Of a stretch of DNA of 54,479 bases, positions 1 to 54,479 are shown piece by piece. The position numbers were made by a program, and so were the translations under genes. Location of the stretch: the IMG/VR virus record IMGVR_UViG_3300027782_000111, positions 1 through 54,479 of that record. One strand, given 5' to 3'. Positions within the stretch are counted from its first letter, which is position 1. Each line of letters opens with the position of its first letter. This stretch comes from a virus (Duplodnaviria; Caudoviricetes). The notes under the pieces are model-generated. The model saw only the letters and a list, made by a program, of their open reading frames with translations. It ran no database searches and was not told where the DNA came from.

Positions 1-1
1 C

Positions 2-280
2 ACAATAAAAGAAACAGATATAAATATACCTAAGCTATGCCCTGTATTTAAAGAGCCATTAGAAAAAGAATTTAGACCATTAGGTAAAAAAGGAGCGTCT
101 CCATATGCAGCGTCTCTTGATAGAATAGATAATACTAAGGGGTATATCAAAGGTAATGTTCAAGTAATAAGTACTAAAGCTAACACAATGAAAGGTAATG
201 CATCTCCTGACGAGTTATTGCAGTTTGCTTATTGGATACTCCTTACTTATGGACATTTAATTGATAAAGAAATAAGTTGA
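2..280 (+). CDS. HNH/His-Me-type endonuclease, C-terminal part (5' end outside window)
   Basis: Frame 2 is open to TGA 278-280 and reads ...IPKLCPVF...ASLDRIDNTKGYIKGNVQVISTKANTMK..., the SLDRID-x-KGY-x-GNV motif of phage HNH-like endonucleases. Not in the ORF track. Confidence 0.7.
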   Translation, partial: TIKETDINIPKLCPVFKEPLEKEFRPLGKKGASPYAASLDRIDNTKGYIKGNVQVISTKANTMKGNASPDELLQFAYWILLTYGHLIDKEIS

Positions 281-304
281 CAAAGTAAATAGTTGTGATA
301 TACT
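277..304 (+). promoter_or_regulatory. sigma70-type promoter with TTGACAAAGTAAA box over the -35
   Basis: TTGACA 277-282, 16-nt spacer, extended -10 TG-n-TATACT (299-304), upstream of the gene at 334. Confidence 0.65.
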
Positions 305-333
305 AATATCCTTAATGTTTGAAAGGAGAGAAT

Positions 334-738
334 ATGGAATTAGATGACAATAAGATAGAGAAGATGATGCAAGCTTCTGTCAATATGAGAGATAAGATTG
401 ATGAATTAGAAAATCAAATAACTGAAATTAAAACTCAGAAAGACAAAGTTGATTTAGCTTTAAACGAAGCATGCAGAACACTTAATGTGACTAGTTTGAA
501 AACTAAAGTTGGAACACTATCAAGAACTTTACGTACAAGATATTGGACGAGCGATTGGCCTGAAATGTACAAGTTTATAAAAGAAAATGATATGCCTGAG
601 TTCTTTGAAAAGAGATTAGTTCAATCGACAGTTAAAGAGTTTTTAGAACAAAACCCTGACAAAGCACCACCGGGTTTACAAGCAACAAGTGAATATACAG
701 TAAGAATAACTAAAAGTAGAACTAAGGAGGAAGTATGA
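334..738 (+). CDS. conserved phage replication-module protein (coiled-coil N-terminus)
   Basis: ORF track 319..738; AGGAG RBS favours ATG 334; ATGA overlap with the next gene. Confidence 0.7.
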   Translation: MELDDNKIEKMMQASVNMRDKIDELENQITEIKTQKDKVDLALNEACRTLNVTSLKTKVGTLSRTLRTRYWTSDWPEMYKFIKENDMPEFFEKRLVQSTVKEFLEQNPDKAPPGLQATSEYTVRITKSRTKEEV

Positions 739-1655
739 GTACAGAATTAGATGTATTTGGAAATACCGCAGTAGCAACACATACCCGTAGAGATGATGGC
801 TTCACTGCAAATATAACAGGTAGTTCATCAACTGCTAAACGTATTTCTATACGTGGTGGTAAATTTAGATTGATGGTTAACGGTAAAGAAGTTGAGAAGT
901 CAAATCAAGACGCACTCGATGTAGTTATTGTTAATGCATCACCACACGTTCATAGAATGTATTTTTCTAAAGCATACGTGCCAGGCGAAAAGATGCCACC
1001 ACCAACATGTTGGACATCTGATAGTCAAAAACCTGATGAAGCAGTTGTAGAGAAACAAGCAGAAAATTGTTTATCATGCCCACAAAATATCAAAGGTTCA
1101 GGCGCTAACGGAACTAAAGCATGTCGTTTTAGTAGACGTGTTGCGGTAGTTCGTGCTGATGATATGAATGGTGATGTTTATCAAATGACTTTACCTGCAC
1201 AATCAATATTTGGTAACGGTACAAAAGATTGTAAACCACTACATGAATATACAGATTACGTCCGTGCTAATGGTCAGAATTTAATGTCTGTTATATCACG
1301 CGTATCTTTTGATGAAGACTCATCAAGCACTAAGATTGGTTTTAAAGCTATTCGTATTCTTAATGATGACGAGTATGCAGTATGTGCCACGAAGTCAACA
1401 TCAGAAGAAGCTAAACGTGCAATTACGTTATCAGTAAACGTTAACAAAGATGAAGATGGTGAAGAGTTTGAACAAAAGAAACAACAACCTATTCAACGTC
1501 CACAAGTAGCCGCACCTAAAGTAGAAGATGATATTCCTGAACCTACAGTTCGTGCAGCAGAAAAACCTGTGGCACCGCCTCCACCTAAACCAGCAGCGCC
1601 TAAAGCAGACCAAGGTGATGTAAGTTTGGATGATCTAGTATCAGATTGGGCGTAA
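735..1655 (+). CDS. putative single-stranded DNA-binding / recombination protein
   Basis: 306 aa with Cys cluster (CW...CLSCP...CR), Pro/Ala-rich linker and acidic-aromatic C-terminal tail (DDLVSDWA) typical of phage SSBs; AAGGAGG RBS; upstream of primase. Confidence 0.55.
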   Translation: MSTELDVFGNTAVATHTRRDDGFTANITGSSSTAKRISIRGGKFRLMVNGKEVEKSNQDALDVVIVNASPHVHRMYFSKAYVPGEKMPPPTCWTSDSQKPDEAVVEKQAENCLSCPQNIKGSGANGTKACRFSRRVAVVRADDMNGDVYQMTLPAQSIFGNGTKDCKPLHEYTDYVRANGQNLMSVISRVSFDEDSSSTKIGFKAIRILNDDEYAVCATKSTSEEAKRAITLSVNVNKDEDGEEFEQKKQQPIQRPQVAAPKVEDDIPEPTVRAAEKPVAPPPPKPAAPKADQGDVSLDDLVSDWA

Positions 1656-1657
1656 TC

Positions 1658-1885
1658 ATGCGTGGTTACTCCCAAGTAGTTATCGAAGCAAACGCTAAAG
1701 CTAAAGAGACTACAGGGACACTTTTAGGTGCGGTCTGCATATCACTAAAACACCCTGCTAGTCAAGTAGCAAAAGCGCTTAACGTTTCACGTCAAACGGT
1801 GTATGATTGGTTTTCGGGTAAAGCAAAGCCATCAAGAAAACTTGACCAAAAGATTAAGGAATTGATCGTTAGTCTTACCAAGTAA
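1658..1885 (+). CDS. helix-turn-helix (Cro/XRE-like) DNA-binding protein
   Basis: ASQVAKALNVSRQTVYDWFSGKAKP is a canonical HTH; ATG 1658 directly follows the upstream stop. Confidence 0.8.
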   Translation: MRGYSQVVIEANAKAKETTGTLLGAVCISLKHPASQVAKALNVSRQTVYDWFSGKAKPSRKLDQKIKELIVSLTK

Positions 1886-1892
1886 TACCTTG

Positions 1893-1920
1893 GGGCAAAT
1901 AATATTGCCCCACCTATTTT
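1893..1920 (+). terminator. stem-loop, possible weak terminator
   Basis: GGGGCAA-ataata-TTGCCCC followed by a short T tract, in the intergenic gap. Confidence 0.4.
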
Positions 1921-1945
1921 AGCAACACAACATTTTGAGAGATAA

Positions 1946-4792
1946 ATGCAAACAAAAGAATTTTTACAACAAGTATGGCCTGATCAAGGATATTATTGTA
2001 TCCTCGGCAAAGACCAACAAAATGTAGTAGTTCCTAAGTTTATAAATTCCATAGATGAAGCAATTGAAGTAGTAAATAAATTACTAAGCGATAAGCAAGA
2101 CGTTTACTTTGCATGTTCAACATATGTTGAACCTACTGAACGAAAGAAAATAAATGCAAAAGAACAACGTATTTTATGGTTAGATATAGACTGTGGTTTC
2201 GATACAAAGAAACGTAAATGGAAAGACTATGAAACTAAAGACGCAGCACTTGTAGCGTTACGTTCATTCACAGATATAACACAACTTCCTGCTCCTACTA
2301 TTGTAGACTCAGGTAGAGGTATCCATTGTTATTGGCCTTTTACTGAACCTGTAGATAAAGCTATATGGCAACCTGTTGCTGAAGGTTTAAAGTTTTTATG
2401 TGCTAAACATGGACTTAAAGCTGATGGTGCTTGCACTGCTGACATGGCTCGTATCCTACGAGTTCCAGGCACAAAAAACTATAAAGATGTAGCTAAACCT
2501 GAAGATGTAACTGTGTTAAATCAAGGCACACCTACTCCGTTTGATGAGTTAGCAAGTCTTATACCTATACATCTTACCGATAAACCTAAAGCTAAACGTC
2601 CACTAGATGAAGCTACAAAAGCTATACTAGGAAACAATTCATCTAAGTTTATGAAGATTATTGAACGCTGCCGTAAAGAAGATGGTTGCGCGCAGTTAGT
2701 TCATATCATGACTAAACAATCAACAGTAGAAGAACCTCTATGGCGTTCAGGTTTATCTATTGCAGCTTACTGTGAAGACTCTGAGTCAGCAATCCACAAC
2801 ATATCTAAACATCACCCTGATTATGACTATGCTAGGACAGAAGCAAAAGCTAGTGCTATTCCAGGGCCACATACATGTAGACAATTTGAAGGCTTACGTC
2901 CTGAAGGTTGTGATGGATGTAAACATAAAGGTAAGATTACTTCTCCAATAGAATTAGGTAGAGTTATTCTACGTTCTAAAGGTGCGGATAATGTTATCCA
3001 AGCTAAGTCAGAAGAATTAGGTGAAGTTGTTACATATCAAATCCCTGATTACCCATTCCCATATTTTAGAGGAAAGAATGGCGGTGTATATAAAACTGTA
3101 GCTGATGAAGATGAAGAAGCTATTATGGTTTATGACTATGACTTCTATCTTGTCGAAATACTAAATGATCACGCTATTGGTTTCTGTGCATGGTTTAAAT
3201 TACATTTACCTCACGAAGGTGTCCAAGAGTTTATAGCACCTTTAACACAACTCTTATCACGTGAGGAAGCTAGAAAGATTTTAGTAGCTAAAGGTATTGT
3301 TAGAAATGGTAAGAAGTTAGATAACGTTATTGATTACATCATAGCTGTAGTAGATGCTGATCAAAAGCAAAAACCATCAACACCTATGTATAAACAATAT
3401 GGTTGGAATGCTTTATACAACAAAGTTGTGATAGGTAATCGTGAGATTAGTGCTTTTGGTACTAAGTATGTTCCTGTGTCTGAAGATTTAAACGATGTAA
3501 ACCCAGCCTTACAAAAGAAAGGGACTTACGAAGAATGGAAGAAAGCTATATCAGTTTATGAAAGACCTGGTATGGAGTTACGTGCGTTTGGTTTCTTTTG
3601 TGCCTTTGGTTCTTTACTTATGCCCTTTTTTAAATCTAAAGAAAAGTCAGCAGTAATTAATTTATATAACCCTGAGTCAGGACAAGGTAAATCTACAGTC
3701 TTACAAGCTATGACTAGCGTATATGGTAATCCTGACCTATCAGCTAAACTTATTCAAGTATGGGGTGATACAGGTAACTCAGTTATTAATCGTATGGGAT
3801 ACATGAATAATTTGCCTGCAGCAGTTGATGAGTTTACTAAAGTAACACCTGACCAACTACATGAGTTCTTAAAATTTATGTCAACAGGTCGTGGTAGAAA
3901 TCGTATGGGTAGTGGCGGCACAAATAAGGAAAGACAAAACGATACCGTATTTAATCTTATTTGCGTTGTATCTTCTAATACAGACTTTAGAACAGTTATG
4001 TTCTCATCAAATGCTAAAGCTTCAGGTGAGATGGCTCGTTTCTTACAATTACGTATTGATAAAGATACCAGCTTAACAAAGAAAGAAGCTGATGATTATT
4101 TTGGTAGACTATTTGATAACTATGGACATGCAGGGGAAATATATGCCCAATGGATTATATCAAATCTTGAATCTGTAAAATTAGCTTTAAAACAAACTCA
4201 AGAGAAGATAGATAAGGCATGGAACATAGCAGGGGAAGACCGCAAGTATTCTGCTACATTAGCTGCAGTATTTTTAGGAGCCCAGATTGCTAAACAATTA
4301 GGTATTCATAATATAAATCTAGAACCTGTTAAACAGGTTATTAAACTAGAGTTAGATAAATCTAGAATAGAGCTTAAAGCCCGTGACTTTGATGCTATGG
4401 AAACCCTAACTACTTTCTTACATGAAAATTTAAAGAACACTTTAGTTATTAATAGTGTCATAGACTCACGAACAGGGTTACAAGAAGCTCCTTTATTAAA
4501 ACCAATCAATGAATTACGTGTAAGAATTGAACCAGATACTAACACAATATACATTCCTGTAGGTATAATGCGCTCATACTTAAAGGATCTTGGTAACGTA
4601 GATTACGAGGATTTTATTAAAAAGCTAAAAGATAATAAGGTTTTGAAGTATAAATCAGGAGATTCTAAAGTGTTACAAAAAGGATTAGATATTAGCGGAT
4701 CAGGTGTTCGATGCATATGGATTGATAACTCTAGTTTTGAAGGACTTAAGACTAACGACTTACCATTGGATATACCACGAAGTGTTCACTAA
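1946..4792 (+). CDS. DNA primase-helicase (AEP/RepB-type primase + Cys-rich domain + DUF927-like P-loop helicase)
   Basis: Primase motifs LWLDID, DSGRGIHCYW, ARILRVPGT; Cys cluster PHTC...CDGC; Walker A ESGQGKST; Walker B AAVDE. Confidence 0.85.
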   Translation: MQTKEFLQQVWPDQGYYCILGKDQQNVVVPKFINSIDEAIEVVNKLLSDKQDVYFACSTYVEPTERKKINAKEQRILWLDIDCGFDTKKRKWKDYETKDAALVALRSFTDITQLPAPTIVDSGRGIHCYWPFTEPVDKAIWQPVAEGLKFLCAKHGLKADGACTADMARILRVPGTKNYKDVAKPEDVTVLNQGTPTPFDELASLIPIHLTDKPKAKRPLDEATKAILGNNSSKFMKIIERCRKEDGCAQLVHIMTKQSTVEEPLWRSGLSIAAYCEDSESAIHNISKHHPDYDYARTEAKASAIPGPHTCRQFEGLRPEGCDGCKHKGKITSPIELGRVILRSKGADNVIQAKSEELGEVVTYQIPDYPFPYFRGKNGGVYKTVADEDEEAIMVYDYDFYLVEILNDHAIGFCAWFKLHLPHEGVQEFIAPLTQLLSREEARKILVAKGIVRNGKKLDNVIDYIIAVVDADQKQKPSTPMYKQYGWNALYNKVVIGNREISAFGTKYVPVSEDLNDVNPALQKKGTYEEWKKAISVYERPGMELRAFGFFCAFGSLLMPFFKSKEKSAVINLYNPESGQGKSTVLQAMTSVYGNPDLSAKLIQVWGDTGNSVINRMGYMNNLPAAVDEFTKVTPDQLHEFLKFMSTGRGRNRMGSGGTNKERQNDTVFNLICVVSSNTDFRTVMFSSNAKASGEMARFLQLRIDKDTSLTKKEADDYFGRLFDNYGHAGEIYAQWIISNLESVKLALKQTQEKIDKAWNIAGEDRKYSATLAAVFLGAQIAKQLGIHNINLEPVKQVIKLELDKSRIELKARDFDAMETLTTFLHENLKNTLVINSVIDSRTGLQEAPLLKPINELRVRIEPDTNTIYIPVGIMRSYLKDLGNVDYEDFIKKLKDNKVLKYKSGDSKVLQKGLDISGSGVRCIWIDNSSFEGLKTNDLPLDIPRSVH

Positions 4793-4976
4793 CGGCGTAA
4801 ATTATCAGATTGATTGGCCTACATTTGTACCAGGCTCGTCTATCTTTATACCTGCTATTGATACTGAGTCAGCTATCAAAGCCATACAAAAAGAAAGTGA
4901 ACGACTAGAATTTCAGTTCGTTCACAAAATTGTTGTAGAAAATAACGTTAAAGGTATTAGAGTCTGGCGATTATAA
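4782..4976 (+). CDS. small hypothetical protein
   Basis: ORF track 4704..4976; likely start GTG 4782 overlapping the primase end; converges tail-to-tail with the late operon. Confidence 0.55.
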   Translation: MFTNGVNYQIDWPTFVPGSSIFIPAIDTESAIKAIQKESERLEFQFVHKIVVENNVKGIRVWRL

Positions 4977-7900
4977 TTACTCGTTAAACCCTGCTTGTTC
5001 TCTTAACTGTTGTATATATCGTGTAGTTCTATCATCATCTGCACCTGTATTAACAAGGTATCTGAGCATATCACGTCTCTGAGTTTCAATATTATTTAAT
5101 CTTTCTTTCTTATCTTTAGGATTAATATTGCTATCAGTAAGAACTTGGTTTTCATAGTCTCTTAATATTTTTAAGTTTTGTTCAATAGTTTGAAGCTCAG
5201 GTTGTAAATTAAATAACTTTTGTTTTCTTTCTACATATTCATTAAATTCTTTTTGACCTTTTTCATCTACTGAATATTTTTCAAGTTTTTTATAAGACTT
5301 ATAAGCTTTATTAACTTCATCACTTAATTCATAAAGATCGTTCATATCACGTGTGCCATATTGTTTAACTAAAAAAGAATTAAAGTTAGGCAACATTAAT
5401 AGTTTTTCTCTAAATGTTTTATCAGGAAGTGTTTCACCTCTCATATCAGCAATCATATTTTCTGTAAAGAAATTGATTACTGCAGAAGTTGAACCTAATA
5501 ATTCTCTAATAGCATTATCATAATATAAAGGAGACACGCCTGTAGATTCTCCTAATAGCATGGACATTTGCATAGTATGTTTAGGACTAAATTGCAATTC
5601 AGATTCAAGGCCTTCTTGACCTTGACCAATAATAGGTCTATCAGTATAGAAGTTATAGTTTAAAGATGCCTCCACTGCAGGTTTAGTAATTGCTGGCATA
5701 CCTGAAGGTATAGATATAGCCTTAATAAGTCCTGCTTGTAAGGCTTTATTCATCTTCTTAGAGTCTTCACTACGTTCAATAAATCTTTGATATAAATGTT
5801 CAGCAAATACTTTAAAGAATAAACCACTGAAGTCGGTTCTCATTGGAATCTTATAACCACCAGGCAGTATAAAGAAACTATCTCTTTCAGAAGGATCTAA
5901 CTTTTTATAGTCATCGTCATCACTCATTAGTGAACAATACAACAAAGTTAAAATCATTAATTGAGAACCATTCAATACAAATCGTTTAAAGTTGTTCCAT
6001 CGAGTATCAGGCGTGATACCTTCACCAAATACTGTAGCACCAGATACATGGAGTGCTTGTAAGTTAGCACCTACAAATGGCACAAGCTGTCTCATGATGT
6101 TAATAATTTGACCTGAACCTGTTCGTCTAAAGTTAATAATTTCTGCAGCTCTATGCATAGCTAAAGCTTCGTTACCTGTTTCTAACATAGTTTGTGAATA
6201 GATAGCTTGTCTAATAACATTATCAGAACCCATAGCCAGTGCAGTAAATGGTGATAAGGCAGCCTTTTTAATAGCTCTCCATGTTTTATATTTCTTACCG
6301 TCTTGAGTTGCTATGTTATCTATGCGATCATATTCTTTAGAGTAATCAAAAGAACCAACAATGACGGCTTCTTTTAAGCGCTTACGTGCTTGACTTAAAC
6401 CTAATGGAGATAGCGCTATTTCCTTAACTACTTGTAGAGGTAACATAATAGGGAACTTAACACCAGATAAAACCAGTGCCGATAATGTATCCTGACAAAC
6501 TTGTGATAAAGAGAATAGAGGATAAAGAACAATGTTTTGTCTTAACCAATGTGTATACCCACTAAAGTCTTTTAAACCATTAATTAGTGCAGGTTCTAGT
6601 CCTGTAAACCCATCAACCATACCCTTAGCATCAAAACCTTGGAAGTCATAACGATTAAGAACATTTCTCTCTTCACCGTTAACAATTACATTTTCCCAAA
6701 TCTGTACTGAATTGGTGTTAGCTATTGGACCACGCTTTTGACCTGTAGTCTTTTTAATGTCATCAGGAATATATTGTTTGTAAAAATCAATCTTAGTTTT
6801 AGCTGCTTTATTATTGATACCTTTTTTAATAATATACTTAACCCAATTGTCCATGTTGTCAAAGACATTATTGATCTCTCTATAACTACCTCTAAACTTA
6901 GGATCTCTAGCAGCATCAAGTAAACCACGTGTATGTTCTTTTCTACCACCAACATGACGTTCACCTTCTTCGTCTTCAAAGACACGATTAAAAGGAACGT
7001 AGTCCATGATTTCTAATAGCTGTTCTACACCCGCTGTATTATATAAACCCATGTCTTTAGCAAAGTTTAATACTTTAGCGCGAACATCATTCCACATATC
7101 AAACACATCATTAAGCTCAGGGTATTCATTTAATATTTCTAACCCTGCTTCTATTTCAGCATCAGTCATGTGAACTAGTTTAAAGTCTCTAGCTAGTTTA
7201 TCATTAGCTTCTTTACGTTTACCTTTATTTAAAAGTTTTAATACGTCAGTTTTAAGTTGATCATTATGTGCATTTAATCCTTTTGAACGTTTAGCAATAA
7301 ATGCAGAGCTTGCATATTCAAACATTTTTACAGGGTCAATACCTTTTTGTTTAGCTAACTTATCAATTCTATTTCTAATATTTTTCATACTAGATCTTGA
7401 GTTAGTAATTAAGAATTTAAATAGGTTAGGATTAAATTTAATGTTACCTCTTTCTAAGAAAGCCTCTGCCATCTCAGTACCATGTACTGCTTGTGATATT
7501 TCTAATGCTATATGAGCTTTAGCTAAGTCAACCATGCTAACCCCTGCTTTTCTCATAGCATCAAGTATCTTTTTGTTTATAGCAAAGTCAAATGAGAACG
7601 CCCATTTTCTAAAGTTAGTAATAGCTTGACCTGTAGATTGCACTGGAGCAGCTGCAAACTTTTGAAGTCTAGTTTGTTTAGGAACACGAGGTCTACGTTT
7701 CTGACCTGTTCTAGCATGTAATTCATCCATTTGATCTGGAGTTCTTTGTTCATAAACAAATGATTCGGCACTAGATGCTTCATCTTTTATTCTATCAAAA
7801 ATACCCGTTTTAGGACCTTCCATTAATTCAGGCACTACAGAAATAATATCATTTAATAAGGTATTTGATATGTCGCCTAAATTAAGTAGTTTTTTAATGC

Positions 7901-10697
7901 CTTCTACAAAGTCATTCCATAGTGAAGATACTTCGGCTTTACCTCCTTCTATACTTGGAAGAGAGGCTAAGAACTTTTGAAAATCAGGATTTGATAACGC
8001 TTCTGAAGTAAACTCAAATATGTCTTTTAATCCATATGGTTTTTCCATAGGTTTTTTTGAGAATACAGTTTTTGACCATGCTTTATACGCAGTGTTATAA
8101 ATCTTAACCATACGTTTACCCGCTTCAGTCTTACCAACATGTTCTGACGTAGTATATTCATGTGGTTGAAAACCAGCATTTTTTAGTTGTTTGCTTACAG
8201 AATGTTTAGTAAATACAGCTTTACGTAGAGCTGCTACTGTAGCAGAGTGTACTGCTTCGTGAAGAATAGTTTTAATATTACCTATAGATTTGTCTACTCG
8301 AATTTTATTTAAAAGACTATTAAACGTACCTCTAAAAGTAGTATTTTTTGCTTTATTAACTGTATCAACTTGATATTTAGTACGTATTAAATTAGGAACA
8401 TTTAATAATTTATTAATAAGTGCTTTTTCTGCGTCACTTGTTTTATCTGCATGTTCTGTTTGTATAATATTAAGAGCTTGTCCTAAAGTTTTAGCTTTAG
8501 TTGTAGTTGCAATAACTTCAGGTTGGTTTTCATTAACCGTACCTTCAACAGAGCCTTCAACATTAAACTCTTCTTTTTCAATAGCTGAAGGTTTAGATAC
8601 ATCTATTTTTTTAGCTTTACGAGATGCTTTTAATTCATTAATTGTTTGTTGAGCAACTGCAATATCATCTTCATTAGCAGTGCCATTTTGTAGTGATTCA
8701 ACTAAAGGATTAGTAGGGTCTAATGAACGAAGTAAATTACCCATGCGTTTCATGAGTTTAGTTTCTTCTGAATCAATTTTAAAGTCGGGTGCTAAATCTT
8801 CTTCAGATTTTAATACTTCATTAGCATTAGCTTCTTGTTCGTCTTTTTGTTCATCTACTTCATCAGCAGTATCTCTTACCCAACCTTCAGATACAGTACC
8901 ATCTGGATTAGTAGTAGAGAATCGTTTAAAGCCAGGAATAGTTATTGTTTTAGTTTCAGCTTCTTGATCTAATGTATCGTCGCTTGTTTCTTCTCCAGTT
9001 TGAGTGAGTCCAGCAGCACTTCCACTGATATCAACTGTAGGTCCGAAACGTCCTTGAGTTCCTCCGGGAGTTCCATATTTTTGTCCTCCAGATACTGCAT
9101 CACTAATTGTAGTTGTTCCAGTGTCAAGTCCTGCATCTGCTGCCTCAGCTTTCTGATCTAAAACATTTGTAAATGTGCTTACAGCTTTTTCGTTTATTTT
9201 ACCAGAATGTGCATCTAATGCATCCTCTAGTAGTTTTCGGCCATCTGGTGTAGATATGTCTTGACCTATTAATTGTTTATACGCTTTACTATTTTTGGTT
9301 AATCCCCACGAAGTTAACGTAGTATCAGTAAGTGTACCTTGATCAGGGGCTGGCATACTTTCAATATCTTGAGCTTCGTTAACTACTTGAGCTTGTTGAG
9401 CTGCTTTTAGTTTATCAGCGTCTGCTTGTTTTTGAGCTAATGTTTGTTTTGCTTGACTATCTAAATCAGTAAATATACTTTTAATTTGTGCATCACGAGT
9501 AGGATTAGCTTTCTTTTGCTGATCTTCTAATGTTTGTTTATGTAAATCATCTCTTTCTTTTTGATATATTTTTTGATTTTCTTTATATTGAGATATAGCA
9601 GTAATAGGTGCGGCTGTAGCAAAACCCGCTATAATACCTTGAGCGCCAGCTTCTGCAACACCTTCATCCCATGGACGACCTGTAGCATAGTTTTGAGCAA
9701 TCTGTTCTTGCATAGATTGAGGAAACTCTTCTAATGTTGATTCAGCAAAAGATGATTTAATTGATTGTGTTAAAACATTTTTAGCAGCAACTTTTTCTGC
9801 TTGAGTTGCTGCCTTACTTGTAGCGCCTACAATAAGAGTATCAATATCGGTTAGACCTAATTTTTGAGCAACCTTACCACCAAAAGCCCCTGTAAGTCCT
9901 GTCAAAATACCACTTATAATAGAAGTTGCTTCTTGTTTTAAAGATAAAACTCTGTCTTCATTTTGTAATCGTACTGACTCTGCCATTGAACCTGCTTGAG
10001 CAGTTGCTTCAGAAATACCACTACGTGTTATAGCTCCCATCTTTGGAGCTATTTTAGGAAGAATACCTCTACCGATAGCTAACTCACTACCAAACATCAT
10101 AGGTAAGGATTGCTCGATAACATCAAGAGCTGCTTCAGGACGTTTAGCATATTCCCATGTAGCTGCAGGAATTGATTTATACCAAGGTTTATCTTTAGCA
10201 GCGTCCTGTGCTGCTTTTTGAGCATCCATTATTTTTGCTAAGCGTTCAGGGGATTTGAGATTTTCTAATGAAGTTTGAAGCTCTTCATCAGATGGTGGCA
10301 CAGGAATACCATGACTTCTATAAAAGTCACGAACAACATCTTTAGCTTTACCTATATAACCTAAACTTATAAGGTCTTCAAGACCGGACATCATTTGTCT
10401 AAGACCAATAGTTCCTTGAGCTAGAGTAGTTGCTTGATCACCAAGAATTCTTCTAGTCCAACCAGATGGCTCTGCAGGGGGTTTTACTTCTTGGTCTGCT
10501 TGAGTTTGTTTTGGAGTTTCTTCAGGAGGAAGACCTATTTCTTCAGCAGAAAAAAGCTTTTTTGCTTCTACAGGTTTTTCTTTTTCAGGAGAAAGCCCTA
10601 TTTCTTCAGCTGTAAAGAATTTCTGATTAGGACTAGGTGCTTTATCTTCACTGCTAAGATCAAGACCTATCTCTTCAGCAGTGTAATATTTAGTCAT
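4977..10697 (-). CDS. large internal virion / DNA-ejection protein (polyvalent type, zincin-like HExxH domain)
   Basis: 1906 aa; last gene of the late operon; ILHEAVH...EFTSEALSNPDFQKFL metallopeptidase-like segment; three N-terminal [YF][TS]AEEIGL repeats. Confidence 0.7.
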   Translation of the reverse strand: MTKYYTAEEIGLDLSSEDKAPSPNQKFFTAEEIGLSPEKEKPVEAKKLFSAEEIGLPPEETPKQTQADQEVKPPAEPSGWTRRILGDQATTLAQGTIGLRQMMSGLEDLISLGYIGKAKDVVRDFYRSHGIPVPPSDEELQTSLENLKSPERLAKIMDAQKAAQDAAKDKPWYKSIPAATWEYAKRPEAALDVIEQSLPMMFGSELAIGRGILPKIAPKMGAITRSGISEATAQAGSMAESVRLQNEDRVLSLKQEATSIISGILTGLTGAFGGKVAQKLGLTDIDTLIVGATSKAATQAEKVAAKNVLTQSIKSSFAESTLEEFPQSMQEQIAQNYATGRPWDEGVAEAGAQGIIAGFATAAPITAISQYKENQKIYQKERDDLHKQTLEDQQKKANPTRDAQIKSIFTDLDSQAKQTLAQKQADADKLKAAQQAQVVNEAQDIESMPAPDQGTLTDTTLTSWGLTKNSKAYKQLIGQDISTPDGRKLLEDALDAHSGKINEKAVSTFTNVLDQKAEAADAGLDTGTTTISDAVSGGQKYGTPGGTQGRFGPTVDISGSAAGLTQTGEETSDDTLDQEAETKTITIPGFKRFSTTNPDGTVSEGWVRDTADEVDEQKDEQEANANEVLKSEEDLAPDFKIDSEETKLMKRMGNLLRSLDPTNPLVESLQNGTANEDDIAVAQQTINELKASRKAKKIDVSKPSAIEKEEFNVEGSVEGTVNENQPEVIATTTKAKTLGQALNIIQTEHADKTSDAEKALINKLLNVPNLIRTKYQVDTVNKAKNTTFRGTFNSLLNKIRVDKSIGNIKTILHEAVHSATVAALRKAVFTKHSVSKQLKNAGFQPHEYTTSEHVGKTEAGKRMVKIYNTAYKAWSKTVFSKKPMEKPYGLKDIFEFTSEALSNPDFQKFLASLPSIEGGKAEVSSLWNDFVEGIKKLLNLGDISNTLLNDIISVVPELMEGPKTGIFDRIKDEASSAESFVYEQRTPDQMDELHARTGQKRRPRVPKQTRLQKFAAAPVQSTGQAITNFRKWAFSFDFAINKKILDAMRKAGVSMVDLAKAHIALEISQAVHGTEMAEAFLERGNIKFNPNLFKFLITNSRSSMKNIRNRIDKLAKQKGIDPVKMFEYASSAFIAKRSKGLNAHNDQLKTDVLKLLNKGKRKEANDKLARDFKLVHMTDAEIEAGLEILNEYPELNDVFDMWNDVRAKVLNFAKDMGLYNTAGVEQLLEIMDYVPFNRVFEDEEGERHVGGRKEHTRGLLDAARDPKFRGSYREINNVFDNMDNWVKYIIKKGINNKAAKTKIDFYKQYIPDDIKKTTGQKRGPIANTNSVQIWENVIVNGEERNVLNRYDFQGFDAKGMVDGFTGLEPALINGLKDFSGYTHWLRQNIVLYPLFSLSQVCQDTLSALVLSGVKFPIMLPLQVVKEIALSPLGLSQARKRLKEAVIVGSFDYSKEYDRIDNIATQDGKKYKTWRAIKKAALSPFTALAMGSDNVIRQAIYSQTMLETGNEALAMHRAAEIINFRRTGSGQIINIMRQLVPFVGANLQALHVSGATVFGEGITPDTRWNNFKRFVLNGSQLMILTLLYCSLMSDDDDYKKLDPSERDSFFILPGGYKIPMRTDFSGLFFKVFAEHLYQRFIERSEDSKKMNKALQAGLIKAISIPSGMPAITKPAVEASLNYNFYTDRPIIGQGQEGLESELQFSPKHTMQMSMLLGESTGVSPLYYDNAIRELLGSTSAVINFFTENMIADMRGETLPDKTFREKLLMLPNFNSFLVKQYGTRDMNDLYELSDEVNKAYKSYKKLEKYSVDEKGQKEFNEYVERKQKLFNLQPELQTIEQNLKILRDYENQVLTDSNINPKDKKERLNNIETQRRDMLRYLVNTGADDDRTTRYIQQLREQAGFNE

Positions 10698-12030
10698 CTT
10701 GTGATTCGTTATCTGCTGACCCAGCTAATGATAAAGCTGATGTATAAGGTGTATATTGATTAGGACCTACTTGAATATATTTTTTACCGTCTTTTCCAGT
10801 AACAACTTTATTAGCTGCTGGTCCATTTAAATTAGGTATTGCTTTTGGATTAAACTTAGTTTCTTTATCTATAGATGGTTTTTCACCTTTGAAAATATAA
10901 TTTTCATGTTTAGTTAATAATGCATTAAATTCAGCTTGATATTTTTGAGGATTTTGTAAATATAAAGTTTTAAATGCTCCAACACCATATTTTTTCTCAA
11001 AATCATCCACTGCTAATTTATCTACATCACGTCTTAATTTAGCTGTATTAACTGCAGAGTCACCTTTATTTTTAGCGCGGGCTACACCAATTTGTGTTTC
11101 AAGAGTAGCATTAGTTTTCTTGGCTTCAAAGTTATCTTTCTTAGCAGATTCTCTAAGCTCCATAGCTGTTTTAAAGTCACCAACAGATTCAGCATATTTA
11201 GCTTGGTTAAGTTTATTAATAGCATCACGATTTAAACGTTTAGCCGCAATAATGTTTTTATTCATTTCAGAAACAGCAGGACCTGCTTTAATTCCAGCTG
11301 CAGTAGCTCCTCTTAATACACCACCAGGAGTAGTACCAAAACCTTCAGCTAGTTTAAATAGAATGTCTGCTTGACTTGCTTTTTTAGTTTCTGCAATATC
11401 TTCTAGTGTTTGATCTTTTAAAGTTTTTTCTTGTGAAGCATAATAATTAGGATCAACAAAATTTGATTTAAGCGCTTGTGTTTCCATTTTTAATTCATCT
11501 GCTGTTGGAATATTAGGTATCGCCATTAATGCTGCAGATGGTTGGTCATAATAAGATTCAAAATCATAATCGTAGTTATAATTTTTAGGTGCTGTAACTC
11601 TATTACCTTTAGCAAAGGATATAATGCCACCGCCAGCAAAATTCTGTTCGTTATACATACCTTCATCAACAGGTAATGTAGCTACACCAGAGTCCATAGA
11701 TTGGGTAGGTGGTGCTTGAGTAGGTGCAGCTTGGTTAGTTAAACCCACAATACCTTGAGGTTGAGTAGATTCAACTAATTTATTATTAACTTGTTCAGCT
11801 ATAGTTTTAGTAGGACTAGGTTGCATTGTTTTAGAAGCTGATTTGTCACGAGCAACTGCACTTGCAGCTAAACTAACAAGTAACTTACCTTGAGAACCAA
11901 ATTCTGGAGGAGGGTTTTGACTATACTTTAATAGTATATTAGGATCTCTTTGTCCCGCCTGAATTAAATCATTTAAGGTTTTGTTTAAATCAATAGCGCC
12001 AGCATCGGGTTTATTAAAGTTACTAAACAT
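10690..12030 (-). CDS. putative ejection/internal virion protein
   Basis: 446 aa, Ala/Lys-rich and helical; position equivalent to P22 gp20; 8-bp overlap with the downstream gene. Confidence 0.55.
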   Translation of the reverse strand: MFSNFNKPDAGAIDLNKTLNDLIQAGQRDPNILLKYSQNPPPEFGSQGKLLVSLAASAVARDKSASKTMQPSPTKTIAEQVNNKLVESTQPQGIVGLTNQAAPTQAPPTQSMDSGVATLPVDEGMYNEQNFAGGGIISFAKGNRVTAPKNYNYDYDFESYYDQPSAALMAIPNIPTADELKMETQALKSNFVDPNYYASQEKTLKDQTLEDIAETKKASQADILFKLAEGFGTTPGGVLRGATAAGIKAGPAVSEMNKNIIAAKRLNRDAINKLNQAKYAESVGDFKTAMELRESAKKDNFEAKKTNATLETQIGVARAKNKGDSAVNTAKLRRDVDKLAVDDFEKKYGVGAFKTLYLQNPQKYQAEFNALLTKHENYIFKGEKPSIDKETKFNPKAIPNLNGPAANKVVTGKDGKKYIQVGPNQYTPYTSALSLAGSADNESQDD

Positions 12031-12039
12031 ATATTTATC

Positions 12040-13146
12040 CTATGATAAAGCTTTAGAAAGAGCAAGACCAGATAAACCTAAGCTGGCTATCTGTGATGCT
12101 GTACTTGGTTGTGGTGTATATTGTACCTGAGTAGAACCCAAAGCACCTGCATTACCACGAAGAATATTACTGAGCCATTCAACTTGTTGTTTTTGATAGT
12201 TATTTTGTTCATTAAATTGTTGATACTTCATATCATCAATTTGTTGTTGCAGTGCTTGTTTTTCACCTTCAGTAGCAGCTTGAGCTTTTAATCTTTCTAA
12301 GTTAGCTGTTTGTTCTGCAGTACCAAGAGCACCAAGTTTACCTGAAGTATCAATACCAGCAGCTAACCCAGCAAGACCTACATCTTTACCTAAACCAGCT
12401 GCATATTGTTGCCCTTGTTGAGATAATTGAGCCGCTTGCATTTGAGCCGCACGATCTTTTTCAAATTGAGCTTGTGCATTTTGATAAGCAGCTTCTTGAC
12501 CTTTAGCTCTAATATCACCTATTGTTTGCATTGCATTACGGCCTTGTTCAGCTTGTAATAACGCTTGACGCGCACCACCAAATGTTCCGCGACCAATAGC
12601 ACCTGTCATACCTGCCGTTTTATCCATAGCCGCTTTTCGTTCCGCTTCTCGCACTGCAATATCAGTTACATTAGAAGCATATGGAGACATATATGCCGCT
12701 GCAGCTGGAGCACCAAAAGCACCTGCTGTATAAGTAGTAGGAGAATATCCAAAAGCTTGACCTAATCCAGCAGCACCTGCGCCAAAACCCATAGTTTGAC
12801 CAGCAGTTAAGCCTGAAGTAGATTGTCCAAATTGACCTGGTGTTGTTAAACCCATTGTCGAAGCTTGTACACCTAATTGACCGGGTGTGAATCCAGCAAC
12901 ACGTTCACCTGTATAAGTAGGCATAGGTTTTACACCATTAACACCACCTTCAGCATCTGTAGCATAAACTTGCTTAGCTGATTGCTTCATTAACTCTTCA
13001 TAGTATGGCTTTGCATATTCAGGCAAGTTAGTAGAATAAGAAGTAGAGGTAGTATTACCACCACCACCGCCTGATTGACCACCACCATAAAATGTAAATG
13101 ACTCTACTAAAGAAGTCACCCAGTTAAATATGTTAATTAATTTCAT
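12040..13146 (-). CDS. putative ejection (pilot) protein
   Basis: Gln/Ala/Gly-rich; N-terminal leader then GGGQSGGGG; hydrophobic Gly-rich C-terminus; position equivalent to P22 gp7. Confidence 0.6.
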   Translation of the reverse strand: MKLINIFNWVTSLVESFTFYGGGQSGGGGGNTTSTSYSTNLPEYAKPYYEELMKQSAKQVYATDAEGGVNGVKPMPTYTGERVAGFTPGQLGVQASTMGLTTPGQFGQSTSGLTAGQTMGFGAGAAGLGQAFGYSPTTYTAGAFGAPAAAAYMSPYASNVTDIAVREAERKAAMDKTAGMTGAIGRGTFGGARQALLQAEQGRNAMQTIGDIRAKGQEAAYQNAQAQFEKDRAAQMQAAQLSQQGQQYAAGLGKDVGLAGLAAGIDTSGKLGALGTAEQTANLERLKAQAATEGEKQALQQQIDDMKYQQFNEQNNYQKQQVEWLSNILRGNAGALGSTQVQYTPQPSTASQIASLGLSGLALSKALS

Positions 13147-13556
13147 ATATCTTTCTCCACAACCATTCTAACGGTATTAAAGTTTGCTTTTAATTTATAA
13201 AGTCTTGCTTGAGCTTCTTGAGCCCATGCGCTTGCTTTTGTAGCACCCTGCGATTTAGCCCATGATTCTACTTGGCTAAACGTTTCATCATTAACAATTC
13301 CATTACCACCTAATGCAGTTATAAACATAACGCGATCATTAGGTCTATTTATAAATTCTACGGTCATAGCTCCATTAATAACATTTTTGTCATTAACTGA
13401 AACTAAAAGGGTTTGTTCGCCCCTTCCTAAACTAAATTTTAATTGGTCTAATGTAAAGTCACCACCGCTTACATTAATTGACGCGTTTAAATATTCTTTT
13501 ATATTTTCCCAAACATCAAATATATAGTTTGGTGCTACTACTTTAACTGTATTCAT
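13143..13556 (-). CDS. GNAT-like virion assembly protein (P22 gp14/T7 gp13-like position)
   Basis: 137 aa alpha/beta pattern (FITALGG...ESWAKSQGA...ARLY) immediately upstream of the ejection genes. Confidence 0.5.
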   Translation of the reverse strand: MNTVKVVAPNYIFDVWENIKEYLNASINVSGGDFTLDQLKFSLGRGEQTLLVSVNDKNVINGAMTVEFINRPNDRVMFITALGGNGIVNDETFSQVESWAKSQGATKASAWAQEAQARLYKLKANFNTVRMVVEKDI

Positions 13557-15241
13557 GCAGGCATGTATTTTTCAGGTTTAATTTGTTTACCTTGTTTAGT
13601 GTGACCTGTTCTAGCTTTTCTAACTCTATCTAACATAGAGTATAAACGTTTTGATCCTGCTTTAGTAGACCCATTACCAATATGACTTACAACATCAGCT
13701 GGTACTACAAACTCACCATCTGCTAAACGAGCGGGTTGTTTACCTTCTATTGTAGCAGGAATTGAATCACTCATACCATCACCAGCGCCATCTAAATAAC
13801 CACCTTTAGCATAACCTGTTCTAGCGCCAGTTAAGTTTTGTACAAACGCTGCTTCAGGAGGAACTGTTTGATTTTTCATAGCATTAGCAACATTAGCTAG
13901 TGTGCCTGGAGCATAGTTATTAGTGGGCATATTGCCAGAACCTATAGAACCAATACCTAAACTTCTTAATTGATTTTCATTATCTTGAGTTTTTGCTACT
14001 TCATTAAGCACTGATACTTCAGGTGTTGAAGGTTGAGCCGGAGCTGTTGTTGGATCTTGTAATTCTAAGTTAGCTACACCGCCTTCAGCATAGCCTAATG
14101 TTTTTGCGCCCTGCATAGATTCTTGTGAAGCTAATGTATTTAATCTTCCAATACCATATCCATCGGATGAAATATTTTCCATAGCTTGACCTTCTGGTCT
14201 ATTATATAAATCAGCTACTCCACCACCTACAGAAGGGTTACTTATAGTTCCACCAATAGCATATGAATTAATTGCTCCACCTTTAGCAACTAAACGAAGA
14301 CCTGTATCTTGGTTTAAGTTTAATCTTGAATAAGGATCATATTTTTGTTCTTTAGATGATGTTTGCATTGGTTCACCATATAAATCAGAGGGTTCTAAAC
14401 CACCAGTCACAGCTGCACCTGCAAATGGTAGTGCTGTTTTACCTAAAGCACCCATAGCAGAATCAGCGCCTATAGCTTTAGTATAAGCATCAATAGCTGC
14501 TTGATTTCCAGTAACAGAGCCTAAAGCACCGCGCCCTGCTTGTGATAAATTACCCATAAGTGTTGGGTCAGGTTGAATAGAAGCAGTATTATTAAAAGTA
14601 TTAGCCATACCAATTGGTTTGCTTTGAGCTAAAGCTTGTTCTAATGGCGTTCCTGAAGAAGCTCCTGATATAGCTGAATTAGTCATACCTGATTGAGCAG
14701 CATTAGTTAAGAGGGCATTATTTTGAGCTAAATCAGCGCCTGTTGTAGCAGCGCCACCAAAACCAGCACCTGTAGCTACATCAGGATTTACCCATCCACC
14801 TTGATAAGGAGTATTAGAAGCTAAATTAGCAGCTTCAGTAGCTCCTGGTACAGCAGCACCTGCAGCTTTTGCAGCACTCATAATACCTGCACCACTATAA
14901 CCACCAAGCCCACCAGTTATAGCACCTAATAATTTATTTTTGTTTGTTAACGCCCCTGTAGCAGAACCAGCTAATATACCTGTAAGCATAGGATAAGAAG
15001 CAAATTGCATGCCTGGAATCATAGAAGCAATACCACCTACTACTGTAGGAAGTAATGATTTAAAGAAACCCCCTAAGCTAAAGGCTTCAGGAAGACCTGT
15101 ATGTGGATTTATAGATAATGAACCACCCTGTGCCATAGCTAAGCCCTGAAGGCCAGCTACTTCTGAAGGGCTCATATGAACGAGCATTGAGTCGCCATTG
15201 CGACCTAATGATGCTAAACCTTGAGGGGATTGGTATGCCAT
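13553..15241 (-). CDS. internal virion protein, Gly/Ala-rich
   Basis: N-terminal GRNGDSMLVH...INPHTGLPEAF and C-terminal GDGMSDSIPA...LADGEFVVPADVVS blocks typical of this class of podovirus protein; several [YMV]AxGG motifs. Confidence 0.6.
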   Translation of the reverse strand: MAYQSPQGLASLGRNGDSMLVHMSPSEVAGLQGLAMAQGGSLSINPHTGLPEAFSLGGFFKSLLPTVVGGIASMIPGMQFASYPMLTGILAGSATGALTNKNKLLGAITGGLGGYSGAGIMSAAKAAGAAVPGATEAANLASNTPYQGGWVNPDVATGAGFGGAATTGADLAQNNALLTNAAQSGMTNSAISGASSGTPLEQALAQSKPIGMANTFNNTASIQPDPTLMGNLSQAGRGALGSVTGNQAAIDAYTKAIGADSAMGALGKTALPFAGAAVTGGLEPSDLYGEPMQTSSKEQKYDPYSRLNLNQDTGLRLVAKGGAINSYAIGGTISNPSVGGGVADLYNRPEGQAMENISSDGYGIGRLNTLASQESMQGAKTLGYAEGGVANLELQDPTTAPAQPSTPEVSVLNEVAKTQDNENQLRSLGIGSIGSGNMPTNNYAPGTLANVANAMKNQTVPPEAAFVQNLTGARTGYAKGGYLDGAGDGMSDSIPATIEGKQPARLADGEFVVPADVVSHIGNGSTKAGSKRLYSMLDRVRKARTGHTKQGKQIKPEKYMPA

Positions 15242-15279
15242 AAAGAAAAGTCCTTAATTTTGTCTAATAATATCATGTT

Positions 15280-15615
15280 TTATACGGCTTCACCACCAGA
15301 AACTGTGATTGTAGCCCCAGTTGCAGAAGCTTTAACTTGTAGTGTACCTCCAGCATTCATAATTTGAACACCTTGCCATCTGTATAAATCACGTGGGTAT
15401 AAAAGCCATTCATAAAATAAAGCATTTCCAGTACCTGCTGTACCACCACTTGGCACTAAATAAACTGAAACAGTAAGAGACGTAGCTGTTGTATTGCATA
15501 TATTAATGTCTTTTACATAGGTTCTTGTATTAACAGGCGTCGTATAAACAGTAGTATATCCTGTTGTTATCGCAGCTTGACCTAGTTGTAATCCTGTTAT
15601 ATTTTGAAATGCCAT
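15280..15615 (-). CDS. small beta-rich virion protein
   Basis: 111 aa, Thr/Val-rich, within the late operon. Confidence 0.6.
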   Translation of the reverse strand: MAFQNITGLQLGQAAITTGYTTVYTTPVNTRTYVKDINICNTTATSLTVSVYLVPSGGTAGTGNALFYEWLLYPRDLYRWQGVQIMNAGGTLQVKASATGATITVSGGEAV

Positions 15616-15804
15616 TTATAATCCCCCTAACCAATTCATTACGTTTAAACTATTAACCTGCTGAATAGTCTGAGTATTTGCGATGTCTAGTGTATTAAAA
15701 TAAAGACGTTCTGCATTACTAAAAGATTCTTGATACGTTTGACTATACGCAATTGTAGGTATAGGTAAGTTAGGTGCTTTAGTTTTTAATATATATTCAG
15801 CCAT
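15616..15804 (-). CDS. small tail protein
   Basis: 62 aa; TAATG coupling with the hub gene. Confidence 0.55.
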   Translation of the reverse strand: MAEYILKTKAPNLPIPTIAYSQTYQESFSNAERLYFNTLDIANTQTIQQVNSLNVMNWLGGL

Positions 15805-17804
15805 TAATTTCTCGTTCCGTCAGGACGTCCATCAATTCTTGGTAGACCTAGTTGCCATTGTGTACCTACTGTATCAGATGCAATCTTAAAGTTAATTTGA
15901 CGCCCGCGTGCCCTAATAAATACTTGGTTTGTATATTGATCAATGGTTGCTGTTGTTGTAACAATATCTGCTGCTGTAGTTTGTCCTTCTGCATTAGTAG
16001 TAGAGGACGCTGCGCCAGGGAAATTACGTACGCCTACAGTCATAGTAACTTCAGGTATAATTGGAGCACCCGTTACAGGATTAGTTGTTTCAGAACCTCC
16101 AAAGTTAACATCGGGAATTACACGACGAATTAACATATATTTATCGCCATCATTAATATCAACGTCCGCAGATTGAATATAAGAAGTAATAGGCAGTGGA
16201 GCAGCTCCTAAAGGTTGTCCATCATCTGTACCATTTTCATGCTGATATACCCAGCCGTTACCACTCGCATCACTAGCTAATGCAACGGGATTATTAAATA
16301 CGCCAGAATCAATCCACGCGGTTCTTTCTAGTTGACCATAGTACCAAATGTTTTCAAGGTAATTAAATACAACGTAGCGATCAATCTCATCAGAATTAGC
16401 TGAAGGATAGAACCAAATGATCTCAGTAAACTTATTATTAACACCCGCAAAAATAAGCGCACTTTGTGTATAGTTAATATCAGTAAATATGTATTGGCGT
16501 AATGTACAAGGTAATGTATCAACACGGCCAGAGTATGTATAGAAGCGATCACGCCCCATCCAGTAAGTAATATTGTTAGAACCTACAACTGCATTAGCAC
16601 CAATAATAGATATGTTGTGAGATAACTCTTGTAAACCAAATACTTCTTGTGTACCTAAATATTGAATAGAAGTCAACGAAGTATTAGTAAATACAAGCGT
16701 TTCTTGTCTAGTATTAATTGCCGTAACAATTCTTGAACCTGATTGAAGTCTTAAGAACCCTGCAGTATTAGTTACAGTAGGTTCCCAATTTTCTGGTTCA
16801 GGACCAATATCAGGATCAACGTTAGACCAACGAATAAGTAAAGGATCATAAGTACCTAAATAATTAGGAGCAGATTGTGTTGGGTCATAATTAGTGCATC
16901 CTAATGCAAATAAGAAACCTTGTGGCGCAAATAAAATCTTACCTACTTTTTGGGGTACAGCTATAGCACCAGATACAGAACTTAATAAAACTGCATCAGT
17001 AGTAAATGATGGATCAAAAGCCCAATAGTAAATAGATCCGCCTGTACCAGAAACTGTATCGTATTGAGTATTAAATACTAAGTCATTATTAAACTTATCC
17101 ATAAATATAAGTCTTGCAGGTTCAAATACAGGTGTAGTAGATCCAGAACCCCAAGTACCACGACTCCAAGTTGAAGTACCAAAACCATACCCTGCTGTAG
17201 TAATAGGATAGCCCGCTGGTAAATAAACTACTGCAGTAATAGCTGTACCACCTTGAGCAGAAGTAGTGGATGTAGCAGTAGTAGTTGCTTGGAAAGTAAA
17301 TGTATTTGCATCTAATGAAGTTACTTGAACCGATGTATTCATTTCTGTAATGGGTATACCACCTATTTTTTGAGGAGATCCTGTACCTACAATACCACTA
17401 AAGGTTACATAGGTTCCTGTTGTAGTACCATTACCCGTAATTGTTACAGTAACCGTTTTAGATCCGCTTGTTGTAGCGATACAATTATCTGTAGAAGGCG
17501 TTGTTGAATGGGTATATGTTGCATAAATAGGAGTTATATCATATAACGTTGTACCTGAACCTATATAAACCCTAGAATTAGTGCCGATCCCTAATAAATT
17601 AGATCCATTAGTTGTAGACCATGAAAATATAGACCGCGCAGAATCAGTATAAGCATTTAAGTTAGATACAGTCCAGCCACCAAATTTTTCAGGAAAGCCT
17701 GATCTGAATCTAGCTAATTGCATACCATACCAACCACCCTCAGACGCATAGTTAGTTTGATCTTTATTGATACCTGGTTTAAATACTAATTTACTTAATG
17801 CCAT
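15804..17804 (-). CDS. tail hub / packaged-DNA stabilization protein (P22 gp10-like, beta-propeller)
   Basis: 666 aa; MAL..LVFKPGI...EGGWY...RFRSGFPEK N-terminus, LIRWS motif, QLGLPRIDGRPDG C-terminus; position before the ejection genes. Confidence 0.7.
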   Translation of the reverse strand: MALSKLVFKPGINKDQTNYASEGGWYGMQLARFRSGFPEKFGGWTVSNLNAYTDSARSIFSWSTTNGSNLLGIGTNSRVYIGSGTTLYDITPIYATYTHSTTPSTDNCIATTSGSKTVTVTITGNGTTTGTYVTFSGIVGTGSPQKIGGIPITEMNTSVQVTSLDANTFTFQATTTATSTTSAQGGTAITAVVYLPAGYPITTAGYGFGTSTWSRGTWGSGSTTPVFEPARLIFMDKFNNDLVFNTQYDTVSGTGGSIYYWAFDPSFTTDAVLLSSVSGAIAVPQKVGKILFAPQGFLFALGCTNYDPTQSAPNYLGTYDPLLIRWSNVDPDIGPEPENWEPTVTNTAGFLRLQSGSRIVTAINTRQETLVFTNTSLTSIQYLGTQEVFGLQELSHNISIIGANAVVGSNNITYWMGRDRFYTYSGRVDTLPCTLRQYIFTDINYTQSALIFAGVNNKFTEIIWFYPSANSDEIDRYVVFNYLENIWYYGQLERTAWIDSGVFNNPVALASDASGNGWVYQHENGTDDGQPLGAAPLPITSYIQSADVDINDGDKYMLIRRVIPDVNFGGSETTNPVTGAPIIPEVTMTVGVRNFPGAASSTTNAEGQTTAADIVTTTATIDQYTNQVFIRARGRQINFKIASDTVGTQWQLGLPRIDGRPDGTRN

Positions 17805-18253
17805 TATTTACCTTCAAAAAGTGCTTTTTCATCTAACCTACGTATTTGTAGACCTTTTAGTATTTTACCACCTGCACGGCAGTATTTAATTAGCGATTCC
17901 ATAGCCGCCTTTTTATTGCCACGAAGCAACGCTTGACGGAGTGTTGATCGCTGAAATGTACCCAGGCCAAGGTTAAAGGCAAAAGATACAAGGCAATCAA
18001 ATTCACATTGTCGAAGAGGCACGTTAGGTAGCATCTTATGTATTCCAAGCTCAAAGCGTTTGAGATCTGATTTAAGAATTCCATCTATTTCTTCCTGCGA
18101 AAAAGTTCTGTTATAAGAATCAGGCAACAATTTGCCATCCCCGATAAGATGACCAACACCAACAGTCCACAAGTTTGCAGGACAACGATAGGGACGACTA
18201 CGCACACCCTCGTGGTGTTTGATAAGAGCGATGCCAGCTTTTGATACATTCAC
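17804..18253 (-). CDS. endolysin, phage lysozyme (GH24)
   Basis: IKHHEGVR..PYRCPANLWTVGVGH catalytic region, LVSFAFNLG, GL..RR..E C-terminus. Confidence 0.9.
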   Translation of the reverse strand: MNVSKAGIALIKHHEGVRSRPYRCPANLWTVGVGHLIGDGKLLPDSYNRTFSQEEIDGILKSDLKRFELGIHKMLPNVPLRQCEFDCLVSFAFNLGLGTFQRSTLRQALLRGNKKAAMESLIKYCRAGGKILKGLQIRRLDEKALFEGK

Positions 18254-18739
18254 TTATTTCTTTTCCCAAGTTCTAGCTCCAAAGTAGAATCCAATAATAG
18301 ATCCTACGATAGCCATTTCATCAGATGAAAATATAACATCCATAGACTCACGACTAAAACCTACAGTATTTACAGCCCAAATAAAACCAGCTATATCTAC
18401 AAATAAAAGTAGCCCTACAAAAGTAAAAGCAACAATAGGACGAACGCTTGCGTTAAGAGTTCTAACCCATGGTGCTGCGTCATGTACAAGTTTTGCATCG
18501 TGTTCATAAAGTGCTTGACGTTCTTGTGCGAATGTTTCTGCATACGTACCCTCCAATTCAATAGCTGCTATTTTTTCTTGAGATTGAAAACCTTTTTGAG
18601 CCATAAGTAGAGCTTGTTCATTTTGCAATTTAGCCATTTCACGTTCATGTGATTGGTCTCCTTTTTGTTGAAAGAACCCTAGGATACTTGGTAGGCCTGC
18701 AGTTGCAAAACCTAATATAGAGCTTAAGATACTAAACAT
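18254..18739 (-). CDS. holin (3TM/GTA-like)
   Basis: Hydrophobic N-terminus, WV..L.ASVRP..TM...IIGFYFGAR motif; adjacent to the lysozyme. Confidence 0.7.
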   Translation of the reverse strand: MFSILSSILGFATAGLPSILGFFQQKGDQSHEREMAKLQNEQALLMAQKGFQSQEKIAAIELEGTYAETFAQERQALYEHDAKLVHDAAPWVRTLNASVRPIVAFTFVGLLLFVDIAGFIWAVNTVGFSRESMDVIFSSDEMAIVGSIIGFYFGARTWEKK

Positions 18740-19011
18740 TATTTACCCTTTCTTTGCATATCGTGTTCTTCTAAAATTCTAATACGTACATTAAGTTCAC
18801 CCATTTGTGCTCTTAGTTCTTCTTTTAACTTAGCTCTAGCTTCTGCTGATATAGGGCTGTCAGTAGGTACACCTTGTTCTGTAATAAGGTTAGGCATTTT
18901 AGATTTAATAGCAATCAAGTCTGACTGAATAGATGCCATTGAAGTAAGTAGCCAAGCAATAGCCGAGACTATCACTGGAAACAACATACTAGCTAATTTT
19001 TCCATGTTCAT
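18739..19011 (-). CDS. membrane-anchored coiled-coil protein (lysis-associated?)
   Basis: N-terminal TM followed by a coiled coil; coupled to the holin. Confidence 0.55.
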   Translation of the reverse strand: MNMEKLASMLFPVIVSAIAWLLTSMASIQSDLIAIKSKMPNLITEQGVPTDSPISAEARAKLKEELRAQMGELNVRIRILEEHDMQRKGK

Positions 19012-19012
19012 A

Positions 19013-19081
19013 TTAACCCCCTAAATAATGTACCCAAAAGAGTAAAAAAATTGTAATTAAGATTCCAAATAGTAGTTTCAT
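19013..19081 (-). CDS. 22-aa hydrophobic micro-protein (MKLLFGILITIFLLFWVHYLGG)
   Basis: Fills the 19012-19082 gap exactly; ATG 1 nt after the upstream stop and stop 1 nt before the next ATG. Confidence 0.4.
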   Translation of the reverse strand: MKLLFGILITIFLLFWVHYLGG

Positions 19082-19082
19082 A

Positions 19083-19940
19083 TTAGAATGTAATAGTTCC
19101 TGAAGAAGTAAATTGATAAATTCTAGTGGTTGATGTGGTAATTAATGTTGGGCTTCCTGTAGTTGTAGCTGCACGATATGATATTGGATATGCAATAACT
19201 ACAACACCATTTGCACCATTTCCGTTGTAATTATAATCACCTCCTGGGAATACGCCACCACCACCACCCCCTGCACCAGTGCTAGGATATCCTGTAGTTG
19301 CATTACCACCGCCACCACCTACATTATAAGAGCCTGTTCCTGCGGGTCCACCACCACCGCCAGCTAAATAATATGTACCGCTACCAGGATTATATCCAGC
19401 AGTTGATCCTGTAATTGGGTTTGCTACTCCAGGGCCTGCAGCACCTTGGAATACACCAGCACCACCAGCACCACCTCCACCTCCGCCACCTACAGCTGGA
19501 CCTCCTCCACCGTCATAACCTTGACCTGGTGTACCAGTTCCACCTACTGGGCTGCCATTAGCTCCACCACCTGATCCACCATTTCCTAGCGCCCCTGGAT
19601 TGCTTCGTCCTGCACCAAAACCACCACCTATAGCGGTTAATGTAGTAAATCCTGATCCTGATAAAGTAGTATTTGTTCCACTGGTTCCATCGGCATAACC
19701 ATAACCACTTGCACCACCTTGACCAATGGTAATTGTATAAGTAACACCAGCTTTAAATAATTTAGATGTAGCAGTTAAATATCCACCTGCTCCTCCAGAA
19801 GCGCCAGCTTGTTGTCCGTTTACCCATCCTGTAGCACCACCACCACCAGCAACAATAACATATGTAATAGCAGGAAAACCGCCAGATGTAAATCCATAAG
19901 CTTTAGCAGAAGCAACAGCTCGTCTTGATATTAAAGGCAT
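19083..19940 (-). CDS. glycine-rich tail/adhesin protein
   Basis: YVIVAGGGG...GGAGGY...GTPGQG...GVVVIAYP...TGSPT...FTSSGT; paralogous to four other genes. Confidence 0.7.
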   Translation of the reverse strand: MPLISRRAVASAKAYGFTSGGFPAITYVIVAGGGGATGWVNGQQAGASGGAGGYLTATSKLFKAGVTYTITIGQGGASGYGYADGTSGTNTTLSGSGFTTLTAIGGGFGAGRSNPGALGNGGSGGGANGSPVGGTGTPGQGYDGGGGPAVGGGGGGGAGGAGVFQGAAGPGVANPITGSTAGYNPGSGTYYLAGGGGGPAGTGSYNVGGGGGNATTGYPSTGAGGGGGGVFPGGDYNYNGNGANGVVVIAYPISYRAATTTGSPTLITTSTTRIYQFTSSGTITF

Positions 19941-19949
19941 TACTTATCC

Positions 19950-21134
19950 TTATGCAAATTGCGTTTGTGAAGCTAATACTGTAAATGTAGCACTTGCTGT
20001 TTTAATAATTGTATATGTATAAATGTCAACACTTGAAGTATTACCTGATGTAGGCGCTGATCCACCTTGCCATTTTGGTGTAACAGTTGAACCATCTACT
20101 TGAACAACGTTATTATAATAAGCTGTTGCACCTTGTGTAGCCATGACTACTACGGTCACAGATTCTCCTGTAGCCATAGCACTATCTAGTGATGTACCAG
20201 AAGAAGCTCTTAAATTAATAGTCCAGTTACCTGTAGCAGACGCAGTTGAATAATATACAGACTGAGTTGTTACATCATAAGCTAAGGTAGAAGAAAGCCC
20301 TGTACCTGATGTAGTTACCGCTTCTAGTGCATTAATAAACTTAGCCGCTAAAATAGCTGAAGTGCCATTAAATGTTTGTTTAGCTGTAAATGTTGTTGCT
20401 GTACCTGGAGCTACATAATCTGTACCTGCTGTAGCATTAGCTAATGCGCCGCCTGAATTTGCTTTTAGAATAGCTGTACCTGAAGGAGGAGCTAAGTAAT
20501 CTGTACCTGCTGTAGCTGCAGTAAATGCTGATGTGCCGGATCCTTTAGCAAGTCCTGTTAGTGTAGCAACACCTGTACCGCCTTGTGCTACTGTAAGAGG
20601 CGTAGTTAATCCTGTTAATGATGTAATATCTGAGTTAGCACCTGAAGAAGCTGCGCTTAAATTTGATCTAGCTCCTGAAGCTGTTGTAGCGCCAGTACCA
20701 CCGTTTGCCACCGGAATTACTGTACCTGTTGCTAAAGATGTAACTACTTCTACTACGTTTGTACCTGTATTAAACACAATCATTGATTTACCGGCAGGCA
20801 CTGCAACGCCCGTACCAGTAGAATTCTTAACTGTAATATCGTATGTTAAACCATTATTAATGATGTATTGTTTTTCAATAGCAGGGACAATTAAGCTTTG
20901 AGCTGCTGCTACAGTGCCTGTTAAGTTTAAACGTAAGTTACGAGCAGTTTGAGCTGTATTAGTGTTAGTTAAAGTTAAGGTAACATCGGCACTAGAAAAA
21001 GAAACATCGGCCGTTCCTGTAATCGCTTCTTCAATTGCGGTACCTAAATTAGTATTTGTAGTTGTACCCCAAGTACCAGACTGGTCGCCTGTACCTATGA
21101 GTTCAATTTTAAGTGGTGAATAGGTGCTTGCCAT
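19950..21134 (-). CDS. tail fibre protein
   Basis: MASTYS.LKIELIGTGDQSGTWG N-terminus; VANGGTG/VAQGGTG and ATAGTDY repeats. Confidence 0.75.
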   Translation of the reverse strand: MASTYSPLKIELIGTGDQSGTWGTTTNTNLGTAIEEAITGTADVSFSSADVTLTLTNTNTAQTARNLRLNLTGTVAAAQSLIVPAIEKQYIINNGLTYDITVKNSTGTGVAVPAGKSMIVFNTGTNVVEVVTSLATGTVIPVANGGTGATTASGARSNLSAASSGANSDITSLTGLTTPLTVAQGGTGVATLTGLAKGSGTSAFTAATAGTDYLAPPSGTAILKANSGGALANATAGTDYVAPGTATTFTAKQTFNGTSAILAAKFINALEAVTTSGTGLSSTLAYDVTTQSVYYSTASATGNWTINLRASSGTSLDSAMATGESVTVVVMATQGATAYYNNVVQVDGSTVTPKWQGGSAPTSGNTSSVDIYTYTIIKTASATFTVLASQTQFA

Positions 21135-21169
21135 AATAAATCCTTTATTTTAGTTATCCGTATTATACC

Positions 21170-22078
21170 TTAACTACAAGGTTGCGATGTATCAATTGCG
21201 CCCCAACTTGGGGTTTGTGAGTCATTTATATCTATCCAACCAGCAGATCCTGGAGCCGCAATCACAGACCATGAAGGTGTTTGACTATCATCAATCTTAA
21301 ACCAACCGTTATAGCATAGTTGATCTAACATATAAAAGACTTCATTTATAGTGAAGTTAAGATCCGCTCTTACAGAATATACATCTGCAGGGTTAGAATT
21401 TTCAATAATAGATAGATTGTAATTTACACTTGCAGTGTTGCTATCACCAGAAGTAATTGGCTCTGTAATATTTAAGAAGAATATAGAGATAATGGTTGCA
21501 ACATCTGCCATCGTAATGTCTTCAGTTCTTGAAGCTACAAAGTTAGCAATAGCCGTATTAGCATCTTGTATGGTCGTATTTTCTACTATGCTTTGTGCAA
21601 ATTGTGCAGTGATACTTGGTGTATCATTTAAATCTGAATTCTCTGTTATAGATGCTAAGAACTGAGCCGCTATACTTCTTATATCATCCATTACAAAAAG
21701 CTCATCACGAGTTTCTAACGCTGCAAAATACTGTATTGATGTATCATCCATAACAATATTCTCTGCTTTACTTGCTGCAAATTGGGCTGTAATGCTTACA
21801 GAATCGTCCGCAGTGAAGTTTTCTGCAATGGTCTGACCAAATGTACTTTGTTGTGTACTTGAATCATCTAAACTAAAGTTTTCATTAAGTGAAAGTACAA
21901 ATAATCCTGCTAAGGAATTATTATCAGTTAAGGTAATATTTTCTGTTACTGATTGATTAAATGACCATACTTGGCTGCTCGTATCAGCCATAACAATGTC
22001 TTCAGATAAAGACAATATAAATGAGTTGCCGCCAAGTCCAGCAAATGTAGGTTGAGCAAAGGCAGCGTATCCAAACAT
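21170..22078 (-). CDS. acidic repeat-containing virion protein
   Basis: MFG.AAFAQ..FA N-terminus; ~20-aa AQF..S..EN...D repeats; W..IDDSQTPSW duplicated at the C-terminus. Confidence 0.6.
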   Translation of the reverse strand: MFGYAAFAQPTFAGLGGNSFILSLSEDIVMADTSSQVWSFNQSVTENITLTDNNSLAGLFVLSLNENFSLDDSSTQQSTFGQTIAENFTADDSVSITAQFAASKAENIVMDDTSIQYFAALETRDELFVMDDIRSIAAQFLASITENSDLNDTPSITAQFAQSIVENTTIQDANTAIANFVASRTEDITMADVATIISIFFLNITEPITSGDSNTASVNYNLSIIENSNPADVYSVRADLNFTINEVFYMLDQLCYNGWFKIDDSQTPSWSVIAAPGSAGWIDINDSQTPSWGAIDTSQPCS

Positions 22079-23016
22079 TATGTGGTATAGGTTCCTGAAG
22101 ATGTAAATTTAATAATTGTATTACTACCTGAAGTTGTTATAGTTGGACTGCCCGTAGTTGTACCTGAATAGTTTGCGGTTGGAACTGATAAAATAACTAC
22201 ACCAGAGCCGCCATTATATGATCCTGTATTACTGTTTGCAGTTGGACCACCATCACCTGTATTAGCACCAGCATTAGCCCCTCCACTTGTCAAACCAGAA
22301 GTTCCACCTTTAGCATAAGTTACTGCTGATCCTGTAATGGAATTAGATGTACCTGGCCCACCAGGAGTTGTTACTCCAGCTGGATTAGATGCACCTGTAC
22401 CAGCACCACTGGATCCTCCACCGCCAGAGCCATATCCGTTTGTAGATGATCCGCTTCCTCCAGCATATCCTTGTCCTGGAGTTCCAGATCCAGCACCTCC
22501 TCCAGTAGATCCACCACCACCACCTGATCCACCTGAAGCACCTGATCCACTTGTATAACCGTATCCACCACCCCCACCACCAACTGCTGTAGTAGCTCCA
22601 GTTAAAGAAGAGTTTGAACCATTTGATCCCACAGTAGGTGATCCTGAATCAGTACCTTTATTACCACCAGAACCTACAGTTGCTGTATATACTGTTCCTG
22701 CTCCTGTTACTGCAGGGGTTGTTCCTGTAACATATCCACCAGCACCGCCACCACCACCGATGTATCCGCCACCACCAGCAGAAGTATTAGTACCTCCACC
22801 TCCTCCTCCGCCAGCTACAACTAAATAAGTAAGTGTATAGGATAAAGATTGATCTCCCACTGCTACCCAAGCTGAACCATTGTAAACTTCAACTATATTA
22901 GTAGATGTGTTATATCCCATAGACCCTGTAGATGCTGGGCTAGGTCTATTTGCTGTTGTCCAGCTTTGTAAGACTGGTTGCAACATCATCGCATTCTGTA
23001 CGGTGGTTAATGCCAT
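22078..23016 (-). CDS. glycine-rich tail/adhesin protein
   Basis: WTTANRP...GYNT...VEVYNGSAW N-domain plus polyglycine domain. Confidence 0.7.
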   Translation of the reverse strand: MALTTVQNAMMLQPVLQSWTTANRPSPASTGSMGYNTSTNIVEVYNGSAWVAVGDQSLSYTLTYLVVAGGGGGGGTNTSAGGGGYIGGGGGAGGYVTGTTPAVTGAGTVYTATVGSGGNKGTDSGSPTVGSNGSNSSLTGATTAVGGGGGGYGYTSGSGASGGSGGGGGSTGGGAGSGTPGQGYAGGSGSSTNGYGSGGGGSSGAGTGASNPAGVTTPGGPGTSNSITGSAVTYAKGGTSGLTSGGANAGANTGDGGPTANSNTGSYNGGSGVVILSVPTANYSGTTTGSPTITTSGSNTIIKFTSSGTYTT

Positions 23017-23025
23017 GATTTATCC

Positions 23026-23385
23026 TTAAACAGTTAGTTCTGGAATTTCAATCCATGATGTTGTAGCTTCATCCCATTTGTATAGTTTGCCATCTGTAGG
23101 CATAGCTACTGGGGCTTCCCATGTCCAATTAGGTGCTGAAATAACCCAGCTAGGATATGGTTGTGGTGCATAGAATACATCGTTAGTACGGTCATAAGTA
23201 TAACCAATACCAGCGTAGTTACCACGCAATGGTGTGCCACCTAATGTATGAGTTCCACCAATAGTGTTATATGAAGTTTGAATCCATTCACCTGGTGTAG
23301 AATCTACATAGGTATCAAAGAATTCTTTTTCAGCAACGATAACTTGCGTTACCTTACCGTCTGTTACTTTTGCAAAATGTGACAT
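23026..23385 (-). CDS. conserved tail-associated small protein
   Basis: MSHFAKV...WIQTSYN...RGNYAGIGYTYD...PQPYPSW...WEAPV; AAGGAG RBS. Confidence 0.7.
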   Translation of the reverse strand: MSHFAKVTDGKVTQVIVAEKEFFDTYVDSTPGEWIQTSYNTIGGTHTLGGTPLRGNYAGIGYTYDRTNDVFYAPQPYPSWVISAPNWTWEAPVAMPTDGKLYKWDEATTSWIEIPELTV

Positions 23386-23405
23386 TTGTTTCTCCTTGTT
23401 AAATT

Positions 23406-23564
23406 TTAATTATCTGCTGGTAAAGGTGTATTGCCTTCGTCTAACCATTTAAGGTAGGCTTGGTAGTCTGTGTTAGCTGGGTCAAATGGGATAAAAGCGT
23501 TATCAGAAAGTCTTTTAACTGATTTAATTTCACTTGACATAATATTTTTTATTAGTTTATACAT
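23406..23564 (-). CDS. small tail-fibre assembly-like protein (52 aa)
   Basis: Manual translation [52 protein letters not shown]; [14 protein letters not shown] motif; below the ORF-track cutoff. Confidence 0.7.
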
Positions 23565-23566
23565 GA

Positions 23567-24601
23567 TTAAAGTTCCGCAGAAATAGTTGTAGTTAAAATA
23601 GCATAATAGGAACTACCAGTACCCGTTGAAGTAAAACTAATTTCAGCACCATTTATACCAGCGTTATACCAAATTGCAGAACTTGATAAAGAATATGTAG
23701 CAGAAGTATTTGTTATGGTAGGTGCAGTTCTGCAAGTTACTTGCCAAGGAATCCAATAAAAAACACCACCAGTAAGATAAGCTCTATACACCGCACCATT
23801 TATTACTTGAAAATACCTCTGACAATTAGCCAATTCCTGATTATAAAGTCTGCGTTCAAATGGTGTTGCTGTTGTGCCTATTTCTAGTTGGACACCTGTG
23901 ATATAAAAGGTAGCTCCGTTAGTGCCTACTACTGATGTTGCTCCTGTGGCTGAATAATAAGCTGTAGAACCCCAAGCACCAGCAGTTCCGCTAACTGTTG
24001 AACCAGAGCCTAGGCTAAACATTAATTCAATACCAGAAGTATTGTCAGTCGCCCATGTTCCTGATGTATCGCCAGCAATAGTTACGCTTATTGAAGTCCA
24101 AGTATTTGCTGTGGAAACTGTATAACTGTAAGGATAAAACCTGTTTCCAGCAGAATTTCTAACAGTACCACCAAAAGTACCAGTAAGACTTGAATACACT
24201 TGGAAACTTAGGGTAACAGTTTTAGCGTTAGCTGTTCCCCAGCCTAAATCAGCAACATTAAACCCTTCAATACTTTGACGCAATACAAAAAGTTCTGATG
24301 CTCCTACGCTGTACGCTGATGACGATGTTATTCCTAGATATTTTGTAAATCCTACTGGTGGTGTAACCGAACCAGCATTTTGTTGGCAAGTTAATTTTGA
24401 TGCTTGAGAAAGACTAAAAAACCATCTATCTAAAGTATAAGAAGCATTTGTAGGAGTAACACTAGCACCAGCATTTCTTTGGTCTATCACCATAGCACCA
24501 TTTATAATACGGTTCTTTAGCACATAAGGTGATGACGCAGCTCCTTGTAAAGAAGTGTCGTTAAAGGTAACTCCATTGGTTCCGTCTATGGTAACTGCCA
24601 T
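23567..24601 (-). CDS. tail fibre / carbohydrate-binding-like protein
   Basis: [13 protein letters not shown]...DRW...[16 protein letters not shown]....EL..CQRYF signature of phage tail proteins. Confidence 0.75.
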
Positions 24602-24858
24602 TATTTATCCTTAGTTTCTAAGTAATCTAAAAATTCTTTAATTGTTTTATGTCTTATATATTCATCACGTATTTCTTGTGATGTGGGTTGTGGGAGCTCA
24701 TTAGATTCATCCCAGTCAATAATTTCAAAAGTACCACCACTTGCACTTAGGCAATACAAAGCATTTGGTCTTAGTGACTTCATGACAATATCTATGCCAA
24801 ATTGAAAGCCTTGTTCATTACTAAATTCTTGTATAAGTTCATCTATTTTCATTTGCAT
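24601..24858 (-). CDS. hypothetical protein (tail-fibre chaperone-like)
   Basis: 85 aa; SLRP.A...W....PQPT..EI pattern; coupled to the downstream gene. Confidence 0.55.
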   Translation of the reverse strand: MQMKIDELIQEFSNEQGFQFGIDIVMKSLRPNALYCLSASGGTFEIIDWDESNELPQPTSQEIRDEYIRHKTIKEFLDYLETKDK

Positions 24859-24866
24859 ATTATACC

Positions 24867-26156
24867 TTAAGCTGTGTATGTTCCACTACCCGTAGTCCAC
24901 TTAATAATTGTATTAGATCCACTAGTTGTTATAGTTGGAGAACCTGTTGTAGTACCTGAGTAATTAGATGTAGGTACACTTAATATAACAACACCACTAC
25001 CGCCAGCACCTGCTGGACCTGCAGCAAATGGAGCAACTTGTCCACCGCCACCACCACCACCACCTAAATTAGCAGTGCCTGGTGTAGCAGGAGTAGTATT
25101 ATTTGATCCAGCACCTCCACCTCCAGCACCTCCTGATCCTGCACCTGATCCACCTGATGGATAACCACCACCTCCTCCACCGCCACCACCTGCGTATGTT
25201 GCTGGTGTACCCGTAATTGAAGAAGCTGTACCTGCACCACCTGTTGCTCCTGAACCTGCACCTGTAGCTCCACCACCACCGCCACCTATAGCAACTGGGT
25301 TATTAGGCCCTTGTCCTACAGCGCCTGCATTACCTTGACCTGGTGTTCCAGAGCCTGCTACGGTATTAGCAGTTCTTCCACCACCTCCACCACCTGAACC
25401 ACCTGATAAACCAACATCAAAAGGGGATCCTCCATCACTACCACCGCCTCCACCACCTATAGCAGTTGTAGCACCTGGAAATGTAGAATTTGAACCATTA
25501 GCTCCTGTGCCTGCAGTGATAGCACCGCCTGCACCTACAACAGCAGTATATATAGTGCCACCAGTTAAAGTAGCAGTGCCAGTAATATAACCACCCGCTC
25601 CACCGCCTCCAGCACCTATAGCTCCACTACCTATACCACCCGAGGCACCACCAGCCACTACTAAATAAGAAGCTGAATAGGTGCTTGGAACATATGGAGG
25701 ATTACCCCCATAAACGTTGCTTGAAGCAAGCCAACCTTGTGTTGAATCTATATAAGTAAAGGTAATACCAGATCTATTTGTTGATATTGCTTGTGCCGCA
25801 GCACTACTACCTATTTTTGCTCCATTACCATTTACAGTTATATTATTAGTTGCACTTGTTCCAGCATAGTCAACAATAACTACAAACTGGCCACGAGTAG
25901 GTGAGCTTGGTAATGTTACTGTAAATGCTGCACTTGTTGTATTACAAAAATAACCACCGTATGCTACTGCAGTAAATCCACTTGTTTGTGGCGTTGTGTT
26001 CCAGTTTATTTGTCCTGGTAATGCATTACCTGTTGTAGCAGAAGTTATTACAGTACCAGTTGAAGCTGGTAAAGTTAGTGTAGTACTTCCAGCAACACTA
26101 GGTGCTTGGAATGTAACTTGACCGCTTGTATCTCCACCTATAACAAAAGAAGCCAT
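24867..26156 (-). CDS. glycine-rich tail/adhesin protein
   Basis: GDTSG.VT..AP N-terminus; NTTSAAFTVTLP...DYAGT.ATNNITV...YIDSTQGW domain; polyglycine domain. Confidence 0.72.
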   Translation of the reverse strand: MASFVIGGDTSGQVTFQAPSVAGSTTLTLPASTGTVITSATTGNALPGQINWNTTPQTSGFTAVAYGGYFCNTTSAAFTVTLPSSPTRGQFVVIVDYAGTSATNNITVNGNGAKIGSSAAAQAISTNRSGITFTYIDSTQGWLASSNVYGGNPPYVPSTYSASYLVVAGGASGGIGSGAIGAGGGGAGGYITGTATLTGGTIYTAVVGAGGAITAGTGANGSNSTFPGATTAIGGGGGGSDGGSPFDVGLSGGSGGGGGGRTANTVAGSGTPGQGNAGAVGQGPNNPVAIGGGGGGATGAGSGATGGAGTASSITGTPATYAGGGGGGGGGYPSGGSGAGSGGAGGGGAGSNNTTPATPGTANLGGGGGGGGQVAPFAAGPAGAGGSGVVILSVPTSNYSGTTTGSPTITTSGSNTIIKWTTGSGTYTA

Positions 26157-27448
26157 TATGCAGTGTAAGTACCAGAACCACTGGTGTATTTAATTATTGT
26201 ATTAGCACCTGATGTGGTTATAGTAGGAGAACCTGTTGTAGTACCAGAGTAATTTGCAGTTGGAACTGATAGGATAACTACGCCAGATCCACCAGCACCT
26301 CCATTAAACACTCCACCCGAATATCCACCCCCACCTGCACCGCCACCAGTGTTAACTGTTCCTGATGATCCAACATATGAAGGCGCACTTCCTCCAGTTC
26401 CTCCTCCACCAGTTCCACCAGCTCCACCAGTAGTTGTATAAACACTGTATGCTCCGCCACCACCACCACCTGCGTAAGTAGCAGGAGTTCCTGTAATTGA
26501 AGAAGCTGTACCTGCACCACCAGCTCCTGGAACACCAGGTGCCCCAGCTACACCAACTGCACTACTTCCTCCACCACCACCACCAGAATATGTTACGGCA
26601 GATAGACCAGCTCCACCTGCACTTCCTTGACCTGGAGTTCCTGATCCACCAGGAGAAGCTCCTGAGTCACTAGCAGAACCACCACCACCTGAACCTCCAT
26701 TTGCACCAATAGCTGTTGAGGCACCTGGAGTATATCCTACAGATCTTCCTCCTCCAACTGCAGTAGTTACTCCTGTAAATGAAGAATCTGTTCCATTAGT
26801 TTGCCCACTACTAGGTCTTCCTGTTCCTCCAGAACCGCCTCCGCCTACTACAGCAGTATAAATAGTACCTATATTTAAAGATGTAGTGCCTGTAACTAAA
26901 CCTCCAGCGCCACCACCACCAGCAAGATCTGCACCAGCACCTCCGCCACCAGCTACTAATAAATAAGAGGCAGTATATGTTTGAGGTAATGGAGAAGTTG
27001 TAGAATAAACATCAGCGTAAGCAAGCCATCCTTGAGTAGCATCTACATAAACTAAATTGATAGCTTCTCTATTTGTAGATATTGTTGCTGAAGTTGTAGT
27101 TCCTTGAATCTTGTTTCCGTTGCCAGATACTGTAATATTGTTTGTAGCTGCGGTCCCTGCATAATCAAGAATAGAAATCGTGCTACCTGCTGTAGGACTT
27201 GCTGGCAGTGTTACAGTTAAAGCACCAGATGTTGTATTCATCGGATACCCTGTAAATGCGACAGCTGGGTTAACGCTTGCTGTTTGAACTGTTGTCCAAT
27301 TAATTGTGTTTGGTATACCTGATGTAGATGCAGTTGTAATAATAGTTCCTGTTAATGCAGGAAATGTAATAGTATTAGTACCAGCAACAGCTGGAACAGC
27401 TAAGGTTATAGAACCTGAGGTATCTCCTGAAACAACGATTGAACTCAC
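26156..27448 (-). CDS. glycine-rich tail/adhesin protein
   Basis: Same architecture as 24867..26156; GTG start. Confidence 0.72.
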   Translation of the reverse strand: MSSIVVSGDTSGSITLAVPAVAGTNTITFPALTGTIITTASTSGIPNTINWTTVQTASVNPAVAFTGYPMNTTSGALTVTLPASPTAGSTISILDYAGTAATNNITVSGNGNKIQGTTTSATISTNREAINLVYVDATQGWLAYADVYSTTSPLPQTYTASYLLVAGGGGAGADLAGGGGAGGLVTGTTSLNIGTIYTAVVGGGGSGGTGRPSSGQTNGTDSSFTGVTTAVGGGRSVGYTPGASTAIGANGGSGGGGSASDSGASPGGSGTPGQGSAGGAGLSAVTYSGGGGGGSSAVGVAGAPGVPGAGGAGTASSITGTPATYAGGGGGGAYSVYTTTGGAGGTGGGGTGGSAPSYVGSSGTVNTGGGAGGGGYSGGVFNGGAGGSGVVILSVPTANYSGTTTGSPTITTSGANTIIKYTSGSGTYTA

Positions 27449-27457
27449 TTTATATTC

Positions 27458-28012
27458 CTAATTTGTAAAATTAAACCAACCTGTTACTATGTATTTTTCT
27501 TCTGTATTAGATGTTATACCACGATGAGTATGTGTCCAATCAGCAGGCCATATAAGTGTTAAACCTTTTCTTGGTTTAACTTTTAATTCTTGATAATAAA
27601 ACTCTGTTTCTCCACCATCATCAACATCATTTAAGTAAGTCATAAATACTAGATGTCTTGATCCTACTAGTTCTTGTTTTCCAGTTCTTTCAGCGTGCCA
27701 CTGATGAAATCCTTGGCTTGGTAAATAATGCTGAATATTTATTCTTTCAACCAAGCTAAATGATTCATATTTATTACAAAAACTATATTGTTCTATATAT
27801 TTGTTTAATGTTTGTTGTAGTTGCAGATTATACCTATTAGATAAATCTACACTTTCTAAATGCAAATCTGTAGAATCTTTTATATTCTTGTCTACCTCAC
27901 CAAATCCTACTTTACCTAGATTTTTATCTGGACTATTTTTAAAATATTCTATGATATCGTCACAAATAGAAAGATCATCTAAATAATATTGCCCTATAAA
28001 TGTTTCTTTCAT
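27458..28012 (-). CDS. 2OG-Fe(II) oxygenase (prolyl 4-hydroxylase-like)
   Basis: WHAE...RHLVFMTYLNDVDDGGETEF...WP..WTHTHRG...KYIVTGW; start ATG 28012 by TAATG coupling. Confidence 0.88.
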   Translation of the reverse strand: MKETFIGQYYLDDLSICDDIIEYFKNSPDKNLGKVGFGEVDKNIKDSTDLHLESVDLSNRYNLQLQQTLNKYIEQYSFCNKYESFSLVERINIQHYLPSQGFHQWHAERTGKQELVGSRHLVFMTYLNDVDDGGETEFYYQELKVKPRKGLTLIWPADWTHTHRGITSNTEEKYIVTGWFNFTN

Positions 28013-29313
28013 TATGCTGTATAAGTTCCTGATCCAGTCCATTTAATCCAAGTATTAGACCCATTAGTACCTGTTGTTGCAGGTCCTGTATAAGTGCCTG
28101 GATATGAAGGTGTTGCTACAGAAATAATTACTACTCCAGCTCCACCAATTCCAGCCGTGTTAGTATAGTTATATGAAGCTCCACCGCCTCCTCCTCCAGT
28201 AGCTGCTACTCCTGCTGTTGGGGCTGGGTTTCCTGGTCCAGTTCCATTACCACCTGAAACTCCTGGAGTACCTGGCCCACCTAAACCATATGGAACACCT
28301 CCACGCTGGTCACGACCTCCACCACCACCACCACCATATATAGTGGAAGTGCCTGTAATAGAATTAGCAGTGCCTGGTCCACCATTACTTGCAGAGCCTG
28401 TACCACCAGATCCACCCCCACCACCACCGCCATCGGTAGTTCCTGGTCCAATACCTGTAATGCCTGCATATCCTTGTCCTGGAGTTCCTGCCCCACCAGC
28501 AGCGGGTGTTCCTGTATCTTGTGCTCCACCTCCGCCACCAGAGCCTCCAGATCTTCCAGCAACATTATTACCAGATCCACCACCACCTCCACCAGTCGCC
28601 CCTATAGATACTCCTGTTCCAACTATAGATGATCCACCTCCGTCAGAACCTCCAGCGGCAGGAGTTACGGCTCCACCACTACCTACGGTAATTGTATAGA
28701 CTTGTCCTTTAGTAAGGCCTGATGTTGCAGCTAAATATCCACCAGCACCGCCTCCACCACCAGCGTTACCTGGACCACCACCACCACCACCGCCTGCTAA
28801 AACTAAATATGTAACAGGAATAGTTTGAACAACAGTAGATGTAGTTAAGAATCCGTTGGATGCAATCCATCCTTGAGTTGAGTCTAAGTAAGTAAATGTT
28901 ACTGATTCTCTGCTTGTATTTAGTGTAGCATTAACCGATAAACCATTCATCTTGTTACCATTAAGAGATACTGTTATATTATTTGTAGCCCATGTGCCTG
29001 CATAGTCAGCTAAAAGAATTTGATCACCAGCTGCGGGTGAGGCTGGAAGGGTAACGGTAAAGGCAGCAGATGTAGTATTGCAAGGATAAGCATTGCCTGA
29101 TACAGCAGTAAATCCTGTAGATTGAACTGACTGCCAACTTAAGCCACCAACAGCAGCCCAAGCAGTACCATTATAAACTTCAAAAGAAGCAGTGGTTGTA
29201 TTAAACCCAGATTGACCAGTTCTAGGACTTGCAGGACGACCTGCTGTAGTCCAGTTAGGTAAACTAGCTGATCCGTTAGAACCTATTGCTGATAAATTGA
29301 CCGCATTAGTCAT
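28012..29313 (-). CDS. glycine-rich tail/adhesin protein
   Basis: WTTAGRP N-domain + NTTSAAFTVTLP domain + polyglycine domain; GGAG RBS. Confidence 0.72.
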   Translation of the reverse strand: MTNAVNLSAIGSNGSASLPNWTTAGRPASPRTGQSGFNTTTASFEVYNGTAWAAVGGLSWQSVQSTGFTAVSGNAYPCNTTSAAFTVTLPASPAAGDQILLADYAGTWATNNITVSLNGNKMNGLSVNATLNTSRESVTFTYLDSTQGWIASNGFLTTSTVVQTIPVTYLVLAGGGGGGGPGNAGGGGGAGGYLAATSGLTKGQVYTITVGSGGAVTPAAGGSDGGGSSIVGTGVSIGATGGGGGGSGNNVAGRSGGSGGGGGAQDTGTPAAGGAGTPGQGYAGITGIGPGTTDGGGGGGGSGGTGSASNGGPGTANSITGTSTIYGGGGGGGRDQRGGVPYGLGGPGTPGVSGGNGTGPGNPAPTAGVAATGGGGGGASYNYTNTAGIGGAGVVIISVATPSYPGTYTGPATTGTNGSNTWIKWTGSGTYTA

Positions 29314-29316
29314 GCT

Positions 29317-29367
29317 TTATTCTCCAGTGTTTCTAGAAGTAGAACCGTTAAGTATTAGTTTAGCCAT
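29317..29367 (-). pseudogene. 16-aa remnant of a deleted tail-fibre gene (MAKLILNGSTSRNTGE)
   Basis: ATG overlaps the upstream stop in the 8-bp style used across this operon; N-terminus resembles MSSIVVSGDTSG / MASFVIGGDTSG of neighbouring genes. Confidence 0.45.
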
Positions 29368-29530
29368 TTAGCTGTTCTTCCGTAGGTTTAGCTAGTGTAG
29401 GATGGTTCCATTGTGCTATGTAGTCACCATTACCATCCGAGTCGTTTTGTAGGCGGATTGTGCCTGTAAATGGATTAAAGTCTTTTTCTGATAATTCAGG
29501 ATATATAGTAATAATTTTTTCGTATAACAT
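29360..29530 (-). CDS. small tail-fibre-associated protein (XkdW-like)
   Basis: LYEKI..IYPEL...I.LQNDSDG.GDYIAQWNHPTL.KPT.EQL; start ATG 29530 (TAATG). Confidence 0.65.
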   Translation of the reverse strand: MLYEKIITIYPELSEKDFNPFTGTIRLQNDSDGNGDYIAQWNHPTLAKPTEEQLNG

Positions 29531-30186
29531 TATGCAGACCTTAAAAAACAACCATTAAAATATGTGTATTGTCCATTTAAAGTAGTTAAAGCATTACTAG
29601 AATAAACATATATTTCAACATAATCTGTAGAACCATTAAAATACATAACTGATGATACCATTGAAGCCGATTGCCCTTGACCTGCAATATTAGTAAGACT
29701 TCCGCTTCTTGACCCACTACTAGCAGTTAAAACAGTTAAAAGTACGCTAACAGTTCCGCTAACAAAAACACAAGCATTCATTTGATAATATCCTGCAACA
29801 GTAGGTGTAAATCTACTGGACGCAAAATTAGAATTTGTATCAAATTGTTCTGTATCAAACAATACTTTTGTAGTTGTTCCTGCGCTTAACAAAGTTCCGG
29901 TTGTTTGATAAGCACTAAACGCTGGTGCTGCTGTAGCACCTACAGTAAAACCTTTAGCAAAAGCTACATTCTGTGATGTATCTATAGTTAGTGCTGTGGT
30001 TGAGCCGTTAGATGCTAAAGTTAAAGCTCCAGCAGAAGTTACTTTACCTGCAAAAGTTGCGTTTTGAGAAGTGTCCAAAGTAACCGCTGTAGTCCCTGCA
30101 GATTGTAAGGTTAAAACACCACTAGAATCTCCAGTAGATACTATCCCACCAAAACCTGAGTTACTTGCATTTATTGTTGATGCCAT
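29530..30186 (-). CDS. tail fibre protein with C1q-like C-terminal domain
   Basis: PAFSAY...FDTEQFDT.SNF...RFTPTVAGYYQ...NGSTDYVEIY...F.G pattern. Confidence 0.7.
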   Translation of the reverse strand: MASTINASNSGFGGIVSTGDSSGVLTLQSAGTTAVTLDTSQNATFAGKVTSAGALTLASNGSTTALTIDTSQNVAFAKGFTVGATAAPAFSAYQTTGTLLSAGTTTKVLFDTEQFDTNSNFASSRFTPTVAGYYQMNACVFVSGTVSVLLTVLTASSGSRSGSLTNIAGQGQSASMVSSVMYFNGSTDYVEIYVYSSNALTTLNGQYTYFNGCFLRSA

Positions 30187-30187
30187 A

Positions 30188-32176
30188 TTATATTACCGCC
30201 CATCGTGATCCAGAAGGAACTGTTACAACTACACCGCTTGCTACAGAAACTGGTCCAGTGCTCATAGCGTTAGACCCAACAGGTATTGTATATGAAGTAG
30301 ATATTGTTTGTCCATTAACGATTATACCGTTGGTTGCTACTAAAACTGAAGATGTACCACTTATACTAGATACACCTAAGTATCTTGCAGATATATTATT
30401 TGTACCAGCTGGAGGTGCTGTTGAGAATGTTAATGTTGTGCTAAGTACTGTATAGGTAGTAGGGTCTTGAACCACACCAGAAATAGCTACTATCACAGAT
30501 GCTGAGTTAGCTGGTGTTTGTGTCATTGTAAATGCTGTTTGAGAACCTGTACCACTGAAGTTATCAGCTACAATCGTAGCATAAGTATTAAGACCAGAGA
30601 ACGCTACCACTTCAATCACATCACCCACGTTAGCACCTGTAGCTAAAACAATAGAAGTTCCGTTAGATGCTGTGTAATCAGCTATAGCTAATTTAACTCC
30701 GTTTCTATAAACCTCTACTAAGCCTACTGTGTAAGCTACTGTGAATGTTGTTTGGCTGGCTGTGGCTGTAAAGTCTGTGACTGTGATTGTACCAGCTCCA
30801 CTGACTGCTGCCCATTTTAAACCTGTAGCCTCTGCTGAATCTGCTGTTAATACATAATTATTTGTACCTACGCCAAGTCTTACATCATTAGTACCATTGC
30901 TAGAAATTAAATCACCCTTAGTTGTTATAGGTGATAACGCATCAAAAGCTGCAGTAGCTGTTGTTTGTCCTGTACCACCAGAACTAATACCTAAAGTGCC
31001 TGCTAAAGTAACTGCGCCACTTGTTGCGGTAGAAGGTGTAAGTCCGTTTAATGATGTTTGGAATGTTGTAACTGCTGAACTAGATAATGTACCCCATGTT
31101 GGAGCTGATCCAGTATTACCTACTAAAACTTGTCCTGTTGTTCCAGCTGCTGTAACACCTAAAGCTGAAGTTCCATTACCATATAAAACACCATTAGAAG
31201 TAAATGTAGTTGCTGCAGTACCGCCTGCTGCTATAGGTAAAGTACCTGCAGCCAAAGCTGAACTTGATGTTGAGTAGAGAGCATTGTTAGCTGCAGCAAA
31301 TGTTGTAAGCCCTGTACCACCATAACCTGAAGTTATTGTTCCACCATTCCATGTACCGTTTGTAATAACAGTAGTTCCAAGGTTTAAAGCATTAGTTCCC
31401 CAAGTTACTGCTTCTGGAAGATATCCGTGTACATCCCACGTGCCCGCAACAGTACCACTAGATAGCAACACAAGCTCAACAGCACCACCAGAGGTAATTG
31501 TTCCAACAGGGCCAGCAGCATAATCTTGTAATGTTAGTGTGCCTGTTGCATTGTTATTAAATACAAAGGCTACACCTGTTGTTAGCGTAGTTGCATCTGG
31601 CATTGTATACGTCTGATTGCCAGTACCATTAAGTGTTTGAGAATAACTAGAAGCTGCTGTTAGAGCTGTTGTGCCACCTGCCGCTGAAATAGATGTATTG
31701 GCTTGGTTTAATCTATTAATAGCTACGTTTTGGTTTGAATCCCTTAACATGACAGAGTTAGCGCCAGAAGATGTAGTAACTCCTGTACCACCATATCCTA
31801 CACCTACAGTCGTACCTTGCCAAATACCAGAAGAAACTGTACCTAATGCAGATACATTATTTGATCCATCTAGATTGACTGATTTTTCTGAAGGGTATGT
31901 AACAAAGACATTGACTGTACCCGAGAAGGTAACAGCTGAACCAGAATTACTTGAAGCTAGGATTGTAGTACGCGTTAATGTAGGGCCAGATGTAGCATAT
32001 GTACCAACACCTACTTCCCAATTACCAGACGCATCTGTTGCAGCATAATAGGTTGTATTTCCGTTACCAATAACAGCAAAGGATTGAAACCCAGTAACTG
32101 ACGCGGTTAGGGTAAAGCTGACTGTGGTGTTAGCCGTACCCTGTTGTTGGACGCGATCATTTAACGCTAGAGCCAT
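30188..32176 (-). CDS. long tail fibre protein
   Basis: MALALNDRV...WEVGVGTY N-terminus; repeated GGTG motifs; TVPSGSRWAVI C-terminus. Confidence 0.75.
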   Translation of the reverse strand: MALALNDRVQQQGTANTTVSFTLTASVTGFQSFAVIGNGNTTYYAATDASGNWEVGVGTYATSGPTLTRTTILASSNSGSAVTFSGTVNVFVTYPSEKSVNLDGSNNVSALGTVSSGIWQGTTVGVGYGGTGVTTSSGANSVMLRDSNQNVAINRLNQANTSISAAGGTTALTAASSYSQTLNGTGNQTYTMPDATTLTTGVAFVFNNNATGTLTLQDYAAGPVGTITSGGAVELVLLSSGTVAGTWDVHGYLPEAVTWGTNALNLGTTVITNGTWNGGTITSGYGGTGLTTFAAANNALYSTSSSALAAGTLPIAAGGTAATTFTSNGVLYGNGTSALGVTAAGTTGQVLVGNTGSAPTWGTLSSSAVTTFQTSLNGLTPSTATSGAVTLAGTLGISSGGTGQTTATAAFDALSPITTKGDLISSNGTNDVRLGVGTNNYVLTADSAEATGLKWAAVSGAGTITVTDFTATASQTTFTVAYTVGLVEVYRNGVKLAIADYTASNGTSIVLATGANVGDVIEVVAFSGLNTYATIVADNFSGTGSQTAFTMTQTPANSASVIVAISGVVQDPTTYTVLSTTLTFSTAPPAGTNNISARYLGVSSISGTSSVLVATNGIIVNGQTISTSYTIPVGSNAMSTGPVSVASGVVVTVPSGSRWAVI

Positions 32177-32186
32177 TTAGGACTCC

Positions 32187-32792
32187 TTAGCTTGTTGCAG
32201 TTGTAGAGTATGTAACGCTTACTGTATCGCCAGCTGTTGTTACTTTAGCTGTTGCAAAGTTACCTTCACTATATAATGTACCTGCAGTAGAGCTTTGTGT
32301 GCTTACAGCACCAGTGCCTGTTACTAAGAAACATCCATAAACTGTACCACCTGCACCTGTGATAGTGTAAGTAATAGCTGCTGCTGTTGAAGTTGTTACG
32401 TTAGTAGGTGTTGTACCTGATGAAGTAGCTGAAGCAAATACTGCTGTACCACGAACTGCTGAACCACCTACTGTGTAGTTAGTAAATTCTTTACCGCCGC
32501 CAACTAGTGTTGTCATCGTATCTGTAGCTGCTGGAGTTAAAGTAGCATTTGTTAACCCTAAAAATGGGCCAACTACTGAATAGCTAGAACCTTTTAGTAG
32601 GGTATCTAACATCAATTGTTTACCTACAGCTACAACTAGATTAGGGAACTTTTCTTCCCATTTTAAATTACCTGCTTTATCTTTGCAAACTACGTGGTAG
32701 TGGCCATGCACACCCATATCTTCTGCAGAAATAGCATTTGTGTTTAATGTGGCAATGGCTGAATCACCGAAGCCTTGTTGTTCTTTATGCAT
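32187..32792 (-). CDS. virion structural (tail/collar) protein
   Basis: G.YHV.C.DK.G.LKW....NLVV..G...GD..SVTY pattern; AAGGAG RBS. Confidence 0.65.
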   Translation of the reverse strand: MHKEQQGFGDSAIATLNTNAISAEDMGVHGHYHVVCKDKAGNLKWEEKFPNLVVAVGKQLMLDTLLKGSSYSVVGPFLGLTNATLTPAATDTMTTLVGGGKEFTNYTVGGSAVRGTAVFASATSSGTTPTNVTTSTAAAITYTITGAGGTVYGCFLVTGTGAVSTQSSTAGTLYSEGNFATAKVTTAGDTVSVTYSTTATS

Positions 32793-32801
32793 GATTTCTC
32801 C

Positions 32802-33230
32802 TTAATTAATTCTTAATACAGCAGTGGTTGAAGTTGCTGATGGAAACGTTATTGTAAATGTGCTTGTTGCCGTTTTATCACTACCAAAATTCAATATACA
32901 AACAGCCGCATTTGTAGTGCTATTATATATTAAAGCTCCAGCAGTAGTAAAATTTGCAGGGCTCCAAGTTACATCTACGAACGACACATAAGCTGTATTA
33001 TTAGTCGTATCACTTCCTAACCCTGTTATAGTTAAAGTCTTGCCTCCTGCAGTATATCCTGTACCTGTTATTTCACCTTCTGTGGTATATGCAGTAGTAG
33101 TTTCATTTAACGTAGCATTCGCAGTATATAAAGCAATTTTGTAAGTATATGGAGTACCCACATTAAAGTTTTCTAAGGCCTTTAATAAATTAAGTTTAAA
33201 TACTGTAGTTTGTGTTTGTCCTATTGACAT
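32802..33230 (-). CDS. virion structural protein
   Basis: YKIALYT...GTGYTAGG..L...ALIYN...LNFGSDKT...FTITFP motif. Confidence 0.7.
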   Translation of the reverse strand: MSIGQTQTTVFKLNLLKALENFNVGTPYTYKIALYTANATLNETTTAYTTEGEITGTGYTAGGKTLTITGLGSDTTNNTAYVSFVDVTWSPANFTTAGALIYNSTTNAAVCILNFGSDKTATSTFTITFPSATSTTAVLRIN

Positions 33231-33871
33231 TATCTAACTGGGTATCTTACTTGCCCACTCCTATATGCATCTTGTCTATCTTTACCATCTGCAAGCTGTT
33301 TCAATAATACCATAGCTTCGTCATATCGTTTTTGGTATTGAGCTAGTACATCTGCTTCACCTTTCATGTAGGTATAAGCTTCTAATAATGACCCATATAA
33401 TAAAGTAGAGCTAAAGTTATCACCTAACCAAGTTTGACCGCCTGTTACTGTCGTAATAGACTCAGGATAATAAAAGTAATGAAGCTCAACTGCGTATGAA
33501 GCATCTGGTGTAGGGCCCATAATAAACGCTGTACTATCAAATACTGCGTAATACGCAGGGGTTCCATAAAAATCAGAATCTGTATCTGGATAAGACTGTC
33601 TAATAAAATTCACATCCTTGTTTAAAAGATATGTGTACTCATTAGCAGAATTAATAACAGCTAAGCTAAACGTAGCTAACCAATTAGTAGGCATAGCTAA
33701 ATACTTATTACCCGCCGTAGTCGTACCGGTTACATTTTTACGTAACGCAGGAAGTTGTACAGAGTTATAGATACGTTGTTCAGCTTGGGTTATAAACGTA
33801 TTTATATCCGCTGTTTGAAACGTATCCTCTGCATAACTTTGTATTTCTGTAACTAACTGGGTGTAATTCAT
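33230..33871 (-). CDS. head-to-tail adaptor / tail tubular protein
   Basis: MNYTQLV..IQ...FITQAEQRI...GPTPD..Y.VELHY...TWL...LLYGSLLEA pattern. Confidence 0.7.
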   Translation of the reverse strand: MNYTQLVTEIQSYAEDTFQTADINTFITQAEQRIYNSVQLPALRKNVTGTTTAGNKYLAMPTNWLATFSLAVINSANEYTYLLNKDVNFIRQSYPDTDSDFYGTPAYYAVFDSTAFIMGPTPDASYAVELHYFYYPESITTVTGGQTWLGDNFSSTLLYGSLLEAYTYMKGEADVLAQYQKRYDEAMVLLKQLADGKDRQDAYRSGQVRYPVR

Positions 33872-33874
33872 TTA

Positions 33875-34225
33875 TTACGCCATTGGGCCTCTTGTTTTAA
33901 TACCCTTAGTCGCTGCGCCATAACCACGCATAGTTTTTTCACCGTGTCTATTAATAACTTTAGAACCTGGATCTCCTGCACTAACGCGTTGTCTGCCAGT
34001 ACTTTGATTGAGGTCTTGAGCTTTTAACTTATTAGGGTCTTGAGAAAAGCCAATGTCAGTGCCATTTGGATTAGGCATCGGTTGTTTATAGATACCAATG
34101 TCGTCACCAGTACCGCCTGATGGATATTTAAAACCCGTATATTCACTAGCGTCTTTGTTTTCTTTAGCGTGACCTAATGGATAGGATTCCGCTGGTGTTG
34201 GTTTTGGAAAGTCATTTTTAGCCAT
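33875..34225 (-). CDS. small basic protein
   Basis: Likely start ATG 34225; C-terminal MRGYGAATKGIKTRGPMA. Confidence 0.6.
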   Translation of the reverse strand: MAKNDFPKPTPAESYPLGHAKENKDASEYTGFKYPSGGTGDDIGIYKQPMPNPNGTDIGFSQDPNKLKAQDLNQSTGRQRVSAGDPGSKVINRHGEKTMRGYGAATKGIKTRGPMA

Positions 34226-34229
34226 TTTA

Positions 34230-34424
34230 TTACCCCTTTTTTTGTGCTGCAACTTTAGCCATACCACGACCCATAGTTTTCATGTCAATGTTCTTTTTAC
34301 CGCCTTTAGAACCTGCATGTTTAGGACCTGTTTGAATAGCTACATTTGGACCTGAATCCCCTAAATTTTTACCTTTAGTTTTACCTTGTTTAGTAATACC
34401 GTCAGCTGATGATCTGAATGCCAT
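34230..34424 (-). CDS. small Lys/Gly-rich protein
   Basis: 64 aa; AGGAG RBS; ADGITKQGKTKGK. Confidence 0.6.
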   Translation of the reverse strand: MAFRSSADGITKQGKTKGKNLGDSGPNVAIQTGPKHAGSKGGKKNIDMKTMGRGMAKVAAQKKG

Positions 34425-34435
34425 GTTACTTCTCC

Positions 34436-34867
34436 TTATGTTGTTGTTACTGTTACACTTGCTACTACACCTGTTGCAACTAAATAATTTGGTGTTAATG
34501 CCGCATCAAAGAAACTAGCACCACCTACTGGTTGCCAGCCCCACTGAATGATTCTGCTACCGCCCATTGGAACACCTGTTTCAGATGTAGCTGGACCTGT
34601 TTGAATTATAGTTTGAAGCCCATTTAAACCTGATTGGTAATAACTAGGACTATCAGGTCTTGGATTTCTTATTGCTTGCGGATCATTAACTGGGTATAAA
34701 CCTAGTGATAATTGTGGCTGATCCGGTTCCCAACATTCTTGACACACCAGTATATTAACATTTTTTGTCTTAATTACTAAGCGTCTTAGTTGACTTAGTT
34801 TAAATCTAAAATTACAGCGATCACACTGTGATATAGCATTCTTACCACTTGCGTATTTACTTGGCAT
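34436..34867 (-). CDS. conserved phage protein with CxxC...CxxC motif
   Basis: YASGKNAISQCDRC...VCQECWEPDQPQL...DPQAIRNPRPD. Confidence 0.7.
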   Translation of the reverse strand: MPSKYASGKNAISQCDRCNFRFKLSQLRRLVIKTKNVNILVCQECWEPDQPQLSLGLYPVNDPQAIRNPRPDSPSYYQSGLNGLQTIIQTGPATSETGVPMGGSRIIQWGWQPVGGASFFDAALTPNYLVATGVVASVTVTTT

Positions 34868-34876
34868 TTAATTACC

Positions 34877-35818
34877 CTACATATAGTAGAAAGAGTCTCT
34901 AGGCACAAACCTAATAGATGCTTTTTCTCTATCCTCATCCGCTGCTAATTGAAATGCTTCTTCATATGCGGCTTTTAACATTTCAATTCTCATTTCAGCA
35001 CCTGGTAGTTTAAGACTTAAATAATAAGCTAACCCAGCTACCATGCAAGGAATAAATCTAAAGGGTATATCTTCTACAGTCACACCTGTACCTGCATCTT
35101 GTATGCGTCTTAATCTGTAATAAACAAATTGATAAAAACTACTTTGTTCTGGAGCTGGCCATATATTAACTGTAGGTAAGTTTTGAACATAAATCTTATC
35201 CCCAATTGCGTGTGTATCTAATACTGTATTATTAACAGCTCTTATACATCCAGTTAAATTACTACCACTTACGCCACCATATTGAATGGTTTCAGCGCCA
35301 ATCTTAATAAAACCAAATTGAGCTAAGCCAACTGTAGAACTTAAAGTAATTGTTTCTGGGTTTGCTGCAGTGGAAGCAGTTGCAGTTAACGTTTCAGCTA
35401 ATAAAATCTGAGTAGGGCTTTCTTGGCCACTTTGTCTATTAATCCACACTTGGATTGGACGACCCGTTGCGTTTTTATTAGGTATTGTAATATATGTTGA
35501 CTCACTAATACGACTAATATTAATATCTTGTTGATTTGCTCCAGTTCCAGTACGCGTCACCATATCAAGCAAATCTACTGTATCAGTAGGTAATGCATAC
35601 ATAATCTGATTTTGGTTTAATGCAATTTGACCAGGCTCTACAGTCCACAAGTTAATACCACGATTGGCCCATTCAGCCGTCATAATATTAAGTGAACGTC
35701 TTGCAGTTCTTAAGTCGTACCCAGTACGTAACTCTTGACCACAACGTTCAAACGCATCTTCAACTAAGTTATTTAAATCTAAATTAAAGGTACTTATACC
35801 TGAGGTTCTATCAACCAT
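34877..35818 (-). CDS. head-tail connector / tail tubular protein
   Basis: VEDAFERCG...TARRSLN...EWANRGINLWT...D.PFRF.PC.VAGLAYY...YEE.F..A.DED pattern. Confidence 0.7.
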   Translation of the reverse strand: MVDRTSGISTFNLDLNNLVEDAFERCGQELRTGYDLRTARRSLNIMTAEWANRGINLWTVEPGQIALNQNQIMYALPTDTVDLLDMVTRTGTGANQQDINISRISESTYITIPNKNATGRPIQVWINRQSGQESPTQILLAETLTATASTAANPETITLSSTVGLAQFGFIKIGAETIQYGGVSGSNLTGCIRAVNNTVLDTHAIGDKIYVQNLPTVNIWPAPEQSSFYQFVYYRLRRIQDAGTGVTVEDIPFRFIPCMVAGLAYYLSLKLPGAEMRIEMLKAAYEEAFQLAADEDREKASIRFVPRDSFYYM

Positions 35819-36069
35819 TATTTAGGAAATCCTTTTTTCATATTTGCATAAGCTTTAGGGGCAATTGTGGACTTTGATTTAGGACGTGATATGCCTTTTT
35901 TCTTTCGCGCATTCATGTTTGCATAAAGTCCTACAGGGCCACCTTCTTTAAACTGAGTAAAGTCTGTGTTATCACGACGTGCTTTAACTTTGCCTTTTGG
36001 CATAGTGTTTTCAGTAGCACTAGGAATCTTAGTTTTCTTTATAGCACCCATACCACGTGAAGGTCTCAT
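35818..36069 (-). CDS. small basic protein
   Basis: MRPSRGMGAI...FKEGG...GLYAN.NA.KK; TAATG coupling. Confidence 0.6.
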   Translation of the reverse strand: MRPSRGMGAIKKTKIPSATENTMPKGKVKARRDNTDFTQFKEGGPVGLYANMNARKKKGISRPKSKSTIAPKAYANMKKGFPK

Positions 36070-36305
36070 TAGCAGATTTTTCCTCTTGATTTACCACGAA
36101 CAGCAATGCCGTTAGCTTTTGCTAATTGGGATACTTTACCGCCTGAAGCCATCTTTTTAACTGGTTTTACAGTTTCTTTTTTAGGTTCAGGTGTAGGTAA
36201 TGGACCACTATCATCATTAATTGGACCTGGAATTTTGCCGTCTTTCATAGCTTTATCAGCTTTATCAAAGTCTGCTTGTTGCGGTTGTTTATCTTTATCA
36301 GCCAT
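36069..36305 (-). CDS. small basic protein
   Basis: C-terminal MASGGKVSQLAKANGIAVRGKSRGKIC. Confidence 0.6.
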   Translation of the reverse strand: MADKDKQPQQADFDKADKAMKDGKIPGPINDDSGPLPTPEPKKETVKPVKKMASGGKVSQLAKANGIAVRGKSRGKIC

Positions 36306-36307
36306 GA

Positions 36308-36694
36308 TTAAACATTCCTTCCTTTTGTTTTACCACGAACAGCAATACCATTAGATTTTGCTAATTGGGATACTTTACCACCAGAAGCGTAACCGCATCC
36401 TTTAGCCATACCACCTTTTTTAAGGGCTAGTTTAGTACCTTTACCACCTTTGTGTTCTTGCATATCGTGTTGCTTCATTGCTTTTTTGATCATAGCCTTG
36501 TCTTGAGCCATGTCCATTTTTGTATCTTCTTTCATATCTGATTTAGCCATACCGCCTCCTTTAAATTTCTTACCTTTATCTGCTTGATTATACTCTTGTG
36601 CCACTGACACAGGAACCCCTACTTTTTTAGCAAATGCAGGATTGTGAGCTGCAGCCGCCATTAAATTTCTTTGTGCTTTAGATTTACTAGGCAT
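36308..36694 (-). CDS. small basic protein
   Basis: MPSKSKAQRNLMAAAAHNPAFAKKVG...; C-terminal YASGGKVSQLAKSNGIAVRGKTKG. Confidence 0.65.
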   Translation of the reverse strand: MPSKSKAQRNLMAAAAHNPAFAKKVGVPVSVAQEYNQADKGKKFKGGGMAKSDMKEDTKMDMAQDKAMIKKAMKQHDMQEHKGGKGTKLALKKGGMAKGCGYASGGKVSQLAKSNGIAVRGKTKGRNV

Positions 36695-36902
36695 TTTGTT
36701 TTTTCCATCTCATACATTTATTACAATTACAATCTGGGAAATGATTAGGTTTTGGATACGTAATTACCTGTTCTTGTTTTACTTCTTTAATAATAGCTTC
36801 AACCATTGCTTCAGTTGCTTTAGTTTCAGTTGTAATTGATTCTTTAATTTGTTTATCATCTTGTTTCCTTTTATTAAATATTCTGTCTATAAAAGCTTTC
36901 AT
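36687..36902 (-). CDS. hypothetical protein
   Basis: 71 aa; H..CNC.KC motif; 8-bp overlap with the downstream gene. Confidence 0.55.
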   Translation of the reverse strand: MKAFIDRIFNKRKQDDKQIKESITTETKATEAMVEAIIKEVKQEQVITYPKPNHFPDCNCNKCMRWKKQNA

Positions 36903-36903
36903 A

Positions 36904-37125
36904 TTATTTTCCTAGCCAATGAGTCACCATCCAGCTTATAACGCCTGAAATAATAGTAGCAAGAGCAATGAATACTTTCCAGCCACCTTTAATTTCTTCT
37001 AATGTCTTTTCAATACTATCAAGACGTGCTTTTAGTTGTTCCATGTCTTCCATAATACTATCCACATCTGATTGAATATGTTTAATTTCAACACCGTGTT
37101 CTATAACTTCACGTTCTGCACTCAT
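36904..37125 (-). CDS. coiled-coil protein with C-terminal TM (XhlA/holin-like)
   Basis: Heptad pattern then GGWKVFIALATIISGVISWMV; start ATG 37125 (ATGA overlap). Confidence 0.55.
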   Translation of the reverse strand: MSAEREVIEHGVEIKHIQSDVDSIMEDMEQLKARLDSIEKTLEEIKGGWKVFIALATIISGVISWMVTHWLGK

Positions 37126-37385
37126 TTGCAATTCCACCTTTTTAAAGAAGCAGCCTTACGAGTAGGTCTACCTTTTTCATCTTTCATAGGCCCAGGCATA
37201 CCAGACATCCTAGCACAAAACGACTTCTTGCGAGGTCCACCTTGTGGTTGAGGAGCCTTCAGGTTTGACCCAGTAGCTGCGTTATATTTTGCACGACCTT
37301 TAGCCGTGAGCCCTGCACCTTTCGATACAGGAAGTTTCTCACCACGTCCAACTGCTAAGCTCGGACCTTTTTTCTTACTAGCCAT
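37122..37385 (-). CDS. basic conserved phage protein
   Basis: GAGLTAKGRAKYN..TGS.LKAP...RKKSFCARM.G...SL.RW.C motif. Confidence 0.7.
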   Translation of the reverse strand: MASKKKGPSLAVGRGEKLPVSKGAGLTAKGRAKYNAATGSNLKAPQPQGGPRKKSFCARMSGMPGPMKDEKGRPTRKAASLKRWNCK

Positions 37386-37890
37386 ATATTATTTGTGCTG
37401 CATCCATATTTGACATTTCAGCATACACACCTGTTTCAGCTCGTATACCCTCACCTGGAAGGAAAGGAACGTTGGTAAATATATCAGTAGCTACGGTTTC
37501 ATAAGTAAGTAACCATTTACCAACAGCATATACAGCTGAAGTGCTAGTAATAGTACGTGAGTTAATATCAGTTAGAGTAAATGCATCAGCACTTGTTCTA
37601 GTAATACTATAAGTACCATCAGTAGCTGAAACGCCAGAATTTGATAAAAAATGAATACCTATAATATCACCTGTACTTAAACCATGAGCTGTTTTAGTTA
37701 CTGTTACAGTTGTACCTGATTGTGCGTAAGTTACACTTGATGAAACAGGTGTTGAGGAAGTATCAAATAAAGTTATATACCCAGCAGAAGCTGCACCTGC
37801 AAATGACACGCCTTTGACACGTACAGGATATTTTACAAAATAACCGCTTGAATTTAAATGGGCTTGTTTTACATCATATTGCATACTCAT
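37378..37890 (-). CDS. virion structural protein
   Basis: 170 aa, beta-rich; PGEGI....GVY C-terminus; AAGGAG RBS. Confidence 0.65.
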   Translation of the reverse strand: MSMQYDVKQAHLNSSGYFVKYPVRVKGVSFAGAASAGYITLFDTSSTPVSSSVTYAQSGTTVTVTKTAHGLSTGDIIGIHFLSNSGVSATDGTYSITRTSADAFTLTDINSRTITSTSAVYAVGKWLLTYETVATDIFTNVPFLPGEGIRAETGVYAEMSNMDAAQIIYG

Positions 37891-37939
37891 AATTAATCTC
37901 CTTTATTTAGTGAGGGGGCTAAGTGCCCCCAGTGATTAA

Positions 37940-38416
37940 TTAAACAGCTGCGCTAAATGGTGTAGCTACAGTGCCAGAGCCGATAAGACCGCCGCCAGTA
38001 ATAACAAAGATACCTGAAGCAACGTCTTGTAATCGAACAAATGAACCTGCAACGCCACCTGTAGTTGTACCATTCATAGTAATAGTGTCAGAAGCTGGAA
38101 GAGTACCAAATGGAGTACCTGTAGTACCTGCAACATTTAATGTACCGCTAATTACATCTGTTGCGTTAGCAACTTGAATTTTGTAACTATTAGATGTAAC
38201 TGTTGTTGTAATCAAAAATGTATATACAGAATTTGTACCTGTAGCTGCTGGAAGAGTAGCTGTAATACCAGCTGCACGACTTAAGCCAATAATTTGACCA
38301 TTGTAGTCTGCTGATGTAACTGCTAGTGTTGATGCTGTAACTGTTGAATTAACGCCCGTACCTGTGATGAAACCGTTGGTTGACGTGACTGGGCCCGAAA
38401 AGGTTGTATTAGCCAT
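37940..38416 (-). CDS. virion structural (head fibre/decoration) protein
   Basis: MANTTFSGPV.S.NGF...TLPAATG...ATPFS; GGAG RBS. Confidence 0.65.
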   Translation of the reverse strand: MANTTFSGPVTSTNGFITGTGVNSTVTASTLAVTSADYNGQIIGLSRAAGITATLPAATGTNSVYTFLITTTVTSNSYKIQVANATDVISGTLNVAGTTGTPFGTLPASDTITMNGTTTGGVAGSFVRLQDVASGIFVITGGGLIGSGTVATPFSAAV

Positions 38417-38421
38417 TTGAA

Positions 38422-38500
38422 TTTCTCCATATAGAGTTAAGTTTATTAGCCTTATATGCGTCTGCCGGGACAGTCTAATAAACCGGATATACCCGGATAT
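38422..38500 (-). ncRNA. candidate structured cis-regulatory leader RNA
   Basis: 9-bp helix GUUUAUUAG/CUAAUAAAC, inner hairpin CUGU-CCCG-GCAG, crossing pairings CCGGG/CCCGG and CAUAUA/UAUAUG (the latter abuts the RBS). Confidence 0.4.
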
Positions 38501-38534
38501 GGCAATAATACTACATTTTATATATAAAGCAAGT

Positions 38535-38556
38535 AAAAAAGGGGCCGAAGCCCCTT
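38535..38556 (-). terminator. intrinsic terminator after pqqA
   Basis: GGGGC-TTCG-GCCCC followed by TTTTTT on the minus strand (cUUCGg tetraloop). Confidence 0.9.
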
Positions 38557-38575
38557 AATTTAAAGCAAAGTACTA

Positions 38576-38653
38576 TTACTTATTCATTACGTACATAGTT
38601 ACTTCAAAGCCAAATCTCATTTCAGTTGCTGCTGGTTTAGTCCATGCTTTCAT
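38576..38653 (-). CDS. pqqA: pyrroloquinoline quinone precursor peptide PqqA
   Basis: Manual translation MKAWTKPAATEMRFGFEVTMYVMNK*; W-T-K-P...R-F-G-F-E-V-T-M-Y with the E-x3-Y core of PqqA; AGGAG RBS at 38661-38665, 7 nt upstream. Confidence 0.95.
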   Translation of the reverse strand: MKAWTKPAATEMRFGFEVTMYVMNK

Positions 38654-38738
38654 ATTATTTCTCCTATAATTTATACACACGGTGTGTATAACCATATTAT
38701 TAACCGTACGCTTTATCGTACGCATCAAGAAAACCATG

Positions 38739-38768
38739 AAAAAAGGACCTGTGTTTTAAGCAGGTCCC
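38739..38768 (-). terminator. intrinsic terminator after the major capsid gene
   Basis: GGACCTG-cttaaaaca-CAGGTCC then TTTTTT on the minus strand, ~25 nt after the capsid stop. Confidence 0.85.
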
Positions 38769-38792
38769 TTAGTAGTACGTAGCCAGTTGCTA

Positions 38793-39707
38793 TTAAGCGC
38801 CTGGTGAACCCCACATACCGAGAGGATCTGACCAACCAAATGAATAACGCTCACGAGCCTTGTAACGAACGTTACCAGTATCAAAGTCACCATCCATAGA
38901 AGTAGATAACGGAGTACGCACAAAGTGTTTCATGCCGTTAGGTACATCAGTTGTTAAGAAGTAAGCATCAGGATCTGTTAAGAAGTGGTTAATTGCGTAA
39001 CCTTCTGGAATTGAACCATTATTCTTAATAGCATTGATGTCATTGTCAGCTGTAGAAACACGAAGTTCAGTTTCGAGCAAGCGAGTTGCAACGAATTGAT
39101 TACCTGGTGGAACTACTAACTTACGTGGTTGAGCAGCAATTAATAGGCCGCGCTCATCTGTCCATGCAGCGATTTGAATAACAGCGTTTTCTAGTGCTGT
39201 TTCGTTCAAGTCAGTTGCTGTAGATTGAGTGTTGCTGTTAGTGCCACCTGAAACAAGAGGATGAGCTGTGTTAAATAATGAAACACCATCACCACCGTTG
39301 TAAGAACCAGAAGTGTTGAAGCCATTATTAAGAACTGCAGCAGCCTTAACTTGTTTTGTGTATGCCATAGCGCGAGCTAAAGCCTTTGTGTAACGTGCTG
39401 ATAATGTATCATACAAGTTATCTTCTACAGCTTCTTCAGTTAAGCTGAAGCCAAGAGCGATAGTTTGATGATTGTATCGAGCTGTCCAAGCTTCTTGAGC
39501 ATTGTCATAAGCGATGGCTGTGCCTTCGTTTTTAACTGGTGCTGCTGAGAAACCTGAAAGTTTTGTTTCTTCTTCGAATGAACGTTCTGAAGTTTCTGTT
39601 TCATATACTTCTTTATGTTCTTCGCCGTAACGTTTATATTCTAAACCAAATAGCGCGTTTAGTCCTGGTAAGAGCTCTTTTAGGAGCTGTGCACGTGAAA
39701 TAGCCAT
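38793..39707 (-). CDS. major capsid protein
   Basis: MAISRAQLLKELLPGLNALFGLEY...SERSFEEE...DGDFDTGNVRYKARERYSFG.SDP, a well-known podovirus MCP signature; strong RBS; followed by a terminator. Confidence 0.9.
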   Translation of the reverse strand: MAISRAQLLKELLPGLNALFGLEYKRYGEEHKEVYETETSERSFEEETKLSGFSAAPVKNEGTAIAYDNAQEAWTARYNHQTIALGFSLTEEAVEDNLYDTLSARYTKALARAMAYTKQVKAAAVLNNGFNTSGSYNGGDGVSLFNTAHPLVSGGTNSNTQSTATDLNETALENAVIQIAAWTDERGLLIAAQPRKLVVPPGNQFVATRLLETELRVSTADNDINAIKNNGSIPEGYAINHFLTDPDAYFLTTDVPNGMKHFVRTPLSTSMDGDFDTGNVRYKARERYSFGWSDPLGMWGSPGA

Positions 39708-39722
39708 GTTTTATTCTCCTAG

Positions 39723-40346
39723 TTAAGCTGTGTAAGCTACGCCGGTAAGGGCAGTAAGCTGTGGGTTATTGACTTTAACAATTACTTCTGGGTAAAGTAC
39801 TGTAGAACCTGACAAATAAGCTGTGTCTGGAACTACTGCAACTACTCTCCATGGTAATGTTGTAGCAGCACCAGCGGTATCTGCAGGTTTAACAATAGAC
39901 GCTTGTGAATTACCTGTTGTTGTAGAACCTGTACCGTTTTGGATTTCAGCTACGTTAGTACCAACGATAGTTGCGTTTGCACCTGTTACTACTGTAGGAG
40001 CACCTGAAGTTGTTACTGCTACTTTAAACTCAGCTGTAGGATCAACAACTACGTAAGCAACAGCGTTAGTAACGCTAGTACCTGGGTAGTATTGAGCTTG
40101 AACTGTTTGGCCTGATGAATTAACGTATTGAACACCCATAAAAACACCAATAATAGTGCCTGTAGTTGTTGCGCCTGATAATTCAATTGTGCCGCCCGCT
40201 ACGATTTTGACCGAAGCACCGTTATAGATTGCAGTATTGTATGTTGACGCGATTGGGTACTGTAAAGTAGCGCCCGCGTATGGAATACCGTCATAACGAT
40301 TAAGTGGTTCAAAACCGTAGGGAGTATCAATGGTTGGATAAGCCAT
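39723..40346 (-). CDS. capsid-associated (decoration/cement) protein
   Basis: PYGFEP...IYNG..V...GVFMGVQY; lies between scaffold and MCP. Confidence 0.6.
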   Translation of the reverse strand: MAYPTIDTPYGFEPLNRYDGIPYAGATLQYPIASTYNTAIYNGASVKIVAGGTIELSGATTTGTIIGVFMGVQYVNSSGQTVQAQYYPGTSVTNAVAYVVVDPTAEFKVAVTTSGAPTVVTGANATIVGTNVAEIQNGTGSTTTGNSQASIVKPADTAGAATTLPWRVVAVVPDTAYLSGSTVLYPEVIVKVNNPQLTALTGVAYTA

Positions 40347-40370
40347 ATTAAATCTCCTTAAATGTTTATA

Positions 40371-40820
40371 TTATTTACCTTTACCGAATGAAGTCGTAGA
40401 CTTTGACTCTGCAAAGAGTGGCATACGAGGATCATTCTGTTTCATAAAGCTGTTGTCAACTGCATCGGCTTGCTGTTTTGCTTGTTGAGCATAGTGAGCC
40501 TTACGTTGTGCAACAAACTCTTCTGGGATCTTGCAAAGTAATAATCCACCAATTTCAACGCCGTCTTTGAAACGGGAATTTTGGTCGACCATTAACTTCA
40601 TTTCAGGGTGGTCCGCTAATTTAACGGGTTCCCATCCTTCACGCATTTTGGAAGATACATTTAGATTATCAGCCTCGTTCATAACACTAGTGCGAATCCA
40701 TCGATAAGCCCAACCAGGTACCTTTTTAAATTCTGGTAATAATGATGCAGGTTGCCAGCTATCAGGTCTTTGAAAATCATCTCTAGTATCTTGTTCACGA
40801 TCTATTCTTTTATTATCCAT
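40371..40820 (-). CDS. conserved head-module protein
   Basis: W.PASLL...GWAYRWIR...REGWEPV...IGGLLLCKIP..; start ATG 40820 (8-bp overlap, GGAG RBS). Confidence 0.7.
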   Translation of the reverse strand: MDNKRIDREQDTRDDFQRPDSWQPASLLPEFKKVPGWAYRWIRTSVMNEADNLNVSSKMREGWEPVKLADHPEMKLMVDQNSRFKDGVEIGGLLLCKIPEEFVAQRKAHYAQQAKQQADAVDNSFMKQNDPRMPLFAESKSTTSFGKGK

Positions 40821-41856
40821 TTGCATTCTCCAATTTTAAAGTTTCTCTTGCATATTGTTCCGGTGTTAGACCAAATTTCTTGGCTAACGCTACTTGTGTC
40901 TTCGTCAGACGCACTTTTTTTGGCGCGGTGCTACGCGTTGCCGGAGCAACTACATTCGAAGGTTTTGTGCGCTGGGCGGGTTGGTCCTCGTCTAGCGTTG
41001 CATCCCCAAACATTTCTGGGAATCGTTTTTGCATCGTACTATCAATACGACGATAATAATCGTCAGATGCGGGATCTATGCCGCTTCTAACTAATTTTTC
41101 ATGTAAGCCTAATGCTAAGCTTGTCATTTCCTCGTCTTTACCAAACCAATCATTTTTAGATTGCCATGCAACGGCTTTACTGTCTGGTTTAAACGCAGGG
41201 GTTTCGTTTTGTTGTATATATACATCTTTTTCATCGTTTTGTAAAGCAGTTTTAAATCTGGGTTGATATGATTGAGCTTGAGATAAACGATACTGAGCAT
41301 CATTCATCTGTTGTTGAGCTTCAATAATCTTTTCAGTATCACCAGAATCATAAGCTTCACGATAATCTCGTTTAGCTAAATTTAACTGATTTTCTAAACC
41401 ACTTTTAAGCGTTTCAAGGTATGTTTCTTCACCAGAGCTTAAAGAAGATTTTAACTTCTTATTTTCATCAGCAATTTGTTTTGCATAATTAATAGCTTCT
41501 TGGCGTTCTCGGTCTGCAGATTCTTTAGCACGTCTTTCGTCGTGATAAACTTTTCTAAGCTGAGCCATGCGAGTTTTAACTCTATCAGAATAATCTTCTA
41601 AATTATCCTTTTCTAATTCTTCTACTACTTCTTTAGGTAAGGGTTCTTTACCTCTATCAGCAGCTGGAACATCATCGTCTGTAATTTCAAGATCAATGTC
41701 ATCTGCGTTTGTTTCTACTTTAACTTCATTTTTTTCAGCTTTATTAGAAACTTTTGTTTCTAAACTAACTTCTTTTTCATCAGGTAACTTATTACCTGAA
41801 ATATCATCATCATCTGGATATTCAAAGACAATGCCGTCTTTTGTTTCAGTAACCAT
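40813..41856 (-). CDS. scaffolding protein
   Basis: Acidic N-terminus, long coiled coil, C-terminal VRLTKTQVALAKKFGLTPEQYA; lies between portal and capsid. Confidence 0.7.
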   Translation of the reverse strand: MVTETKDGIVFEYPDDDDISGNKLPDEKEVSLETKVSNKAEKNEVKVETNADDIDLEITDDDVPAADRGKEPLPKEVVEELEKDNLEDYSDRVKTRMAQLRKVYHDERRAKESADRERQEAINYAKQIADENKKLKSSLSSGEETYLETLKSGLENQLNLAKRDYREAYDSGDTEKIIEAQQQMNDAQYRLSQAQSYQPRFKTALQNDEKDVYIQQNETPAFKPDSKAVAWQSKNDWFGKDEEMTSLALGLHEKLVRSGIDPASDDYYRRIDSTMQKRFPEMFGDATLDEDQPAQRTKPSNVVAPATRSTAPKKVRLTKTQVALAKKFGLTPEQYARETLKLENANG

Positions 41857-41866
41857 TTAATTCTCC

Positions 41867-42313
41867 TTATGCGCGAGTATAGCCGCGAGGATCTTCTACA
41901 ACCCCCTCAACTGTATCGTCGTTAATAATGCGGAATTCTCTTCCGTGGATTTTAAATCTAGTACCTGCGTATGCACGTGTTAGAACAAAATCACCTTCTT
42001 TACACCATGGACCTGTAGGAAATCTAGCTTCGTCTTTATAAGCTAAGTCACCTACTTTTACTACAAATAAAACTACAGTTGCATGTTCTTCTATAGTTCT
42101 AGTTGAATCTGCTTTTACAATACCGCCTTGATATGTTTCTGAAGCATCGGGAATTGCACAAAGTATCTTGTATCCTTTTGGCTCAGGTAACTGTAAACCA
42201 CGTTCTTCAATTGGTATATCTTCTGCATCTACATCTTCAATCTTTGGAACAATAATTGGTCGACCATTTGCATCTACCAAATTTTTATTCATTGTGAGTA
42301 TTTGATCACTCAT
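41867..42313 (-). CDS. groES: co-chaperonin GroES-like protein
   Basis: LPEPKGYKIL...GGI...VVKVG..AY...GPWCKEGDFV....YAG......GREFRIINDD; start ATG 42313. Confidence 0.8.
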   Translation of the reverse strand: MSDQILTMNKNLVDANGRPIIVPKIEDVDAEDIPIEERGLQLPEPKGYKILCAIPDASETYQGGIVKADSTRTIEEHATVVLFVVKVGDLAYKDEARFPTGPWCKEGDFVLTRAYAGTRFKIHGREFRIINDDTVEGVVEDPRGYTRA

Positions 42314-42500
42314 CGTCGTATGTCTCCAATCTTTGTGCAAGGTCTTTGATCAAACTTTCAGCAACGGATAGACCTCGAATATATCCTGCCATATTTTGAT
42401 ACGAAGCAAAATCTTTTGCTGCTCCGTCTCCTAAATTATTTAAAACTGTTTTGCGCTGATTCTCTATTTGAGACAATAATAGTTCTAGCGTTTGGTCCAT
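42306..42500 (-). CDS. small conserved head-module protein
   Basis: G.AKDFASY....GYIRGL pattern, directly after the portal; GAGGAG RBS. Confidence 0.65.
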   Translation of the reverse strand: MDQTLELLLSQIENQRKTVLNNLGDGAAKDFASYQNMAGYIRGLSVAESLIKDLAQRLETYDDE

Positions 42501-42504
42501 TTAG

Positions 42505-45036
42505 TTACTCCTCTGTTGGTTGGGGTGTTTCCTCTTGTTGTGGTTGTTGCATCATTTGTTGCATCATTTGCATTTCTTTATTCATACTATGGTCTTTATC
42601 TTTCATGTCGCTAGTATGATCTTGTGAGCTTTCAGTTTTTAATAAATCTAAACCTAACTCAACACCACGAGCATGTTGTGTAGCTTCTATTTGTTGTTGA
42701 TCAAGCATAGCTTTTTGACCTAGTTTAGCACCTTCAATTCTTTCTTGAGAGTCAATCTTTTCTTTATCAAGAATTAATCGTGCTTTATCTAATTCAATAT
42801 CGGCTTGAGTTTTTTGTGCTTTAATTTGAACTTCTTGTTGTTTAATTTGAAGTTCTTGTTGTTGCATTTGAATTAACGGATCTTGAGCTTGTTGTTGCGC
42901 TTGTTGTTGAGCCACTTCTTTTTGGTTCAATTGCAATAATTGTTCCGCAGCTTGAGCAGTCAATTTAGATAACTCTACTTCTACTGATTGTGGAAGTTCA
43001 TCATCAGGTGTTGGTAATGATGCACCTAATTGTTTTTCAATTTGTTGTCTATATGCAAACGCTACGTGTTCATTAATGTGAGCCATAGCTGCCGCTTGTA
43101 ATTGTTGAGCCATCGGGTTTTGACCTATTAACTGAGCAATCTTCGGATCTTGAATAGCGGACATATGTACTTTAATATGTGCTTCATGGTCTTGGTATAA
43201 GAACGCTTTAACTGGTTTACCATTAAGTATAGCCATATTTTCTGATACCGGATCTTTAGGCTTTTGATCATCCGCTGTAGGTATGAGTTTACCAATGTTC
43301 TTAACCCCTAATACTTCAAGCATCTGTTTATTAAGTTCTGGTAAATCATAAATTTGTGGATTTTGTTGTGCCATTTGCATAACTGCTTGATACTGCACAA
43401 CTTTTTGAGACATTGTAGCTGCGTTAGGATCTGATACAGGTATAACATCACAGCAATCATAATCAGATTGTTTAGCACGTCTATCACCTACTTCTGGTTC
43501 ATATGAATATTCTTCAGGTGTGTAATCTTTAATGATGCCAGCTAATAACTTAAATTCTTGTTTCATCGCATAGTAAATACGCGCTTGAACTGCTGACATT
43601 ACTTTTAATGTACGTTCTAGAATTGCTAATGTTGTACCTACGGGTGAGTTAGCACTCATATCAGATACTTTCATATCTGCAGCTGATGCAAATCTTCTAC
43701 CTTCTTCAACAATCTGATTCATTAACTGATTAAGAACTTGTGAAGGTTCTTTATACGGCAACGGTAAGATGTTATCGCGGATGGCACCTGATGGTACATC
43801 TACGTCTCTCCATTCACCTGGAGCAATCGGTGTATCATCACCTTTGATACGAAGTCCTCTTGACTTCATACCGCCTGGTAAGTTCGATAGAGTACCTGCG
43901 TCTACAAGTTGACGTAAGATCATAGTACCTGATTTTGCGAAAGCACCTATCAAATGAATTAAGCCAAAGCAATAAAAGCCAAAGCCTGGAATGTATCCAT
44001 AATGTACGAAATGTTGTCGTTTAGTTTTTAATTTATCATCTGGCTGCCAGTTACGACGAATAGCTAAAATATCTCCTGTACCTTGTTCAATCGTTACAAC
44101 GTAAGGTAGTGCTATACCATCTTCATCATCACCATTTTCTAAATCTAAGTTGACATGCATTTCTAAGATTTTAAATCTGTCATCTTCTGATGAGTTGAAT
44201 CCCATCTTCTCTGCAATTTTCTTTTCAGCTTCGTCCGCTTCGTGAGATGGTTCACCTAAATCTATATCTCTATAGAACTCAGCTACTTGTAATTTACGAA
44301 TCTCATTTTTAGTTTTACGCATGACGTGTGTTACACGTTCAGCTGTTTCTAAGTTTGATGCACCATAAGGCACAACAATATCTTCAGCCGTAACATACAT
44401 GGATACTTGACGATCAAGGGAAGGATCAAAGTAAACTTTCTTGAACGCGTTACCAGCTAACCCTAGTCCCCATAACATTCTTTCATGTTCTGGACGATAC
44501 TCGGGCATCTTCTCTGTTAACTGATAGTTCATATCTTCTTTAACACGAAGAGCTGCATCTACTTTTTCTGGAGTTTGTTTACCTATGATTTGTGTTTTGA
44601 CTGGACCTGCAGCTGGGAAAGTTTCCATCATTGTTTCTGCTTGGAACTTAACAAGTGCTTCAGTCATAAGCGGATGGTACACATTACATGCACCTGGCCA
44701 TGGTTCTGTTCTATCTTCTACTTTAAGACCTAATAACTCTAGACCTTCAACATATGTATTTAACCAATCTTTTCTAGACTCAATGTCAGTTCTATACTCA
44801 CCCATCAAATCGCCAGACAATTCAGTTAATTGTTTCTCATCCATGTCCTCTGCTAAGTTAGCATTAAATTCTTCATTTTCTTTTTTATCTTTGCCTGGCA
44901 CAATGGTAATCTCCATGCTGCCATCATCTAATGTAACTGAATCTGGATTTTCAATCTCAATACTCATATCGGCTTGAGCTTTTGCTAAATCTTCAATACC
45001 TTGAGGCGTTTGACTTACACTTTTATCTATTGCCAT
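42505..45036 (-). CDS. portal protein
   Basis: 843 aa after TerL; PWPGACNVYHP, GNAFKKVY, PGFGFY..GLIH, QLVDAGTLSNLPGG, Gln-rich coiled-coil barrel (P22-like portal). Confidence 0.88.
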   Translation of the reverse strand: MAIDKSVSQTPQGIEDLAKAQADMSIEIENPDSVTLDDGSMEITIVPGKDKKENEEFNANLAEDMDEKQLTELSGDLMGEYRTDIESRKDWLNTYVEGLELLGLKVEDRTEPWPGACNVYHPLMTEALVKFQAETMMETFPAAGPVKTQIIGKQTPEKVDAALRVKEDMNYQLTEKMPEYRPEHERMLWGLGLAGNAFKKVYFDPSLDRQVSMYVTAEDIVVPYGASNLETAERVTHVMRKTKNEIRKLQVAEFYRDIDLGEPSHEADEAEKKIAEKMGFNSSEDDRFKILEMHVNLDLENGDDEDGIALPYVVTIEQGTGDILAIRRNWQPDDKLKTKRQHFVHYGYIPGFGFYCFGLIHLIGAFAKSGTMILRQLVDAGTLSNLPGGMKSRGLRIKGDDTPIAPGEWRDVDVPSGAIRDNILPLPYKEPSQVLNQLMNQIVEEGRRFASAADMKVSDMSANSPVGTTLAILERTLKVMSAVQARIYYAMKQEFKLLAGIIKDYTPEEYSYEPEVGDRRAKQSDYDCCDVIPVSDPNAATMSQKVVQYQAVMQMAQQNPQIYDLPELNKQMLEVLGVKNIGKLIPTADDQKPKDPVSENMAILNGKPVKAFLYQDHEAHIKVHMSAIQDPKIAQLIGQNPMAQQLQAAAMAHINEHVAFAYRQQIEKQLGASLPTPDDELPQSVEVELSKLTAQAAEQLLQLNQKEVAQQQAQQQAQDPLIQMQQQELQIKQQEVQIKAQKTQADIELDKARLILDKEKIDSQERIEGAKLGQKAMLDQQQIEATQHARGVELGLDLLKTESSQDHTSDMKDKDHSMNKEMQMMQQMMQQPQQEETPQPTEE

Positions 45037-45045
45037 AATTTATCC

Positions 45046-46587
45046 TTAAACTAAATACAACTTATTCCTAGAACTTCTAAAGCCTGGTATATCTTCAGGT
45101 TCATCATTAGGTAATCTAATGAACCCACCTTGTCTAAATCTCATTAACGCCATAGTGGTACTATCCACTTGGTCATCGTTAGCACCTGATGGGAAGTCAT
45201 TACACTCCTCAATCAGTTCGTGTGCCCAACGTTTATCTGGAGCCCACACTATACCAGATCTGAATAGATCTGCCACGGAGTTAACGCGGCTAATCTTATC
45301 TTGACCTTTTCCAGGTGTAAATTCCCCTAGCGGAATACCCATCCTCCTCATTTCCTGATATAGAGCGGCTCCGTTAGATTTCTTTTCTACTATGAGTGCG
45401 TCGGGTTCCCATTCTTTGTACTCACGAAGTACTAACTCTTTTAACTCAGGGAACTCTAGTCTTTCCTTAATAGCATTTAATAGTATTATATTATAATTAT
45501 TGGTCTCTTCGTTAAAAAAGACACCCCACGTAGTTAACGAATTATAATCGGCTCTCGTATTGGCTTCTTGTGCAGCATCAAGAGACATAATCGTAAACTC
45601 ACAACTTGGTGGCACTTCGTTATCCCATATCTTCCACCACTCACGTTTTATGAGTGCACCTTCTTCTGAGACTGGGTTCTGTAAGTATTGAGCATTCCAG
45701 TACCGAACATCTAGTGCTGCTTTCTTTGCCTGTAATTCTTCAAGTGGCCAAAACTCAGGCCAAAGACTTTCTTCTTCGCCTGCTTTGTTTTCAATAATCG
45801 CTGGAAATTCAACAACTTCCCAATCGTCAACCCCGTCTTGCTTTATCATTTGGTTAACTATTTGGCCGGTCAAGTCTAGCTTAGACCACCTAGTCATTAC
45901 TACAATGATCGCACCGCCAGGCATAAGACGTTGTATTGGACCAGACTGAAACCACTCCCAAGCAGGCAGAAAAACATCCGCTCGTCCCAATTTGGCGTCT
46001 TGCTCGGAGTGTGGATCATCAATGATAAACAAATCAGCCCCGCGACCAGCGAGGGCACCGCCAACACCAATAGCAAAATATTCTCCATTATGATTAGTTC
46101 CCCATCTACTTGCAGACTTACTATCTGCTTGTAGTTCTACATCAGGGAATACGTCTTTATAAGCATCGCTACCAACCAAGTTACGAACACGACGACCAAA
46201 GTTAACAGCAAGGTCAGCGGTATGAGACGCCATAATAATTTTTTTATGAGGATACTTTCCCAAAAACCAAGCAGGTGCGAGATATGAGATAAGCTCAGAC
46301 TTCCCGTGTCGTGGCGCAATATTAACAATAACTCTTTTCTTTTCGCCGTTGGCAATAGCCTCAAATATTTTTGCAAGTCTTCTATGATGATTCCCTACTT
46401 TATATCCTGGATACACATGATCAATAAATTCTAAAAATGTTCCCTGTCTTTTTTCAATAGCTTGAGTTTTTTCTAACTCATTTAACTCGGCAAGTAACTG
46501 TTGTTGTTCATGCGGAGGTAAAACACCTATATTAGCTAACGCTGTATCTAAATCAGCATCAGTGATGCCTGCTATATCTATGGGCAT
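45046..46587 (-). CDS. terL: terminase large subunit
   Basis: Walker A NIAPRHGKS, GRGADLFIIDDP (Walker B), VMTRW, nuclease motifs SLD, VEKK.NG, FP.G.NDD.VDS. Confidence 0.95.
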   Translation of the reverse strand: MPIDIAGITDADLDTALANIGVLPPHEQQQLLAELNELEKTQAIEKRQGTFLEFIDHVYPGYKVGNHHRRLAKIFEAIANGEKKRVIVNIAPRHGKSELISYLAPAWFLGKYPHKKIIMASHTADLAVNFGRRVRNLVGSDAYKDVFPDVELQADSKSASRWGTNHNGEYFAIGVGGALAGRGADLFIIDDPHSEQDAKLGRADVFLPAWEWFQSGPIQRLMPGGAIIVVMTRWSKLDLTGQIVNQMIKQDGVDDWEVVEFPAIIENKAGEEESLWPEFWPLEELQAKKAALDVRYWNAQYLQNPVSEEGALIKREWWKIWDNEVPPSCEFTIMSLDAAQEANTRADYNSLTTWGVFFNEETNNYNIILLNAIKERLEFPELKELVLREYKEWEPDALIVEKKSNGAALYQEMRRMGIPLGEFTPGKGQDKISRVNSVADLFRSGIVWAPDKRWAHELIEECNDFPSGANDDQVDSTTMALMRFRQGGFIRLPNDEPEDIPGFRSSRNKLYLV

Positions 46588-46588
46588 A

Positions 46589-47173
46589 TTATTCTTTTGA
46601 TTCTGTTACATTAACTGCATCGATAATTTCAAATGATGTATCGATAGCTGCTGTCTTACCAAGAATTTTAAATAGTTTATTTTTAATTTGTGCTTGTAAA
46701 TCTTCTTGGCTTAAATTCTTAACTGTAATTTCTGTTTTTTCAGAGAACAAACCTACATCACTTATCTTACCTAATAGTTCTAAGGCTTTTAATCTGTGTC
46801 TTGGATCTGATAATCCTGCATCTTCTATAAGTTTATTTGTAACAAACCGTCTCAACTGGACGGCTTCTTGTACAACTTGATGATCATAGTCCGACAACAT
46901 CATAAATAGATGCTGAACTGTAGCCGGAGTGTTTAATGCTTTATTAACTGATGCATTTAATGTGTTTTTACCTTCAGGATCTGTGTATTGTTTGAATATA
47001 TCAGCAGCTTCTTGCTTTTCTTGTGAGGAAACAGGGATTTCTGCTCCGCCTTCTACTAAAACCTTAGCAGTTGCGGTTACAACCTTAACTTTTCCATCTA
47101 AAGTTGTAGGTTCTTCTGCCTCAAAGTCATCAGGCAGGGGTTTATTGGTGTCTGGTATGATTTTTAATGCCAT
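46589..47173 (-). CDS. putative terminase small subunit
   Basis: Immediately upstream of terL; RLKALELLGK.SDVGLF motif; likely start ATG 47173. Confidence 0.6.
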   Translation of the reverse strand: MALKIIPDTNKPLPDDFEAEEPTTLDGKVKVVTATAKVLVEGGAEIPVSSQEKQEAADIFKQYTDPEGKNTLNASVNKALNTPATVQHLFMMLSDYDHQVVQEAVQLRRFVTNKLIEDAGLSDPRHRLKALELLGKISDVGLFSEKTEITVKNLSQEDLQAQIKNKLFKILGKTAAIDTSFEIIDAVNVTESKE

Positions 47174-47275
47174 AAAATGTCGCTGTTTACATCCTAGAAA
47201 TTTATTTGCAGCTATTGCGGCCAATATATATGAATTTGTTATATTAATCAAGCATATTTTTAGTATAATGAACCT

Positions 47276-47410
47276 ATGAAAGACCTCTTTACTTTAACAA
47301 TTGCTGGACTAACTCTATGGTGGATAACCTCATGGGTCGATTCTGCATATGCTGATGTTGCTTTTGCTAATAATACAGCATGGTTTTATGTAACTCTGTT
47401 TTCATTTTGA
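47276..47410 (+). CDS. small membrane/secreted peptide (44 aa)
   Basis: MKDLFTLTIAGLTLWWITSWVDSAYADVAFANNTAWFYVTLFSF; TATAAT at 47264-47269 just upstream; TTGA overlap with the next ORF. Confidence 0.4.
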   Translation: MKDLFTLTIAGLTLWWITSWVDSAYADVAFANNTAWFYVTLFSF

Positions 47411-47754
47411 AACGTTCTACTCTAACTCCTCAAAATCTAGCCATTCTTTATGATATGGCATGTAAACTCCCACCTTTTAATAAACTTAAGATGCCTAAAT
47501 CATATAGAGTTAAGTTTAAAGTTATACGAAACCCTGATATTTACGGTTGTTTTGATGAGCAAGAACTAGCAATTGAAATAAGTTCTAATGCCTGTGGTCA
47601 TTTCACCACTATATTCTCCACCCTTCTCCATGAAATGGTGCATTTAGCTCTTTATGTTAAAGGCGATGATGACTTTGATAAGCATGATGAGAAGTTCCAA
47701 AAGATAAAGCGTGTCTACGCTGAAGTCTACTCCCTAGATCCAAAAGCAATCTAA
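47380..47754 (+). CDS. SprT-like zinc metalloprotease
   Basis: TLLHEMVH...HDEKF (HExxH...H); real start may be TTG 47407. Confidence 0.7.
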   Translation: MVLCNSVFILKRSTLTPQNLAILYDMACKLPPFNKLKMPKSYRVKFKVIRNPDIYGCFDEQELAIEISSNACGHFTTIFSTLLHEMVHLALYVKGDDDFDKHDEKFQKIKRVYAEVYSLDPKAI

Positions 47755-47926
47755 CCCGTTTTTTTAAATTTTTTATAAAAATTTTTTGAGCTGCCTCTTT
47801 TTTAAGCAAGGGGGTGGGTTTCTATTTTTAAAAATTATCATATCGTTTATGCAAATCTCAATGCTAACGCGCGTGCGTGAACCTTATTATATATTGGGGT
47901 CATAGGGGTATAGTGGGTCAATAAAC

Positions 47927-47954
47927 TTGACATTGTCAGCTATTCGTGTATAAT
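47927..47954 (+). promoter_or_regulatory. sigma70-type early promoter
   Basis: TTGACA-16-TATAAT; the -35 lies in TTGACATTGTCAG. Confidence 0.75.
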
Positions 47955-48048
47955 GGGTGACATGGATTAGTAATTACTAATTCATGGCGACAAAGGAATA
48001 TTTTTATACCAATGTCGTTTTACTTAACTAACATGAGGATTAAACAAA

Positions 48049-48672
48049 ATGAAAAAGGAAAATCAAAAAGCAAGTAAAGTAATTAATGCCGTTGAATTAT
48101 CTACTAACCAAAAAGATAGTATTCACAATGCTGTTAATTATCAGTTAGAAGTTATTCAGATGGATAACCTATACAATAAAGACAGGGCATCATTAAAGAA
48201 GTTATTGCATGAAAATATTGCAATAGCTATGGGTGATGAACCTAGTTATATTGAATGGAATTATATCCATGATGTTTTTAGGGGTGAAGTATGCAAGGCA
48301 ACGGGCATGGAATTTGAAAGTTTTGATAAAAACATTTGGACTGATATTACTAAGAATTTGGAATTGGAATTTGAATTAGTGAAACCAAAAAGCCCTAATG
48401 TAAAATCAGAGCAAAAATCAGAGCAAAGGGCAAAAATTGACTCTATGACTGATGAGGAATTACGCTTAGCTGGTAAGATTGTGGAATTGGCAAAAAGAGA
48501 GGAAAAGCGTATTAAAAATGCCGATAAGTTAGAAGAGCAAAGCAAAAAAGATTTTACTAAAGAATTTAAAACTTCTATGGAAAATCTATCAAAAAGTGAG
48601 TATGCCTTTGCCCTTTGGATTGATAGCAATATCAATATGTTAAGAGAGCAATTTTTAGATTCACAAAGTTAA
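48049..48672 (+). CDS. hypothetical early protein
   Basis: 207 aa with GAGG RBS, its own promoter and terminator. Confidence 0.7.
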   Translation: MKKENQKASKVINAVELSTNQKDSIHNAVNYQLEVIQMDNLYNKDRASLKKLLHENIAIAMGDEPSYIEWNYIHDVFRGEVCKATGMEFESFDKNIWTDITKNLELEFELVKPKSPNVKSEQKSEQRAKIDSMTDEELRLAGKIVELAKREEKRIKNADKLEEQSKKDFTKEFKTSMENLSKSEYAFALWIDSNINMLREQFLDSQS

Positions 48673-48693
48673 AAAAGTTTTATAGCATTAATT

Positions 48694-48724
48694 AAGCCCT
48701 GTATTTTTACAGGGCTTTTTTTTT
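48694..48724 (+). terminator. intrinsic terminator
   Basis: AAGCCCTGTA-ttt-TACAGGGCTT-type stem followed by a long T tract. Confidence 0.88.
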
Positions 48725-48728
48725 CGCC

Positions 48729-49480
48729 GTTAATTTCGTGGCGACAAATTCGGTTCTACCGAATTATGACCGTATCTATATGGTATGTGAGGTATGGGAG
48801 TGATACAAAGTTAACTTCGTGGCTACATAATAATGCGTGTTATAAAATTACACGCATGTCGTATAAAATTACAACAGGACTGGACAGTATGTAATTTTAC
48901 TGAATAATCAATGACTTACAACTATTGACATTGTCTACCTAGTGTAATTTTACTGTATAATCAAGCATTTAGCAAAAATACACTTTTCTATATAAATCAA
49001 TAACTTAGTATAAAATTACAAAATTACATCAAAAAAGGTATCCCCGTCTGGAAAATCAATTTAACTTCGTGGCTAACCTGTTTTTATTTTTTCTTGCCTT
49101 CGTTCTTCCAGCCCTCGCAATGCCGTTTTGCGTGTAATTTTGTATTATTACTGAATAATCAATGACTTAGCTTGTAATTTTATACTTGACAAAGTAAATA
49201 CCCTTGTAATTTTACTTAATAATCAAAGACTTATCGTGTAATTTTATACCCACAAAGTTAACAAAGTCTACTTACCTTTCCCAATCAAATCAAACACTTA
49301 ATAAAATTACATGACAATGTCAACCACCGATTAAAAAATAGGCACATGTTAACCACTAAGTTAACGGCGACAAACCCAGTAAAAATAAAAAATGACCGTT
49401 CGTTCGTGAGAGGTCGGTGAGGATTTCCCTAAACGCAAAAAGGGAGTCGTATTTTTAGGTCTATTTATTTAACTTTGTGG
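48729..49480. repeat. repeat-rich non-coding control region (origin/packaging candidate)
   Basis: 11 copies of AAAATTACA/TGTAATTTT, 6 IHF-consensus WATCAAnnnnTTR sites, several CCACnnAGTTAA and TGACAwwGTm boxes. Confidence 0.75.
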
Positions 49481-49505
49481 CTATAAAAACACCGAGCCTA
49501 TCTAC

Positions 49506-49534
49506 TTGACAATGTAAATTACCTATGCTATACT
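49506..49534 (+). promoter_or_regulatory. sigma70-type early promoter
   Basis: TTGACA-17-TATACT with TG extension. Confidence 0.8.
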
Positions 49535-49623
49535 TATAAAACTGCTAGAACAATAAGCAGATTAACTAACCTGCGACATTCGTATAACTTTATACCCTTG
49601 TCGCTTTTTATGAGGAGTTTATT

Positions 49624-49971
49624 ATGTCAGATTTAAATAGTGCTTTGGTGGTAATAGAAAAGAAAAAGGCAGAAATAGATAGACTTGAAGCCGATTTTAT
49701 ATGGACTCACTTCTTTAACTATTGCAAGAGTTTTTATGCAAAAGGTGGGGTTTATGGTGATGAGGTAGACGCTACCGATAAAGAGATAGAGTTAGCTATT
49801 CTAGATATTCTTGACGATAAAGAGTATGAATTTGAAGGTGATAGTTGGGATAGGGAACGCGTTAGAAGTTTCATTGAGAATAGACGCAAGTTAAAATACA
49901 ATCAAATGATATTTAAAGCGACTTATCAATCCATGAAACATGATGTTAATTTACAAGGGGAAACGAGATGA
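49624..49971 (+). CDS. hypothetical early protein
   Basis: GAGGAG RBS; FY..GG.Y...FEGDSWDRERVR motif. Confidence 0.7.
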   Translation: MSDLNSALVVIEKKKAEIDRLEADFIWTHFFNYCKSFYAKGGVYGDEVDATDKEIELAILDILDDKEYEFEGDSWDRERVRSFIENRRKLKYNQMIFKATYQSMKHDVNLQGETR

Positions 49972-50066
49972 TTAGTATTTATGATTGGTATATTATGTTA
50001 GCTTGCGTTGCATTGTTAGTGCTTTACATTTTATTAATTTGGTTTGATAGAAAGGACTCAAAATGA
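49968..50066 (+). CDS. small membrane peptide (32 aa)
   Basis: MISIYDWYIMLACVALLVLYILLIWFDRKDSK; ATGA overlaps at both ends. Confidence 0.55.
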   Translation: MISIYDWYIMLACVALLVLYILLIWFDRKDSK

Positions 50067-50212
50067 GTGATATTACTTATATCTTTTTGCAAATGTTATT
50101 GTTGTTGGCTTATGGTTGTTATGTTGCCTATCGTGTAGGGTTTAGTAAAGGTCAGGCGACAATCGTATCAAAAAATACCAATGTCTTTAAATCATGGAAG
50201 GAAATCAAATGA
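50063..50212 (+). CDS. small membrane peptide (49 aa)
   Basis: MSDITYIFLQMLLLLAYGCYVAYRVG...; AAGGA RBS; ATGA overlaps. Confidence 0.55.
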   Translation: MSDITYIFLQMLLLLAYGCYVAYRVGFSKGQATIVSKNTNVFKSWKEIK

Positions 50213-50388
50213 AAACGAAACCGATATTTAAAACACCTAACTCTATGAGTTATCAAAACTATGAAAGGGAAATATATATGTCAGAATATACAACAATACC
50301 AAGAGAGCACTACAGACGACTAAGATTTTGCACAGTTTTATCGGTAGGGATAAACATATTCCTATTACTTGTCATGGTGTTGAGATGA
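50209..50388 (+). CDS. small protein with C-terminal TM
   Basis: ORF track 50194..50388; start ATG 50209 by overlap. Confidence 0.5.
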   Translation: MKTKPIFKTPNSMSYQNYEREIYMSEYTTIPREHYRRLRFCTVLSVGINIFLLLVMVLR

Positions 50389-50696
50389 ACATAGACCAAG
50401 TAAAAGAGTATGTGACCACGCAGTTAAAGTCGTATAGGGTTAAAACTATACTAGATAACTTTAGTGATAGCGAGTGGAAGCAAATGTATAAACAGATAGC
50501 ACCGACCAAGCCTTATGAAACAGAACGGCGTTTAATAGATTGGGCAAGGCATGAACTTGAGTTTTTCCGTTATGTGTTGTATAAAGAAAGACACTACGAA
50601 GAACTATTGATTGACCATGCCTGTATTGATTGCTTGCGTTGTGAAGATACTACTTGTAAAGAACGGAAGTATTATGTCAGACGACCACAAAGTTAA
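50385..50696 (+). CDS. hypothetical protein
   Basis: Start ATG 50385 (ATGA overlap); Cys-rich C-terminus. Confidence 0.55.
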   Translation: MNIDQVKEYVTTQLKSYRVKTILDNFSDSEWKQMYKQIAPTKPYETERRLIDWARHELEFFRYVLYKERHYEELLIDHACIDCLRCEDTTCKERKYYVRRPQS

Positions 50697-50955
50697 CGAA
50701 GCTATGCTTGATGCACTCATGTCAGACTACCAAGTTAATAGAGTAAAACAAAAATTACTAGCGTGGCTTATTCTCTTTGGTAAAAGTGAAGTGACTGCTG
50801 CACAGCTATTGGAACACGACATAATAGGTATGGATATGTGGGGATTGATAGATAAAGGACTCGTCATTGAGAATTCAAAGACAGCTACCTATACGCTTAG
50901 ATTAACAAAAAAAGCAATAAACTATATAAACAAAGGAGAAAAGCATGATAAGTAA
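50674..50955 (+). CDS. hypothetical protein (winged-helix-like)
   Basis: L.DKGLV......Y.LRLT.KA pattern; start ATG 50674. Confidence 0.55.
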   Translation: MSDDHKVNEAMLDALMSDYQVNRVKQKLLAWLILFGKSEVTAAQLLEHDIIGMDMWGLIDKGLVIENSKTATYTLRLTKKAINYINKGEKHDK

Positions 50956-51130
50956 AACTATGCAAAAGAAGTTGATAGAACTGCATTTTGGTATTCCATA
51001 CATAGAAGAAATAGAAACTAAAGAATTAAAAGCAAGCGTCAGATTATATAATAAAGGAACAAGCATGGGTGTAAGCGATGCTATTGTGTGGAGTTTAATT
51101 GAGAATGAACTAACGAGGAGAAAAGCATGA
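50945..51130 (+). CDS. hypothetical protein
   Basis: AAGGAG RBS; 61 aa. Confidence 0.6.
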   Translation: MISKTMQKKLIELHFGIPYIEEIETKELKASVRLYNKGTSMGVSDAIVWSLIENELTRRKA

Positions 51131-51369
51131 GCAATAAAGTAACAATCGTAATTAGTATTAACTCTGATACTGTGTCAAGGTTTTTGTTTGATGACTATAT
51201 AAATGCTTGTGTCGAGGCAGGCTTAGTGGTAAGGTATGAGCCGTATACATCAGATATGTATGCAGAACTCAATGAGAAAGCGCTTGACATTGAGAGGCAA
51301 CAGGCACTTACAGAACTTGAAAATGAAATCCTAAACAATACCTGTATCAATGGGACTTGTGAAGATTAA
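51127..51369 (+). CDS. hypothetical protein
   Basis: GAGGAG RBS; ends CINGTCED. Confidence 0.6.
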   Translation: MSNKVTIVISINSDTVSRFLFDDYINACVEAGLVVRYEPYTSDMYAELNEKALDIERQQALTELENEILNNTCINGTCED

Positions 51370-51479
51370 TATAAAGGAGAAATATATGAAACAAATCAAT
51401 ATCATCGTGAGCATCGTCACATTCTAGTAGCCTATCGGCTATAACTTAACTCGTATAAACAAATATAAAGGAGGTCAGT

Positions 51480-51866
51480 ATGATTGACCAAGCTTTACTT
51501 TGTCTCGCCACGACCATATACATGGAGTCTGCTCATGAGCCACATCAGGCACAAGTAGCAGTAGGCTATGTATTGATGAGGCGAGCCGACTTTAACCATA
51601 AGAATGTGTGTGCTGAAATGAAACGACCATATCAGTTTAGTTGGTATGGGTTAGTGCAACCACCTTCGGTAATTAGACAACATTACTTTGATATAGCGTA
51701 TCGTGTATTGCATAGGCTAGAGGTAGACTATAGCTATGGTGCAACGAACTTCCACGATACATCTATAAAGAAACCGAAGTCATGGGTTAGACTAGAACCC
51801 GTAGTTAAATGGTCTAACTTAATTTTTTATAAACAAGAGGAGAGAAAATATGCAAGTGTTAATTGA
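51480..51866 (+). CDS. cell wall hydrolase, SleB/Hydrolase_2 family
   Basis: CLA..IYME...Q.AV..V.M.R.....VC......YQFSW...GATNFH...W........IFY motif. Confidence 0.85.
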   Translation: MIDQALLCLATTIYMESAHEPHQAQVAVGYVLMRRADFNHKNVCAEMKRPYQFSWYGLVQPPSVIRQHYFDIAYRVLHRLEVDYSYGATNFHDTSIKKPKSWVRLEPVVKWSNLIFYKQEERKYASVN

Positions 51867-52098
51867 TTTAAATGATGACCAAGCAGATGAAGTATTGGTA
51901 GAGGCATTAAAAAGTGGGTATCAAGTAAACCTTAACTTTCCCGACGAGCCAAACTTTTATGAGATAAGCCAAGCGTTTAGAACTTTGCTTGCTTACTACA
52001 TGGGAGATAAAGAGTATGCGAAATACATGCATAAAAGGGCTAAGGTTCGTAAGACATATAATGCCAAGCGTTTAGTGGAGGCGAACAATGGACTCTAA
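51850..52098 (+). CDS. hypothetical protein
   Basis: GAGGAG RBS; 82 aa. Confidence 0.6.
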   Translation: MQVLIDLNDDQADEVLVEALKSGYQVNLNFPDEPNFYEISQAFRTLLAYYMGDKEYAKYMHKRAKVRKTYNAKRLVEANNGL

Positions 52099-52297
52099 AA
52101 AATACGAAGGCACAGGGTTTTTGTTAGTAGGGGTTATTGTAGGTATTACTTTTACATGGGCAGTTATGAAGTATACCCACCTACATGATAAGTATAAGAT
52201 GAACCTCAAGTGTGTGCAGGGGGAATTGTATGAAGAAATCAGACCTAACTTCTATGTTAAGTCGCACCTTGAATGCTTTGAGCAAAGGAGTTTCTAA
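52088..52297 (+). CDS. small membrane-anchored protein
   Basis: GGAGG RBS; N-terminal TM. Confidence 0.6.
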   Translation: MDSKKYEGTGFLLVGVIVGITFTWAVMKYTHLHDKYKMNLKCVQGELYEEIRPNFYVKSHLECFEQRSF

Positions 52298-52298
52298 C

Positions 52299-52418
52299 AT
52301 GGATACAATCGCATGGTTGACAGCACTCTACATAGCTGTAAGTGTAGGTGTGATAATTGATGACCACAAAAGTAAAGAACCACCTAAAGAACCACCAAAG
52401 GTAGAGCAAACAAAATGA
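52299..52418 (+). CDS. small membrane peptide
   Basis: AAGGAG RBS; MDTIAWLTALYIAVSVGVII...KEPPKEPPK. Confidence 0.55.
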   Translation: MDTIAWLTALYIAVSVGVIIDDHKSKEPPKEPPKVEQTK

Positions 52419-52594
52419 GTTTGCCTTTTACTTATGCAGTTGTAGATGATGACGGCGAAGTCTTACGCAAGTATAGATGGAGTGCTAAAGAGGCGAAGTG
52501 GCATAAAGAACAAGGGAGTAATGTCATCAAGCTAGAAGTAGTTAAAGAAGTTAAGGAAGATGTTATGACTTTAGTTGGCGATTGTTTATTCTAA
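52415..52594 (+). CDS. hypothetical protein (59 aa)
   Basis: MSLPFTYAVVDDDGEVLRKYRW...VGDCLF; ATGA and TAATG couplings; missing from the ORF track. Confidence 0.6.
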   Translation: MSLPFTYAVVDDDGEVLRKYRWSAKEAKWHKEQGSNVIKLEVVKEVKEDVMTLVGDCLF

Positions 52595-52797
52595 TGTATA
52601 CCAAGCTAGATGATTGGCGTCATGCCCACAAAGTTAACGAACTACTACGGAGTAATCCGTCTATGACACAGAAAGAACTTTGTAAGTTAATGATAACTAA
52701 TTTTCACAGGCTTAAATATTTAGAACAACAAGGACTTATTAAATTAAGGAGAAGAGTATATGAACAAAGAACAAAAAAGAGCCATACGCAAATTTGA
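52594..52797 (+). CDS. small winged-HTH-like protein
   Basis: LLRSNPSMTQKEL......LKYLEQQGLIK resembles MarR/AsnC-type wHTH. Confidence 0.55.
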   Translation: MYTKLDDWRHAHKVNELLRSNPSMTQKELCKLMITNFHRLKYLEQQGLIKLRRRVYEQRTKKSHTQI

Positions 52798-53023
52798 CAC
52801 ATGGCAAATGAATAAATTTGCACGCAACGCAAAAAAGGGTTATTACTTTTTCCAACCCGATAATGTGTCGCTACCTACACCTCGTTCAGCGAGAGATGCT
52901 TGGGGCGGGACATATACGCCACAGTCGGAAGATGACCGTAACCAAGAGAAATATATGACATGGACAATTTATGCGTTTGTGTTTGCGTATATTGCGTTTC
53001 TTATTTGGAGGGAATTACCATGA
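52760..53023 (+). CDS. hypothetical protein with C-terminal TM
   Basis: AAGGAG RBS; TPRSARDAWG motif. Confidence 0.6.
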   Translation: MNKEQKRAIRKFDTWQMNKFARNAKKGYYFFQPDNVSLPTPRSARDAWGGTYTPQSEDDRNQEKYMTWTIYAFVFAYIAFLIWRELP

Positions 53024-53220
53024 GTTATCAATGCGTTGATTGTGGAAGTGATATAGCTGATGGTAGGTATAAGCTAGGATATAAAACTTGTTTAGGTTGT
53101 GGTGAGAAACATGCACTCAATTATAAACATTGTATCGTGCCTATGCCTAAGAGTAATTACATTGTGGTGACTGACTTAGAACTATTGAAAGGACTGAATT
53201 CATCACATAAGAGTAGGTAA
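53020..53220 (+). CDS. C4 zinc-finger protein (DksA/TraR-like finger)
   Basis: CVDCGSDIADGR...GYKTCLGCGE; start ATG 53020 with GGAGG RBS. Confidence 0.6.
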   Translation: MSYQCVDCGSDIADGRYKLGYKTCLGCGEKHALNYKHCIVPMPKSNYIVVTDLELLKGLNSSHKSR

Positions 53221-53238
53221 AAAAATTTGGACAATGAC

Positions 53239-53267
53239 TTGACAATGTCAAGTAATCATGTTATAAT
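53239..53267 (+). promoter_or_regulatory. consensus sigma70 promoter with palindromic operator
   Basis: TTGACA-17-TATAAT with TG extension; the -35 lies inside the perfect inverted repeat ACTTGACA-A-TGTCAAGT (53237-53253). Confidence 0.88.
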
Positions 53268-53360
53268 ATGTTTGTAGGAAATGAAGAAGTGCTTTATCAA
53301 CCAAGCGACAATCGTATAACTTTATACCCTTGTCGCATAACTTAAATGAGGAGAAACATC

Positions 53361-53528
53361 ATGAATCAAAGCGAGTATTACAAACAGCAAGCCGAAACAC
53401 TCGGCGAATTCTTTAAGCACTATGGGTTTCATAATATAACCCCCGTGCCTTCCAAAACAAACTATGATTTAGCAGTTCAAATCATGAAACAACAAGGAGA
53501 GAAAAATGCAAAACATCTTTCCAAATAA
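53361..53528 (+). CDS. hypothetical protein
   Basis: GAGGAG RBS favours ATG 53361. Confidence 0.55.
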   Translation: MNQSEYYKQQAETLGEFFKHYGFHNITPVPSKTNYDLAVQIMKQQGEKNAKHLSK

Positions 53529-53934
53529 ACAAGAAAAAGAAACACTACTGACGCAGTTAAATCTGCTAGGTGCAAAGCGTGTGTATGTATCTTTTAGAGG
53601 TGGTGGTGATGAAGGACAAGTGGAAGAAACATACTACCGAGATGTTAATGATAATACCCATGAGATACCAAGCGATATGATTGCATGGACTAAACAAGCC
53701 TATGGTCAACAACAAGCTGAAACAAAAAATGAAACGCTTGTAGAAGTATTGGAAGACTTATGCTACCGAGCCCTTGATGAAACAGGGTGGGATTGGTATA
53801 ACAATGACGGAGGTCAAGGCGAGTTAATTATAGACTTTACTGAAACCCCACCAAAGATTGATTTAAGTGTAGGTATCAACACTATGTCAACAGAATATCA
53901 TGACTATGATTTGAATGAAAGCGAGGAAGAATAA
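53506..53934 (+). CDS. hypothetical protein (DUF6878-like)
   Basis: V.F.GGGDEGQVE...GWDWYNNDGGQG motif; paired with the next gene. Confidence 0.6.
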   Translation: MQNIFPNKQEKETLLTQLNLLGAKRVYVSFRGGGDEGQVEETYYRDVNDNTHEIPSDMIAWTKQAYGQQQAETKNETLVEVLEDLCYRALDETGWDWYNNDGGQGELIIDFTETPPKIDLSVGINTMSTEYHDYDLNESEEE

Positions 53935-54275
53935 TGAATACTCATTATCATTCTAAAACATCTGTAAAGAAATGGGGTGGTGTTGAAGCTGACTATCAAC
54001 CTATCCATGATTGGTTTGATGCAACCAAAGAATGTTTTGCTGATGCAAGACACAGGGCAATTCGTCATCACTCACAAGGTATCTTTGAATGTGAAAGACA
54101 ATTCGGGTTATTCATTGTGAATAGTGAAGGTCGTGAAGTGCCTACAAGACTTATCGGGGAACAACATGTTAAAGAAGATTGTGGTGGGTGGATACCTAGC
54201 ATGCAAGATTGGCTTATTAACATGAAGTTTGTTAGTTGGATGAATCGTGGTTATGACATGAAAGAAGGAGAATAG
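53934..54275 (+). CDS. His-rich hypothetical protein (DUF6915-like)
   Basis: H...SVKKWGG...DY..IH.WFD.TK....D.RHRA.RHH..GIF.CE..FG...GEQHV.ED.G..IPS..DW. Confidence 0.7.
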   Translation: MNTHYHSKTSVKKWGGVEADYQPIHDWFDATKECFADARHRAIRHHSQGIFECERQFGLFIVNSEGREVPTRLIGEQHVKEDCGGWIPSMQDWLINMKFVSWMNRGYDMKEGE

Positions 54276-54276
54276 C

Positions 54277-54479
54277 ATGGGATTTCATATCAATGTTTGG
54301 AACATGCCTCGTATTGAAACATATGACAAGGCAAAAGAAGTTTTTGCAAGCACAACTGCTGTGCGTGGTGAGAACCAATCGGTTCGTAGACTTGGCGATA
54401 GATACGAGAAAGAAAAGTGGTTGCGTCAAGAGATACAAGAAGGTGTTGAAGTTTATATTGCAGGGTATTACAACACAGA
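54277..54479 (+). CDS. hypothetical protein, partial (runs off the window)
   Basis: AAGGAG RBS; MGFHINVWNMPRIETYDKAKEVF... open to the end. Confidence 0.6.
   Translation, partial: MGFHINVWNMPRIETYDKAKEVFASTTAVRGENQSVRRLGDRYEKEKWLRQEIQEGVEVYIAGYYNT

Follow-up and report, generated by a model that had tools for sequence, protein, structure and literature searches.

The contig of a freshwater tailed phage carries a genuine pqqA gene, the gene for the peptide precursor of the cofactor PQQ, as an accessory cassette between its major head protein gene and the next structural gene, and there is good reason to think that the encoded peptide supplies precursor to the PqqB-E enzymes of the infected host. 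The window, by which we mean the whole stretch of DNA that was analysed, is a linear IMG/VR viral contig of 54,479 bases with a CheckV completeness of 86%. In the model that we favor, the phage copy would keep up or raise the supply of consumable PQQ precursor to host PqqB-E during infection, and PQQ-dependent methanol dehydrogenase would then go on supplying energy for phage production.

The pqqA gene and its phage record

The gene occupies positions 38576..38653 of the minus strand (25 codons plus TAA), reading from an ATG at 38653-38651 to a stop codon that ends at 38576, and it encodes MKAWTKPAATEMRFGFEVTMYVMNK. The preliminary description had read this 78-nt ORF, preceded by an AGGAG ribosome-binding site, as PqqA and had proposed a comparison with the PqqA HMM, which fully bears the reading out. 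The peptide scores 42.6 bits against the Pfam PqqA model PF08042 (curated cut-off 21.1; E 5.5e-11) and 40 bits against the NCBIfam equivalog TIGR02107 (cut-off 20; E 2.3e-10), in both cases about twice the curated cut-off, and the Shine-Dalgarno AGGAG (38661..38665, minus strand) lies 7 nt before the ATG. A six-frame PqqA scan of the whole record returned a single match (E 2.4e-11), and the same scan of 14 control genomes returned none. The sequence also has the residues by which a PqqA is known: Glu17 and Tyr21 stand in the E-x3-Y arrangement (E17-V-T-M-Y21), and W4 and P7 form the N-terminal W-x-x-P. This minus-strand ORF is a genuine phage-borne pqqA and not a chance match. It had escaped the ORF track, as was pointed out at the outset, in that only a 53-aa in-frame extension of it (38576..38737) is listed there; this extension is unconserved, the open frames at the PqqA match measuring 31, 39 and 43 aa in G043, G055 and G039, respectively, versus 59 in the window.

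The Glu and Tyr of the PqqA E-x3-Y are the residues that become PQQ; they are cross-linked by PqqE together with PqqD, and the peptide is consumed in the process, one per PQQ. The W-x-x-P leader is the part of PqqA that is recognised by PqqD. Because the core of the phage peptide is identical to that of host peptides (see below), its conversion to PQQ by PqqD/PqqE and the later enzymes is likely.

The DNA is that of a genuine phage, in which pqqA lies behind the major capsid gene, as originally described, and ahead of the next structural gene. Directly upstream lies the major head protein gene (38793..39707, minus strand; phrog_371, E 1.8e-21), which at the nucleotide level has ~64% identity with its counterparts in Pelagibacter phages HTVC023P and HTVC027P, and on the other side lies a structural gene (MANTTFSGPV...; 37940..38416, minus strand), the conserved right-hand neighbor of the insertion site. 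The genes downstream of pqqA match tail and virion families, and the same record holds the portal gene (42505-45036) and the large terminase gene (45046-46587). Viral genes thus flank pqqA on both sides, the location expected of an auxiliary metabolic gene. At 24867-29313 of the minus strand the same record also has three paralogous genes side by side, each of 429-433 aa and each matching phrog_2295 as well as tail-fibre/tail-spike families; they represent a tandem triplication of a putative receptor-binding protein.

Model searches of the whole record for PqqE, PqqB, PqqC and PqqD found none, the PqqC negative being a weak one given that this model was silent in all control genomes. In agreement with the preliminary description, pqqA is the only pqq gene of the record and is not accompanied by pqqBCDE. 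The missing pqqBCDE does not argue against membership in the PqqA family, because the extra copies of the host are orphans too; it does mean, however, that the peptide can act only through host enzymes.

The insertion site and its flanking elements

The distribution of the cassette was examined among the best 80 capsid relatives (84-98% identity) of at least 600 in IMG/VR. Sixty-eight of these 80 have at least 400 nt after the capsid gene and were counted; seven carry a same-strand pqqA within 600 nt after the capsid gene and the other 61 do not. Between the capsid stop and the gene that follows there are 375-383 nt in three carriers (the window, L262 and L250), as compared with mostly ~95-190 nt where the cassette is missing, and an alignment of the locus (alignment A1) reveals clean insert boundaries: non-carriers have the capsid stop, one UUCG-type terminator and the strongly conserved leader of the next gene, to which the window adds a block made up of the hairpin at 38770-38739, a leader of ~85 nt and pqqA. 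The right-hand gap was measured as the plain distance to the next ORF; tblastn with the downstream 158-aa protein found it in 3 of the 80 relatives, probably because this protein is of low complexity and variable.

At the level of whole records, a PqqA match occurs in 4 of 18 close capsid relatives (the record of the window among them), and the remaining 14, five of which are 99-100% complete, are without any pqqA, indicating that this capsid lineage does not need the gene. In a capsid tree of the window and 64 of the 80 relatives, those whose capsid match is nearly complete and is followed by 700 nt or more (16 were excluded), six of eight carriers, the window included, fall into one clade with 99% SH-aLRT support; presence of pqqA requires three changes on this tree versus a mean of 7.6 after shuffling, and none of 500 shuffles came as low. 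The pqqA cassette is an accessory, clade-linked unit in this capsid lineage. The presence of such a unit in some and its absence from other collinear relatives is one mark of a moron, and in this respect the proposal that the cassette is moron-like, which was to be judged by whether relatives carry or lack it at this locus, is upheld.

The intergenic site after the capsid gene (L252-L328; equivalent to 38417-38792 of the window) is an insertion hotspot where several relatives have other ORFs instead of pqqA, the N-termini of which, judged by eye, resemble GIY-YIG (GIYKIIN..KFYVGS) or other homing endonucleases.

The cassette had been placed between a terminator of the capsid gene and a terminator of its own. 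Two hairpins with T-runs are indeed there: a terminator-like one between the capsid stop and the cassette (38739..38770, minus strand; fold -13.7 kcal/mol, z about -3.3), and an intrinsic terminator, GGGGCUUCGGCCCC followed by a U-run, after pqqA (38535..38556, minus strand; -13.2 kcal/mol, z -3.0). Their roles, however, are probably the reverse of those assigned, because the single UUCG-type hairpin that follows the capsid stop in relatives without pqqA aligns in A1 with 38535-38556 of the window and not with 38739-38768, the hairpin at 38739-38770 being absent from these relatives. The hairpin at 38535-38556 would then probably be the ancestral capsid terminator or its positional equivalent, and the hairpin adjoining the capsid gene (38739-38770) would probably be part of the ~225-nt insert. 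In carriers L039, L042 and L061 the UUCG hairpin precedes the cassette instead, so the insertion point is not uniform and the terminator assignment not certain.

Within the insert, an upstream motif, TTCATGGTTTT (38730..38740, minus strand), is common to many phage pqqA cassettes. It is followed by a weak putative promoter element, TTAATAAT (38696..38703, minus strand), which comparison places at the site of a -10-like CATAAT/TATAAT in related cassettes; a scan of the minus strand for sigma-70-like consensus promoters found none. Directly before the Shine-Dalgarno, folding and comparison with viral copies point to a leader hairpin, TTATACACAC-CGT-GTGTGTATAA (38671..38691, minus strand), that aligns with nine other viral copies with six pairs in common, two of them showing compensatory changes, and that may act as a stem at the 5' end of the mRNA or as a palindromic operator. 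Freshwater-2 RNA (RF02980) was considered as the pqqA leader and rejected, since it scored 24.7 bits against a gathering threshold of 49.9; across 51 pqqA-bearing viral records none of its matches rose above threshold, the weak ones being scattered and mostly away from pqqA.

pqqA in other phages and in the Methylophilaceae

The window is by no means the only phage DNA with this gene. A tblastn search with the peptide against 50,697 GenBank phage records matched 12, and intact pqqA is found in ten: nine records from isolated Methylophilales/Methylophilaceae phages (Venkman, P19250A, MEP301, MEP401, MEP402 and four Melnitz records) and the uncultured MW202481. All six ORFs extracted from these ten records pass the Pfam PqqA model. 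In none of them is pqqA annotated; five have no feature at all under the match, and in Melnitz EXVC044M and MW202481 a 'hypothetical protein' is annotated on the strand opposite to it. Nine further named phages in the NCBI taxonomy (HIM624-A, phiMB624-A, MEP431-434, Venkman EXVC038S, MG-MTP1 and RSA-MFP1) were outside the matches and perhaps outside the searched collection. CAKLQF020000010.1, labelled Acinetobacter phage MD-2021a, was rejected as a phage pqqA: it has ppk, pqqB and pqqC beside pqqA, which is a bacterial chromosome arrangement, so that the sequence is bacterial DNA and the phage label looks wrong. A second match under the same name, CAKLQH020000055.1, was likewise left out of the count.

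The pqqA genes of the isolates and of MW202481 resemble that of the window in being intact ORFs of 23-24 aa, 77-100% identical to its residues 4-25. They differ in position, lying antisense among early/recombination genes, beside a tRNA or at a module junction, and in the type of phage that carries them; the isolates include siphovirus, podovirus and myovirus morphotypes.

In IMG/VR, at least 120 contigs match a degenerate DNA pattern for EMRFGFEVTMY, and all 120 loci listed have an intact ORF of 23-25 aa starting from ATG, in 108 distinct DNA versions. The Trp and Pro at core positions 1 and 4, which the search pattern left free, are invariant in all 108. The pN/pS across the viral copies is 0.13, a value that is biased low because the pattern fixed codons 8-18. 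From the Trp to the last Lys, the core of the window peptide is identical to that of 21 of the 120 copies listed, and 94 of the 120 end in MYVMNK. Phage pqqA is thus real and widespread in such phages. Some viral PqqA peptides (L093, L063, L094, L107, L119 and L122 of IMG/VR) end in ...MYIANK, ...MYIANR or ...MYIATK instead; the ...MYIANR form also occurs in bacterial MAGs, whose labels go no further than Burkholderiales or Betaproteobacteria and do not name Methylophilaceae. In L093 such a copy follows a capsid gene of the window type (81% identity), suggestive of independent acquisitions, each fitted to a different host.

The genomic settings of these 120 listed loci, judged by neighboring ORFs of at least 90 aa, are diverse: pqqA is antisense to both neighbors in 46, co-oriented with both in 30, at a convergent junction in 21, and at a contig end or divergent in 23. 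The 46 antisense copies must therefore have promoters of their own. Among 55 co-oriented upstream neighbors, 14 match phrog_371, the capsid family of the window, and three other major head families (phrog_138, phrog_267 and phrog_283) have two members each, possibly overlapping; a capsid gene of the window type precedes pqqA in 18 of the 120 loci.

It could be argued that pqqA is carried without any selected phage function, as host DNA taken up at a recombination-prone site behind the capsid gene. The endonuclease-like insertions that relatives have at the same intergenic site (again judged by eye) would fit such an origin, and so would the lack of pqqA in most relatives. However, a passenger would hardly be expected to stay intact in 120 out of 120 listed copies with 108 distinct DNA versions, nor to recur in unrelated phage types, and the grouping of six of eight carriers in a well-supported capsid clade argues for retention over time. 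We consider this explanation quite improbable, and less likely than a supply of precursor.

The peptide also points to the host. The same EMRFGFEVTMY pattern, applied to bacterial contigs with one genome per species, found at least 120 stretches, 80 of which were listed with titles and counted by hand: 63 name Methylophilaceae or Methylophilales, 16 bear higher-rank labels only, and one is an Acidovorax MAG. The preliminary description had recognised the ...EMRFGFEVTMYVMNK form as that of Methylophilaceae, and it is indeed typical of them, with 51 of 64 copies from Methylophilaceae-named records ending in MYVMNK. From the Trp to the final Lys, the window peptide is identical to 29 of the 126 bacterial copies fetched, mostly from Methylophilaceae. 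Judging by this peptide similarity, which is the sole basis of the assignment, the host of the phage is most likely a member of the Methylophilaceae.

Four such host genomes have 3, 4, 7 and 5 PqqA matches, each with one PqqE above cut-off, and in one of them (1.3 Mb; titled Ca. Methylopumilus universalis) the nearest of three PqqA matches is ~121 kb from pqqE. These copy numbers agree with the 3-12 pqqA copies and single pqqBCDE set given for Methylophilaceae by Beck et al. 2014 (PMC4109929). Like these orphan chromosomal copies, the window gene stands alone, away from pqqBCDE, and has the identical core seen in the 29 copies above. It differs from them in belonging to a phage structural operon and in starting with an MKA extension instead of M.

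Regulatory sequence seems to be shared as well. An inverted repeat, TCATTA-N8-TAATGA, is found 90-130 nt upstream of pqqA in both viral and bacterial loci, at a similar distance to a -10-like box in both; with up to one mismatch it precedes 16 of 117 bacterial copies (shuffled mean 0.6) and 11 of 116 viral ones (shuffled mean 3.0). Possibly it is bound by a host regulator and moved together with the gene. The window has no full repeat but only the right half-site. Another motif, [AC]ATG[AG]TTTT, occurs in 52 of 116 viral upstream regions, mostly at a distance of 70-99 nt from the ATG; the opposite strand has it in 3 of 116. Viral and host copies are alike in having a strong hairpin after the stop, 85 of 118 viral and 111 of 120 host copies folding with z < -2 in the 70 nt that follow it. 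Leader hairpins are enriched in the viral copies: in the 40 nt before the Shine-Dalgarno, z falls below -2 in 47 of 116 viral and 28 of 117 host copies, as compared with 12 of 116 and 22 of 117, respectively, in a control segment further upstream.

The closeness of phage and host genes raises the question whether pqqA could be an attachment or recombination target, its homology to host pqqA being used for integration and not for expression. Exact matches to the bacterial loci fetched (120 of at least 120) reach at most 32 nt, the longest being within the coding core, as might be wanted of such a target. Yet the best host copy has 91% nucleotide identity over 69 nt, with the changes at synonymous sites and homology ending at the ORF; the ORF is complete, with its own Shine-Dalgarno and flanking hairpins, it sits inside the structural module, and a search of the record for a tyrosine integrase found none. 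Integration targeting is in our opinion highly improbable, far behind a role in precursor supply.

Known systems, proposed function and transcripts at the locus

That phage pqqA might already have been noted in lake viromes had been anticipated, and it is in print. A viral PqqA together with a methanol dehydrogenase is described on the T4-like Lake Baikal population VP_266, with a predicted Methylophilaceae host (Coutinho et al. 2020, Microbiome 8:163, PMC7678222). VP_266 is like the window in having pqqA on a viral contig with a predicted host in this family, and it is read there as an auxiliary metabolic gene for methanol oxidation; it is T4-like and has the methanol dehydrogenase, whereas the window is ~54 kb with an HTVC023P/HTVC027P-like capsid, a separation that is by description only. 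The concept of a viral pqqA is thus already published for one metagenomic viral population, which limits the novelty of our finding. A 2026 paper counts viral pqqA, pqqE and pqqD as phosphorus-cycling genes, and in the Melnitz paper PQQ appears solely as an ingredient of the OM43 medium (1 nM). A literature search for pqqA in OM43 phage found no paper, and one for viral pqqA found nothing further of relevance among the papers listed, a RiPP-mining paper mentioning the bacterial PqqA family. What is new here is the carrier lineage, the picture of the insertion site, the clade-linked presence and the common upstream motif.

In lakes and in the ocean, the Methylophilaceae (OM43, LD28 and their relatives) account for a major share of the consumption of methanol and other C1 compounds. 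Very high levels of pqqA transcript are ascribed to this family; a literature search on these levels found no report. If it is true that phages routinely top up the PQQ precursor, methanol oxidation would be sustained or raised in infected cells and viruses would be tied to C1 carbon flux. A gene of 23-25 codons that annotation pipelines miss would also make a cheap host-prediction marker for uncultured phage contigs.

Cyanophage psbA is the textbook auxiliary metabolic gene, and phage pqqA is like it in that one rapidly consumed part of the energy-harvesting machinery of the host would be carried, the host partners supplying the rest. They differ in that the product of psbA is a reaction-centre protein of 350 aa, for which experiments have demonstrated both expression and benefit, whereas pqqA encodes a 25-aa cofactor precursor whose role is read from sequence. 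It is quite conceivable, though we would stop just short of favoring it, that pqqA is to Methylophilaceae phages what psbA is to cyanophages: a repeatedly acquired, host-range-marking micro-cassette that lands with preference behind highly expressed genes such as that of the capsid and, in this freshwater capsid lineage, defines a methylotroph-shifted sub-clade. Such a micro-cassette would comprise a half-palindrome shared with host pqqA promoters, the leader hairpin, ~23 codons and a terminator, and, being skipped by gene callers, it would have gone unannotated in essentially all deposited records.

Carriage of the substrate alone, with no enzymes, can perceivably be read in another way. PqqA might flood PqqD/PqqE and so disturb PQQ synthesis or radical-SAM capacity, or the PQQ might serve other quinoproteins or redox protection; the upstream motif and leader hairpin present in many cassettes would permit strong, independent expression. 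On the other hand, the host enzymes should treat a peptide whose core is identical to host copies like any other substrate. In a decoy one would expect the Glu or the Tyr to have been lost, and every copy has both, albeit in a search whose pattern demanded these two residues. Finally, the hosts multiply pqqA themselves, which suggests that more precursor is useful and not harmful. Manipulation or another use of PQQ is therefore unlikely, and like the other two alternatives it is less likely than precursor supply. The preferred model does assume a need for new synthesis within a short infection, PQQ being a recycled cofactor. Its predictions of expression, processing to PQQ and benefit to the phage are directly testable, because isolated phage-host pairs carrying pqqA already exist.

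Some information on transcripts comes from Logan contigs of lake metatranscriptomes, in which four runs from four studies (six RNA runs contain part of the stretch) all cover the capsid gene. The pqqA bins have some depth in all four as well, but run X17 has contigs with loose ends that leave the window at 38575, which shows that some of them at least derive from other genomes with pqqA; the RNA contigs on pqqA may come from host or other phage copies and are not assignable to the window. Bins 38668-38795 have next to no RNA contig cover, and none of the contigs listed runs from the capsid gene into pqqA. Expression of this copy and the read-through from the capsid gene that had been suggested are predictions.

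The leader of gene 37940-38416, which adjoins the pqqA cassette on its downstream side, contains a conserved structured RNA candidate in its own right (window 38420-38505, minus strand), within which zero-mismatch RNA contigs from two studies stop, at 38480. Its invariant hairpin, GAC(A/T)GTCCCGGC(T/A)GAC, is enclosed by a long stem (GGTTTATTAG ... CTAAT..AAACY), and a covarying hairpin, CCGGG..CCCGG or CCAGG..CCTGG, precedes the candidate. In an alignment of 16 sequences (the window, L039, L250, L254, L256, L262, L265, L276, L277, L283, L286, L307, L309, L312, L322 and L324), pairing extends to 97.8% of cells and compensatory changes are seen in 11 of 17 pairs, a result that none of 500 shuffles reached; slid controls pair at 29-50%. 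Rfam assigns it to no family, the nearest weak match, GcvB at 18.8 bits, barely touching the upstream edge. This element may be a late-gene leader or a protein-binding operator.
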